Below, in pieces: positions 1-64,000 of a stretch of DNA of 64,000 bases. How positions within the stretch are numbered: the stretch's first letter is position 1; each line of letters begins with the position of its first letter. The stretch comes from Eledone cirrhosa. Its lineage: Eukaryota. The translations under genes and the position numbers were made by a program. The stretch covers positions 270,196,001-270,260,000 of the forward strand of contig OZ024740.1 of the NCBI GenBank assembly GCA_964016885.1, written 5' to 3'. A model generated the notes under the pieces. It had not been told where the DNA came from and ran no database searches. It saw only the letters and a program-made list of their open reading frames with translations.

Positions 1-320
1 TACTGAGGCAACGTGAAGTAAAGTTTTTGTTCGTGAACACAACGTGACACCGGGCCCGATAATCGAAACCATAACATTATGATTGTAAAGCGGTGAATTG
101 GCAGTATCGGTAGAGAGTCGGACGCCATGCTTTCCAGCATAGTTACGTCCCTTTACGGTCTGAGTACAAATCCCGCCGAGGTTAACTTTGCCTTTCATCC
201 TTACGGGGTCGATAAAATAAAATACCAGTAATGTACTGAGTAATTGCTGGCCTTGTGCCAAAAGTAGAAACAATTATGATTGTAAAGCAAACCCCTCATC
301 CGCTAAGCCACATGCATCCA
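1..320 (-). mobile_element. tRNA-derived SINE (family B) 5' portion, interrupted by a family A SINE
   Basis: With 90-288 removed, the reverse complement reads tggatgcatgtggcttagcgg...gtttcgatt...acttcacgttgc. This is colinear with the copy at 4372-4650. Confidence 0.55.
90..272 (+). mobile_element. tRNA-derived SINE (family A), full length
   Basis: A-box-like tggcagtatcgg, B-box-like gtacaaatccc, core gcctttcatccttacggggtcgataaaataaa, tail gaaacaattat. Flanking direct repeat attatgattgtaaagc at 76-91 and 273-288. Confidence 0.85.
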
Positions 321-341
321 CGTAAGGCGGTGGTGTGTATG

Positions 342-380
<39 letters not shown>

Positions 381-1324
381 TGTGCGAAGCTGTGTGTGTA
401 TGCGAATATATGCACGGGTATGAGTCTATATAAACGTGAATGTGAAAGCGTGTATCTGTGGGTATTGCTGTATGTGTAGTGTGTATGTAAAAGCCAGTGT
501 GAGTGTGTGCATGGTGTATGTGTATATGTTATATATATATATATATATATATATGAATAACGTGTATGGAAATGTGTTTAGTTAAGTGTGCGTGTGTGTG
601 TGGTGTAATGTGCGTAAGTTTTGTATGTATATTATGTTTAACGTGTATACATATGGAGTGCAACATATAAGTGTATTACATGTATAAATGAAACATCTTT
701 GCGTGTTTAGAGGCGTTTATTTCTGGTTTTAGGTACCTGGATGTAGCCTGAAGAGATTGGAAAGGCTTTTTTACTTGTTATGAGACTGGTGAGCATTTTT
801 ATTATTTACAGAAACATCATGTCTGAAATTTGGAGAGAGAAAGGATACCGCAAATTCAGAAGAGAACCTGTTTCGCAATTGATTTAGTTGTAATTTGGAA
901 AGCAGTAAATACTGCCAGAGACATTAGAAGCAAATCGTGTGATGTTATTACAGGAATTAAGTTATTCGGTGGAAGCAGTTCAGTTGGAATTTAAATATTC
1001 AATACTACAAGAACTGTTGGTTGCTATTGTCTGATATTGTTATTCAGCTAGTTGGCTTACAAAGCGTAGGTAAGTTTTGGTATTGAGAAACAAAATTGTA
1101 TTTCCATGTTAGAATATGTATATTGAAAAGAAATTGTCAGTAGCAATATCTTTAAAGAAATTTAACATGGGTGTAGTTTGTTGTCTACATACTCACACCG
1201 CAAACAATAGTCCAGAATTAAAATGCGTGAAATTTGGGAAACTTCTAAATCTGTTATTCCAAAATCGCATTTAAATGGTACATATTCCCTAGTTTTCTCT
1301 TATAGTGAAATGTATCTGTTAAAC

Positions 1325-1430
1325 AATTGTTTCTACTTTGGCAAATGGCCAGCAATTATCCCAGTGCATTACTCGTGTTTTATTTTATCGACCCCGTAAG
1401 GATAAAAGGCAAAGTTAACCTCGGCGGGAT
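1325..1430 (-). mobile_element. SINE family A, 5'-truncated
   Basis: Reverse complement of the core and tail seen at 90-272. Confidence 0.8.
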
Positions 1431-2229
1431 GGTTGTGGTAATGATGGTATCGATGAAATCGACATCTTGTTGTTTATAGTTCTCTCATTTTATTTTATGG
1501 CAATTATGTAATGGATTTGGATGACATTTGAAAGCTTTCTGATATTATGAAAGCTAGAATAAAAATCTTTATTTGCTACAGCCATTTTTATTTCACCGTG
1601 AAGTGTTGATACCATCAAAATAGATGTTTATTCAAATAGAAAGACCGGGCGGAGCAGTATGGTAGCTCTCGGTAATGTTTTCAATGTCAGCCATAATCAT
1701 TGAAACAAACTTTCCCGTCTTAATCTGGTGTGAATGGCAGTGGATTGTTAAGCAAAATAAAATTATTTTCATGCACGAAGAAGAGTCTTGCGTGGTATTG
1801 AAAGCAAAATTGCAAAGTGAAATATTAAAACAGATTTTAAAAACTATCTAAGTTTTCTTATCATTCAAAGCATCATATGTGTATTTATGTGTTATAGAGT
1901 TAAATTGTTGAGTTAAATAACATTTTCCACACAAAGGAAACTGTCTAGTTATCAGTGTAGTATATAAATGTAAACTTACATCTGGAACTTATACCCAGGT
2001 ATAATTAGGAGCAACCGTTAATCTCTTTAAATAATTTTTTCTCACACTCACACGGCTTTAGATACAACAAACTAGCCAATACAACCTCATTATCGGAGAA
2101 AATTAACCGATGTAAATTTAGAAATGTCAATTATATGTATATTGGAGTAGATCCTCACTGTTTAAGCGTACGTCCACCTCGTCATCCTAGCGGACAGAAT
2201 GGAGAAGATGTTGTCATGAAAGGTAGGGA

Positions 2230-2970
2230 TGGTGACGCGTAGGAACAGCCAATTCCACTCTGTGGTTTGCTCTTGCGGTTAGCCTACTTCACCTTGATAG
2301 CAGTGAATAGGGATGTGGTGTGGTGTCCAAGAACGCTGGAAACCTTCATTGTCACAGAGTCGATCTGAAACCTATCAGATAGCGGCCGATATTTCGGCAG
2401 TTTGCCCTCTTCGGCCTGACGAGCAGTGAAGCGTGAGCTATTAGCTAAATGCACCAGTTTGCTACTGGAGAAGGTGTCACAACATGTAGCACTCCAGATG
2501 AGGCGCCTCGCATTCACCGATCACAGTAGGTTCCGTTGTGTTGTGGAGAACCCTGTTGACGAGGACATGGCAAAGGGCCACCGACAAAAACATAGACAGC
2601 TAGACCAGTACGACTGGTGACCGGTGACCGAGACCACCATATCTGACAGGTATGGTTGCCTGTTGCCTTCCAGTATAATCAAAAGAGTCGTCGTATATTT
2701 TGTCAGCAGCCTTTCGAATATAGTCGTCGAGATTTGTGAGGAGGGATGTGTGGTTGTAGCAGGGGGAATGCGAAAGGCTCATAGAAGCTTCGACTTGGTG
2801 AAGCAGTTACTTCACAAGAAGAGTGTCGTATGGGCGTCAATCAGGTTCATTCTGGTCGTCAGAGCTTTCAGGTGGCGATGCCTAGATCTGAAGGTGGAGT
2901 GAATGGCAAGCGCGAGGATCGGTGAACCAAGGATAAGAACGTCTTCTTTAGAAGTCACCAGCACCTGGTG
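2230..2970 (-). mobile_element. Decayed CRE-like non-LTR retrotransposon fragment (RT thumb to restriction-like endonuclease region)
   Basis: Motifs spread over several frames: DVLILGSPI, QATIPVRYGGLGHRS, RRLIWSATCCDTF and ARQAEEGKLPKY. These resemble CRE-clade QAxLPxxxGGLG and WDxTCxDT...AExxKxxKY. Confidence 0.6.
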
Positions 2971-2971
2971 G

Positions 2972-3244
2972 TTGAAATCCCGCCGAGGTTGACTTTGCCT
3001 TTCATCCTTACGGGGTCGATAAAATAAAGTACCAGTAATGCACTGAGATAATTGCTGGCCTTGTGCCAAAAGTAAAAATAATTATCTTATATATATATAA
3101 CGCATTGAGTTACGGCTCTTGCCATTCTGAGTTCAAATGCCGCCGAGGTTGACTTTGCCTTTCATCCTTACTGTGTCGATAAAATAAAGTACCAGTAATG
3201 CACTGGGTAATTGCTGGCCTTGTGCCAAAGGTAGAAACAATTAT
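2972..3244 (+). mobile_element. Two tandem 5'-truncated SINE family A copies
   Basis: Core and tail repeated at about 2972-3085 and 3100-3244. Confidence 0.8.
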
Positions 3245-3316
3245 CTCATATATATATATATATGTATATATATGTATATATATATATGTAGATATATATA
3301 TATATCTACATATATA

Positions 3317-3738
3317 CGACTGACCAACTAGCTGCTTTCACCTCGGCCAGTAGCCCTCAAAGTGGGCGACTGGCCGAGATGAAAGCAGCTAGTTGGTCAG
3401 TCGTCCTCTCTGTCTTTGATTTTTAGGACCCATGGTTTTTTACATATTCCTTTGTTATATTTCGAATACCTGATGATATCACCGGATTCATATGGAACCC
3501 GGCCATTGAAATGATCATAGTATAATAAACCTTTCAAGGATTTACACCAGTCCAGCCTCATGTTAATTTATTTATAATTAACTCCGTATTCGCACCACCA
3601 ACTACACAAACGAAGACGAGTGAGCTGCACTACGTTGAGTACTCTCCATAATATTACACCAAGATTGACCATACGGAATGACCAATTCTATCCAGTGGTG
3701 AACCAACAAACCTAGTATTCTTCTTTCTTCTCATGTTT
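3317..3738 (+). mobile_element. Penelope-like pseudo-LTR remnant with 5' foldback, flanked by (TA)n
   Basis: Near-perfect hairpin at 3317-3404, hammerhead-like motif at 3466-3523 followed by AATAAA, (TA)n on both sides. Confidence 0.45.
3466..3523 (+). ncRNA. Degenerate minimal type I hammerhead ribozyme
   Basis: atac-CTGATGA-(imperfect stem II with ccgg/ccgg)-GAAAT-gatc-ATA-gtat. Stem I is atac/gtat and loop III is palindromic. Confidence 0.45.
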
Positions 3739-3812
3739 TATATATATATATATATATATATACGCATGTGGTTGACGGCTGAGAGAAAAGATTACTCAAT
3801 ATAGAAGTAGAG

Positions 3813-3858
<46 letters not shown>

Positions 3859-4371
3859 ATAGGATGTGGTAAAATTCCAGGTGGACCATGATCCACCATA
3901 GTACTCGAAATTTGTAGTCGGAGAGTGGATAATATGAACAGATTCAGGACCCCGACGGCTGAGCTTCGGCCGTATCGACAGCCAGATCCGACCTAAAGCG
4001 CCAGTATCATGTCTAGGGCGACGTAGAAGATGATTTAATGGTTTGACTTTTGGCGTTTCGGAAATATGTCCTTCTTCAAGAAATGGAGAATGTTCGGAGA
4101 GAGAGAAAAAGGGTTAGAATATCTGAGCTATATAAAAAAAAAACAGTTTTATAAACCAGGCATGGACAGTACCTCGCCTAAGCGCAGCAGTGTCCAAGGT
4201 AAAGTATTTATGTATGTGTTATACGTGTATATGTGGTAAATCACTAATTGATATATTGTTTAAGGAAAAGGTTGATTGATTAGTGGAACTAGTAAAGCTT
4301 CGGATAATTTCACATTGTTGTATTTTCTTGTTTTTTACATTCCGAGTTCAATTTTCCTTTTCACTTATGGT

Positions 4372-4650
4372 CTGGAGGCACGTGGCCTTGTGGTAAGGGT
4401 GTTGGACTTATGATCATAATGTCGTGAGTTCGATTCCTGGGCTGGGTTGTGTGTTTGTTCTTCGACAAAACACTTCATTTCACGTTGCTCCAGTGTACTC
4501 AGGTGAAAATGAGTACCAGCAATGGCTGGGAGTTTAACCCTGAGAATGATTGGCGTCGGGTCCATGGGGAGTTGTGTACTCTCAGTTGCTCCACGCCATT
4601 AAACCGGGATAAGCACCGGCATACTGAGCCTTCTGGCTAAGAGAGACTTT
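4372..4650 (+). mobile_element. tRNA-derived SINE (family B), full length
   Basis: A box tggccttgtgg, B box gttcgattcc, central aaaatgagtaccag, tail gagcc..tggct..agacttta. Related pieces at 1-320 and 24355-24487. Confidence 0.7.
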
Positions 4651-6685
4651 AAAATTTTTAAACTTTAGTTATATAGTCGTTTATTTAATTAATTTTGCCC
4701 ATCCGCTAAATTTAATGAATTGTTGGATGTGCTTAAATTATAAATCAATATATTGTTGAAGGATATTTGTAAAGTCCTGATCAACTTTAATTGTTCATTT
4801 GCTATAAAGAAATCCCAAGGATATTGTTTCAAGTAAATTACTTGCGTAAATATTTGATAGCCTATCTAGTTTTTGCATCAAATCAAAAATAACATTTCAT
4901 GTATTTAGATTTGGAATTATCTTCACAATCAATATTTGAAAATATCAGTGAGTTTTCAAATTGTTTTATTATGTTCCTATTTTCTCTTTCTTCTTAAAAA
5001 GTGGTGAGGTACAATTCAATAATAATTATTTATAAATCAATAACATATGAAGTCCAACATACTGGAAAGAATGTTTACTTATAAAACAGCTTTACGTTTT
5101 GTTTAGAAAATGTTAATATTAAACACTGCAGTAGAGACATCATGCGTTCAAATTTGTCTTTCGAGTAAGAATTTTGTATTCCCCAAAATATAATTTTGAC
5201 TTTGTATACTGTAAAAATAAAAATAATTCCAGTAATCCAGTCTTGTGATATGGAGGTTACTCCCAGCTGTTTGTAATCAGATTAAGCCTGGCATCTGAAA
5301 CCCTTTCTTTTCCATTTTGCTGCAATCTACTGCGTTACCATCAAATCCTTGCGCCTCACCGCTATTGGTTAACTTATTCGCCAACACCACCTCATCACTT
5401 TTAAGTTCATAATCCTCATGACTTATATCTTGTTAGGGATAACCATAAACAAACACATCAAATATCAGTAAAATGTTTCTCTCAATTCGGTATGATATTT
5501 TCGAAGGTTAATGAAGGTCAATGGAGGTTATATCATTGTTAGATTCTAGAGGAATTTGATATGAAACCTGGTGTAGCACATTTTACGAAATTTGAGAGTT
5601 TTCTTTATGGAAAGCATCGTTAACTTCTGTTGAAATATTTGACCACACTGCTTTAAGGTTGAACAGTTACTCTTTACAGTTTAAAGGACATTTAAGGAAC
5701 CAGTCGATTTTAACAGCTGAGGTCTAAAGGGGTTTTCATTTTTTGGAAAGGAATAGCAATAGATACATTATCAACAAGACAAAGTCTGTGATTTTGTTCC
5801 CGAATCGTAGCACCTCAGCTCTCAAAGACGAACGTTTTCTCTAATGTGTCGTTAAGCCTAAGATCAGTTGAATTTATTTAATCCAGTTTCTTGTTTGCCT
5901 GCCTTTGTTAATTTGTCCATTTGAATACGGGTAAGAGCATTTAGCCCATTCATTGAAGCTAATTCCAAATTTGAAATTTTAACATCACAGTTGCCTTACG
6001 AAACGCACATACATTGTAAACATCTTGAATAAAATCGTTCAAATCCGTATGATCTTGTGGCTTAGCTTTTTTCAAAATTTTTTTTTTTTGGGGGGGGGGG
6101 GGTAAGAATGTGGTACTGATAGCAAAATTGAAGTGAAAATAAAGTATTTATATTTTCGTTTTCAATTCCCACGGTAGTAAATATGTTCTATGTATGATGG
6201 TGCCTTCCAAGAATTGTTAACTCTTCATACTTTGGAACAAATAAAATGGCGATCCGAAAGGCTTACACGCTGCGATATTTGGGCACACCTCAAGAAAACA
6301 GATGCGTATCGTTCACATGAAAGGGAAAACTGAGGCTTTACTACATATGATACATGGACACTCTATTTCCTTAAGTAAAGATATTCTAACAGCAAAACAT
6401 ATGCAATCATCTTTTCAGACTTCGGCTTTCCGCCCACGTTTCTATTGCAAAGACATTTAAAGTAAGTGAAAATATACGATAACTTGAAACATCTGTACAA
6501 CAAGCTGCTTCTATCTCTCTATGTCATGTTTTTGTCTGAAAAACACCGGGTGTGTTCCGATCTTATGTATGAGATCTCGGGTGAATAAGGTTTTAGATTG
6601 CGCAAGACATGTCATGTGTCAAACCGGCACCCCCTACGACCCCATCGGTAGGTAAGGGTACATTACAGATTACCGTTTTATATAT

Positions 6686-6718
<33 letters not shown>

Positions 6719-7014
6719 ATAAGGAGTTGACGGACCCAGCATATTTATTAATTATATATATATAATTCAAAAAGAACAACCAGTTTTTACTCAGTTAAAA
6801 CCACTTATTTCTACGACCTTTTCGGTTAAGAGAGATATAATAGCAATCAAATAAATATAAAAAATCACTTAATTATTATTTATACGATATAAACATCTCT
6901 CAGAATCATCTCATCAAGAACATCAGGATTAATTAGATAAGTCCCTTACACCCACTATGTTATTACAACAAACGCTCTTGTTAAAACACGAGTGGATTTT
7001 ACTACTTTCAATTA

Positions 7015-7071
<57 letters not shown>

Positions 7072-7228
7072 GTTTACATATACATAAAGTTATATATGTT
7101 GCAACCGGTCACTTTGTGGCTCTATGAAGAATTAATAAATTAAATAATCAGAGCAATATATCATAAATCATTATATATATATAATGGTATATATTTTATT
7201 TATCTGATAATTCTAAAGACATGATTTA

Positions 7229-7274
<46 letters not shown>

Positions 7275-9049
7275 ATGTGGGGGGGGGGGGGGTATATAAA
7301 ACAGTCGAATTAAGGAATAATGAAGAAAATATTAACAATTAGTTAATAAAGCAATAAAATAAAATATAAAGAAACAAACCCTGAGAGAAAAACAGAATGT
7401 GATGCAGAACTGAGACCAATCTTTCATGCTAATTGCATAGCTAGATGTAGAATATCAATCGACTCAAATTTTCATGCTGCCACCTGTAACCGATATTTAA
7501 ATATTTCATTATTAACATTTGCCTAATTATGAAAAGAGATTACTTTAAAAAAATACACGAGGAAAGGCAGATTGATGATAGCCAAAATGTGTGTGTGTGT
7601 TCAGAATGCCTGATAGGAAGTAGCTTAGTAGAAAAAGAAAGCAGAAAATCAATAAACGAAGTACATTTCTGCGTTTGATGTGTGGTACTACTTACTATAT
7701 TATAAGCAATTGTAGCAGTGTTCAGAGATGTTTCCCTCCCAAACAGAAGAAAAGGTTGCCACATCGCTAGGTAGAATATTTATGGTGAAGTGGAACGCGT
7801 TTGAAAATCATTGAGACATTAACTGTTTTGTTTTCCTTACAAGAGCATTGTTAAATGGATCAAATGAATTTGACTCTTGTATAACTATATTTACACTACA
7901 TTTGACATTCAATATACTTCAATTTCAACCTCACCAAATGTTAACATTTTATGATCAAAAATAATATCTTTGGTATAGGAACAAATGCAGTTGTTCCTAA
8001 GTACATTCCAATCACTGGTAATAAGATATGGAAGTGTCACAGACATTTTGATGATGGTCCTTGACAATATTACACTTTGGGTTACACTTAGGAAACCTTT
8101 ACATAGTGTTTCTAAGTATGGCCAGAGATTTTTAGTGTTTTTGGTATATTGCAAAGCTACTATGTTAGATTCAAACTTGCACCATTCTTCTTGTCTGATG
8201 GGCATGGTAATTTAAACTAAGATCAGTAAATAATATTTCACCCAGATTTTCAAATGTCTACCTGACTCAATGCATTCACTTCTATGAGTATAGTGTGTAA
8301 TTGATCTGTTTGAAAGCTGCTGTATTAGGTTCAGGCCCTGCATATTTCCTCTTATCTGCAGGTAAAAGCAGATTTAATGCTTATTTCACAAGATTGACTA
8401 TAATTCATTGTCAGATGGGATACGTGCCATCACTCTGATTTCAAACCAGGGTGGATGGAACTCCTTAGTTGCATTTCAAGTGGCCTACGGCTTCATCCTT
8501 ATGATTCAGACGGATGAGCTTAAATATGGTAGCCAGCTTCCAAGAAATGGCTGGACAAGTATTCGGTGTCCAGCAACTTTACCTTTTTTTTCTATGACAA
8601 TTACAGACATACAGTGCAATATAGATTAGCATTGGTACTATTGTCCCTTCTCTCCGACTCTCAGCAATGAGGATTGAAAGAGTGCTGATGAAACCAGAAC
8701 TTTGAGAACCTTTTCCTGTATTTTGGTTTAGATTTAACTCCGAATCATCGGTTAGGAGGACCGGATTGAAACAATAGACATATCAATTCAGATTATTCAG
8801 GCGTATGAGAAAAAGCGTTCCCATTTTTGCAATCTCATCGTTACTATATGTGTGTGACTTGGATACGTGTCTAATTGAGTGTATATGCAACGTGTATGTG
8901 TTTCCGCATTTATTTTACCATACGGAAGAGGTCGTTGTCACGTGTGTATTCATGTATATATATGTTGAATATAGTGTATGGTGCTGTAATTGAACCTTTA
9001 TTGTTTGAATGTATATTTCTGGAGTCTAACATCGAATGTTTTCAATATG

Positions 9050-9530
<481 letters not shown>

Positions 9531-9762
9531 GTTTGTTTCACGTGTTGTTTTCATTAATATCACTTCTCTGACTAACTGTAAATAACGTTTCTGTATTGAT
9601 ATATATATAAAAAACACAGTATTTTTTCTTTCGAAAAAATTGCAGGATGTTCTTTGAAGAAGAAAGGTTTGTGCTTAAAACTATATCATACGAAATATGT
9701 TGTAGCTTAATTCACTACTTTTTTCAAAAAATAAAGAATACATAAACAGAAATTAGAACACA

Positions 9763-9763
9763 C

Positions 9764-9813
<50 letters not shown>

Positions 9814-9889
9814 CAGTAGCAGCAGTAGTAGCAGTAGTAGTAGCATCAACAGAAGTAGCAGTGGTACTAGTAGTAGTAGTCGAAGCAGC

Positions 9890-9927
<38 letters not shown>

Positions 9928-9994
9928 CATCAGTAGAAGCAGCAGTAGTAGTAGAAGTAGTAGTAGCAGTAGTAGTAGTAGTAGTAGTAGTAGT
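9763..9994. repeat. (TAG)n/(CAG)n microsatellite
   Basis: Directly visible. Confidence 0.95.
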
Positions 9995-10237
9995 ATGCTG
10001 CCTTTAATACACAAGAACTCTTCTTGCTCTTACATTTACACTTTCCTGATGAAGTACAAACTTCCGATATGTTGGGACATTCTTTTTCCAACACACGTGA
10101 AACTAATATTATATTTTGTATTGTTATTCCTGTGTTTGTACTATGACTCTGACACAGTGTGAAACGTAACAAGGTTTGTATATTGAAGCATATACGAAAT
10201 GTTTATAAACAGAGAGAAATATATATTATTATGTTGG

Positions 10238-11478
10238 AAATTCTTGTGGAGAGGACAAGTCCCGTTGAGGAGGCGGTCCATCTGCTGCCAGCACCCTCTA
10301 TGCGGAGGGCTGGACGTGCCGTGGTTAATGATGCGCAGACATGCGCTGAGGCGCGACATCTCCAGATATTCTGCCTAAACGGTGAACAGGTGTGGTCGCC
10401 CTTTATCAGACGGGCCTTTCCGCAGCTCGTTTCTTTGACTGAGCTGCAGTCCTGGGTCAAGAAGAGACCAACACTGAGTGACTGGCACCTGGAATGCTGC
10501 CAGACACTCACTGCCCTCTACGAAACGGGCAATGCGATCAGTGGAACTTCCGATCTCGAGTTCTATAGAGGATTAGTGGTGAGCAAGTGCGATAACGCAC
10601 TCGGAGAAGCTTTGAGCCTCGATTAAGTCGAAATAACCAGTCTGTTCCGGAGGACATTCGAGCCGTGGACGATGGACAATTTCCAGAAATCCCTCGCTTG
10701 GCAGTGCTACCGGAGGGTGGGGTGGGGTACTACCGGTTCGGGATGAACTCTACATGCACGGAAGTGCTGTCAGATGGTCCTGCCCGAGATGCGCATAGAG
10801 CGACGAAACCGTTCAGCACGCACATGTCCAATGTCCGTGCATTACTGACTTGCGGAGTTATGTTGAACAGCTATTGTCGCGTATAGAATGGATCCGGCTA
10901 TCGGCCGAATCCATAGTGAAGATCGACCCGCCGCCTTCCTTTGGCCAGGAACAGCAGGCAATTTTCCTCTGTCAGGCGGCAGTTGCGAAAGAGGTTATAT
11001 GGTGGACCAGATTGAAAGGACTGAAGACAGACACTTTTCTCTTCGGCGAATCCCTCATCAACTTCTTCAAGTTTCACCTGGAAAGGAAGGTAAGGGTGGA
11101 GAGAGAAGTGCTGCCCCCAGTACATTTGCTAAAAGGTGGATGAATATGGTGAGAATGGCCCGTGTGAATGGGCCTACTCTGACCATGCGCCTATAGGCTA
11201 GCTAACTTGAGGAGGAGAGGGACGCTCTCCCCGGGTGCCCTAGACGCGCAGGGTGGTTCAGAATTGTCGGGGTACCTGAGTCACCCCTGGGTCGTCCACC
11301 CCGCTATAGGGGAATTTATTTTGTTATATTTATGCATAGTTTATTTTATATTTTTGATATCTTCATTGTTAAATTAGTCTTGCCATTGTGCACTTTTACT
11401 CGAGCTTATTGTAAACCCCCACTGTCCCTGTCTCTGTATTGTCCCCTACATGTCGGCCCTTGTGGCTAATAAATGAAA

Positions 11479-11526
<48 letters not shown>
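10238..11526 (+). mobile_element. 5'-truncated L1/Tx1-type LINE (ORF2 C-terminus, 3' UTR, (ATT)n tail)
   Basis: Colinear with the reverse complement of 57241-58520 (RHLQIFCLNGEQVWS, MDNFQKSLAWQCYR, CPRC, FFKFHLERKVRVERE). Frameshifted. Ends aataaatgaaatc(att)n. Confidence 0.85.
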
Positions 11527-11528
<2 letters not shown>

Positions 11529-11930
11529 GGGTGGTGGTTTGGGAGATACCATGCTTTGCGGCATAGAGTTATGGTCCTTTGCGTTCTGATTTCAAATCCG
11601 CCGAGCTTCACTTTGCCTGTCATCCTTACGGGGTCGTTAAAATAAAGTACCAGTAATGCACTGGGGTCGATTTAATCGACTTTTCCCTCCTCCCAAATTA
11701 CTGGCCTTGTGCCTATACTAGAAAACATTATTATAATTATAGGCGGTGGATTGGCAGTATCGGTAGAGGGTCGGACGCCATGCTTTCCAGCATAGTTACG
11801 TCCCTTTACGATTTGAGTTCAAATCCCGCCGAGGTTGACTTTGCCTTTCATCCTTACGGGGTCGATAAAATAAAGTACCAGTAATGCACTGGGTAATTGC
11901 TGGCCTTGTGCCTAAAGTAGAAACAATTAT
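11529..11930 (+). mobile_element. Two tandem SINE family A copies (long-tail variant, then standard) in the LINE (ATT)n tail
   Basis: 11529-11730 has an extra ggggtcgatttaatcgacttttccc segment. 11741-11930 is a standard copy. Confidence 0.85.
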
Positions 11931-11938
11931 TATTATTA

Positions 11939-12473
11939 TAGGGGTTGGAGAAAATAATGGAAACACCTAGCATCATAGCATCATAATTTTGAAATATCTA
12001 TAAAACGGTCAACAGCTTGTCTATTTTTATTGTTCTCGAGGTGGTCATTAAGCTCTGCAGTAATTTTGGGTGCTGTACTTTTGTGATCCTTTCTAACAAT
12101 TCGCGTAAGAGTCCGACGGTCCCTATCGGAAAGTTTTGGTTTTCTTCCGGAGTTTTGTTTCGATGAGGAGGTTTTTCCCTCTTTCTCAAAGTCTGTCATT
12201 ACCTTCGAGACAGTACTTCTTGATACACCAAACATTTCGGCTGTTTTCGTTACGCTAGCGCCTGTCATACGAGCACCAACAATTTGACATTTTGAAAGTC
12301 CGATAGATCTGTCATTTTAATGAATTTTAATTAACTTTTTCTGGTGATATCTGAAAAGAAACAGCAATTTTAACAAAACATATTAAGCAACACTAACAAT
12401 AAATAAATAAACATAAAAATAAACAAGCTTTTGCCGGTTTTATAGATGTTTCCATTATTTTGTCCAACCCCTG
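11939..12473 (-). mobile_element. Internally deleted Tc1-family DNA transposon
   Basis: TIRs (t/c)aggggttgg.aaataatggaaaca at both ends with TA flanks. Encodes only the paired-like HTH N-terminus (MTDLSDFQ...GASVTKTAEMFGVSRSTVSKV...SGRKPKLSDRDRRTL). No DDE domain. Confidence 0.9.
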
Positions 12474-12562
12474 TATATATATAAATATTGAGTTATAAAC
12501 TCGAAATAGTCTTTTACAATTAAATAGCTCAAAGAAGGGAATATTTCTGAGCCGTGTAATAC

Positions 12563-12939
12563 AAATGAATATATGAGGGATGAACATCTATACAATTATA
12601 GAAGTGACCAAGTTAGCTAGGTTGTGGAAAAATATTAATTTAACATATGGTTTGCCTGTCTCGATTAAAAATAATAAATCAATAAAAATAACCAACCTGG
12701 ACAAACCTTAAATCTGCTTGACAAGATTCAAAATTTGTTTCGCAACAATTAAGTGAAAGTTACTATACCTGTGCTCTTCTGCAGGTATCCAGAAATTGGT
12801 ACCTTCCACTTCAGAATACTTAAGAAGACTGAGAAACATGTGTTGTTGAACGCACGTGCTTCCAACCTAGCTAACTTGGTCATTTACAATCCGAACACTT
12901 CTATAATTGTATAGATGTTCATCCCTTATATATTTATTT
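12563..12939. repeat. Inverted repeat (arms about 12563-12624 and 12863-12939), likely a PLE pseudo-LTR remnant
   Basis: gatgaacatctatacaattatagaagt..gaccaagttagctaggttg is mirrored. A decayed hammerhead-like cagaaga...gcgaaac lies on - in the spacer. Confidence 0.6.
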
Positions 12940-13003
12940 ATATATATATATATACATATATACATATATACATATATATATATGTATATATATTATATAT
13001 GTA

Positions 13004-13040
<37 letters not shown>

Positions 13041-13073
13041 GATTTGAATGGATACAGTTTAGTTGAAAGGAAT

Positions 13074-13190
13074 TTATTGACACGTGTTTCTATAACAGTT
13101 ACATAACCTAAAACAGCTATCTACAAACTTTTAGTTATGCAGACATTCAATATTTCAATGTTATTATTTACTGTCATTTCATCAGAATAA
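13074..13190 (-). ncRNA. Type I hammerhead ribozyme with enlarged stem II
   Basis: Minus strand: ttatt-CTGATGA-aatgacagt...actgttata-GAAAC-acgt-GTC-aataa. Perfect 5-bp stem I, intact core, GUC cleavage triplet. Confidence 0.65.
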
Positions 13191-13762
13191 TATTACTGAG
13201 GACCTATTTAGTTTTTATAGAGAATATTAGGAGGGAGGGGTGAAGTTGTTAGAAGAATAGTTGAAGGAGTGGTTTTTCGATAGCAGTGAGAATTCTTGGT
13301 GGCAGTGAGTAATTAGATTCCCATCTGTTGTTTTGACATTTTTTATGGAATATATTATTGGTTATTTTTCTAAATCTATAGAAGGATTAGAGATAGTAAA
13401 GATATGCGTGGTTGGTTTTGTGTTTGCACTTAACATTCAGACTTAAATTTTTCTTTCAAGTGTACGTATTCTTTCACCCACGCATTCACACACAAATATA
13501 TTTGCACACCTCTACAAAATACATATACTCACAATTCACATATTCATACTTACATATATATACACATGCATACACATATATATACACACATGTATTCATG
13601 TACATACATACGCGCTCATGTGTATACATATTCATACTCAACTTATCTTTATATATACACACGTATAGACACACACATATATACATACATACTCTAGTCC
13701 ATGTGTACACACATACACATACATACACATCCATATACACATACATACATACACATATATAC

Positions 13763-13815
<53 letters not shown>

Positions 13816-14239
13816 CACACATACACATATATACACATACACACATATATATATATATATATAAGCACTTTAATACATGAATACACTTACATCTAACTAT
13901 ACACATCAAACATATATATATATTTACTTATTTATATACATTTTCACATATATATACATACTTATGGACGTTTTTAGACACATTCATTATCGCATATTTG
14001 TACCTATTCTCATCAGCATATCTTTTCATTATTAGTATGGTAATTTAAGGTTATTAATATATGTTGAGAAGAGATTGTTTTTATATTTTTCTAACTAGAT
14101 TAAGGTTTATATAGTTGGGGGATGTCCCTCTTTTATGTAATATTCGGCTTGTAGTGGGAAAAAAGGGTTTTAGTTCTGTATATATATACACGTATGTATA
14201 TTATATTATATTATATCATATATATATATATGTATAGAC

Positions 14240-14608
14240 TCACTCAGATGGTGGATGGGTGCTACACGAGAATGCTGAGAATGGCTCTGAACATTAATCA
14301 GTATACACAGGAGGATGAAAAACTCAGAGCTGTATGAGCACCTCCCAAAATTTAGCTCAAAAGTGACACAGAGAAGACTGAGGTTAGCTGGACATGCTCA
14401 CCGACATCCAGAGTTGATATTGCACTCAGTGTTCCTGTGGGAGCCCCTATATCGACGCACTAGAAGAGGAAGACTGAGGTTAACGTATGTTGGTGCCCTA
14501 AGGACAGACACTGGTCTGTTGGAGGCGCAGGACATGGCAGCGATAATGAGGGACAGAGACCGCTGGAGAGAACTCGTCCATGGATCTCGGGAATTTTACC
14601 CGCCCTAG
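14240..14608 (+). mobile_element. RTE-like LINE 3' fragment
   Basis: DGCYTRMLRMAL, RRLRLAGHAHRH, LWEP, RRGRLRLTY, DRDRWRELV. Flanked by (TA)n. Confidence 0.8.
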
Positions 14609-14616
14609 AATATATG

Positions 14617-14651
<35 letters not shown>

Positions 14652-17347
14652 ATAATATAATATAATATATATGCGTGCGTGAGTGTATGTGTATATGCGT
14701 GTGTGTTTTCTTGTATCTGTTTCCCTGAGTATGTGTGTGTTTATATGCGAGTGTATAAGTATGTATCTAACTTATTTTAATCTTATTGCTAGTTTCGTTT
14801 CTAAATATATTGCTAATTATATTTATCTATCGACGTTCTTTTTATACGTTCTATATATGTTTATCATACTTCATTTATATGACACAGTTACACAAAGAAT
14901 ACTTCTACTTTTAAGTCACAAAATTACAGAATAATAAGATTTGCCATTTATCTTTGTTTGAATTCGATAAATCATATTTATCTATGAAGAAAAATGGTTC
15001 TATAATCATTTTCCTTTAATACAAACGTAATAGTATTGGTTGTTTGAAGCTTTCTTATAAAAGAAATCGGTAAATAGTCTAATTAGCCTATGTTATGCAC
15101 TGGGGCTTAAATAGAAATTCTGACTTTCATAACTTTCTCACAAATCTTGGAGATGTACATAAAACAAAATTTATAAAATTGAAGATAGCAACCCAGACAC
15201 AAAAGTATTTCTACATAAATGTATATGTACATAAATATTTCTAATAAGATTGATTCATTTGATCGAGGTTGTAATGATATTTTCAAAGTTTTTGACAAGA
15301 TTTCAATTCAGAATTATATGTCATCAATAAAGCAATCCTTTGTGTTTCTCAGAGTACTTATTTTTTATCTAGGCAGAAGGAAGTTATGAGGAATTAGTGC
15401 TTTGAACACGTAACCAACGTAAAGCCACTGAAACGATACACTTATACATAGATTACCAAAGAGTCAATCTCCTGTCAACCTTGTTGTATGCAGCACTCGG
15501 TTCTTTTGTGTAAACAACAATATTTTATACTTTTTAACATAGGAGGGAAAATTGGAAGTTCATGTTTGTTTCTCAATAACGTTAGCGATGAAAGTGAAAT
15601 AAAGAGGTTCGTTCACGTAAGTTATTTACCAATTAAACTAAATTCAATGGCTAATAAAATACTGTCATGCTAATTCAGTTTGTTGAAACTCAGTCGATAT
15701 CTACGACACTCAATCTAACCAGAATGGTTTTAATTCAATCATTTAACATATATATAACATCATTTTACCAATTAGAATTATTAAAATGTTTACCAACTGT
15801 TATTACTCTCAAAATTATATTTCACGAAATACGTTACAAAACTGTTTTCACTATAAATTATATAACAGGTGAAGCAGTAGTCAACCTCGGACCAGCGTCC
15901 TCAATTACCTGAGACATTTTACAAATTAATGCCTTAATTCCAGGAGTGAAACAGTTTATTTCATAGACAGATAGTTATAATGTTACTTATTATAATGATG
16001 CACACAATTTCTCTATAAGAGGTTCTTTGACAATATCCAAGTTAATATGTACTTTGGGGTTTACAGTTACAGGGTTTGAAAACGATATGAAATGTTCTTC
16101 ATATTCAATACAAAATGTTAATATATATGCTTAAATGTGTATTGTATTACTGTAGCATTTTAAGTATAGTTGAATATATAATACATTTTTTATTTACGTA
16201 CATTTTATAGGCGTAAAATGTACTTCGATGACATTATCAAACTCTTTAATCTAAATTCTATTTTGTACATGTTTCGGTAATATGTTCACTTACAATAAAA
16301 TTGAATAATATTGAAGAAAACAAACGGTTTCCTTAGCAGCTCTTGCGTATTAAATTATCTTCTAAGATATTGGATGAGTTTTCTCACGTTTTTAACTTCA
16401 CTTAATCTGGTGGTATTTGAGAAAGTTTCCCTTTGATGGAATCTGATAACAGAACTCCGGAATACTATTAGTTCTTAATTTCCTACAACTTAAACTTACA
16501 TTCGAAACTAGCTGGCTTACAATTTTTGTGACAATTTAACTCAGCCAATTTCTGGGAAAAGAAATATGATAATAAACATAATTATGATCATACTTTTCAT
16601 TGACGTCTTCAAGTTATTGTTACAAATCTTTAAATTCTTTTTATAAATCGATCAAATTGTCTGTTATTGATATCGTTTGGGTTATTCTATATTGATTTAC
16701 TTTTTCCTTTGCAAATAGACTTATATTACTGTTTGTTTTCTTTTTTTAATTCTTATGCAGTGTAGTGCACATGATAAAGACATGTATAGTAATGTATTGT
16801 AGATGTGTGGCACTTGGAATTGTTTTAATATTTATACACCTTTCATGTAAGAGCACATTCAAATCTGCAAAGTCAATGTTTACTCCAATACTCCTCATCT
16901 CAATGGCAAGAAAAGATATTGCTATTCATATTTTTTAATATCTCGAAAAGTATTTTGAGAATCTAATATAGATGGTTCACCTGCCATTAAAATGTAACTT
17001 ATCATTTCTTTCACAAGTAAAAAATACAATAGTGTTGGTTGTTGTAGTGATGGTGGAATAGTTCATATAATATCATGAGTGCAGGAATAACTATGTGGTT
17101 AAAAATTTCGTATCCTGGATCTATTCCCTTCTGCAGCACCTTGGACAATTATTCCTTATTGTTGTTTAGGGCTGAATTTTAAGTGGAATACGGTAGACGG
17201 AAACTTCACAAACGTCCATCACAAACACATATTATATAATTACATATATATATATATAAAGTGTGGTGTTCTCATGCAGAGAGATGTTATAATATAGATT
17301 AAGAAATGAGATGAAGACTCTTAAAGAGGGAAAAAGAAGTTGCCATC

Positions 17348-17421
17348 GGCCTCTATGATGAATCGAACTTCGTATCTAGCAGATACTGGCTAGACGCTTT
17401 GAGCCATTAAGCCAAGAGACC
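17348..17421 (-). pseudogene. tRNA-like sequence (tRNA-derived repeat head or pseudogene)
   Basis: Acceptor stem ggtctct/agaggcc, A box tggcttaatgg, B box gttcgattc. The anticodon arm is irregular and the T-stem is weak. Confidence 0.4.
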
Positions 17422-18781
17422 GGTAAAACTTTTACCGTCTTAGATTAGATAAGTTAACCACAACTTTTAAAATGTAAACAAATATATAGATAGCCTATTT
17501 CTCGGACTTGTACGAAGTTTTGAGGGCATAAAGTTAATATAAAGAGTGGTGTGCTCATGAGCAGAGATTCATGATTTTCCTTTCAGTTTTTGAGCTTTCA
17601 GCTGCACCCCAGGCTATAATTCTAAAAGCACGATTTAAAAGTGTGAATATTCTTCCTATTTTAGAGTTTAAAATATTTTATGAATAACACATTTAATATC
17701 TTTATGTCAATTCTTATGAAGACGATCTACAAACATATCAAAAGCAATGTAATTCTTAACTTTTATCAATCTACAGGAATTAACCCATATGCTATTGATG
17801 TTATCTTGCGTCATCAAGTATTAAATTTGTAAAAGGTTGTTTTATTTCTACACATTTCTACAAATTTCATACTTGACGACCCGATATTTTGTTTATTCAT
17901 TGTAAATCTGATCTTCATAACTGACTTTGAAGAAATGTATTTCTTACTAACAATATTGTTATGATGACCAAGCTCTAAAATTCCTCTAATATTAAGGAGA
18001 AAGTTATTGTAAACGATTATTTACTCTATTGACCTGTAATTTAAATATATAAATGCGCACAGTAGCAATACAATATAAATTTTAAGAATTCGTTTCATAT
18101 ATACATTTTATCAAATTTCTTCGAAAAATATTCACCTAATATATCTTAATTTCGTAATATTAAAGAAGTTTTTTTTTCTTTTTTTTTTCTACAAAATCAG
18201 AATTTTTCTTTACACTATTAAATAAGTTTATTACGTGCTTTTGTGTTTTATTTCTTCATAGAAACATATGGAAAACAATTTCTTCCATCTTGAAGTTATA
18301 TAAACAATAATTTTCAGATTTCTGTTTAATATGGATTTTATTGTCTGCATCTTAGCAAATACGATAAATTTTCTTCTATACACTGTATCAGCTGAATTGT
18401 GTTTTTCTTTTAAATTTTTCAATAATAACAATACAAAAGACGACGTTCCTTTTCATTTAGTCTGCGAGATAATATTTTTCTTTTTTAAGTAAGCTAATTA
18501 TGGACCTCGGCTAAAGAGAAGTATCTAAAGAAAATATGAAATGAATAAATTATATAGAAAAAAAGTAATGGATAGACAGAAGTTCGCGACAATACATTTT
18601 GCTATCGCATTATTTTGTAAAGATTATATTATATATATTGTATATGTTATATATTTGTAAGACGACGAATAAAAGGTTTCATATTTCAGGTATTTTGAAA
18701 TTGTCGTTCTCGTCTTGATTTTTTCTCCATATGTTACTCCGTACTAAATTCTGTTAAATATAATTTAATGAGTCTAATTTC

Positions 18782-19052
18782 TAATTTCGACACGTAGAAG
18801 TGGTACCGATTGTGGTTGGTGCACTAGGAGCAGTTACTAGATGTTTGGATGCATAGGGTGAGAAGTTAGGAATTATCACCAGGACAGGATTGTTGCAGAA
18901 AACAGCCTTGCTGGGAACAGCAGGAAGTGTTTTGGAAAGTTGAAGGAAAAGGAATGACCCAAAGAACATTTGGCCATTAGCTATGGCTCGCTCTTTTCGT
19001 GTAATGTCGGTATAACATCTGCCAGAACAAAATCGTTACGAATAAAAATAAT
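18782..19052 (+). mobile_element. R4/Dong-type non-LTR retrotransposon 3' end
   Basis: VEVVPIVVGALG...LLQKTALLGTA, short 3' UTR, (AAT)-rich tail. Confidence 0.75.
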
Positions 19053-19580
19053 AATTGTTTCTACTTTTGGCACAAGGCCAGCATTACCAGTGTATTACTG
19101 GTACTTTATTTTATCGACCCTGTAAGGATGAAAGGCAAAGTTAACCTCGGCGGAATTTGAACTCAGATCATAAAGGGAGGTAACTCTATGCTTCAAAGCA
19201 TGCTGTCCGACCCTCTACCGATGGTTTCTTATATAGGCACAAGGCCAGTAATTTGGGGGAAGGGAAAGTCGATTAAATTGCCCACTGCGTGACTGGTACT
19301 TTACTTTATCGACTCCTTAAGGATGAAAGGCAAAGTTAACCTCGGCGGGATTTGAAGTCAGATCTATGCTGCAAAACATGCTGTCCAATCAACCAATTAT
19401 AATAATAATAATTGTTTCTACATTTGGCACATAGACAGCAATTATCCCAGTGCCTTACTGGTACTTTATTTTATCGACCCCGTAAGGATGAAAGGCAAAG
19501 TTAACCTCGGCGGATTTAAACTCAGAACGTAAAGGGCCATAACTCTATGATGCAAAGCATGACGTCTGACGCTCTACCGA
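19050..19580 (-). mobile_element. Three tandem SINE family A copies
   Basis: Copies at about 19050-19222, 19223-19400 (long-tail variant) and 19410-19580. Confidence 0.85.
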
Positions 19581-21715
19581 TAACAATAATAATACGTTTT
19601 TAGCCTCATATGCAATACAATAAATGTTTTAAACATCGGGGTTATTATACGTGTGCATCTGGACAAACAGTTTTATAAATCGAGATGGCTAAATAATTCT
19701 TTTATATATGTATATAAACATAATGAAATAATACATAACTATAAATAAAACGCAGCAAATAAATCAAGCTATTTAAACAGCAAATACAGAATATTTAGAT
19801 ATTGCACCCTACACGTGCAACACCCACTGTTTCGGTCATGTTAGAGTGCATCAGTTAAAGCGCGAAGATGTGTACCAGCATACACTGCTTATCGGAAGAT
19901 TTTTGTATTTCTAGTGGCGAGAAGGATCCCAATGCTTTATCAAATTCTTCTCACCCCGCATCGGTTACTGATACTTATGAGTCAGTATAACCAACATTTT
20001 AATTGTGGCCCGGTCGCTCTAGCAAACACATGAAAGCCCATACTCTTCCTACCTGACCGGTGTTCAACCATCTTTTCATTTTTTTTGTTGTTGTTTTTTG
20101 TGGGTATAGTCGACGACTCCTTCCCCTTTCCTGTCTTAAAATATTTCTGAGAATTTGGTAGCTTTCATTGATTGGATGGCGCAACCGGTTATGATAAGGA
20201 ATCGGTGTACTTATTGGTTGGTTTCTGAAAGAAAATATGAGGACACTTCCGCCACGAATTCCGAAAATATGACACATGGTGTTCAGGAAACTGGAGTTAG
20301 TGCTGTTTTTGTTGCCGTTAGTTTACTTCAGTGGAATCTCTTCTTTGTATCTTTTCCAGTGTATTTTCGGCAATATTCTTTACATTCAAATGATCATTGC
20401 CGCCACAAGAATAAAAACAAGGCATTTTCCGGTCCCTTTCATATATGTGCTATGAACATAACTTCTCCCGTTGCTTCGGCATTGTTCTCTTCTCTACTGT
20501 GTGGTGCAGAGAAGCCAACAAACCGTGGATCATATTCATAACCTATGCTTCTGACCGTCATAGATAGATTCCCTGGGCCAAATACTGCGATATAAATGTA
20601 GGGATGTGTGCAGGTATGTGTGGGTGCGAAGGTGGGTGTACTGAAACTTCAACTTGTCTTTTAACTGTTTTTTTTTTCAGTTGCAAATATTAGACAGACA
20701 GTCCTATATAGTTTCCTTTTCACATAACACCTCTTACACTTGTACTTTTGAGGATAGATGGAGACCCACGCTATTTTGATATAATCATACATAATAACAG
20801 TTATCTTGGCTGATTTTTGGATGTATTCATCAAGTAAAAAGAATTACTACCGCTCACAAGATTTTGCAAATAGATTTGTTTTTGCAAAAATTCAATTAAA
20901 TCTAATCTTTCTCTCATACAGAAGCAACATTATTGAGTAAATTTTTACCGACACTGTTGTTATTGTTATTGTTATTATTAATGCTATCATTAGCATCCAT
21001 GTTTCAGCATTACTAGTCTACAGAGAATAATTATTTTTCCTTAGTTGTGCATAGTGCCGTTTTGACGGTTCATATTTGTTTTTGTTTGTTTGTAAATCGT
21101 GTCATGTTCATGTTTATTTTGTTTCTGATTGTTGTTATTGTTGATGTTGTAGACGTTAATTTTTGCTGCATAATTGTCAACAAGCCACGAAAAAGATACA
21201 TATATGATAACAAACAAATGTTCTTGTCTGCCCCAGGATAAATGAACCGACCATTCTATACTCCCTTATTTTAAATAATCAAAAATGTTTCTTTACATTA
21301 AATGAAACATGGTAATTTCTAAAAATGCCGAGAGCGAGCGAAACACGTCCGTAGTCAGCAAAACCAAACAGTATTGTTATTACTATTTGTGTTTTTGCTT
21401 TACCTTCAATTTTGTTTCCATTTTTTGCCGAATGTCTTTCCGACATGTAGGGCAAAGAAACCCGCTGCAAACATTTATTGTCCACAAGCATAAACATACT
21501 AGATTGTTTATGCCATGCATCATATGCAGTTACAAGTATATCATTTGCTTTATACACCTGCATATTATCTGTTTAAAATCATATTTGCAACAGAATGACA
21601 ATCAGTCATATGAGAGCGGTCGGTTATTTACAACTCACATAATTATGTAATATAATCAGATAAAGTTTGGTAAAAAAATAATTAATTTTTTTTTTAATAA
21701 AAAAAAAATATACAC

Positions 21716-21820
21716 AATTACATAAAATATTATCCAAGATATGTAAACCTCCTTCTTTGGTTGGATGGGATTCGAGCAAAGAAGGGGGCTTACAAATCTT
21801 GGATAATCTTTTATATAATT
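21716..21820. repeat. About 105-bp imperfect palindrome
   Basis: attatccaagatatgtaaacctccttctttg pairs with caaagaagggggcttacaaatcttggataat. Confidence 0.8.
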
Positions 21821-21869
21821 TTCCTTTGCGGTACAAGCAGGTGTAAAAAGTCGCAGAAAAGACAGTAGA

Positions 21870-23207
21870 GGAGGTCAAAAGTCATGGGAGGATATGTTGT
21901 TAAGCTGGAATCCGATCTCAGATTATACAATGACTTCGATATATAAAGCCCTCTTTCATGCTTGCTACGAGGAACACGTCTGGGGCTCACTTCTCTTCAG
22001 AGAAGTGCATCCACGCGAGGTGGAGAGAACATTTCGCTGATCTACTAAACTCGGTCATAACAGCATCTTCTGATATAAATGAGGTGCATCTAGGAGCGAT
22101 GACTAAGCACTCATAGGCTGAGGTCAAGAGAGATATTAAAGAGCTCAAATGGAATAAGGCCATGGGAGGAATGAAATTCGGTCCGAGATATTAAAAACCT
22201 TAAATAAAGAAGGTATTCTTTAGCTGAAACGTATGTGCCGAGTGAACTGGATCTCTGGAAAGCCATCTAAGCGATGGCAATCAGAAGTGATAATCCCAAT
22301 TTTCACAACGGGGTGCTTAACAAGGAAGTCCCTTTCGTTATATAGAGCTCTCCTTGTTAAACCTCCCCGGCAAAGTATATACTAAGAGTCCAGCAAAACG
22401 TTGTAGAGATATTGCTGTGTCCAAGCAAGCTGGCGAACAGTGTGGGTTTTTCACCAGAGGGAGCACACTGACCAGATATTCACACTGCGTGATATCTTTG
22501 AGAAATCGTGGGCGTATTGCCAAGAGGTGTATGCTTGCTTCGTAGACCTCAAAACGGCATATGACCGCCTTCAATGGTAACTGTTGCTGAAGGTTCTGAA
22601 GGAGTATGGGATCGATGGAAAGCTTCTTTTTGCCTTGATAAGAATGTCATAGTATCTGTGTTAGTGTAAATGGTGCTATATCGAAACCATTCAAAGTGGA
22701 TGTTGGATTTCACGAAGGAAACGTACACGAACATGTGCTGTTCATAATCTCCATGTGCAGGATTGACATGCGAAGCGGAGTCGTGACTGGGCAGTGTAGG
22801 ATCAATAGGCTGGAATTTGTGGACATGGAATTTGTGGACTTAAATCGTTAAAAGGTCAAATCCGACAGTCACTTGATAGGTTTGTTGTTGAATGCTGCTC
22901 GGCAGAAATGAAAATCAATGCTACAAAAACTGAGACAATCGTCATCTCAAGGAGGCCTGTGCAGTGCAATCTGAATGTGAGTGAAGTTCCACTGTTGCAG
23001 GGGAAGAAATTTAAGTATCTGGGGTCTGTGTTCATCAGTAATGGAAGATGGGAGGCTGAATTAAGTACACCAATAGGTGGGGCTGGAACAACGTTGCGCC
23101 AGCATCAGTATTCGGTCATCAGAAGAAAGGAGTTAGGTGTAAACGCTAAACTCAATATCTTCAATTCGGTATTCGTGCCAACCCTTATCTATGGTCATGA
23201 ATCTTGA
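21870..23207 (+). mobile_element. Decayed RTE-clade LINE reverse transcriptase fragment
   Basis: EVKRDIKELK, EVIIPIF, LSLLNLPGKVY, ACFVDLKTAYD, MKINATKTE, FKYLGSVF, PTLIYGHES. Many stops and frameshifts. Confidence 0.8.
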
Positions 23208-23221
23208 GCGAGAAAATGTAA

Positions 23222-23790
23222 CGATACTTATACTACTCGTCAGCAGGTTTGATTTTTATAATTGTTTCTACTTTTGGCACAAGGCCAGCAATTATCCCAG
23301 TGTATTACTGGTACTTTATTTTATCGACCCCGTAAGGATGAAAGGCAAAGTTAACCTCGGCGGAATTTGAACTGAGACCATAAAGGGCCATAACTGTTTC
23401 CTGCAAAGCATGGCGTCCGACCCTCTTTTATAATGCCGACATGTTCACCAGTGTACATATTGGCCAATTCTGTCCTGCCTTGGTTTATACTCTACTGGTA
23501 ATAACACTTCCAGAGATTAAGTGATCCACTATTTCAATCTCATTGCAATGGATCTACTCCATTTCTCGTCACATCGGCTTGATAATTCCGAGTTAATAAG
23601 CTTAGCTCTTGGGCAGCTTCACTCTCTGTTTTTAGCCCTGAGCTATGCAGTCACTGATGATTGAGCTTGTAGTCAATATTAGCTTGTTTGTTACGGTCCA
23701 CATATTTTCCATGCAGAGATCTCTGCTCCCATCTCGATGCAAATTTGTCATGCCCTTTTTTCATTGCTATTAATCATATTTCCTAATTTA
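23222..23790 (-). mobile_element. R4/Dong-type LINE fragment interrupted by a SINE
   Basis: Minus-strand translation gives WEQRSLHGKY, LHSSGLKTESE, AAQELSLLTRNY, VDHLISG and DRIGQYVHW. It is homologous to 63205-64000. Confidence 0.7.
23263..23425 (-). mobile_element. SINE family A
   Basis: Core and tail present. Direct repeat ttttataat at 23254-23262 and 23426-23434. Confidence 0.85.
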
Positions 23791-24354
23791 CCCCTCCCTG
23801 TCCATCCTGGTTATCAGTTATGAAATCAGTAGCAAATTAGCAAATGTTTTGTTCTCTTCCATCTTTGTAAATGCTACATAATGCCTATAGATAAATGTAT
23901 TACACTCACCATATTTGATGATGTTAAAATAGCACAGTTACTCACAGCTATTCCTTTCTTGATCTGATGGTAGAATCGTTGTTGGCGGCAAATGATAGAT
24001 AGGAATTTATTTATTCAGGAATATTCGTTTTAGTTCGTTTCGTATACCAATCAGAATTATTATCGGTGCAGTGTAAACCTCTGACAGCATACAAACTTCA
24101 TTGAAAGTTTAATAACCTCTGGAGTCGACCACAAATGCATATTCCAGTCTATTAAATAATGAAGCCATATCAGTTTTCTGAAGATTAGATCTGTTGACAC
24201 CAAGTAACGACAAGGCATACAATATTGCAGAAAGGCAATAAATCACCTATAATGGATGAAGCACTAATGAATCAAAGATTAACTGCTAAAACTTAGCTGA
24301 ATTTCTCTATTTTAATGGCGTAATAGTGTTGTTCAAACAACCTCATCCTATTAA

Positions 24355-24487
24355 CTGGAAGTTTAGCCCTGTGATGGACTGGTGATTTGTCCAGGAAAGG
24401 GGACGGCTGTACTCTCAGTCGCTTAACGCAACGGAAACTGGGATAAACACCCGGCTTGATGAGCCTCTGGTCTTGAGACTGAGTTTA
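24355..24487 (+). mobile_element. SINE family B 3' fragment
   Basis: tactctcagt..gggataa..ccggc..tgagcct..tgg matches about 4525-4645. Confidence 0.55.
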
Positions 24488-24816
24488 GACTAGAATATAC
24501 AGGCAACTTATCTAGCATTATAGAACGTTACTGCACAAAAGTAAAAGCGTAAAGAATAATATATATCAATTGTCAAATTTAGAGACTTAATATTCTATAT
24601 TTTGAATTGTTTCCTGGTTTGATTTCTCATGGTTGAATTGCATCGTTTGCTTAAAACTAAATATATCCATAACGTCCAATCAGGTCGGACGTGAGTATTT
24701 TATTAACAATGGTTACAACGTTTGGCCGAACCAAGATGGACCATGACAAGTCTGTTTAAAGAAAAGTAAGAAACAAAAATATCTCAAATATATTGGATAT
24801 GTTGATACTGAGCATG

Positions 24817-25014
24817 CGAGGATCGATTAAAAAGTTCATAGGCTGACTATGAAGGACCGATGCTTGAGCTGTGAAATGTTGCATGCATTAATTTCAACTC
24901 TTCTTATCAATAACTGCATTGTTTCTTTCCAAGGTGTAAGTTAAAAAATAAACCACACTTGGTCATTGCATGGAAATATCTTGGTCAACTTATAAGCTTT
25001 TCAGCCGACCCTCG
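24817..25014. mobile_element. Mariner-like MITE
   Basis: Degenerate TIRs cgaggatcgattaaaaagttcataggctgac and gtcaacttataagcttttcagccgaccctcg, followed by TA. A second copy lies at about 35139-35491. Confidence 0.6.
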
Positions 25015-25491
25015 TAAATAAGAATAGATCTCTTCCAAATGTACGATAAAATATATCAGTAATTGGAAGGAGAAGTCAGAGTTCCTTTATCATCATTTAT
25101 GACTAACATCTATACAAAACACATTGGGGCATAATTCTAAAACATAAAACTAAAGCCCATAAATCAGTTCAGCAGAATGAATAGGACCTTTAACCTCTGG
25201 AAAAAGCAAGAAGGTTGCTACGCATAACTGTATCATATGACCTGAATAAATGAATCAATACAATCAATAATGGATGGGCAACAACAATAATCAGCTGCTA
25301 TTTATATGTGTACTGGTGTAGCACAAAGAAACCTGTGTTAATCTTTGTCTCAACGCCGAATTTTCTCAATTTCTATCTTTATCTGCTCTAATTTTCTATC
25401 AAAATTTGTGTAAACAAATATGAATATGTATTTCCGTATGTATTCCATGTAAATCAGAAACTTTATGAAATGAGTTGAAATTATATTAGTG

Positions 25492-25524
<33 letters not shown>

Positions 25525-26699
25525 GATATATGTATATATCATGAGTGTGGTGGGTTTTATTATGATTTTTAGTGACATAATATATTTACTAGTAGATCTC
25601 CACAAAAATAGCAAAGTATAACGTCACTGTAATGCCTATGCTGAGGAATATGGTATGAACCTGTAGCTACTAAGGGAGTTGTAAGGGCGCCATATTGACA
25701 TACAGCGTTTCTTAGGGCATTTCTAAACCTGGCGGACCGCATCTCCTCTCCAGGTCTAAGTACAGTAGATAGAAAGGAAGTGAGATATAGATATAAATTC
25801 TACAGATGAAAATCCTTATTTTACAGTGACAATGAAATATGTTTTATTCCATTTATAAATATAACTAGCTTCGTCCGAGACAAGAGAAGACAGGTAGAAA
25901 TGAAAACGACTGCTTTAGATGCGTTTTCTGGGTTACACTGTGAGTCGAGACCGTGTTGAGTATGTAACAAACAAAAATAAACAGTAAAAAAGTAAGCTTG
26001 TGTGTAAACCAGCGTTCGAATCGGAGATGCTAGCTGCTTAATACGATCACCACTGACAACGAACGCGTAGAGACAAACCCTTATGGTTGATTTCCCAGCA
26101 TGCTAGAAATAGCAGTCAGGCTGGTTAGCATACCTGATATGTTTTTCTTCTCTGATTTTATAAAATAAGGATCAATAAACATTCCTGGATATACCTTTAT
26201 TGCATTGCTGTACTTACTTGTCGATTGTCACTTTTCGTTTGTGTGCGATGCACGAAGGAACAAAGCAACCAATTAACAAACAAACAAATATATCTCTTTT
26301 ATATTATATATAGATTTCATAAACACTTCAAATATGATTGATTGGCCAAGGAATACGAAAGCAAGTCAGGAAAATAGACGTTTACGCAATATTTCACTGA
26401 GCCTATCAATATGTATTTTGCTATACAAAACTTCTTCTTATAGAACGAATGATATCCAGCTCATTATGTTTTCATTTATCAATACTGTTCATTGTCTGCT
26501 TTCACATAATACCCGACGTTTTATTTCTATTCACATTTAGCGAGTCTACTTAGATGATAACAGGCAATAAATCAAAAAATATGTTATAGCTACTCACAGA
26601 CATGTATATGCCACGTATAGTTGTTTACTGCCATACACTGATAAATATGCTTTTCTATAAATAGACACATACATACATAACTTACTTGTATAGCTAAAT

Positions 26700-27018
<319 letters not shown>

Positions 27019-27019
<1 letters not shown>

Positions 27020-28065
27020 GTGGGAAAGTAAGAAATCGGAGAATAGACCGTTAAAACATGTTTATTTAAAACACCACCTACGTACGTTTCGCCCAGTTGG
27101 GCTTCTCAAGGGCATAAATAATCAAAAGTGTTCCTTACATTGCTCGGAAAGAGTTTTTTGGGGTTAAATTCACGTCAAGGTTCTTTGCTCGCAAAAATAG
27201 CTTGTTTTGATTTTGCAGCAGGTCAAGGGAGGTAACTCTGGCCGGTGTTAGGGCAGTCTTTCCCGGACAAATTTTTATCCGCTACAAGCTGAGGTTACAA
27301 CCTTACCATTGTCGATACGCACAGGGTGATGTAACCAACGGTTATTTTGAGAGTTTTTTTTTGCCGCATCTGTTTGTCTGAGTCGTTTGAGGCTGGGTCT
27401 GGTATGGACGGTTAGTTTCCTGGGTGTTATTTTGCAGAGCCTGCCCGCCGGGGTGTTATGACTTGTTGCAGGGAGATCCGGTGCACGGTTTCACTCCTCA
27501 TCCTTAACCCATCTGAAGGATATTTTTAAGCGATATGTAGAACTTATCGCTGTTTCAGCTCTGCTGTTGATGAGCTCGTGGGGTGCAGTTATGATGTGGT
27601 AGAGCTCCATGAGGCAAAGATCGCATTTCCTCTTGAAGTTGTACGGGGCAGCCTGCCGACAATATCCCAGTGCGTGGAGAAGCTGATGTTTAAGTCCTTT
27701 AGTGATGTGATGTAGTCCGCGAGCGAAGTGGAGTGTCTTAGTTTTTTATTTGTGAAAGAGTGGAGATGTGTTCGCGGCTGTTGCAATTTCTGTCGCGGTT
27801 CCATCTATTTCCCACGGTAAGGCTATCATTGTTGTAGCCTACGTTGTTACCTACGCTACCGCAGCTGTCGTTAGCACCATTACAACCCACAGCACGCGGG
27901 GTGGTGCGATTGTTATTCCGCACGTCATTTCGCGGTTATGCTGGTTGCGTCTGTGGAGGCCGTTGCCAGCACTATTGGATGCAGCCAGGGAGTAGTTGTT
28001 AAGACCGATATAATTATTGTCAGGTGTAGCTGCGTCTGTGTTAAGCAAACTATCATACTACACTT

Positions 28066-28068
<3 letters not shown>
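27019..28068 (-). mobile_element. Neptune-type Penelope-like element 3' fragment (GIY-YIG remnant, 3' UTR, hammerhead-like motif)
   Basis: HSFTNKKLRHSTSLADYITSLKD...WDIV and CDLCLME are homologous to the C-terminus of 30703-31890. (TA)n flanks. Confidence 0.7.
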
Positions 28069-28162
<94 letters not shown>

Positions 28163-28877
28163 TGTATAAGGAAGTGTAGTGTGATAGTTTGTTTAAAGCA
28201 TTGTGGAGTATGAAGCTGAAAGGCCCGTTTATTTGTTTGTTAAGAAAGCTGTACAATGCAAGCCGATTAGAATCTGAGGGGAATTGAAAGAAAAAGCAAA
28301 ATGAAATAAAGGACTAATCACTCTGCCTGTGTGTGTGTGAGTGTGCGCGCGCGTGTGTGTGTATGTATTATATATGTATACGTACTCCATTCATGTGTAG
28401 GATTCTGATATGTATCTTTCTCTTTTGTCTACTCTCTGCTCCTCTTTTCCTCTCACATACCTGGCAATACCTACCTTTGTATAAACTTGTAAATTGAGTG
28501 TATAGGCATGTGTGAACCTGTGTGTCAATATATCTGTCTAGTCATTCTAGTTTTCCCATGCCGATATGTGTTCCCATTTCATCCTCCTCCATATCTGATA
28601 GAATTCCAGCCAATAGTCCATGCCTACTCAACATGGCAGTAACGTAACATAGTCTTTCTCTGTATCCAGGTTTCAATTACTTGGGGGAAATGGTCCTAGC
28701 AATTCGGCAAAAGTCAAAATAATAGAGGCCTCTATCTGATTAATAAATTATTAATCTCCATTTTAATAATCGTGTCTATATATGCACACACACAAACACA
28801 CACACATATATATATATATGTATTTATATATGTATATTATGAAAATAAATCAAAGAAGCCTTCAATACATCAAAAGT

Positions 28878-28931
28878 CTTTATTAGCCAACAATGTTTCG
28901 TCCTATTAAGGACTCATCAGGGCAATTAAAG
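28878..28931 (-). ncRNA. Minimal type I hammerhead ribozyme (PLE 3' pseudo-LTR)
   Basis: ctttaattgcc-CTGATGA-gtcc-ttaata-ggac-GAAAC-att-GTT-ggctaataaag. Confidence 0.8.
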
Positions 28932-30702
28932 CTATAAGAAGCACTATCAGCCAATACAAGCCGAAAACTCAGAAGAATATGGAGTGTACATAGATTAAAT
29001 CATAGGAAAATAATCGGGTAAAAATCATCAAGTAAAAAATTATCAAGTGCTAATTGCTAAGGAAGTAAGTAACATTTTGAACCATATTACAAATATAGTC
29101 CAATGCAAAAACTAGAGCTAAAACAGAGGTGGTGATATAGAGTGGGAATTATTGTACTATACATAATATAATATAATATAATATAATATCATATAATATA
29201 ATATAATATAATATAATATAATTAATAATGATAATAATAATAATGTTAAAAGACCCAATATACATATATATATATACACATGTACACACATATACATATA
29301 TATCTATACACATTTCCATCAATAGAAGCACAAACTAACCCTTATCAAGAGTTTAAATATAAATAAGAATAATAATAATAAAAATAAAAATAAAAATACT
29401 AATGAAAAATACAAATGAAAATAAAATTAAAATATAATGCATATAATATTTACAGTATAAAATGAATGATTAAAAGTAAGCATAAAATATATAATAAACT
29501 ATATAATTATATAATAATATAATAGATAATCTCCGGTTAATTTGCACAAACAATATAAATTTTACAATAACAACTAAAATCACAATATTATAATATAATG
29601 GCATATAACTTAACAAATCATATAGATTTACAGTCAGGGTGAGAAAAATATTGTACAGAACTAAATTATATTGGAAAAATTATGTTGGAAATATATCAAA
29701 ACCATTGCAAGAAAATAGATCAAATTTCTATACATTTGGTGTAAATAAATAAATATTATCCAAACATTACATGAATTATAAAAATGTCAACATATTACAG
29801 GATTTACAGAATTTAACATAAAATAATAATGATCAGTAGTATGTTTACAAAGAGTGGAATGATATAAAATTTCAATATAAAATATTGAACATAGTATAAT
29901 ATACATAATTACATGGTTGGTGGAGAGCCGTTTGTGAATAAGAGAATGAGAGTCAGACAGACAGACTACGCACGGTAGTATATATAAATAAAAACAATCA
30001 GCCGGAAATCAAAAAACAAAAACAAAAGTATTTACTTAGGTGTCGCATGCAGTTAAGTAAAAAAATTTAGGAAACAAACCCGGATAAATGACTAGAAAAC
30101 CCTATTAAATTAATTAATATTGAAAGTAAATAAAATACATAATAAGTCCATACAAATTTAGCTATGGTTTAAGTAATCAAAATCCCCTAATTTAAATATA
30201 TCACTATAAAAATATATCTAGAAAAAATGAAATATTCAACTATCAGTTGAATAACGTTATCTAATAAACATGTTTTAAATAGAATTATGGTAGGTCAATG
30301 GGGACAGAAACAAGAAATGTATGGAGGATATGAAAGAGCATAAAATCATAATCAACATACTGTATTGTACAATAGAAAGGAGCATACAAGGGAATTGGAT
30401 ATAATTATAGTATATTTGAAGGGGCGAGTGACAAGTGAGTATGTGTGTGTGTGGGGGGGGGGGGGGGGTAGTTATTCAAAGAATAATCCAAATAAAATAG
30501 ATTAAGATAAAATATATAATCAGATATAAACTCATAAGGTGTTAATAGTGAAAATATAAAATTTAAGAAGATAGAAATGGTATGGTAGCCAAAAGATTAT
30601 GAAAGCTATAATGAAAAGCTGTCAAAAGCCAATGATAAAAATGATGATAATGATGGTGGTAAACATAATAAACCTTAACTAAAAGGTAAGGTAATGTAGC
30701 GG

Positions 30703-32355
30703 CTAATGGATACAATTTACACTACTAGAACTTTTAGGTTTATAATAAAAGTAAGAATTTGAAATGGCGTGGGGGCAAGAAGAGAATATCTCTGACTTTC
30801 TATTAAATAAGGTTTCCCTAGAGAAAATTATAGAATGGGTCTCAAGGATACAGAGATTGCAAAATTTAGTATGTGTTGAAAGGTTATTAGAGCGTGCTAC
30901 TATACGCCAACTAAGGCTATATGGTATATTAGCCCCCTTAAGATCCCAGATATGGTGTGCTAAAGGAATAGAATTCTTAAACTTAACATGTTTAAAATTA
31001 GAGATATGAGAATTAAACCTAGTCTTAAAAGTGTTAGATGTCGAGCCTATATACGTGCTATTAAAAGAATTAGTTTTAACCACACAAGCATGAACTATGT
31101 TCTTAGAGAGGCAGTTACCGTTTAAAGGGCAGTTAGCACTCACTCTACAGTTACACTTCCGGGTGTTATTGATCGGCTGAAGTAGTGATACATCGCACGT
31201 AGGATTACTATGAGATAAAGTCTGCTCTGGTGGTAAGGCATTTACGGATCTATTCTGACTAACAGCACGTAGAGAGGAGTATCCATCCCTAATTTTCCCA
31301 TTGTTAGTGCTAGCTAAATGAGAACTAATATTAGGGGTGGTAGAGAATGAAAGTTTAATTACATTTTTATTAAAAATACTATGGTATTTATTATTAGGAG
31401 GGAAGTTTTTCTCTAAGATAGAAAAGAAAGACCTAGGAATGTTAGTTACTACTTCCTGATTATATGGCGGGTTAAAATAAGTATTTAGTCTCCTTCTATT
31501 TTTATCCTTACCAACTCTACCGTTATCTAATGTCCCAATATTAAGATTTGGGTTACTACAAGGATTAGTTAAAACCACATTACTAGAATCAGCCGAAACT
31601 CGATTAAGTCTCTTTCTGTTTCTACCTCTAGTATATTTGCCGCCATCTGGAGTCATATCAAAAGGATTAGGGCCAATAATAGGATCAGTAAAAACAACAT
31701 GATTAGAATTAGGTATAACAAAAGTATTACCAATGGGTGAGCGCTCAGAGGGCTCGACTTGATTCCTAGATGTATTAGATTCTCTGCTATGAGTCCGGTG
31801 GCTTAACCCATGGATGGGTTCAGATACACCTATGTGATTTCTACGATTCTTATTCTTTCTACTCCCACTCATGGCCATATTATGGGATATTATGTTAGTC
31901 CCTTTACGTTCTGAGTTCAAATCCCGCCGAGGTTAACTTTGCCTTTCATCCTTACGGGGTCGATAAAATAAAGTACCAGTAATGTACTGGGTAATTGCTG
32001 GCCTTGTGCCAAAAGTAGAAACAATTATGTTATTATTATTATAAGTAAGCGGAGACTTTCTAAGGTTACTATTATTATAATGTATAATAACCTGAGTTAG
32101 CTAGGGCAATATTATAATACTCTGCATGTGCATTAAAAGTTTCTACGTCCTTAGAGAGTGTGGAAATCCTATTAGATACACCATTAATTATAGAGCGTAT
32201 TATAGATTTGGGGTGGTTAGAATTTGGACTAACATAAGAGAGTATTTCATTAGGCTTATGGAAGGGTTTAAAACTATTAGTGACCAAGTCCAAAGTCACA
32301 TCTAAAAAGTTGACCGCTCTATCGTTACTATCTATCGTGATCGAAAGATTATAGC
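30703..32355 (-). pseudogene. PLE RT C-terminus, Cys-rich linker and GIY-YIG endonuclease, disrupted by stops and a SINE
   Basis: VNFLDVTLD, SNHPKSI, YFNPPY, IKLSFSTTPN, CNCRxxxxCPLxGxC, IVHACVV...TYIGST, RFNSH, CNLCILE. Confidence 0.85.
31898..32023 (+). mobile_element. SINE family A inserted in the PLE ORF
   Basis: 5'-truncated copy. Direct repeat attatgtta at 31889-31897 and 32024-32032. Confidence 0.9.
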
Positions 32356-32960
32356 TTTTAGTTTGTGCAAATTAACCGGAAATTATCTATTATATTATTA
32401 TATAATTTTATAGTTTATTATATATTTTATGCTTACTTTTAATCATTCATTTTATACTGTAAATATTATATGCATTATATTTTAATTTCATTTTCATTTG
32501 TATTTTTCATTTGTATTTTTATTTTTATTTTTATTATTATTATTATTATTTATATTTAAACTCTTGATAAGGGTTAGTTTGTGCTTCTATTGATGGAAAT
32601 GTGTATAGATATATATGTATATGTGTGTACATGTGTATATATATATATGTATATTGGGCCTTTTAACATTATTATTATTATCATTATTAATTATATTATA
32701 TTATATTATATTATATTATATTATATTATGTATAGTACAATAATTCCCGCTCTATATCACCACCTCTGTTTTAGCTCTAGTTTTTGCATTGGACTATATT
32801 TGTAATATGGTTCAAAATGTTACTTACTTCCTTAGCAATTAGCACTTGATAATTTTTTACTTGATGATTTTTACCCGATTATTTTCCTATGATTTAATCT
32901 ATGTACACTCCATATTCTTCTGAGTTTTCGGCTTGTATTGGCTGATAGTGCTTCTTATAG

Positions 32961-33014
32961 CTTTAATTGCCCTGATGAGTCCTTAATAGGACGAAACATT
33001 GTTGGCTAATAAAG
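32961..33014 (+). ncRNA. Minimal type I hammerhead ribozyme (inverted pseudo-LTR copy)
   Basis: Same sequence as 28878-28931, on the opposite strand. Confidence 0.8.
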
Positions 33015-33153
33015 ACTTTTGATGTATTGAAGGCTTCTTTGATTTATTTTCATAATGCTTCGGCTCTGTTTAATTACATTGAGCTATACCTTTACTGTCA
33101 TTTCTATAATACGAAGAGGGTGTTTAACTCCAACACACTCTAGTATCTCAATT

Positions 33154-33192
<39 letters not shown>

Positions 33193-33228
33193 GCAAAAAC
33201 ATACATAGACAAACATATATAGATATAT

Positions 33229-33411
33229 GCGGTGGATTGGCAGTATCGGTAGAGGGTCGGACGCCATGCTTTCCAGCATAGTTACGTCCCTTTACGATCT
33301 GAGTTCAAATCCCGCCGAGGTTGACTTTGCCTTTCATCCTTACGGGGTCGATAAAATAAAGTACCAGTAATGCACTGGGTAATTGCTGGCCTTGTGCCTA
33401 AAGTAGAAACA
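33229..33411 (+). mobile_element. SINE family A, full length
   Basis: Near-identical to 11741-11930. Direct repeat atatatagatatat(gc) on both sides. Confidence 0.9.
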
Positions 33412-33445
33412 ATATATAGATATATGCATACATACATAGAGATAT

Positions 33446-33535
<90 letters not shown>

Positions 33536-33537
<2 letters not shown>

Positions 33538-33910
33538 TGGCTGCCAACTCGTTTTCGAGTACGGCCACTACTTTATATCCATGTAGGAGAACCGCTACCC
33601 ATGCGCTGAACGAGTGTGACTTTTTAGTCCAGCCAGCGACTTGAAAACTCTGGTACAAACACTAGACTTATGACAATTATTGACACATAGTGCTGGGCCC
33701 ATGAGAGATCTCCAGATATAAAGCAATGCTTGTATATTGAGCAAAGGCACTGCACAAAGCCAGTCCCACTCTCTTAACCAAGATGATGTTTACCAAAAAG
33801 AAGAACAAATCAACATCATTTGATACCATCAGGGTTGCAGGTGTTATATCAGAGTTTTCCTTCTCCTAGAATTCTGCCTTGACAAAGGCTAAGGGGTCAT
33901 CTCTCCCGGT
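33536..33910 (-). mobile_element. Non-coding interspersed repeat (probable non-autonomous retroelement), deleted copy
   Basis: Near-identical to parts of 54846-55437 and 55517-55985. Confidence 0.75.
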
Positions 33911-33914
33911 AATA

Positions 33915-33938
33915 TGTACATATATATATATGTATATG

Positions 33939-34037
<99 letters not shown>

Positions 34038-34040
34038 ATA

Positions 34041-34108
<68 letters not shown>

Positions 34109-34121
34109 GATACATATATAT

Positions 34122-34153
<32 letters not shown>

Positions 34154-34174
34154 GTGTATATATATATATTTATT

Positions 34175-34246
<72 letters not shown>

Positions 34247-34312
34247 TATACATATATATACACACACATATATATATATATATATATATGTGTGTATATA
34301 TATATATTTATT

Positions 34313-34406
<94 letters not shown>
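33915..34406. repeat. Long (TA)n microsatellite
   Basis: Directly visible. It is the source of the spurious IY-repeat ORFs. Confidence 0.97.
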
Positions 34407-34410
<4 letters not shown>

Positions 34411-34464
34411 TAAGTTGGGGTGTATAATCCAACTAAACTTAAGTACCTGTATATATCACTGTTG

Positions 34465-34534
<70 letters not shown>

Positions 34535-34592
34535 CAACAGTGATATATACAGGTACTTAAGTTTAGTTCGATTATACACCCCAACTTATTCA
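34407..34592. repeat. Inverted repeat of about 60-bp arms around a (TA)n spacer
   Basis: tgaataagttggggtgtataatccaactaaacttaagtacctgtatatatcactgttgat is mirrored with one mismatch. Confidence 0.9.
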
Positions 34593-34755
34593 GTCTGTTA
34601 TATAATATAAAAATGGCTTTTAGAAAATACCGGCGAGTTCCATAAGGACAGGAAATCTCAAATTTAGCTATAAATAAACAAATCGTTTAGATAATATGAA
34701 TGGTGGAAAGTATTTAAAAAATCTACAAAGGGGGGCAACTTGTGCAATATTAATC

Positions 34756-34955
34756 NNNNNNNNNNNNNNNNNNNNNNNNNNNNNNNNNNNNNNNNNNNNN
34801 NNNNNNNNNNNNNNNNNNNNNNNNNNNNNNNNNNNNNNNNNNNNNNNNNNNNNNNNNNNNNNNNNNNNNNNNNNNNNNNNNNNNNNNNNNNNNNNNNNNN
34901 NNNNNNNNNNNNNNNNNNNNNNNNNNNNNNNNNNNNNNNNNNNNNNNNNNNNNNN
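34756..34955. other. Assembly gap (200 N)
   Basis: Run of N. Confidence 1.
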
Positions 34956-35138
34956 AAGAAATATAGTGACGCATCTATGCACATTTACACATCTATGTAT
35001 GTAGATAAATATATGAATATTTACGCACACACAGACGCACACACGTACACACAGAATCACAAACACACACACACACACACAAACACTCAGACGCGCGCGC
35101 ACATATATTAATTCGCGGATTCATGTATACCTCTGTAC

Positions 35139-35491
35139 ATAAGAAGGTCAGTTGAAAAGTTGATAGGCTCACCAAGATACCCTCATGGAATGATCAAATG
35201 ACGTTTATTTTTCAACACAGTTGAAATTAATTGTTTCTACTTTTTGGCACAAGGCCAGCAATTAACCAGTATATTACTGGTACTTTATTTTATCGACCTC
35301 GTAAGGATGAAAAGCAAAGTTAACCTCGGCGGGATTTGAACTCAGATCGTAAAGGGACGTAGCTATGCTAGAAAGCATGTCTGACCCTCTTCCGATACAG
35401 CCAATTCACCGCCCATCAACATAGTTGAAATTAATGCATGCAAGATATTGTATCTCTAGCATCAACCGTTAGTAGTCAGCTTATGAGCTTC
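35139..35491. mobile_element. Mariner-like MITE (inverted relative to 24817-25014), interrupted by SINE A at about 35232-35413 (-)
   Basis: Flanks match the reverse complement of 24817-25014. The SINE is bounded by tcaaca(c/t)agttgaaattaat. Confidence 0.6.
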
Positions 35492-36708
35492 GTATAAGAA
35501 ATTTAAACAAGCATCTTCGCACATGTACACACCCATATACAGATAATTATATGAATATATATACACACACACACACGCGCGCACATTGATAAGTAGACGC
35601 ACACACACACACGCACATTGATACGTACATGTACGCACACACATAAACACAGATTGGCACTCACATATATTCATTTGTGGATTGATACATGTAACCTTCT
35701 GTACATACACTAATACATCCACACACAACATACACACACCTAAATGCACCCCTCACCCAACTCGCATACAAACATATAAACAGGGAGATTAATATTTTCA
35801 AAGGTAACAGTGTATGTCTTGTGATTGTTGAACGTTTCTGTGAGTGGTACTATAGCTTCATAAGTTCATTGTGGGCAAATTAATATATTCTTTCACACAC
35901 AAATAAGTTTTGCATCATATACATAATTTTGAGTTTACTATATTATTAATAGTACACAGTAAAATATGTTCTAAGGAGATATGTTTATATTTCTTCAGTG
36001 AAGTTTTCACTACTTTAGCGCTGATTGCACTGTGTCAAAATATCGAATTCTGCCTTATAATTGAAATATAGCTTAAAATTATACCATGTGTCGCTCGAAT
36101 ATCAGAGAAGTCGGTTCCCTTTAAATCACACATCTAAGCATTGATTACGCTGATATAAACTTTAGGATAGCTTCATAATAGCGAATCTAGTACTACAATT
36201 TCATAGATTTATTAAGAAAAGCAGTGTTAAGGACAAATCCCAATTATCATGTGGTCTATACTAGTACTTTAGAATCAGGAGAAAAATAAATGTGACTCGT
36301 CGGTTACTTATCTAAATATTGTAACATCCAACTTATCTAAATATTGTAACATATTGTAACAACAATATTTATGATCAACAAGGAAAAGCCCATTTCTATA
36401 TGTCCACATACTGGTGAATTACAACTGATGAATTCAAAAGTAAAACATAGACGTAGTCGATGTTTAACCAGACTTTAATGACAATTTGATCATGTGAAGG
36501 AAATGTTAAGACACTAAATTATCTCGCAATATTTAGCTATTATCAAATGAAGATGGTTCTAAAAGATTATTTTATGAACCATTAGCTATAGATTTCCAGT
36601 ATGATACCTCGCTACCACATGCATACATACGCATACACACATACACACACTCACATGCATACATACACATACACACATGTGCACACACTCACACATACAC
36701 ACACGCGA

Positions 36709-36745
<37 letters not shown>

Positions 36746-36885
36746 CGCGCGCGTGTGTACTCAGGCACATATAAACATACATCCGCACGTGCACACACTC
36801 ACACATACACACACGCATATATTTATATATGTATTTCTATTGTACTGTGTCGTTTACTTTGTTTTGTTATTTCTGTTTACTTTTT

Positions 36886-36976
<91 letters not shown>

Positions 36977-37120
36977 TTTAGTTAAAAACAATCCGGTCGA
37001 GAGCTTAATTCGATTTGTGCAGTTTTTGCAATTCTTCCATTAATTTTATACTACAGCTAGGAACCCGCTCGCTGGCTGAGAACAAAATCCCTGTTGACGA
37101 AATGGCAGCCTTGTTTGATC

Positions 37121-37290
37121 GCAGCCTTGTTTGATCATTATACCAAAAGCTTAATATGGAAGCAGGCAGTATAATTGACTTAGGTGTCACAGAAACATTT
37201 CACTGGATTATACCATCAATTCCAGGGGGTCCAGGTAAATTCTTTCGTTTGACCTGTTTAGCTTGCTTCGTTTTTTTGGCTTCGGTGCAC

Positions 37291-37360
<70 letters not shown>

Positions 37361-37705
37361 GTGCCTCCATATATAAGCGGAATTTCAAGGAGATCGAATT
37401 TCGGCAGTGGTCAAAAACAAAGCGAAACGCAATTTTCGAGATATGCCGCAAGCGCTCAATGAACTAAAAGACGACCAGAGCAATAAACATAGGTTATAGA
37501 GGCCAAACAAAATGAAAGCGGCGGTCATGAAGCTCTCAGCCATCGAAGCCAAAAAAACGCAGCAAGCTAAACAGGTCAAACGAAAGAATTTACAATCACC
37601 CTCGAGAAATTGATGGTATAATCCAGTGAAAGGTTTCTGTGACACCAAAATCAATTGTACTGCCTGATTTCATATTAAGCTTTTGGTATAATGATCGAAC
37701 AAGGC

Positions 37706-37708
<3 letters not shown>
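37121..37708. repeat. Inverted repeat with about 165-bp arms (37121-37284 and 37544-37708)
   Basis: Diverged mirror copies. The spacer contains gcacccat-(TA)n-atgggtgc. Confidence 0.85.
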
Positions 37709-37751
<43 letters not shown>

Positions 37752-38261
37752 GAAAATGTCTGTCTGTATCTGTTCCGCAGCAACTTTTGATCCGCAAGGC
37801 CGATTTTCAAACACTTTTTTGTAATTAACCGCAAATTTATCCGGGCTTGTCGGCACGATATTGCGAATGATCAACTCTCCCTTTGTCCAGATAAAATAAT
37901 CGATAAAACTGACTATAGGTACGACTTTGCACAGAAAAAAATCTCTATATCTATAAAAATGAAAAAGAAAGAGTGAGAGTGAAAGAAACAGACAGACTAA
38001 AAGAAGGAGATAACGGGAGAGAGAGAGAGTAAGAGAGCGACTGGCGCTGCGTTTGATACATGACAGTGGAAGAGGGGCAGGAAAGCTATAACTAATTAAC
38101 ATGTGTGTCTGTGTGCGTGCGCGTGTGTGTGTACATGCAGCGTTCCAGTAAGAGTTAAATCTATTAACATGTGTGTACGTGCAAACGTGCGTGCGTGAGT
38201 GTCCGTGCGTTTGTGCGTTTGCGTGCGTGAGGGTGTGTATATATTGTATGTATTTATATGA

Positions 38262-38298
<37 letters not shown>

Positions 38299-38319
38299 GT
38301 ATGTATTTATATGTATGTA

Positions 38320-38353
<34 letters not shown>

Positions 38354-38406
38354 ATGTATGTATTTATATGTATGTATATATGTATATATATTTATATATA
38401 TGAATG

Positions 38407-38477
<71 letters not shown>

Positions 38478-38544
38478 CAAAGTCTCCCTTTGGTCTCAAA
38501 TGACCATGAGTTGTACACCTGGAATGTTCCTGTTTGAGGCCAAG

Positions 38545-41537
38545 CCCAGTAGAACCCAGGACGCGATGACGTATGTGCGCGAGTACGGCAAACCAGACCT
38601 ATTTATTACTTTTACATGCAATCCTTCGTGGCAAGAAATTGCCCATGAACTCCTTCCAGGACAACAGCCCAGCGGTCGCCATGACCTCTCATCCAGAGTC
38701 TTCGAGCTAAAAGTATACAAACTAATGGACCTTATCACAAAGAGCCAGGTATTTGGACGTGTGCAATGTTACATTTACACAATTGAATGGCAGAAGCGGG
38801 GACTCCCCCATGCTCACATTCTTATTTGGTTGTCGACAAAAATCAGAGCAGACGACATCGACATGATTATATCCGCACAACTTCCAAACCCGCAAACTGA
38901 CAAAACCCTATTTGACAGGGTTACGGCGTACATGGTTTCACGGTCCTTGTGGACGTGGCTTCAAATCTAACTCCCCGTGTTTGAACAACGGTATTTGCTC
39001 CAAAAAATACCGAAAAGCCTCTCTTCGCGAAACTCAAACTGCTGATGACGGATACCCATCATACAGACGAAGAAGCCCCGAGGATGGAGGGTTAACAGCA
39101 CTGGTTGGAAAACATGAAATTGACAACCGTTGGATTGTACCGTACTGCCCATTACTACTCAAGGCGTTCAACTCCCACATAAATGTTGAATGGTTCAACT
39201 CTATTAAATCAATCAAATATGTCTACAAATATATTAATAAGGGCCCGTATGCCGCCATGTTCGGGCTTAAAGAAGAAAACAAACGGGATGAAGTTGCACA
39301 GTACCAATCAGCACTATATATAAGTACCAGCGAGGCCTTTTGGGGAATTTACCGTTTGTCAAAGCACAAAAGATACCCTGGCGTCCAACACCTTGCTGTG
39401 CACCTGGAAAACAGCCAAATAGTGTACTATACAAAACAAACAGCTTTTCTGAGGGCTTTCTAACCAAGTAACACAACACTTACTGCATTCTTTCAACTAT
39501 GTCAAGGCGACGCTTCCGCTCGCACTTTGCTGTATCCCCAAGACCCCTCTTTCTGCAAATGGGAAAAATATTCATGGAAGTCAAGAATCAAAGGTGAAAG
39601 CATTGATGGTCAGCCAGATTTTAACTTTGACAGCTGCCTGGCCCGAGTTTACACAGTGCGCCTCATCTACCAAGAATGTTATTACCTGCGTATGCTTCTC
39701 CATGACGTAAGAGGACCAACCAGTTTTCAACACCTAAGAACTGTTGATTGCCACATTTGCGACGCGTACAGAGAAGCCTGCCTTAGGCGTGGACTACTGG
39801 AAGATGGTGTTCAGTGGGATGCCACTTTGGCAGAAGCAGTTGTTTCACAAATGCCACACAGCCTTAGGAAGCTCTTTGCTGTCTTACTGTACATTTGTGA
39901 ATTGCCCGATCCTTCCTTCTTGTGGCTCAAGTACAGAGATGACCTCTCTGAGGACTTCAGGCATCAAGCACAATTACAACTTCCTGACATGGAAGTAGGC
40001 TTCACAGATGAAATCTACAACAAAGCACTTATTGAAATTGAAAATATGATTGCTGCAATAGGTGGGAATGCACTGCAGATATATGGCCTGCCCCAAACCA
40101 ACAGAACATGCTCTGGCGTCATTTCCGCAGAAATACTTCGGGAACTATCCTACGACACTGACAGCTTGGCTACATATGTCACTGAACATGAACCAATGCT
40201 GCTTCAGGAACAGGAACGAGCATATAACACTATTGCTGACTGTGTCCACCGTCGTACGGGAAGAATTTTTTCTTGGACGCCCCTTGAGGCACCGGGAAGA
40301 CTTTTGTCATACGGCTTCTCCTTGCCAAGGTTCGACAACACAGACACATAGCACTTGTTGTTGCGTCTTCCGGTATTGCAGCAACCTTGCTTCCTGGGGG
40401 CAGAACAGCACATTCAGCCTTCAAACTCCCCCTCAATATGACAGCAAATGACACATCCTGCTGTAATATTACCAAAGGATCAGAAAAGGCAGAACTGCTT
40501 AAAAGGTGTGAACTTATAGTTTGGGACGAATGTACCATGGCTCATAAAGGATTTTGGAGGCACTGGACCGGACTTTAAGAGACATAAAAGACTCTCAGGG
40601 TCCCATGGGAGCTATGACTGTCCTTTTATCCGGAGATTTTAGACAAACCCTCCCTGTTATTCGCAAAGGAACAAGGGCTGATGCTATTCGAGCATACTTA
40701 AAGTCGTCTCCGCTTTGGCGTTATGTCACAATATTAACGCTCTCTACGAACATGAGAGCTCGGATGCTTGATGACCAAGTGTCATCAGAATTTGCTACAC
40801 ATATTGACACTTGAGAACGACAAAGTGACACTTGATGAAGATGAAAAAAATCTCCCTCAAACCGGTCTGCACTTTAGTCGACAGTGCTGATGACTTGACA
40901 GATGCAGTATTCCCTGAGTTGAGCACTAACTACCAAAATCCAAACTGGCTGTGCGAAAGGGCAATACTGGCCCCGAAAAATGAGATTGTCGACAAAATCA
41001 ACGGACAACTGCTTAAGTCTCTTCCTACAGCTTCGTGTACATACAAGTCCATCGATACAGTCCCAGACCCCATTAACTACCCAATTGAGTTTCTTAACTC
41101 ATTGAACCCCTTCGTGTTGCCATCTCGTCGATTGGAACTTAAGCAATGATGCCAAATTATGCTTTTGAGGAATCTACACCCACCAAAACTCTGCAACGGC
41201 ACCCGCCTTACAGTAAATAAACTAACGCAAAACTTGATCGAGGCGACGATTCTCTCGGGGTGTGGAAAGGGGGAAAAAAATTTATCCCAACGATTCCCCT
41301 TTGTCCGTCAACATCAGAGATTCCCTTTTCATTTAGGAGGCTCCAGTTTCCAGTTCGTTGTAGTTTCGCTATGACGATAAATAAGTCTCAGGGGCAAACA
41401 TTGTCGTCGCGGGAATAAACCTAGAAGAGCCATGTTTTTCGCACGGTGGATGTTCCAGAGTGGGAAGCAAAAGAAACCTTTATGCATTTGCTCCAAACGG
41501 TAAAACTACAAACATTGTGTACCAAGAAGTTCTGTAA
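38545..41537 (+). pseudogene. Helitron RepHel (HUH Rep plus PIF1-like helicase), N-terminally truncated, multiple frameshifts
   Basis: [82 protein letters not shown]. Confidence 0.92.
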
Positions 41538-41729
41538 TCAACACTGCGACACAAACCGACTTCTAACAATCAAATACTTCGCTGCTTTCAATAATTACCA
41601 AATTGTAGACATACTGCCTTTTTGAAATTCATAACACCTTACTTTTCGACTGTAAACGTTGTGACCACTTTGAACTGCACGGTATTGAAATGCACGTTCC
41701 CCTCTGGTTGGTTGAGCCAGTTTTCCATG

Positions 41730-42080
41730 GATTCGCCAGCGCGTGCAGCAGACGTTGATTCACATGTCTTTGCTGCCGCAGTTGACGCTGTGTTTCGGTT
41801 GATGCAGCTCAAGCTGCGGAAGTTGCCTCAGCATTTCCATGCCACCGTAATGAACGCTGTGATTCGTTCTCTGCATCTCCTGCAATAGATGTTGTCTCAA
41901 TATTTGCTTTCTGTCGCAGTGAGGGTTGAGAATCGTTTTCTGCACCTCAAACAGCAGCAGTTGCCTCAGCGTTTATTTGCTGTCGCATCGAACGTTGTGT
42001 TTCGTTTCTTGCATCTCGTGCAATAGAAGTTGCTTCAGCATTTTTCTTTTGGCGTAATAATCGCTATTCGTTATTCTCTG
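41730..42080 (-). pseudogene. Decayed 23-aa STPR-like repeat coding segment, antisense to the Helitron A RepHel
   Basis: Units ENNE*RLLRQKKNAEATSIARDA, RNETQRSMRQQINAEATAAV*GA, ENDSQPSLRQKANIETTSIAGDA, ENESQRSLRWHGNAEATSAA*AA, STETQRQLRQQ... Confidence 0.6.
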
Positions 42081-43685
42081 TTACTTTTGCAATCGAGGTT
42101 GGTGCAGAATTTGTGTTGAGGAATTTTGAGCGTCCTTCATGTTTGGTCTATGTCACTGCAATCAGTCTAAGGAGAGCAACGTCACAGTTTCTATTGGCAG
42201 CCACAACTATACAGAATGGTAAGCATTTCAAACTACATAAATCATTAGAATGCCTACATATACGCAATGCAAAACGAAAAATGTACATGTTTCTACTGTA
42301 GCAAACGTATGGCACCCCCCTCATTTGTACATTTCGCTCAAAGCCGTCATACATTATCTCCGTCATCCCGCAACGACTTCAGTCCCTGAATTGCCAAACA
42401 TCCCACATTATTGTCATAAATTCCATGTGACTCACTTTTGGGCTGCTGACTTCCTTGTCGCATAGTTCGCGTTTGGAGCTTCACCGCGTCAACATCACAC
42501 TTTTACACTCATTCACCTTTCATATGCCATAACATTTTACCGTTTTTACATCCAACAACACATACTTCTTATGGTTAAAAATAAATGTTTTTTTTTTGGG
42601 GGGGGGGGTTCGTGCTACGTTGGTTTCTCTTTAAAAAAATTATTTACTAATGGTAGACTTACACCCGAGCAACGCCGGGTATGGCTGCTACTATATATAT
42701 ATATATATGCAGGGCGGTATTTTGATACAGACACCCAGGTTGACGTAACCATTTAACCTTCAATATAACACCCACCAGTCATTGCTGTTGTTTTAGTCTA
42801 GGGAAGATCTGATTTAAAAACTTTTTTCGATGAAAGTTGTTGCAGCAGTAACCATCCTGTAATTTATGTTGATACTGACACTGTGTATCCAGGACGATAA
42901 CATCCAATGTGAGCTTCCCATTAAAAAGACAAAAGGGTTAAGTGTAATTTCAGAGATGCGGCAATGATATCTAGCCGGTAACGCTTCTAAGTACAATGGT
43001 TTTGTTCGTTTTTTTTACATTGAATTAAAGTGTCATTAAATATATAACGTGATGGATCAATAAATCGATATATTCAACAGGTGGCTCTTCAATCTACTAC
43101 ATTGTCTGAAGTCGGTAAATGAATAAAGCAATAGCTGTCTGGTAAGCTACCATACAATAATAAATATGAGCGCCTTTAAACAATAACTGTTGCTTTACTA
43201 AAACTAATTAATTGTGTCTAGTTCAGTGTATTTTAAGTAAATACATATTAAGTATACCAGTTAACAGAGAGCCAGTGTACTAATGAAAGCAGTCAATAAA
43301 AGCAATGAGATTAGCAAATTAATCAATGAGAACCGAGAACACAATAATATTTAACTCTAACTCGATATTATCTATGGACTAACTAATGAAACACATAGCC
43401 ATAGCCACACAAACGCATAAACAAATGCATACAAAATAAACAACTTGCAATCTCGCCCGTGTTTCAAATTTGAGCCCTGAGATTATATATAAAGAACTAG
43501 CGGAGCTACCCGGCTTCGCTCAGTGTTAAAAAGCTTATTTAGAAAAGAATAATATTAACATTTTAATCGTTATTTAAAAACTTCTGGAATTTAGTTTCTA
43601 TTTTTTAGATTTTAACATTTATCTTTAAATGACTGAATGACTGACGAATTTAAAGAAAATTCGTTATAAGAACATTTAATTTGTT

Positions 43686-46600
43686 TTACTGAAGTGCTTT
43701 TGGATACACAATGTTTTTTGTTTTTCCTTCTGGTGCGTACACGAATAAATCAGAAGGTTTACCGACGCGTGAGCAAGCCACATACAGCTGTCCATGTGAG
43801 AAGCATGGATTTTCTAAATTTAGTCCACACACTTGTAGCGATTGTCCTTGTGCTTTGTTGATAGTCATTGCAAAGGCGAGTCGCACCGGAAACTACAAAC
43901 GTTTGAAATCGAATGGCGTATCTGTTGGAATGATTGGGATGCGTGGCAAGAGTACATCTTCTCCTTTAAATTTTCCATTTAAAATTGTAGCCTCGATGAT
44001 ATTGTTCATCGTCTTTTTCACTGAAAGTCTGGTACCGTTGCAAAGTTGTTTCGGAGAAGGATGATAGGCACGCCAATTTTCAATGTTAAAATGTGCGGTG
44101 GCATGCCTGGCAAATCAAGTGAATTCAAGAATTCAATTGGATAATTGATAATTTCGTCTTGATTCATTACAGTATCGATGGACTTATACGTTGTCGCTTC
44201 GCCTGGTATTTCGTTTTGAATGCTGAAATTAATGGCATTAACATCGGTGTTTTTGGCTACTAATATAGCACGTACACTGAGCCACTGATGATTTTTGTAA
44301 TGCTGCGCAATATTTGGGAACACTTTGTGAATCAGTTCGTCTCTGGTTGCCGTGATTCTACAGAAGTTTGTTGGCAATGTGATACATTTTGTGGAATCAT
44401 CGATTACCATTTTCCCATTCCCAATATCCAGCAATTGTTTTGTGAAACGTTCAGCGGATGCGTCATTTTGTAGTTGTACACGCATATTGTTTTTTAAAGT
44501 TAATTTCTGTACGTGTCGCCATAAAACTGATGATTTGAGACATGCATTAAGCTCATCAGCGGGTGTTGATCGCGGTATAGCTGGTAGAGTTTGTCGAAAA
44601 TCACCAGACAATAAAATGAGTGTGCCACCGAAGAGCTGTTCATTTCCTTTCAAATCTTTTAGCGTATTATTAAGCGCTTCCAATGATTTTTTGTGCGCCA
44701 TAGTACATTCGTCCCATATAATGATTTTACATGATTGGAGTACTTTACCTATACCAGAATTTTTGGTAATATTGCATGTTGATATCTCAGCGATTTGCAT
44801 ATTCAATGGCAATTTCAGGGCTGAATGTGCTGTTCGGCCACCATCTAAAAGAGTTGCCGCACTTCCAGATGATGCGATTGCCAGTGCAATATTATTTTCT
44901 GATCGTATAGTTGCCAAAATAAGTGAAATGAGAAAAGTTTTGCCTGTACCACCGGGCGCATCTATAAAATACAATCCGCCGCTTTGACTTATAATTGCCG
45001 GCATAATTTCAAGGTGCACCGCCAAATGAACAACTGTTGGATGTGGATGATGGATTGGAAATGATAAAATGCGCCATACTGCTTCATTACTACTAATGTA
45101 GCGTCCTAGTTGGTATTGGTCGATTTCATCGATAGGTGTAGTTGCATTGCACACTCCAAAGACTGCCATATCGCTTCCTTTGTTGATATATTTGCAAATG
45201 TACTTGATCGCTTTCACCGAATTGCAATACTCGACATTGATGTGTGCTTTGAACGTCTTCGAGAGTAACGGTGGATATGGTACAATCCAACGATTATTGA
45301 CTTCAACATAATTGTTTCGTACTTTTAAAGTGATGGATTTGCCGCCATCTTCAGTTGCTCGTCGACGATAGAATGGATATCCGTCATTGCCAGTGATAGT
45401 GTCGGCAAGTAAGTCTTTTGGGTATTGCTTCGTGCATTTCCCATCAGACATGCATGGTGAATTGTTGTTGAGTAAGCCACATGGACCATGAATCATGTTT
45501 TTAGTGATGACTTCAAATAAGTCTGGATCAACGTTGACATCTGGTATTTCTGCTGAGATGATTTGATCAATTAGATCTGGTGTGAGTTTTTCAATCAACC
45601 AAATCAAAATGTGTGCATGTGGCAATCCTCTTTTTTGCCATTCAATGGAATACATCCAACAGCGTGTCTCTCCAAAAACATGATGCTTGACAATGAAATC
45701 GATTAAAGATTTCAATTTTTGTTTGAACACACGCGCTGTAATATCATGACGATCCGAAGATGATTGACCAGGTAACAAAAGTTCTTTAATTTCATCCCAC
45801 GTAGGATTGCATGTGAATGTAATGAACAAATCTGAACGGCCATATGCGCGAACATATGTCATTGCATCTTGTGCGTATTCATGCATGTGCCGTGGACTCC
45901 CTGTAAATGTAGCCGGCAGTATGACCATTTTCCCCAATTCATTAGGATTCATATTGCCATCATTAAGAATGGCATCACGTAAATGAATGTACTCTTCTGA
46001 ACGTAGCTTGGTTTGATTCAATCGAACGTAGAGAAGTCGTTCGGTTTCGATTTTTGCATACATATCGACAATGTATTGATGGAACAATTGTCGACATTTC
46101 AAAATATGATTTTCACCGTTTTCACGAATCATTAATCTATATGAATAATAATTCATGGCACTGAGTTTCTTATTCGTTTCCTCATCTGTTTCTGGATTTC
46201 TCAGTTTGATGTTGAAATGATATCCATCTTCTCCTTGCCAAAATAAAATTGGATATTGCAATCCATCGTATGACCGATGCGTTTCTGAGACTCGCTGAAC
46301 ATCACCATTTCTGCGGTGAAGAATTATATCACGCGAGTTAATTTCTTCACCTACTATAACGATCGCCACTTCATCAATTGTTGGTGCATTCTACTGTCTT
46401 TGATGTTGGCCAACAGGTGTTTTGTCTGCTCTAACTACAATTGTGTAGTCATCATTTGGCATTTGTTCCAGGGCAGCTCTGAACAATCTAATTAATTTGT
46501 TGTGATGATTGAATAAAGTTTGTAATGCAGTAACAATTTCTCGTTTAGTTCCCCTATTGAATTTGCAACGTTGATCTATTTGGTCATCAGTGTTTCCCAT

Positions 46601-48607
46601 GAAATAAATTTGAAGAAATTTGTGATCTGCGTCCGGCAGTGGTAGTAGTGATCCAGCACGATGATAAATTTGCCCTTGCACTTTGAATGTTGGCATGTAA
46701 TTCTCGCGCACGATATTTGTTGCACCGAACGATGTCATTTGGAAACATGAATTGTACTTGCGTATGTTTGCCAAGAAATGTTTAGATTCGCTTGTGTCAC
46801 CTGATACTAACGTTGATAATGGTTCAGGTGGTGGATGTAATTCTGGCAATTTCACTTTTCCACCCGAGCAGCACATTCCTGGTGTTTCATTTTTAAATTT
46901 GAGGGCACCACAATACCCGCATAATTTATCCATTTTTCCAATAATCACACTTGGATGAAGACTGTAATCACAATTTGAATCGTAATGAAATGCACCAAGA
47001 TTGAAATCATCGTGCAGTATTCTTCTTGTGAGAGCATTGCGTAGTCGATTCGTTTCCACTCTTGCTTTCCGTTGCTCGTCTGTTTCAGATGAACGGGCTT
47101 GAGCAGTTGTTACTCGAACGGTTTCCACTCTTGCTTCCCATTGCTCGTCTGTTTCAGATGAACGGGCTTGAGCAGTTGTTACTCGAACGGTTTCCACTCT
47201 TGCTTTCCGTTGCTCGTCTGTTTCAGATGAACGGGCTTGAGCAGTTCTTACTCGAACGGTTTGCAATCTTGCTTCCCGTTGCTCGTATGTTTCAGATGAA
47301 CGGGCTTGAGCAGTTCTTACTCGAACGGTTTGCAATCTTGCTTCCCGTTGCTCGTATGTTTCAGATGAACGGGCTTGAGCAGTTCTTACTCGAACGGTTT
47401 GCAATCTTGCTTCCCGTTGCTCGTATGTTTCAGATGAACGGGCTTGAGCAGTTCTTACTCGAACGGTTTGCAATCTTGCTTCCCGTTGCTCGTATGTTTC
47501 AGATGAACGGGCTTGAGCAGTTCTTACTCGAACGGTTTGCAATCTTGCTTCCCGTTGCTCGTATGTTTCAGATGAACGGGCTTGAGCAGTTCTTACTCGA
47601 ACGGTTTGCAATCTTGCTTCCCGTTGCTCGTATGTTTCAGATGAACGAGCTTGAGCAGTTCTTACTCGAACGGTTTGCAATCTTGCTTCCCGTTGCTCGT
47701 ATGTTTCAGATGAACGGGCTTGAGCAGTTGTTACTCGAACGGTTTGGAATCTTGCTTCCCGTTGCTCGTATGTTTCAGATGAACGGGCTTGAGCAGTTCT
47801 TACTCGAACGGTTTGCAATCTTGCTTCCCGTTGCTCGTATGTTTCAGATGAACGGGCTTGAGCAGTTCTTACTCGAACGGTTTGCAATCTTGCTTCCCGT
47901 TGCTCGTATGTTTCAGATGAACGGGCTTGAGCAGTTGTTACTCGAACGGTTTGGAATCTTGCTTCCCGTTGCTCGTCTGTTTCAGATGAACGGGCTTGAG
48001 CAGTTCTTACTCGAACGGTTTGCAATCTTGCTTCCCGTTGCTCGTATGTTTCAGATGAACGGGCTTGAGCAGTTCTTACTCGAACGGTTTGCAATCTTGC
48101 TTCCCGTTGCTCGTATGTTTCAGATGAACGGGCTTGAGCAGTTCTTACTCGAACGGTTTGCCATCTTGCTTCCCGTTGCTCGTATGTTTCAGATGAACGG
48201 GCTTGAGCAGTTCTTACTCGAACGGTTTGCAATCTTGCTTCCCGTTGCTCGTATGTTTCAGATGAACGGGCTTGAGCAGTTCTTACTCGAACGGTTTGCA
48301 ATCTTGCTTCCCGTTGCTCGTATGTTTCAGATGAACGGGCTTGAGCAGTTCTTACTCGAACGGTTTGCCATCTTGCTTCCCGTTGCTCGTCTGTTTCAGA
48401 TGAACGGGCTTGAGCAGTTGTTACTCGAACGGTTTGCAATCTTGCTTTCCGTTGCTCATCTGTTTCAGATGAACGGGCTTGAGCAGTTCTTACTCGAACG
48501 GTTTCCAATCGTGATTCCCGTTGCTCGTATGTTTCTGAAGCTCGTAATGCATATTTTTTCGTTGCTTGAGGGGTAGATTGACCAATCGCTCGTCGTTTGG
48601 GAGGCAT
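43686..48607 (-). pseudogene. Helitron RepHel: STPR-like array, zinc finger, HUH Rep, PIF1-like helicase; inactivated
   Basis: CGYCGALKFKNETPGMCCSGGKV, EWQKRGLPHAHIL, KYICKYINKG, DAPGGTGKT, WDECTMAH, AMTINKAQGQS, HGQLYVACSRV. Lesions: in-frame TAG at 46391-46393 inside RQ(Y)NAPT, linker deletion near 45008, frameshift near 44050, stop near 43895. Confidence 0.93.
47051..48535 (-). repeat. Coding tandem repeat: 21 full and 1 partial 69-bp unit (consensus ETYEQREARLQTVRVRTAQARSS)
   Basis: The gatgaacg motif recurs every 69 bp from 47088 to 48468. The reading frame is uninterrupted. Confidence 0.97.
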
Positions 48608-50334
48608 AATTGAATAGAAAATATTTTATCACAATCACTCTACCGAAATGAGAAGTAGTGTGAAATACGTATGAAGAACTCAATGTAATCGAAATGTAGA
48701 AGGAGTCATAACCAATATGTATGTGTTGATTGATGATATAAACAATTGTAAAAACAGAGTGAAAATAATACAAATTATTCAGACAAAATAACACGTACCT
48801 CAGTCCTTCATCAGAAAATTACAGTATATAAGGAAAATGGATCATGGTATTATAAGTGATCATTGTTTATGTGGTAGGGTAATAAAACTAAAAATATAAA
48901 ACCAAAGTATGAAGAAATAAGTAGTAACTTCTATAGAGATAAAGGTAGGGAAGGTAAGCTGCTGGTGTAAGTCCAGGTCAGGAAAATAAGGACAGACGAA
49001 ATGAAGATATCAAATTACAGCAGTTAGTGGCTATAAGATAGCTAGAGTAGAAATTCTAGTGATTGGCTATAAGATAGCTAGAGTAGAAATTCTAGTGATA
49101 ATAGTGGAAGAGAGATATAATATTTTAAGAATATTAAAACACCAAGGTATTATAATATTTTAAGAATATCAAAACACCAAGGTATTAAAAAGGAAACCCA
49201 GAAACGGTATATGGAGAAATGAGGAAAAACAGGAAAAAACTCTATATAGATACATAGACTAAAAGAAAAGGATGAAGAAATAAGTAGTAACTTCTATAGA
49301 GATAAAGGTAGGGAAGATAAGCTGTTGGTTTATGTCCAGGTCAGGAAAATAAGGACAGACGAAATGAAGATATCAAATTACAGCACTTAGTTAAGGGCTA
49401 GCTGAAAAAGAATTCCCTGTAATGGGAGTGGAAGGGAAGTAATGTGAAACAGACACTATACTAATTCTATTGAAATTATATTAAATTAAAGAGAGAATTT
49501 ACTAATTCTATTGAAATTATATTAAATTAAAGAGAGAATACTAATTCTATTCACACTCGCTCTTTCACTCACTCTTTGTCTATACGTTGATTTCTCTTTC
49601 TCCGTTTATAGCACTCTCTCTTTGTCTATACGTTGCTCTTTCACTCTCTCTTTGTCTATACGTTGATTTCTCTTTCTCCGTTTATAACTTTAGAGACAGT
49701 CTAACATAGGGAGTGGTTCAAAGCAGCCAGACTACTCGCTCTTTCACTCTCTGTTTGTCTATACGTTGATTTCTCTTTCTACGTTTATATCTTTGGACAA
49801 ACAAACAAACATACATTCATTTTTATATATATAGATATATATTATAGTAGATGTATATATGAGGGCATGTACGATATGGTTGTTTATAATAGACATGGTT
49901 TGCTTGCTATGAATTCTTCCTTAAGCTGCGATCATGTTTCGGCTATATTAGTAGCAATGAAATTGCCAGACCGCTGCTTCGGAATGTTATACATCATCAG
50001 TGGTATTGACTCACTCGATACTGAGACGAGAATAGGGTAAAGCAGATATGGATTTTGCGTCAGAAACATCAGTAGGAGATGCTCATTTCAATATAGTGCA
50101 AATTTGACAGGTTAGGATTTATTAGAAGTGGCACTAAGATGTGTTTCATAAGCATATGAAAGCATGTATAAAATATTTATTCATAATAATCATACCAGTC
50201 GCACTATAAATGTTTTCTTGTTACAGCTATCTCAGTAGCTATACTAGTGCCTCTTCTAGTATGCACTATGCTATGCATTGGATAGTCTGCGAAAACTGAG
50301 GCACTCCTTCTCTCAAAGATGCCAGCACAGTGCA

Positions 50335-50926
50335 TTCTACGTGTGAATGAAGTTCAACTGAAGCAGGTGCAGAATTTCAAGTATCTCGGGGCCGTGTTCA
50401 TGAGTGTTGGAAGGCAGGATGTTGAATTAAGTGCAAGAATTGCAGAAGCTGGTGCAGTATTGCAAAGGTTTCAGCATTAGGTAATCAGAAAAAAGGAGGT
50501 AGGTGTAAAAGCCAAACCCTCTATCTTCAATTCGTTATTCATGCCAACTCTTACCAATGGTCATGAATCTTGGGTAATGACCGAAAGAATACGATGGCGA
50601 ATACAAGCGGCCGACATGGGGTTCCTCTGACTGGGTCTTTGGAGTAATGTTACTCGATACAGTGCGTAGCTCCGAGATCAGTGAGTCACTCCAGGTAGAA
50701 TCGCTCGTTTTCCGAATTGAGAGATCGCAGCTCCGATACTATGGACATGTGGTGACAGTGTCCCAGGAAAGTATCGCTGGACAGATTTTACAGGAAAAAC
50801 CAACTGGCAGGAAATCTAGGAGTAGACCCCGAGCAAGATATTTGGATAACATCCACGGGCCCGGCTGATCTCGCTTGAGGATCAGACCGGATCAGTTGGA
50901 GACGGTCTCTTCTGACAGGACCCTCT
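50335..50926 (+). mobile_element. RTE-clade LINE 3' fragment, related to 22908-23207, with (GAA)n tail
   Basis: NFKYLGAVF, PTLTNGHESWVMTERI, RSQLRYYGHV, GRKSRSRPR. Confidence 0.8.
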
Positions 50927-51201
<275 letters not shown>

Positions 51202-54200
51202 TAACTGACACAGTAGAAATGTAAGATTTTCGAATTATTTAAAAGGAAAACTATTTTCAGATTTGAATGTGAGAAATGAACTCTCGATTGTTTTAGACAA
51301 GAGAAAATATGTATGCATCTGACAGTCACTCACTGTGACTCATTCAAAACACTCTATCGAAAACAAGTAAAAAGGCAAGCCTTAACACATAAGCCCAACA
51401 CAGGTGTAAAGGAATTAGCAGCATGTTTACAATTGAAAGATGGAAGGAAATCCCTAAGGAGATGACAACTCGACGTCGCCAATATGACAGACAAATGATG
51501 TTTTGTGCATATCTGAAACGCATTTTCTCCAGCTTAGCGAAAGGAAAATAAAGTGAAATGAGTAAAATCATAGAAGCTATCATATTCAAAGTTACACACG
51601 TGCCAAGATTAATACAATACAATACTATCATATATGCAAACCTTTGTACAAAATGACATAATTCAACAGAGTAAAATCTTACCCATCAATTAGAACACTA
51701 TGGTACAGAAATAAAACTGGACATCTGTTTGACGTTGCATGAAGATATGAGAAGTACAACTATACTAGAAAAACTAAGCGGAATATCCAACCACTCCAGC
51801 ATAAAACGCTACAGGATCAATGGCTCAGGAAACACCGGAAACATAGACGACGACACTGAGCCCTTTCCACATTACTTAACAAAATCCTTTACCTCTCAAC
51901 ATTTTCATAATTTAGTAATATTCAAGTGTTGGTGTAGCGCATGCACCCTTCACAAAAGGCCTGCACAAGTTGATATCACCTCAAAACGATATGACCATTT
52001 CGTGTGTTAAATGTAAAGTTAGTGTTGCATAACATTTGAAATCATTTAACAAATCACTATAAGCAAAGCCTAAAACGTCTTTCCTTACTGTGTAATCTTA
52101 TACTCTCCCAACTATTAATATATTGTAGTCTATATAATGTTATTTTATTAATTTTTAGTGTTGATCGTTAAAATATAGAAAGATATATGAGTAGAGAACT
52201 AAATAGATAAACAAACAACTTTAAAGGAGAGGGTTAAGTCAATTTTCGTTTATTAAGAAGAATAAATTTAAATGATAATGAAAACATGAACGACGCCTCT
52301 ATTTGACTGCTTCTAAACAAACATGGCGATAATAATATTATTGAAAAATTGTGAGGTGAAAATAACTTAGAACAATAATCGACCAAATTAACTCAAATGA
52401 ATTATTTGTTTGTTTTCTGTTTAAGATAAAAGAAATATAGTTCGCTATCTAACAAACTTATAAATAAAACATGAAACAAGCAATGAAAATCTATGTACAT
52501 CAAATGTTTGCTTGCACGCTCCAGTGAACCAATTGAAGCCACTTACTCTCAATTTCCCTTTAATGTTCCTTTGGAGGATAATAATTTTGTTTACATTACA
52601 AAAATATTCCAGTTTAGACTTAGATAGAATTAACCGTTGTTATTGTCAAGAATGTATAAGAGAATTCGAATGTGTTGTTTCCAGTTATGCTAATAATAAT
52701 AATTTAATATGATTCCACTTCGATTTTAAAATTTCGTCAAGCCAATATGTAATAAACGTTGTGTCTATCCAGCATATCCAGTATTTAAATAATTAGCTGC
52801 TTAAGTTATATTGAAGGCAACTTCAATTACATGCAAGATGTCATTTGCTTTAACTATATACTTGTCTAAAAGTTATCAAATGCCGTCGCATTGAGCCATG
52901 ACACATCAGGGAATAAAACCATCAAAATAAAGCAATGTTCTCATCAAAGTTTCAGGTAGTGCCGTGGTAAATTGCACTCATCATGAAATACCCTTAAAAA
53001 GATTAAAAATAATTTGAAAATATCTATTTCGACAAAATAAAAACACTATTTTAGTAATAATGCATAAAAAAAATATTTCCTCACTTTTTAACATGGAAGC
53101 TAGCTTTATTATAATGGACTTCTGTGACGGTAGCTTGATGGAATTTACAGGAGTGTATACGCAACCAATAGTAGACACTCTGAAATTGGCAAACAAGAGA
53201 TCTAACAAACGATTAAACAAACTATCAAACAAGAGATCAAAGAAATCATGTTATTTTTTTTCTCTATGATCGTCTACTCTTAAACATCGTTTTAGTCATT
53301 TAATTATCTAATGATTCTGAGTAAACTATTTTAAGTCATTTGATGCTTTTTAGTTTCATTTTACCCGGATCCTGGAGAATTATATATCTTGAGACACATT
53401 TTCGAATGGGTCTTTCTTTTTATAAAACAGGATGGTGTAATTGTTGGGGAGACTGGTTCTTATTTCTAGTAGGTGGGTGGACTAACTACATAGAATTCCC
53501 GTCTTTTCTACATTAAGCCAGAATATATAGGTTTTTTTTGTGTGCATTTGAAAATTTATTACCTTTTAGGTAAGTAAAATATTAATCCTACATATATGCT
53601 ATGTGTGAAATATTACCACCTTCTAAAAAACTTCGGTTTCAATTGAGCATTTTAAAGCAGAAGAAATATTGAATGACCCTTTGTATATCAAAAGGCCTAC
53701 CAAGGGAGAATGACGCTTAGTGTAATCTCGTTATAATCACAACACGGCAATTCTTTTTTTCAATTTCCTTGAAACGGCTCATTACTTTTCCAGTTTTAAA
53801 GCTCTTATCATTTACCATCTGTGCTGGGAATGCAACTAACATTTCTAATTTTCTCTTCAAATAAGTTCTTTCACCGTAGGAGTTCAAATTTTAACTCACG
53901 AGGACTTTGATCTATTCTCTGTGAAATTCACTTAAACAACTAGTTAAGAAGAGTAGAATATATAATAAAATACTTCTACTTGATACATGTGAAATAGAAA
54001 TAAAAGCAAAAAGTTATCAAAAAAGAGAACACGGTACTAACTATTGACACAGCAGCAATGTCCATGTATCTGCATGGATAGTCATAATGAATTACGTTAA
54101 AAAAATATGCTATTAGAATTAAGTACCATACAAGCACACATAGAAATACAAATATGAAAGCAAATGAAACCCAATAATATATCATATGATTGTTGCGATT

Positions 54201-54845
54201 AGTAAAATATTTACTAAGGATACACTTTGCTATTGAGGAACTTTTAACGGTTCAATTAAGTACAAAATCAATTATACTGGGATACCTTCTCATGGTGATT
54301 CGTGATGAAGATAGACCCGTTAGCTCGAAAGGCCATCATAATTTGCACATCAAATATTATCTAATGCTTGTATGATTATATTATTGAAATATTTATAATA
54401 GATATCATTTATGATTTTCTATCTTTATTAGTTTCGTAAATATATTAAGAGCATTGCATTAATGGCCAAGGAATAAATATGAACATAATATTTTGAAACA
54501 TTATGATTATATATAATATCGCGTTAACGTAGATAAATATAAATGTTGATAAGACATATCGCATCACAGAAAATTAACTTACTATATCATCATAAGCCGT
54601 TTTATGCACATGGAATGTAAAAGGATTGTTGGAAATTATTGTGATATATATCAAGAGTTCAGATTACAAACATCGATTTGATTTTATATTCCAATTTTCC
54701 AAACATTTAACAACGAGTGGTAATTGTTATTTAAAAGCAGAGTATATTTTCGTTACAATTATTGAAGATTAAAAATGCTGAAACATATTTGCTTGCATAC
54801 ATGAATACATGAATACGTGCATACATACATGCATGCTTACATACA

Positions 54846-55985
54846 TGGTGGCTGCCAACTCGTTTTCGAGTACAGTCACTACTTTATATCCATGTAGGAG
54901 AACCCCTACCGATGCCCTGAACGAGTGTGACTTTTTAGTCCAGCCAGCGACTTGAAAACTCTGGTGCAAACACGAAACTTGTGACAATTATTGACACATA
55001 GTACTGGGCCCATGGTACCATGTGACGACAAGTGCAGTGAGATCTCCAGATATAAAGCAATGCCTGTGCCATGAAGCTTTTATAGTGAGCAAAGGCACTG
55101 CACAAAGCCAGTCCCACTCTCTTAACCAAGATGATATTTACCAAAAAGAAGAACAAGTCAACATCATTGGATACCATCAGGGTTGCAGGTGTTATATCAG
55201 AGTTTTCCTTCTCCTAGAATTCTGCCTTGACAAAGGCTAAGGGGTCATCTCTCCCAGTGATTTTGGATGGCCATTGACTCTTAAGAGCTCCTTTGTTTTT
55301 AGTCCTGCAGGATGTCCAAAGTCACCCTCCTCACCAAGAAACCTTGGTGGGGTTGCCAGTTTAGTCGCCAACGACCCGACCATGAGACAGGTTGTATTGG
55401 GATACATGTTACCAGTAGCACCAAGTGGTGACCTGACATACATACATGTATACATACATACATGTATACATGCATACAAACATACATGCATACATATACA
55501 TGCATACATATATACATGCAAGCATACATACATACATGATGGCTGCCAACTCGTTTTCGAGTACGGCCACTACTTTATATCCATGTAGGAGAACCCCTAC
55601 CGATGCGCTGAACGAGTGTGACTTTTTAGTCCAGCCAGCGACTTGAAAACTCTGGTACAAACACTACACTTGTGACAATTATTGACACATAGTGCTGGGC
55701 CCTTGGTACCATGTGACGACAAGTGCAGAGAGATCTCCAGATATAAAGCAATGCCTGTGCCGTGAAGCTTTTATAGTGAGCAAAGGCACTGCACAAAGCC
55801 AGTCCCACTCTCTTAACCAAGATGATATTTACCAAAAAGAAGAACAAGTCAACATCATTGGATACCATCAGGGTTGCAGGTGTTATATCAGAGTTTTCCT
55901 TCTCCTAGAATTCTGCCTTGACAAAGGCTAAGGGGTCATCTCTCCCGGTGATTTTGGATGGCCATTGACTCTTAAGAGCTCCTTT
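54846..55985 (-). mobile_element. Two tandem copies of a non-coding retroelement with (ATGT)n tails (54846-55437 and 55517-55985)
   Basis: Near-identical copies with a shared 3' end (gagttggcagcca.c-(atgt)n) and different 5' ends. (TACA)n lies between and around them. Confidence 0.75.
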
Positions 55986-56090
55986 GTATGTAAGCATACA
56001 TATATACATACATGCATGCCTACATACATGTATAGATACATACATACATGTATACATACTTACATGCATGCATAGACACATATATACATG

Positions 56091-56548
<458 letters not shown>

Positions 56549-56779
56549 ATTTTTGACTCTGTATCCAATGAATTATATTGTTGAAAATGTTGTCTTAAAC
56601 CTTGCTTCAGGACATCTTCTACATACGGATTACATTGAGTTCTTCATGCGGTTTAAACCCTACCATTGATTGGTAGATTTATCTGTATATATATATATAT
56701 ATATACCCACTCTACTACCTCAAGTATTGAGTACTTTGGTGCGTTATGGTCCACCTGGTTCCTTACCACACTTCCTTCG

Positions 56780-56817
<38 letters not shown>

Positions 56818-57570
56818 GAACATAAAAGGGAATTAAACACGGATATATAGACATATGTGTTCAAATCGTAAAGAACCAGGATCGCTAGGGTGAAAAATAT
56901 ACTACCTATAGCCATAAGGGTTTGCCAGACTCAATTTAAAAGATTAAATCAAGTTACCCCATACCTGTTTGTATTTACATACAGGTATGGCGTAACTACC
57001 AAACGCCCAGACACCTTTTGGCCGAACTGATTCGCAATTTAAGTGAAGAAGATTACCAATTCTTTGCTCATCGGTGCGTGTAAAATTAGTAAACTCTTCA
57101 CTTCTAAGTATCCCAGAAGACTGACTATTGTTCGTATATAAAATGAGGCACATGGCATCATTTTCCATAACTGGCAATTTAAAATAACTGAAAACAAGAA
57201 AATTTTGTGGTGCTCATGATAATACAATTTCCTACATTGGATGATAATAATAATAATAACAATAATAATTATAATAATAATAATAATGATTTCATTTATT
57301 GGCCACACGGGCCGACATAGAGGGGACAATACAAAAGACTGGGACAGTGGGGTTTTACAGAAAAATCGAGTAAACAATATGAATCACAATAACAAAGTAA
57401 CAATAACAAAGTAACAATAAAGTAACAAGAAAATTACGACAAGAAAAAAATTCCCCAATAGGGGGGATGACCACCTAGGGTTCGCTCAGGTACCCAACCA
57501 GTCCTGAACGAGACCCGACGCTTCGAGAGCACCCTGGAAGGGTACCCCTCTCCTCCTCAAATTTACCTAC

Positions 57571-60500
57571 CTACAGCCGCATGACCAGAGTAGGCCCACT
57601 CACACGGGCCATTCTCGCCACATTCACCCACCTTTCAGCAAATGTACTGGGGCGCAGCACTTCTCTCTCCACCCTCACCTTTCTTTCCAAGTAAAACTTG
57701 AAAAAGTTGATGAGGGATTGACCGAAGAGAAAAGTGTCTGTCTTCAGTCCTTTCAACCTCGTTCACCATACAACCTCTTTCGCTTCTGCCACCTAACAGA
57801 GGAAAATTGCCTGCCCTTCTTGGCCAAAAGAAGGCGGCGGGTCGATCTTCACTATGGACTCGGCCGATAGCCGGATCCGTTCTACACGCGACAACAGCTG
57901 TTCAACATAATTCACAAGTCAGTAATGCACGGACACTTGACGATGCGTGCAGAACGGTTTCGTGGCTCTGCGCGCATCTCGGGCAGGTCCGTCTGACAGC
58001 ACTTCCGTACCTGTAGAGTTTATCTCGAACCGGCAGTGCCCCCCGGTAGCACTGCCAAGCGAGGGATTTTTGGAAATTATCCATCGTCCCCGGCTCGAAA
58101 GTCCCCCGGTACAGACCGGTCAGTTCGTCTTCGTTGACTCCCAGAGCCTCTCCGAGTGCGTCGTCGCACTTGCCCACCACTAATCCCCCATAGAACTCGA
58201 GAGTGGAATTTCCACTGGCCGCATTGCCCGCCTGGTAGAGGGCAGTGAGTGCCTGGCAACATTCCAGATGCCAGTCACCCAGTCTCGGTCTCTTCTTGAC
58301 CCAGGACTGCAAGTCAGTCAAAGAAACGAGCTGCGGAAAGGCCCATCTGACAAACGCCGACCACACCTGTTCACCGTTTAGGCGGAATATCTGGAGATGC
58401 CGCAGCCTCAGCGCGTGCCTGCGCATCATTAGCCACGGCATGCGCAACCCTCCACGTAGAGGGTGCTGGCAGCAGATGAACCCCCTCACCAGCAGAACCT
58501 GACTCCTCCACAAGAATTTGAAGAGGAGCCGCTCCAAGATGGCGAGGCGCAAACGGGGGCAAGGGACGACTGTCAGACGGAAGTAGATGACGTTCGCCAC
58601 CTCCGCCCGACCTTTCAGTGATAGCTTCATCCCAGCCCATTTCTGAGTGAGACTGGCTACCCTGCCCGTCACCTCGTCCCAATTCTTATTCACCTGGAGG
58701 TCTAGACCGAACCAAACCCCGAGCAACTTTACCGGTCCGACCGACCAGCGCCTAACGACGCTGTTGGAAGGCATGGACTTGCCTCTCCAGCTGCCGAGTT
58801 GCAAGCCCACCGACTTTTCCGGGTTAAGTTTTGCTCCCGACAACCTTTCATATTATTCCAATAAGTTGCCGACCACCTCGATTTCTGAGGTGTCCGACAC
58901 CATCACGGTGATGTCGTCCGCATAAGCCGACACAGCCTTTCCGCGATCTGGTTCGAGCGGGATGCCCTGCAACAGCTTCAGCTTCCGCAGTAAAGGCTCG
59001 TGAGTCAATATGTACAGAAGGGAGGAGAGAGGGCACCCTTGACGGACCGATCGGGAGACCTGAAACGGTTCCGTGAGGTGGCCATTAATTTTGACCATCG
59101 AGCAGGTGCCGCTGTACATTGCAGCGATCCAGCTTCTTAAGACGGGGCCGAAGCCAGCCGCCTTGAGGACAGCCTCCAGGTACCGATGGTCGACTCTATC
59201 GAATGCTTTCGATTGATCTGAATTGATCAGATCCCCACCGAACCCAGGTTTACACCCCAGCCTCGCTATGACTTATCGCATTAGGTGGAGGTTGTCGTGT
59301 ATGGACCTGGTTGGGATTGCGCAAGTTTGCGCCTCCCCAACCAAATCCCCGACGACAAGCGCCAACCTCTTCGCTAACACCCTGGACAAAATCTTAAACA
59401 CTGTGTTGAGCAGAGTTATGGGCCTGAAATTGTCTAATGTGTCCGTCTTGTTCTCGTCTTTCCTTATTAGCGTCACTACTCCCCGGCTCACAGAACTGGG
59501 AATAATCCCGTTTTGCTGCCAGTTGCAGTAGAGGGCTTCGAGGAGATTGGAGAACAAGTCTGGCATATTTACGTAAAGCACGTAGGGCAGACCATCCAAA
59601 CCGGGTGACTTGCGCCTCATGCAGCCGACAAGGGCATCCTCAATCTCAGCTGAAGTAATTGCCCTTTCGCAGCGCCCAGCATCGGCCGTCGAGAGTTGCG
59701 GCAAGCCATCGAGGTAGGGACTGAAGTCCGCCACCGTCTCTGACCTGCCACTTCCCCCGAACAACCGAGCAAAATGTTGGCGAAAGGCCTCACACATCCG
59801 CCTGGAATCGTTCAGCTCGTGTCTCTCTCGGTCCGTCAAAGACTGAATCGTGGTTTTATTACCACGCTGCGCCTCTGCCACGCGGACCCATCGAACAGCT
59901 TTGGTTCTCTCGTTTCTCAGAGCACGGGCCTTAGTTCTGACAATGCAACCTTCGTGTTTTGCATTGAATAAATGGTCTAATGCTATTCTCGCCGCTAGCA
60001 CGTCAGTTGCAATGCAACTACCAATAGCCTCGTCTAACTTATCTACCAACTCCCCCTCCTTTCTATTTTTCTCTAACGCTACTTCTTTGCTAAACTCTAT
60101 CGACATTACTCTAATCTCTCTTTTGAGAGCCCCCCACCATCTATTGTTGACGACTCCGCCTGTCAACTTTTTCTTAACTAAATTGTTGACCTGGTCCCTG
60201 TAAGCCTTACGTGCCGGAAATGACATGTTTATCTTCCAGTAACCAGGTCCTAACCTACGCGTCATATCTAGGTCGACCATACAGATCACAAACTTGTGAT
60301 CTGAATAGGCGACCGTTTCAAAACGTGGACAGCTTACACTATTTCTGTCTATTTTCCTAATGAATATCCTGTCTATATACGATCTAGATGACCCTATTTG
60401 GTTAGTCCAGGTCCACACTAGCGCATTAGGGAAATCTAGTCGGTACCTGTCAGTCAGTTGGAACTGGCTGATCAGGTTCTTGAAGCTTTTGCACCCCCCG

Positions 60501-60963
60501 CTCCTATCGGATACTCCCACACAGTCCCAGCGTACGTCTAAGATGCCGTTCCAGTCCCCCGCTAACAGTAAATGGCGAGACGTACCCAGAAAGGCTTCCA
60601 GGCGTCTAAAGAAGTCCGGCCGTCCTGCCCCAGTAGGAGCATAGACGGCCACCAGTCTAAAGGCACCACCTTCGTTATTGTTCACGTCCAGGACCACCAA
60701 CTTCGCGTCCGGGTCCCTATCTCAAGATCCAGGCCTTTCCTAAACAGCACTGCCACCCCGCCTCTCATTCCCAGCCGGCTAACAGATTCAATGATCTGAT
60801 AGTCGTCGAAAATGGAGGCTAGTGCGCGCGTGTCGGAAATCCTGGTCTCGTTCACGGCAATTACATCCATTTCTAGAGACCTGAGGTCGTTGAACAGGGG
60901 ACCCTGCTTCCAGGACGATCCCAGGCTTCGAACATTTAAACATCTTACTCTTAATACGGCCAT
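57571..60963 (-). pseudogene. LINE ORF2 (AP endonuclease, reverse transcriptase, C-terminal zinc finger), frameshifted
   Basis: LNVRSL, VNET, VYAP, AGDWN, SYIDRIF, YSDHK, KSPGLDGLP, FRPITLLN, DQSKAFDRV, RQGCPLS, YADDIT, CPRC..ETVLHA. Confidence 0.92.
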
Positions 60964-60989
60964 GTTGGCAGGTTAAAAAGAGAGAGAGA

Positions 60990-62990
60990 AAACGTTTACT
61001 TACCTTCTGGGCTCTTGTGGAGGTCGGGTTGTACGACCTCCATAGTTGGTGGGATTTCTTTTGGGAACCCCTTTAAAAGACTTGAAGTGGGTTTTACGTT
61101 CGGGGTTCCCACGTCCCGAGGAAATCTGTCTCGTATTTCTTTGTATAAATCGAGCTACATTCGCACCAGAACCAAATCTTCCGGCACGCGAAATGTGCTT
61201 GATTTAAAAATTTCCCACTCTTTGTGTATATTTTCACTTCGTGCTACGGGGGTTATCAGTTCCTTGTTGGCCCTCCTGACGAGCACGAAGTTTTTTATGT
61301 TTAGGTTGTTTGCGTTTGGGGGATTCTGGTGATGGTGATGGTAGTGTTAATGTCGGTGTTATTGGAGAGATGTTGGCGTGGGTGGTGTCTGAATATTTTA
61401 GTGTGGGTGATTTTCTGCTTTGTTGAGTTTTTTTTCTTTTTGTGTTTCCTTTTTGTGTATTTTGGGGGATTTTGGTTTTCCTTCATCTTAAGTGTGTCTG
61501 TGTGTATTTTTATGGTTTTATTGGTGTGTGTATTTTGGGGGGAGGGGGAATTTGACAGATTTCCTCGTTTCCCCCCTGGGTGGTCAATGTTGGTGGTGGT
61601 CTTTCTATTGGTGTTGTTGTTGGTGGTTTTGCCGGTGCTGGTGTTGGTTGTGGTCCTCGCCCCGGCGCCGGCAGCCCTGGAGCCTTTCGACCCCTTGCCT
61701 CTTTCAGCAGTTGAGGGCAGAAAGCTCGCAAATGTTTTTTTTCCCCACAAACAAAACAATGCGGCCTTTTGACTTCGGTCATAATTGTTTCTACTTTAGG
61801 CACAAGGCCAGCAATTACGCAGTGCATTACTGGTACTTTATTTTATCAACCCCGTAAGGATGAAAGGCAAAGTCAACCTCGGCGGGATTTAAACTCAGAT
61901 CATAAAGGGACGTAACTATGCTGGAAAGCATGGCGTCCAACCCTCTACCAATACTGTCAATCCACCACCCTTCGGTCATAATGTGATTGACCGTCCCATC
62001 TGAAGGCGGATCTGATCCGGGATTGTTTTCACACTCTCGGGCCTGATCTGGAGAAGGATCTCCAGGTCAACCCCGGACCAGTCCTCTCTGGCAGTTCTGG
62101 TCACCTCTATAGGGACGGTATCCGTCCCCTCCACAATCACACATACCAGAAGCCACCACATGTCAAGTACTGGTGGGATTCTGGGAATGCGGAGACGGGC
62201 CGTTCTTTTTCCCATGTGGGAGGGGTACATTATGACCTTGCTGGTTTTGCAGGGAATCTTAGCATTTTCATAGCGAGGGCTTCTGACTTGAACAACACCG
62301 AAATGGTGCCGTACTGTCTGCCCCTCGCTATGTATTCGGTGTCTTCTCTAATGCACCTCAGCGCGACTTGTGGGATTAAAGCTGCCCTTTTGGTTTGTGC
62401 TGAGATGCATCTATAATTCACCGTTTTGCGCTCCACTGCCTCAATAGCTTCTACCGGGACAGTTAAGTTGGCCCAGGTTTGCTCTTGCTTGATGAGCTTC
62501 CATGCCTGGGCCAACTTTTCATCTTTGTTTGAGAGGTCCATGTTGAAGCATGGCCTCTTTTTTGCTGCTGCTGCGGCAGCGAAAGTGTTCTTCTTTTTGT
62601 TGTTGGGGGTGTTGTTGTCGTTGTTCTTGTTGGTGTTGTTGTTATCACTGTCGCTGTTATCATTGTTGTCTTTGTTGCCACCGTTGTTCTCGGTGCAGTT
62701 GGTATTGTTGCTGTTGGTGTTGTCGCGATTTGTTTTCATGTTGGTGGTGTTGATATTGTTGTTGCATTGTCATTTTTTTTTGTTATCTGTATTTTTGTTG
62801 TCGCTGTTACTGTCATTTTTATTAAAATTAGAGTTCTCATTGGTATCATTGGTGTCTTTGTTTACATTGTTTGTGGTGGTGTTTGTGTTATCAATTTGTG
62901 TTAATTTCGCTGTAGCGCTCCTCTCAACTTCTACGTCGTTGTCGTACGCTAGCAGACATATCGCTGGGGGCGTGGCTCAGACATGTTTTG
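60990..62990 (-). pseudogene. LINE ORF1 (Asn/Thr-rich region, RRM-like middle, CCHC zinc knuckle), disrupted; boundaries approximate
   Basis: ORF fragments at 62230-62739, 61976-62230 and 61510-61770 with CFVCGEKKHLRAFC. Position is upstream of ORF2. Confidence 0.7.
61786..61969 (-). mobile_element. SINE family A inserted in LINE ORF1
   Basis: 13-bp direct repeat cttcggtcataat at 61773-61785 and 61970-61982. Confidence 0.92.
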
Positions 62991-63159
62991 TTTTTTTCTC
63001 CGTAAATTTTTTAAAAGGTAAAACAAGTTCAAATATTTGGGCCAAAATGCCCAACTATTAGACTTTCCCCTTCACAACAAGAAATATTTAACAACAAATA
63101 TTTTTAACAGGCAAATAAAGCGACTTACTGGGAGCGAGCAAAATAAGTCCGATTAGACC

Positions 63160-63204
<45 letters not shown>

Positions 63205-63207
<3 letters not shown>

Positions 63208-64000
63208 GACTGTGTTCAGATGGAGAAAAACAACCTACACAAATACGTGACTGATAGTAGGGAGCCAATGCTCAGAATTGTACTGAAGGAGAGGACAATA
63301 GACCAGGGGATGTCCAAGGAGGAAATAACAACACGGAGAAAGAGCAACCTACATGAAAAAATCCCTTCAAAGTACCTTCTTTGAGAAAACTGAATTCAGA
63401 GATCCATAGTCATGGAACTGGTTAAAAAGAGGAGACCTTAAAAAGGCTACAGAAGGAATGCTAATGGCTGCGCAAGAGCAGGCCCTCAAAACGAAGTGGC
63501 TGAAACACCATATTTACAAGGAGGAGGCTAGCCCACTGTGTAGGATCTGTGGAGAGAGAGAGGAGACTGTGGCTCACATTGTATCCGAGTGTAAACACCT
63601 AGCTCAGACTCACTATAAAGGCTGGAGACATGATGTGATTGGCAGGGTGATCCACTGGCACCTATGCAAAGTAAATAATTTACCACATTCTGAGAAGTGG
63701 TATGAGCATAAGCCAGAGTCGGTGATAGAAAACAATCAGGTGAAGGTGCTGTGGGATTTTAGAATACAGACGGACAAGAAACAGGAACACAATAGACCTG
63801 ACCTGGTGGTTTTGGACAAGGAAACAAGATCGTGCCTGATTGTGGATGTGGCCTGCCCATTCGACACGAGAGTGCAAGAGAAGGAGAGGGAGAAAATTAA
63901 CCGATACCAGGACTTAAAGTGGGACGTAAAAAGGATTTGGAACTGCCATGAAGTCAAAGTGGTCCCGATTGTCATAGGCGCACTAGTGACTATCTCAAAG
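63205..64000 (+). mobile_element. R4/Dong-type non-LTR retrotransposon, 5'-truncated (CCHC plus PD-D/ExK endonuclease), runs off the window
   Basis: WLKRGDLKKATEGMLMAAQEQAL, CRICGEREETVAHIVSEC, RHD, LWDFRIQTD, NRPDLVVLD, IVDVACPFD, EKINRYQDL, VVPIVIGAL. Starts directly after (AAT)n. Not in the supplied ORF track. Confidence 0.9.

What the first reader, a model, noticed from the sequence alone, without database searches (positions are those of the whole stretch)
47051..48535. Helitron transposase with a roughly 21.5-unit STPR-like array and a period-3 variant pattern
Seen: 21 full 23-aa units and one partial unit are fused in frame just after the start of RepHel. There is no stop or frameshift in the array, although the rest of the ORF has several lesions. 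Variation is largely confined to a few positions (3 Y/D, 7 E/K, 10 L/W/F/V, 11 Q/E, 16 R/T). Aromatic residues at position 10 fall in units 3, 6, 9 and 12 (W,W,F,F), which implies a 207-bp higher-order repeat. Seven L units and diverged terminal units follow. Established: the 23-aa ETxEQRxxRL pattern is the STPR motif of the silkworm DNA-binding protein FMBP-1, which has four units, and STPR-like repeats occur at some Helitron N-termini. Inference: this could be a modular, length-variable DNA-recognition array on a rolling-circle transposase, or simply neutral unequal crossing-over.
Basis: partly seen in the sequence, partly recalled or inferred. Interest (0 to 1): 0.75.

Follow-up and report, generated by a model that had tools for sequence, protein, structure and literature searches.

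The report
Overgrown STPR arm on dead Helitron
A broken rolling-circle transposon carries 21.5 near-identical copies of a predicted DNA-binding helix at the front of its transposase, where its sister copies mostly carry 2 to 6, and the extra length and three-unit pattern are likely leftovers of ordinary repeat duplication rather than a DNA-recognition code.

Summary
The array is in the assembly as described: 21 full and one partial 69-bp unit, in frame after the start of a Helitron transposase. It is STPR by Pfam (E 2e-55), and its predicted fold matches DNA-bound FMBP-1 (rmsd 1.2 A over 64 residues). The copy is dead (private stop, 825-bp deletion, frameshift). Of 23 complete arrays in this genome, 20 have 6.5 units or fewer (median 4.5); the window's is the longest. 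An open array is expected by chance (P 0.41). The period-3 pattern is weak (P 0.05) and fits two separate 207-bp duplications: W and F are independent mutations, and a dead sister has its own, stronger period-3 repeat. The variants hit positions conserved across Helitron STPRs, while positions that vary between families are fixed here, so there is no sign of a code. STPR units at the RepHel N-terminus are common (74 of 93 homologues; 5 have 10 or more), and HELIANO already lists STPRs in HLE1 Helitrons. Earlier notes of this scan report STPR expansions in other Helitrons of this genome. Side lead: 19 of 29 copies sit directly before (TA)n runs, which FMBP-1-type STPRs bind well. No reads tested the array length.

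The parts
49795..49835 (-). Left terminal sequence: 5' TC after an A, a (TA) run, an A run, then five 4-bp TGTN units
   Evidence: same start in the sister copies
48608..49794 (-). Subfamily-A 5' leader with short internal repeats
   Evidence: 96-98% identical to full-length subfamily-A sisters
48536..48607 (-). Start codon and 24-aa basic leader of the transposase
47051..48535 (-). STPR array, 21.5 units of 69 bp / 23 aa; unit types ABCDDEDDFDDGHDDDDDDIJK
   Evidence: Pfam PF21107 E 2.3e-55; PDB 5d23 E 7.6e-6; model of units 17-22 matches 5d23, Z 8.1, rmsd 1.2 A, 64 of 64 residues
46394..47050 (-). RepHel N-terminal domain with CxxC...CC zinc-finger-like motif
   Evidence: (aligns to Helraiser 7lcc)
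46391..46393 (-). Premature stop; the fully open sister and related runs have a sense codon here
45020..46390 (-). Rep (HUH) region, Helitron_like_N E 3.8e-60; HUH and two-tyrosine motifs present
45005..45012 (-). Junction of an 825-bp (275-codon) in-frame deletion private to this copy
   Evidence: related runs carry the missing segment as loose ends here
43686..45004 (-). PIF1 helicase region (E 4.8e-58), broken by a 13-bp deletion near 44050 and a later stop
43497..43525 (-). Right terminal sequence: GC-rich palindrome and CTAG followed by T

Best explanation
This is a dead copy of a small canonical Helitron family whose transposase starts with a row of STPR helices predicted to bind DNA, and in this copy the row likely grew to 21.5 units by neutral tandem duplication, which left the three-unit pattern. 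Shown: the array, its STPR identity, the lesions, the short sister arrays, unselected decay of the family's coding sequence. Inferred: in the active parent a few units wrapped the major groove of AT-rich double-stranded DNA at about 4 bp per unit, as FMBP-1 does, holding the transposase on the TA-rich left end or on the TA-rich target. Inferred: slippage or unequal exchange between near-identical 69-bp units changes the number freely; two exchanges offset by three units, with breakpoints between unit bases 7 and 29, give D3-W10 then Y3-W10 (units 3, 6) and D3-F10-T16 then Y3-F10-T16 (units 9, 12).
For: Complete arrays in G000 run 1.5-21.5 units, median 4.5, 20 of 23 at 6.5 or fewer. An exact 31-base unit core occurs 98 times in the genome, 20 of them in this array, all in loci already found. 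The copy is 0.59% from its subfamily majority with 15 non-synonymous, 3 synonymous and 2 stop changes; sisters show a similar excess on a near star-shaped tree. At the family's rate of stops and frameshifts (0.60 per kb) an unbroken 1485 bp has P=0.41. Only F10 is private to this array and it occurs twice; W10, D3, K7, V10, E11, T16 and the silent base-60 change occur in sister arrays. Likely new changes number about 3 against 6.7-8.8 expected if the array were as old as the copy (P 0.025-0.10). Dead sister L055 (4 stops, several frameshifts) has a period-3 array with other residues, P=0.00035, a 1-bp deletion repeated in 4 units, and 2 differences between blocks against 11 expected. Across 280 units from homologues L10 (63%) and R16 (82%) are among the conserved positions, while positions 12, 13, 15, 17 and 19 vary widely; in this array the reverse holds. 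In FMBP-1, position 10 touches DNA only through its backbone and a water, and recognition is mainly by shape (PMC4856987, results read).
Against: The only fully open frame among the fetched copies (L036, 1712 aa) has the second-longest array, 12.5 units; the chance of an open 5.1-kb frame is 0.045 per copy, so about 0.4 over roughly ten full-length subfamily-A copies, which does not exclude a link. The window array keeps variants typical of the other subfamily B, so it may preserve a long ancestral array from which short ones shrank. The age test for the window array is only borderline and assembly polishing can also homogenise repeats. The 1-bp deletion in L055 recurs at the same base in L046, so it may be a sequencing error. 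Long arrays of diverged units exist in other species. Position 16, a DNA contact in FMBP-1, does vary here. DNA binding by these units was not tested.
Confidence: 0.72

Rival explanations
1. The long array is the working state: the active parent carried 12-22 units giving strong, avid binding to long (TA)n or (TATG)n runs, and the short arrays of most copies arose by loss of units during or after copying.
For: Open copy L036 has 12.5 units; the window array holds subfamily-B-type variants and shares the base-60 variant with L031 and L036; 19 of 29 copies have 5 or more TA repeats directly 3'; 5 of 93 homologues have 10 or more units and L066 has 10 diverged units in a 1647-codon open frame with an intact left end.
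Against: Median 4.5 units; the closest outside relative with an open 1529-codon frame has about 4 units (L064); array length does not follow copy age (Spearman 0.32, P=0.15, n=21); long arrays here have fewer changes than their age predicts; the window copy itself is not in a (TA)n run.
Confidence: 0.17
2. The variant residues form a modular code (TALE-like), each unit type reading a different 4-bp word, with the period-3 order matching a 12-bp periodic site.
For: FMBP-1 reads 4 bp per unit (PMC4856987); position 16 is a DNA contact there and varies R/T here; the predicted fold matches the DNA-bound structure.
Against: 12 of 21 units are identical; W and F are unrelated mutations; F is private to a dead copy; unit order differs among sisters; positions that vary across families are fixed here; unit number does not follow the number of 4-bp units in the left end (L082: 10 units and no such tract; L102: seven 4-mers and about 6 units).
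Confidence: 0.04
3. The array is partly an assembly or polishing artefact, a shorter array inflated or homogenised.
For: No read evidence could be had; runs of identical units are what polishing can produce.
Against: The array is 1.5 kb in a 443-Mb contig with no gap in it; its 11 unit types are built from variants found in sister copies; it joins leader and downstream domain in exact register, as in the sisters.
Confidence: 0.07

Closest known systems
STPR domain of Bombyx mori FMBP-1 (PDB 5D23, Pfam PF21107; PMC4856987, results sections read)
   Same: 23-aa unit with E1, T2, Q5, R6, R9, L10; predicted helix-linker-helix chain superposing at 1.2 A over three units.
   Different: 21.5 units against four (3-7 in the homologues that paper lists); fused to a transposase; contact positions 13, 14, 16, 17, 20, 21 are V, R, R, T, A, R instead of M, S, Y, A, R, L, so the sequence preference need not be the same.
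Canonical Helitrons (HLE1) with STPRs, HELIANO survey (PMC11417382, passages and section 22 read)
   Same: 5' TC, 3' hairpin and CTAG, A|T insertion, RepHel, STPRs listed as a domain almost confined to HLE1.
   Different: That section does not name STPRs among the domains sharing the RepHel frame and says nothing on unit number; here the units are in frame with RepHel as in most homologues. Its supplements were not read.
Helraiser / Helibat1 transposase (PDB 7LCC; PMC4778049, passages read)
   Same: The open sister aligns over residues 248-1695 at E 1e-251; Helraiser needs its N-terminal 489 residues for DNA binding and prefers AT-rich DNA, most on the 3' side of the insertion.
   Different: Helraiser's N-terminus aligns only loosely to the last STPR units and has no long regular array; the structure paper could not be read.

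Membership tests
STPR repeat (PF21107) | Strict 23-residue tandem unit | tested here: met
   21 spacings of exactly 23 aa
STPR repeat (PF21107) | Conserved E1, T/S2, R9 | tested here: met
   present in all 22 units; features from PMC4856987
STPR repeat (PF21107) | Score above the Pfam cut-off | tested here: met
   185 bits against 27
STPR repeat (PF21107) | Short linker plus about 21-residue helix per unit, FMBP-1 geometry | tested here: met
   predicted only: pLDDT about 90, top match 5d23 Z 8.1, rmsd 1.2 A, 64 residues, next row Z 4.7; the predictor may have learned 5d23; Foldseek alone found no match at E<=0.001
STPR repeat (PF21107) | FMBP-1 DNA-contact residues (R6, R9, L10, M13, S14, Y16, A17, R20, L21) | tested here: inconclusive
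   R6, R9, L10 kept; the other six differ, with R14, R16, R21 conserved across Helitron units instead
STPR repeat (PF21107) | Binds AT-rich double-stranded DNA, 4 bp per unit | not testable with these tools
   needs binding assays
Canonical Helitron (HLE1) | 5' TC, 3' palindrome and CTRR, insertion between A and T | tested here: met
Canonical Helitron (HLE1) | RepHel with HUH, two tyrosines and PIF1 helicase | tested here: met
Autonomous (active) Helitron copy | Uninterrupted RepHel frame | tested here: not met
   stop, 825-bp deletion, frameshift
TALE-like coded repeat array | Hypervariable residues at a base-contacting position with unit order kept among copies | tested here: not met
   order and number differ among sisters; variation lies mostly at positions that do not contact bases in FMBP-1

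The most novel reading that the evidence does not exclude
The STPR row is a built-in, length-variable double-stranded DNA arm of animal RepHel transposases that docks the enzyme on (TA)n runs, so that insertion happens at the left edge of a TA microsatellite (19 of 29 copies have 5 or more TA repeats on the 3' side, 1 of 17 on the 5' side), and long arms of 10-22 units are functional forms tuned to microsatellite-rich genomes; it would be a natural 4-bp-per-unit scaffold for retargeting a rolling-circle transposase.
Probability: 0.2. Interest if true: 0.65.

Novelty: new member of a known kind. Interest (0 to 1): 0.27.

Why it matters
As a single locus it matters little: a long repeat in a dead transposon copy. 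It does show how freely the STPR coding repeat changes length, with higher-order patterns appearing in unselected copies. The family-level point is worth more: how Helitron transposases find their left end and their AT-rich target in double-stranded DNA is not explained in the papers read, and an N-terminal STPR arm is a concrete, testable candidate. This family offers natural arms of 1.5 to 21.5 units on one almost identical transposase, with one open copy.

Tried and rejected
Paper search for STPR and Helitron as whole words gave 0, but this missed the plural; the repeat search found HELIANO and its preprint. Searches for unit number or function of Helitron STPRs and for Helitrons in TA microsatellites showed nothing on point in the listings; only listings were seen for most of these. 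PMC11417379 (tandem-repeat DNA binders) has no mention of STPR or Helitron (passages). PMC12001565 and PMC13286980 passages gave nothing on STPR. The Helraiser structure paper is not held. Matching unit number to the number of 4-bp units in the left end failed. Alignment A1 misplaced the repeats and was not used. Foldseek gave no match at E<=0.001. A TA-microsatellite preference distinct from a general AT-rich preference is not shown: 19 of 29 exceeds all AT sites (17.6%, P 1.5e-8) and AT sites with 13 of 16 A/T (35%, P 0.0009) but not those with 15 of 16 (62%, P 0.44). The antisense 23-aa repeats of the neighbouring Helitron did not score as STPR.

Full report
Observation. The minus strand at window 47051-48535 holds 21 full 69-bp units and a 36-bp partial one. 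They translate in frame as 23-aa repeats 24 codons after the Met at 48607, in a 744-codon frame that ends at a stop at 46391-46393. At the DNA level there are 11 unit types in the order ABCDDEDDFDDGHDDDDDDIJK; twelve units are identical. W comes from TTG>TGG and F from TTG>TTC with a linked R16T change, so they are two independent mutations.

What the unit is. Pfam STPRs scores 185 bits against a cut-off of 27, and the best solved-structure hit by sequence is FMBP-1, 5d23. A model of units 17-22 with the next domain, from a 37-sequence alignment, gives one helix of about 20 residues per unit with short linkers at pLDDT near 90. Its best match among 48,161 chains is 5d23, Z 8.1, rmsd 1.2 A over 64 of 64 residues, the next row at Z 4.7; Foldseek found nothing at E<=0.001, and the predictor may have learned 5d23. 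In FMBP-1 each unit covers 4 bp of the major groove, AT-rich repeats such as (atac)n, (atat)n and (tata)n bind best, recognition is mainly by shape, and the contacts are positions 6, 9, 10 (backbone, through water), 13, 14, 16, 17, 20, 21 (PMC4856987, parts 1-4 of 5 read). The window unit keeps R6, R9, L10 and differs at the other six.

The element. It is a canonical Helitron from 49835 (5' TC after A) to 43497 (palindrome, CTAG, then T), with Rep and PIF1 domains. This copy is dead: a stop, an 825-bp deletion that none of the fetched copies shares in this form, and a 13-bp frameshift. Contigs from related runs carry the missing segment, and those covering the site have a sense codon at the stop.

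Sister copies. A DNA search of the own genome gave 179 matches, 40 of 42 candidates scored; 33 stretches were fetched. An exact unit-core pattern has 98 matches genome-wide, 20 in this array, all at known loci. There are two subfamilies about 2.8% apart; the window belongs to A, whose copies lie 0.3-0.6% from their majority with roughly three non-synonymous changes per synonymous one, as expected without selection, on a near star-shaped tree. Of 34 loci I counted 23 complete arrays, leaving out two duplicates of L040, five arrays cut at the 5' side and four loci without the array region. They run 1.5 to 21.5 units, median 4.5; 20 have 6.5 or fewer and three are long, 11.5, 12.5 and 21.5. Length does not follow age (Spearman 0.32, P=0.15, n=21). 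At 0.60 stops or frameshifts per kb, an unbroken array of this length has P=0.41, so the open frame is no sign of selection; 3 of 45 subfamily-A and 8 of 68 subfamily-B sister units are broken.

The period-3 pattern. Equal spacing of four marked units among 21 has chance 0.0105, but that joins W and F after the fact; a permutation test on units 2-19 gives P=0.050. Each pair has D3 in the first unit and Y3 in the second, which is what a 207-bp duplication with a breakpoint between unit bases 7 and 29 leaves (inference). Only F10 is private to this array and it is present twice; the other variants occur in sisters. Counting the two CpG-type singletons and F10, there are about 3 new changes against 6.7-8.8 expected (P 0.025-0.10), a mild sign that the array is younger than the copy. 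Sister L055, with 4 stops and several frameshifts, has a clearer period-3 array built from other residues (P=0.00035), with 2 differences between its three blocks against 11 expected and a 1-bp deletion in four units; that deletion recurs in L046 and could be a sequencing error. L043 and L049 show alternating, period-2 stretches. Higher-order patterns thus arise in dead copies.

Homologues. A protein search with the open sister found 1657 hits among 5178 candidates and listed 120; 21 of the 120 carry PF21107. With a unit score matrix and a shuffled threshold, 105 of 120 had a delimited N-terminus and 93 were at least 60 aa; of these 74 have one or more units, 52 two or more, 14 six or more and 5 ten or more, the most being 16. 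Across 280 units E1, Q5, R9, R14, R16 and R21 are conserved at 71-97%, T2, R6 and L10 at 60-63%, and positions 12, 13, 15, 17 and 19 vary widely; the window's variants hit 10 and 16 and leave those variable positions fixed. Among 80 metagenome loci, the closest relative has an open 1529-codon frame and about 4 units, and L066 has 10 diverged units in an open 1647-codon frame. So long arms occur in plausibly active elements, and this one is the longest seen in these searches but not a different kind.

Results against my reading. The only fully open copy, L036 (1712 aa), has 12.5 units; it carries 10 non-synonymous and 5 synonymous differences and lacks one codon that most sisters have, and an open frame has chance 0.045 per copy. 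The window array keeps subfamily-B-type variants, which fits descent from a long mixed parent array as well as later exchange. Neither can be settled without population data.

What the arm likely did. Helraiser needs its N-terminal region for DNA binding and prefers AT-rich DNA, most on the 3' side of the insertion (PMC4778049, passages). Here 19 of 29 copies with a mapped 3' end (two duplicates and three unmapped ends left out) are followed by 5 or more TA repeats, against 17.6% of 36,238 nearby AT sites, while 1 of 17 mapped 5' flanks is. The excess holds against moderately AT-rich sites but not against the most AT-rich ones, and the window copy itself is not in such a run. The left end also begins with a TA run and 4-bp TGTN units. 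An STPR arm binding either site is the simplest use for it, but this is inference; unit number does not match the number of 4-bp units in left ends, and the 3' TA run could instead be carried along from a parent's flank.

Known or new. HELIANO lists STPRs among domains almost confined to HLE1 Helitrons but does not name them among those sharing the RepHel frame and gives no unit counts in the section read (PMC11417382; supplements not read and may bear on this). My searches found no paper on unit number or function. Earlier, unchecked notes of this scan describe STPR units of other Helitrons in this genome growing into satellites of hundreds to thousands of copies; I did not test them. Verdict: a real, unusually long STPR array in a dead member of a known kind of element; interest 0.27, most of it from the untested family-level role of the arm.

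Noticed in passing
window 38540-42700 (+): A second, different and decayed Helitron (RepHel remains about 38540-41540, 3' palindrome near 42660-42680 followed by a TA run). After its RepHel stop, at 41790-42045, the minus strand encodes about five 23-aa repeats (46% identity at lag 23, at most 13% at nearby lags) with Q-R-x-x-R in STPR register and two stops. They did not score with Pfam or my matrix. Possibly a separate antisense repeat gene.
   Followed up: partly
3' flanks of L031-L063: 19 of 29 copies are followed by 5 or more TA repeats, but only 1 of 17 is preceded by them: insertion at the left edge of TA runs, or a TA run carried or added at the 3' end.
   Followed up: partly
L036:3135-8273 (G000:C2 about 315.526-315.531 Mb): The only fully open RepHel frame among the fetched copies, 1712 aa with 12.5 STPR units and both ends present.
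   Followed up: partly
L043, L045, L047-L050, L054, L057-L059: Ten subfamily-B loci carry a second left-end-like sequence fused directly to an STPR unit, skipping the leader; several hold a partial 5' duplication of the element.
   Followed up: partly
L040-L042 (G000:C25 about 597-628 kb): Three near-identical truncated copies spaced about 10.4 kb apart, a tandem segmental duplication.
   Followed up: no
window 47051-48535 and L055: Both long arrays with a higher-order pattern have a 207-bp period, close to a nucleosome repeat length (recalled, not from a call); two cases only.
   Followed up: no
runs X1, X2, X3, X23: Runs under two organism labels hold Helitrons about 97-99% identical to this family's coding region; whether this is close kinship or horizontal transfer was not examined.
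   Followed up: no
window 50330-50920 and 57900-58850: Decayed pieces resembling non-LTR retrotransposon reverse transcriptase regions (read; family assignment recalled, not tested).
   Followed up: no
window about 29000-33000: The tandem-repeat list mirrors itself around about 31000 (29020-29530 against 32475-32872), suggesting a long inverted repeat; two near-identical stretches also lie at 54935-55240 and 55626-55931.
   Followed up: no
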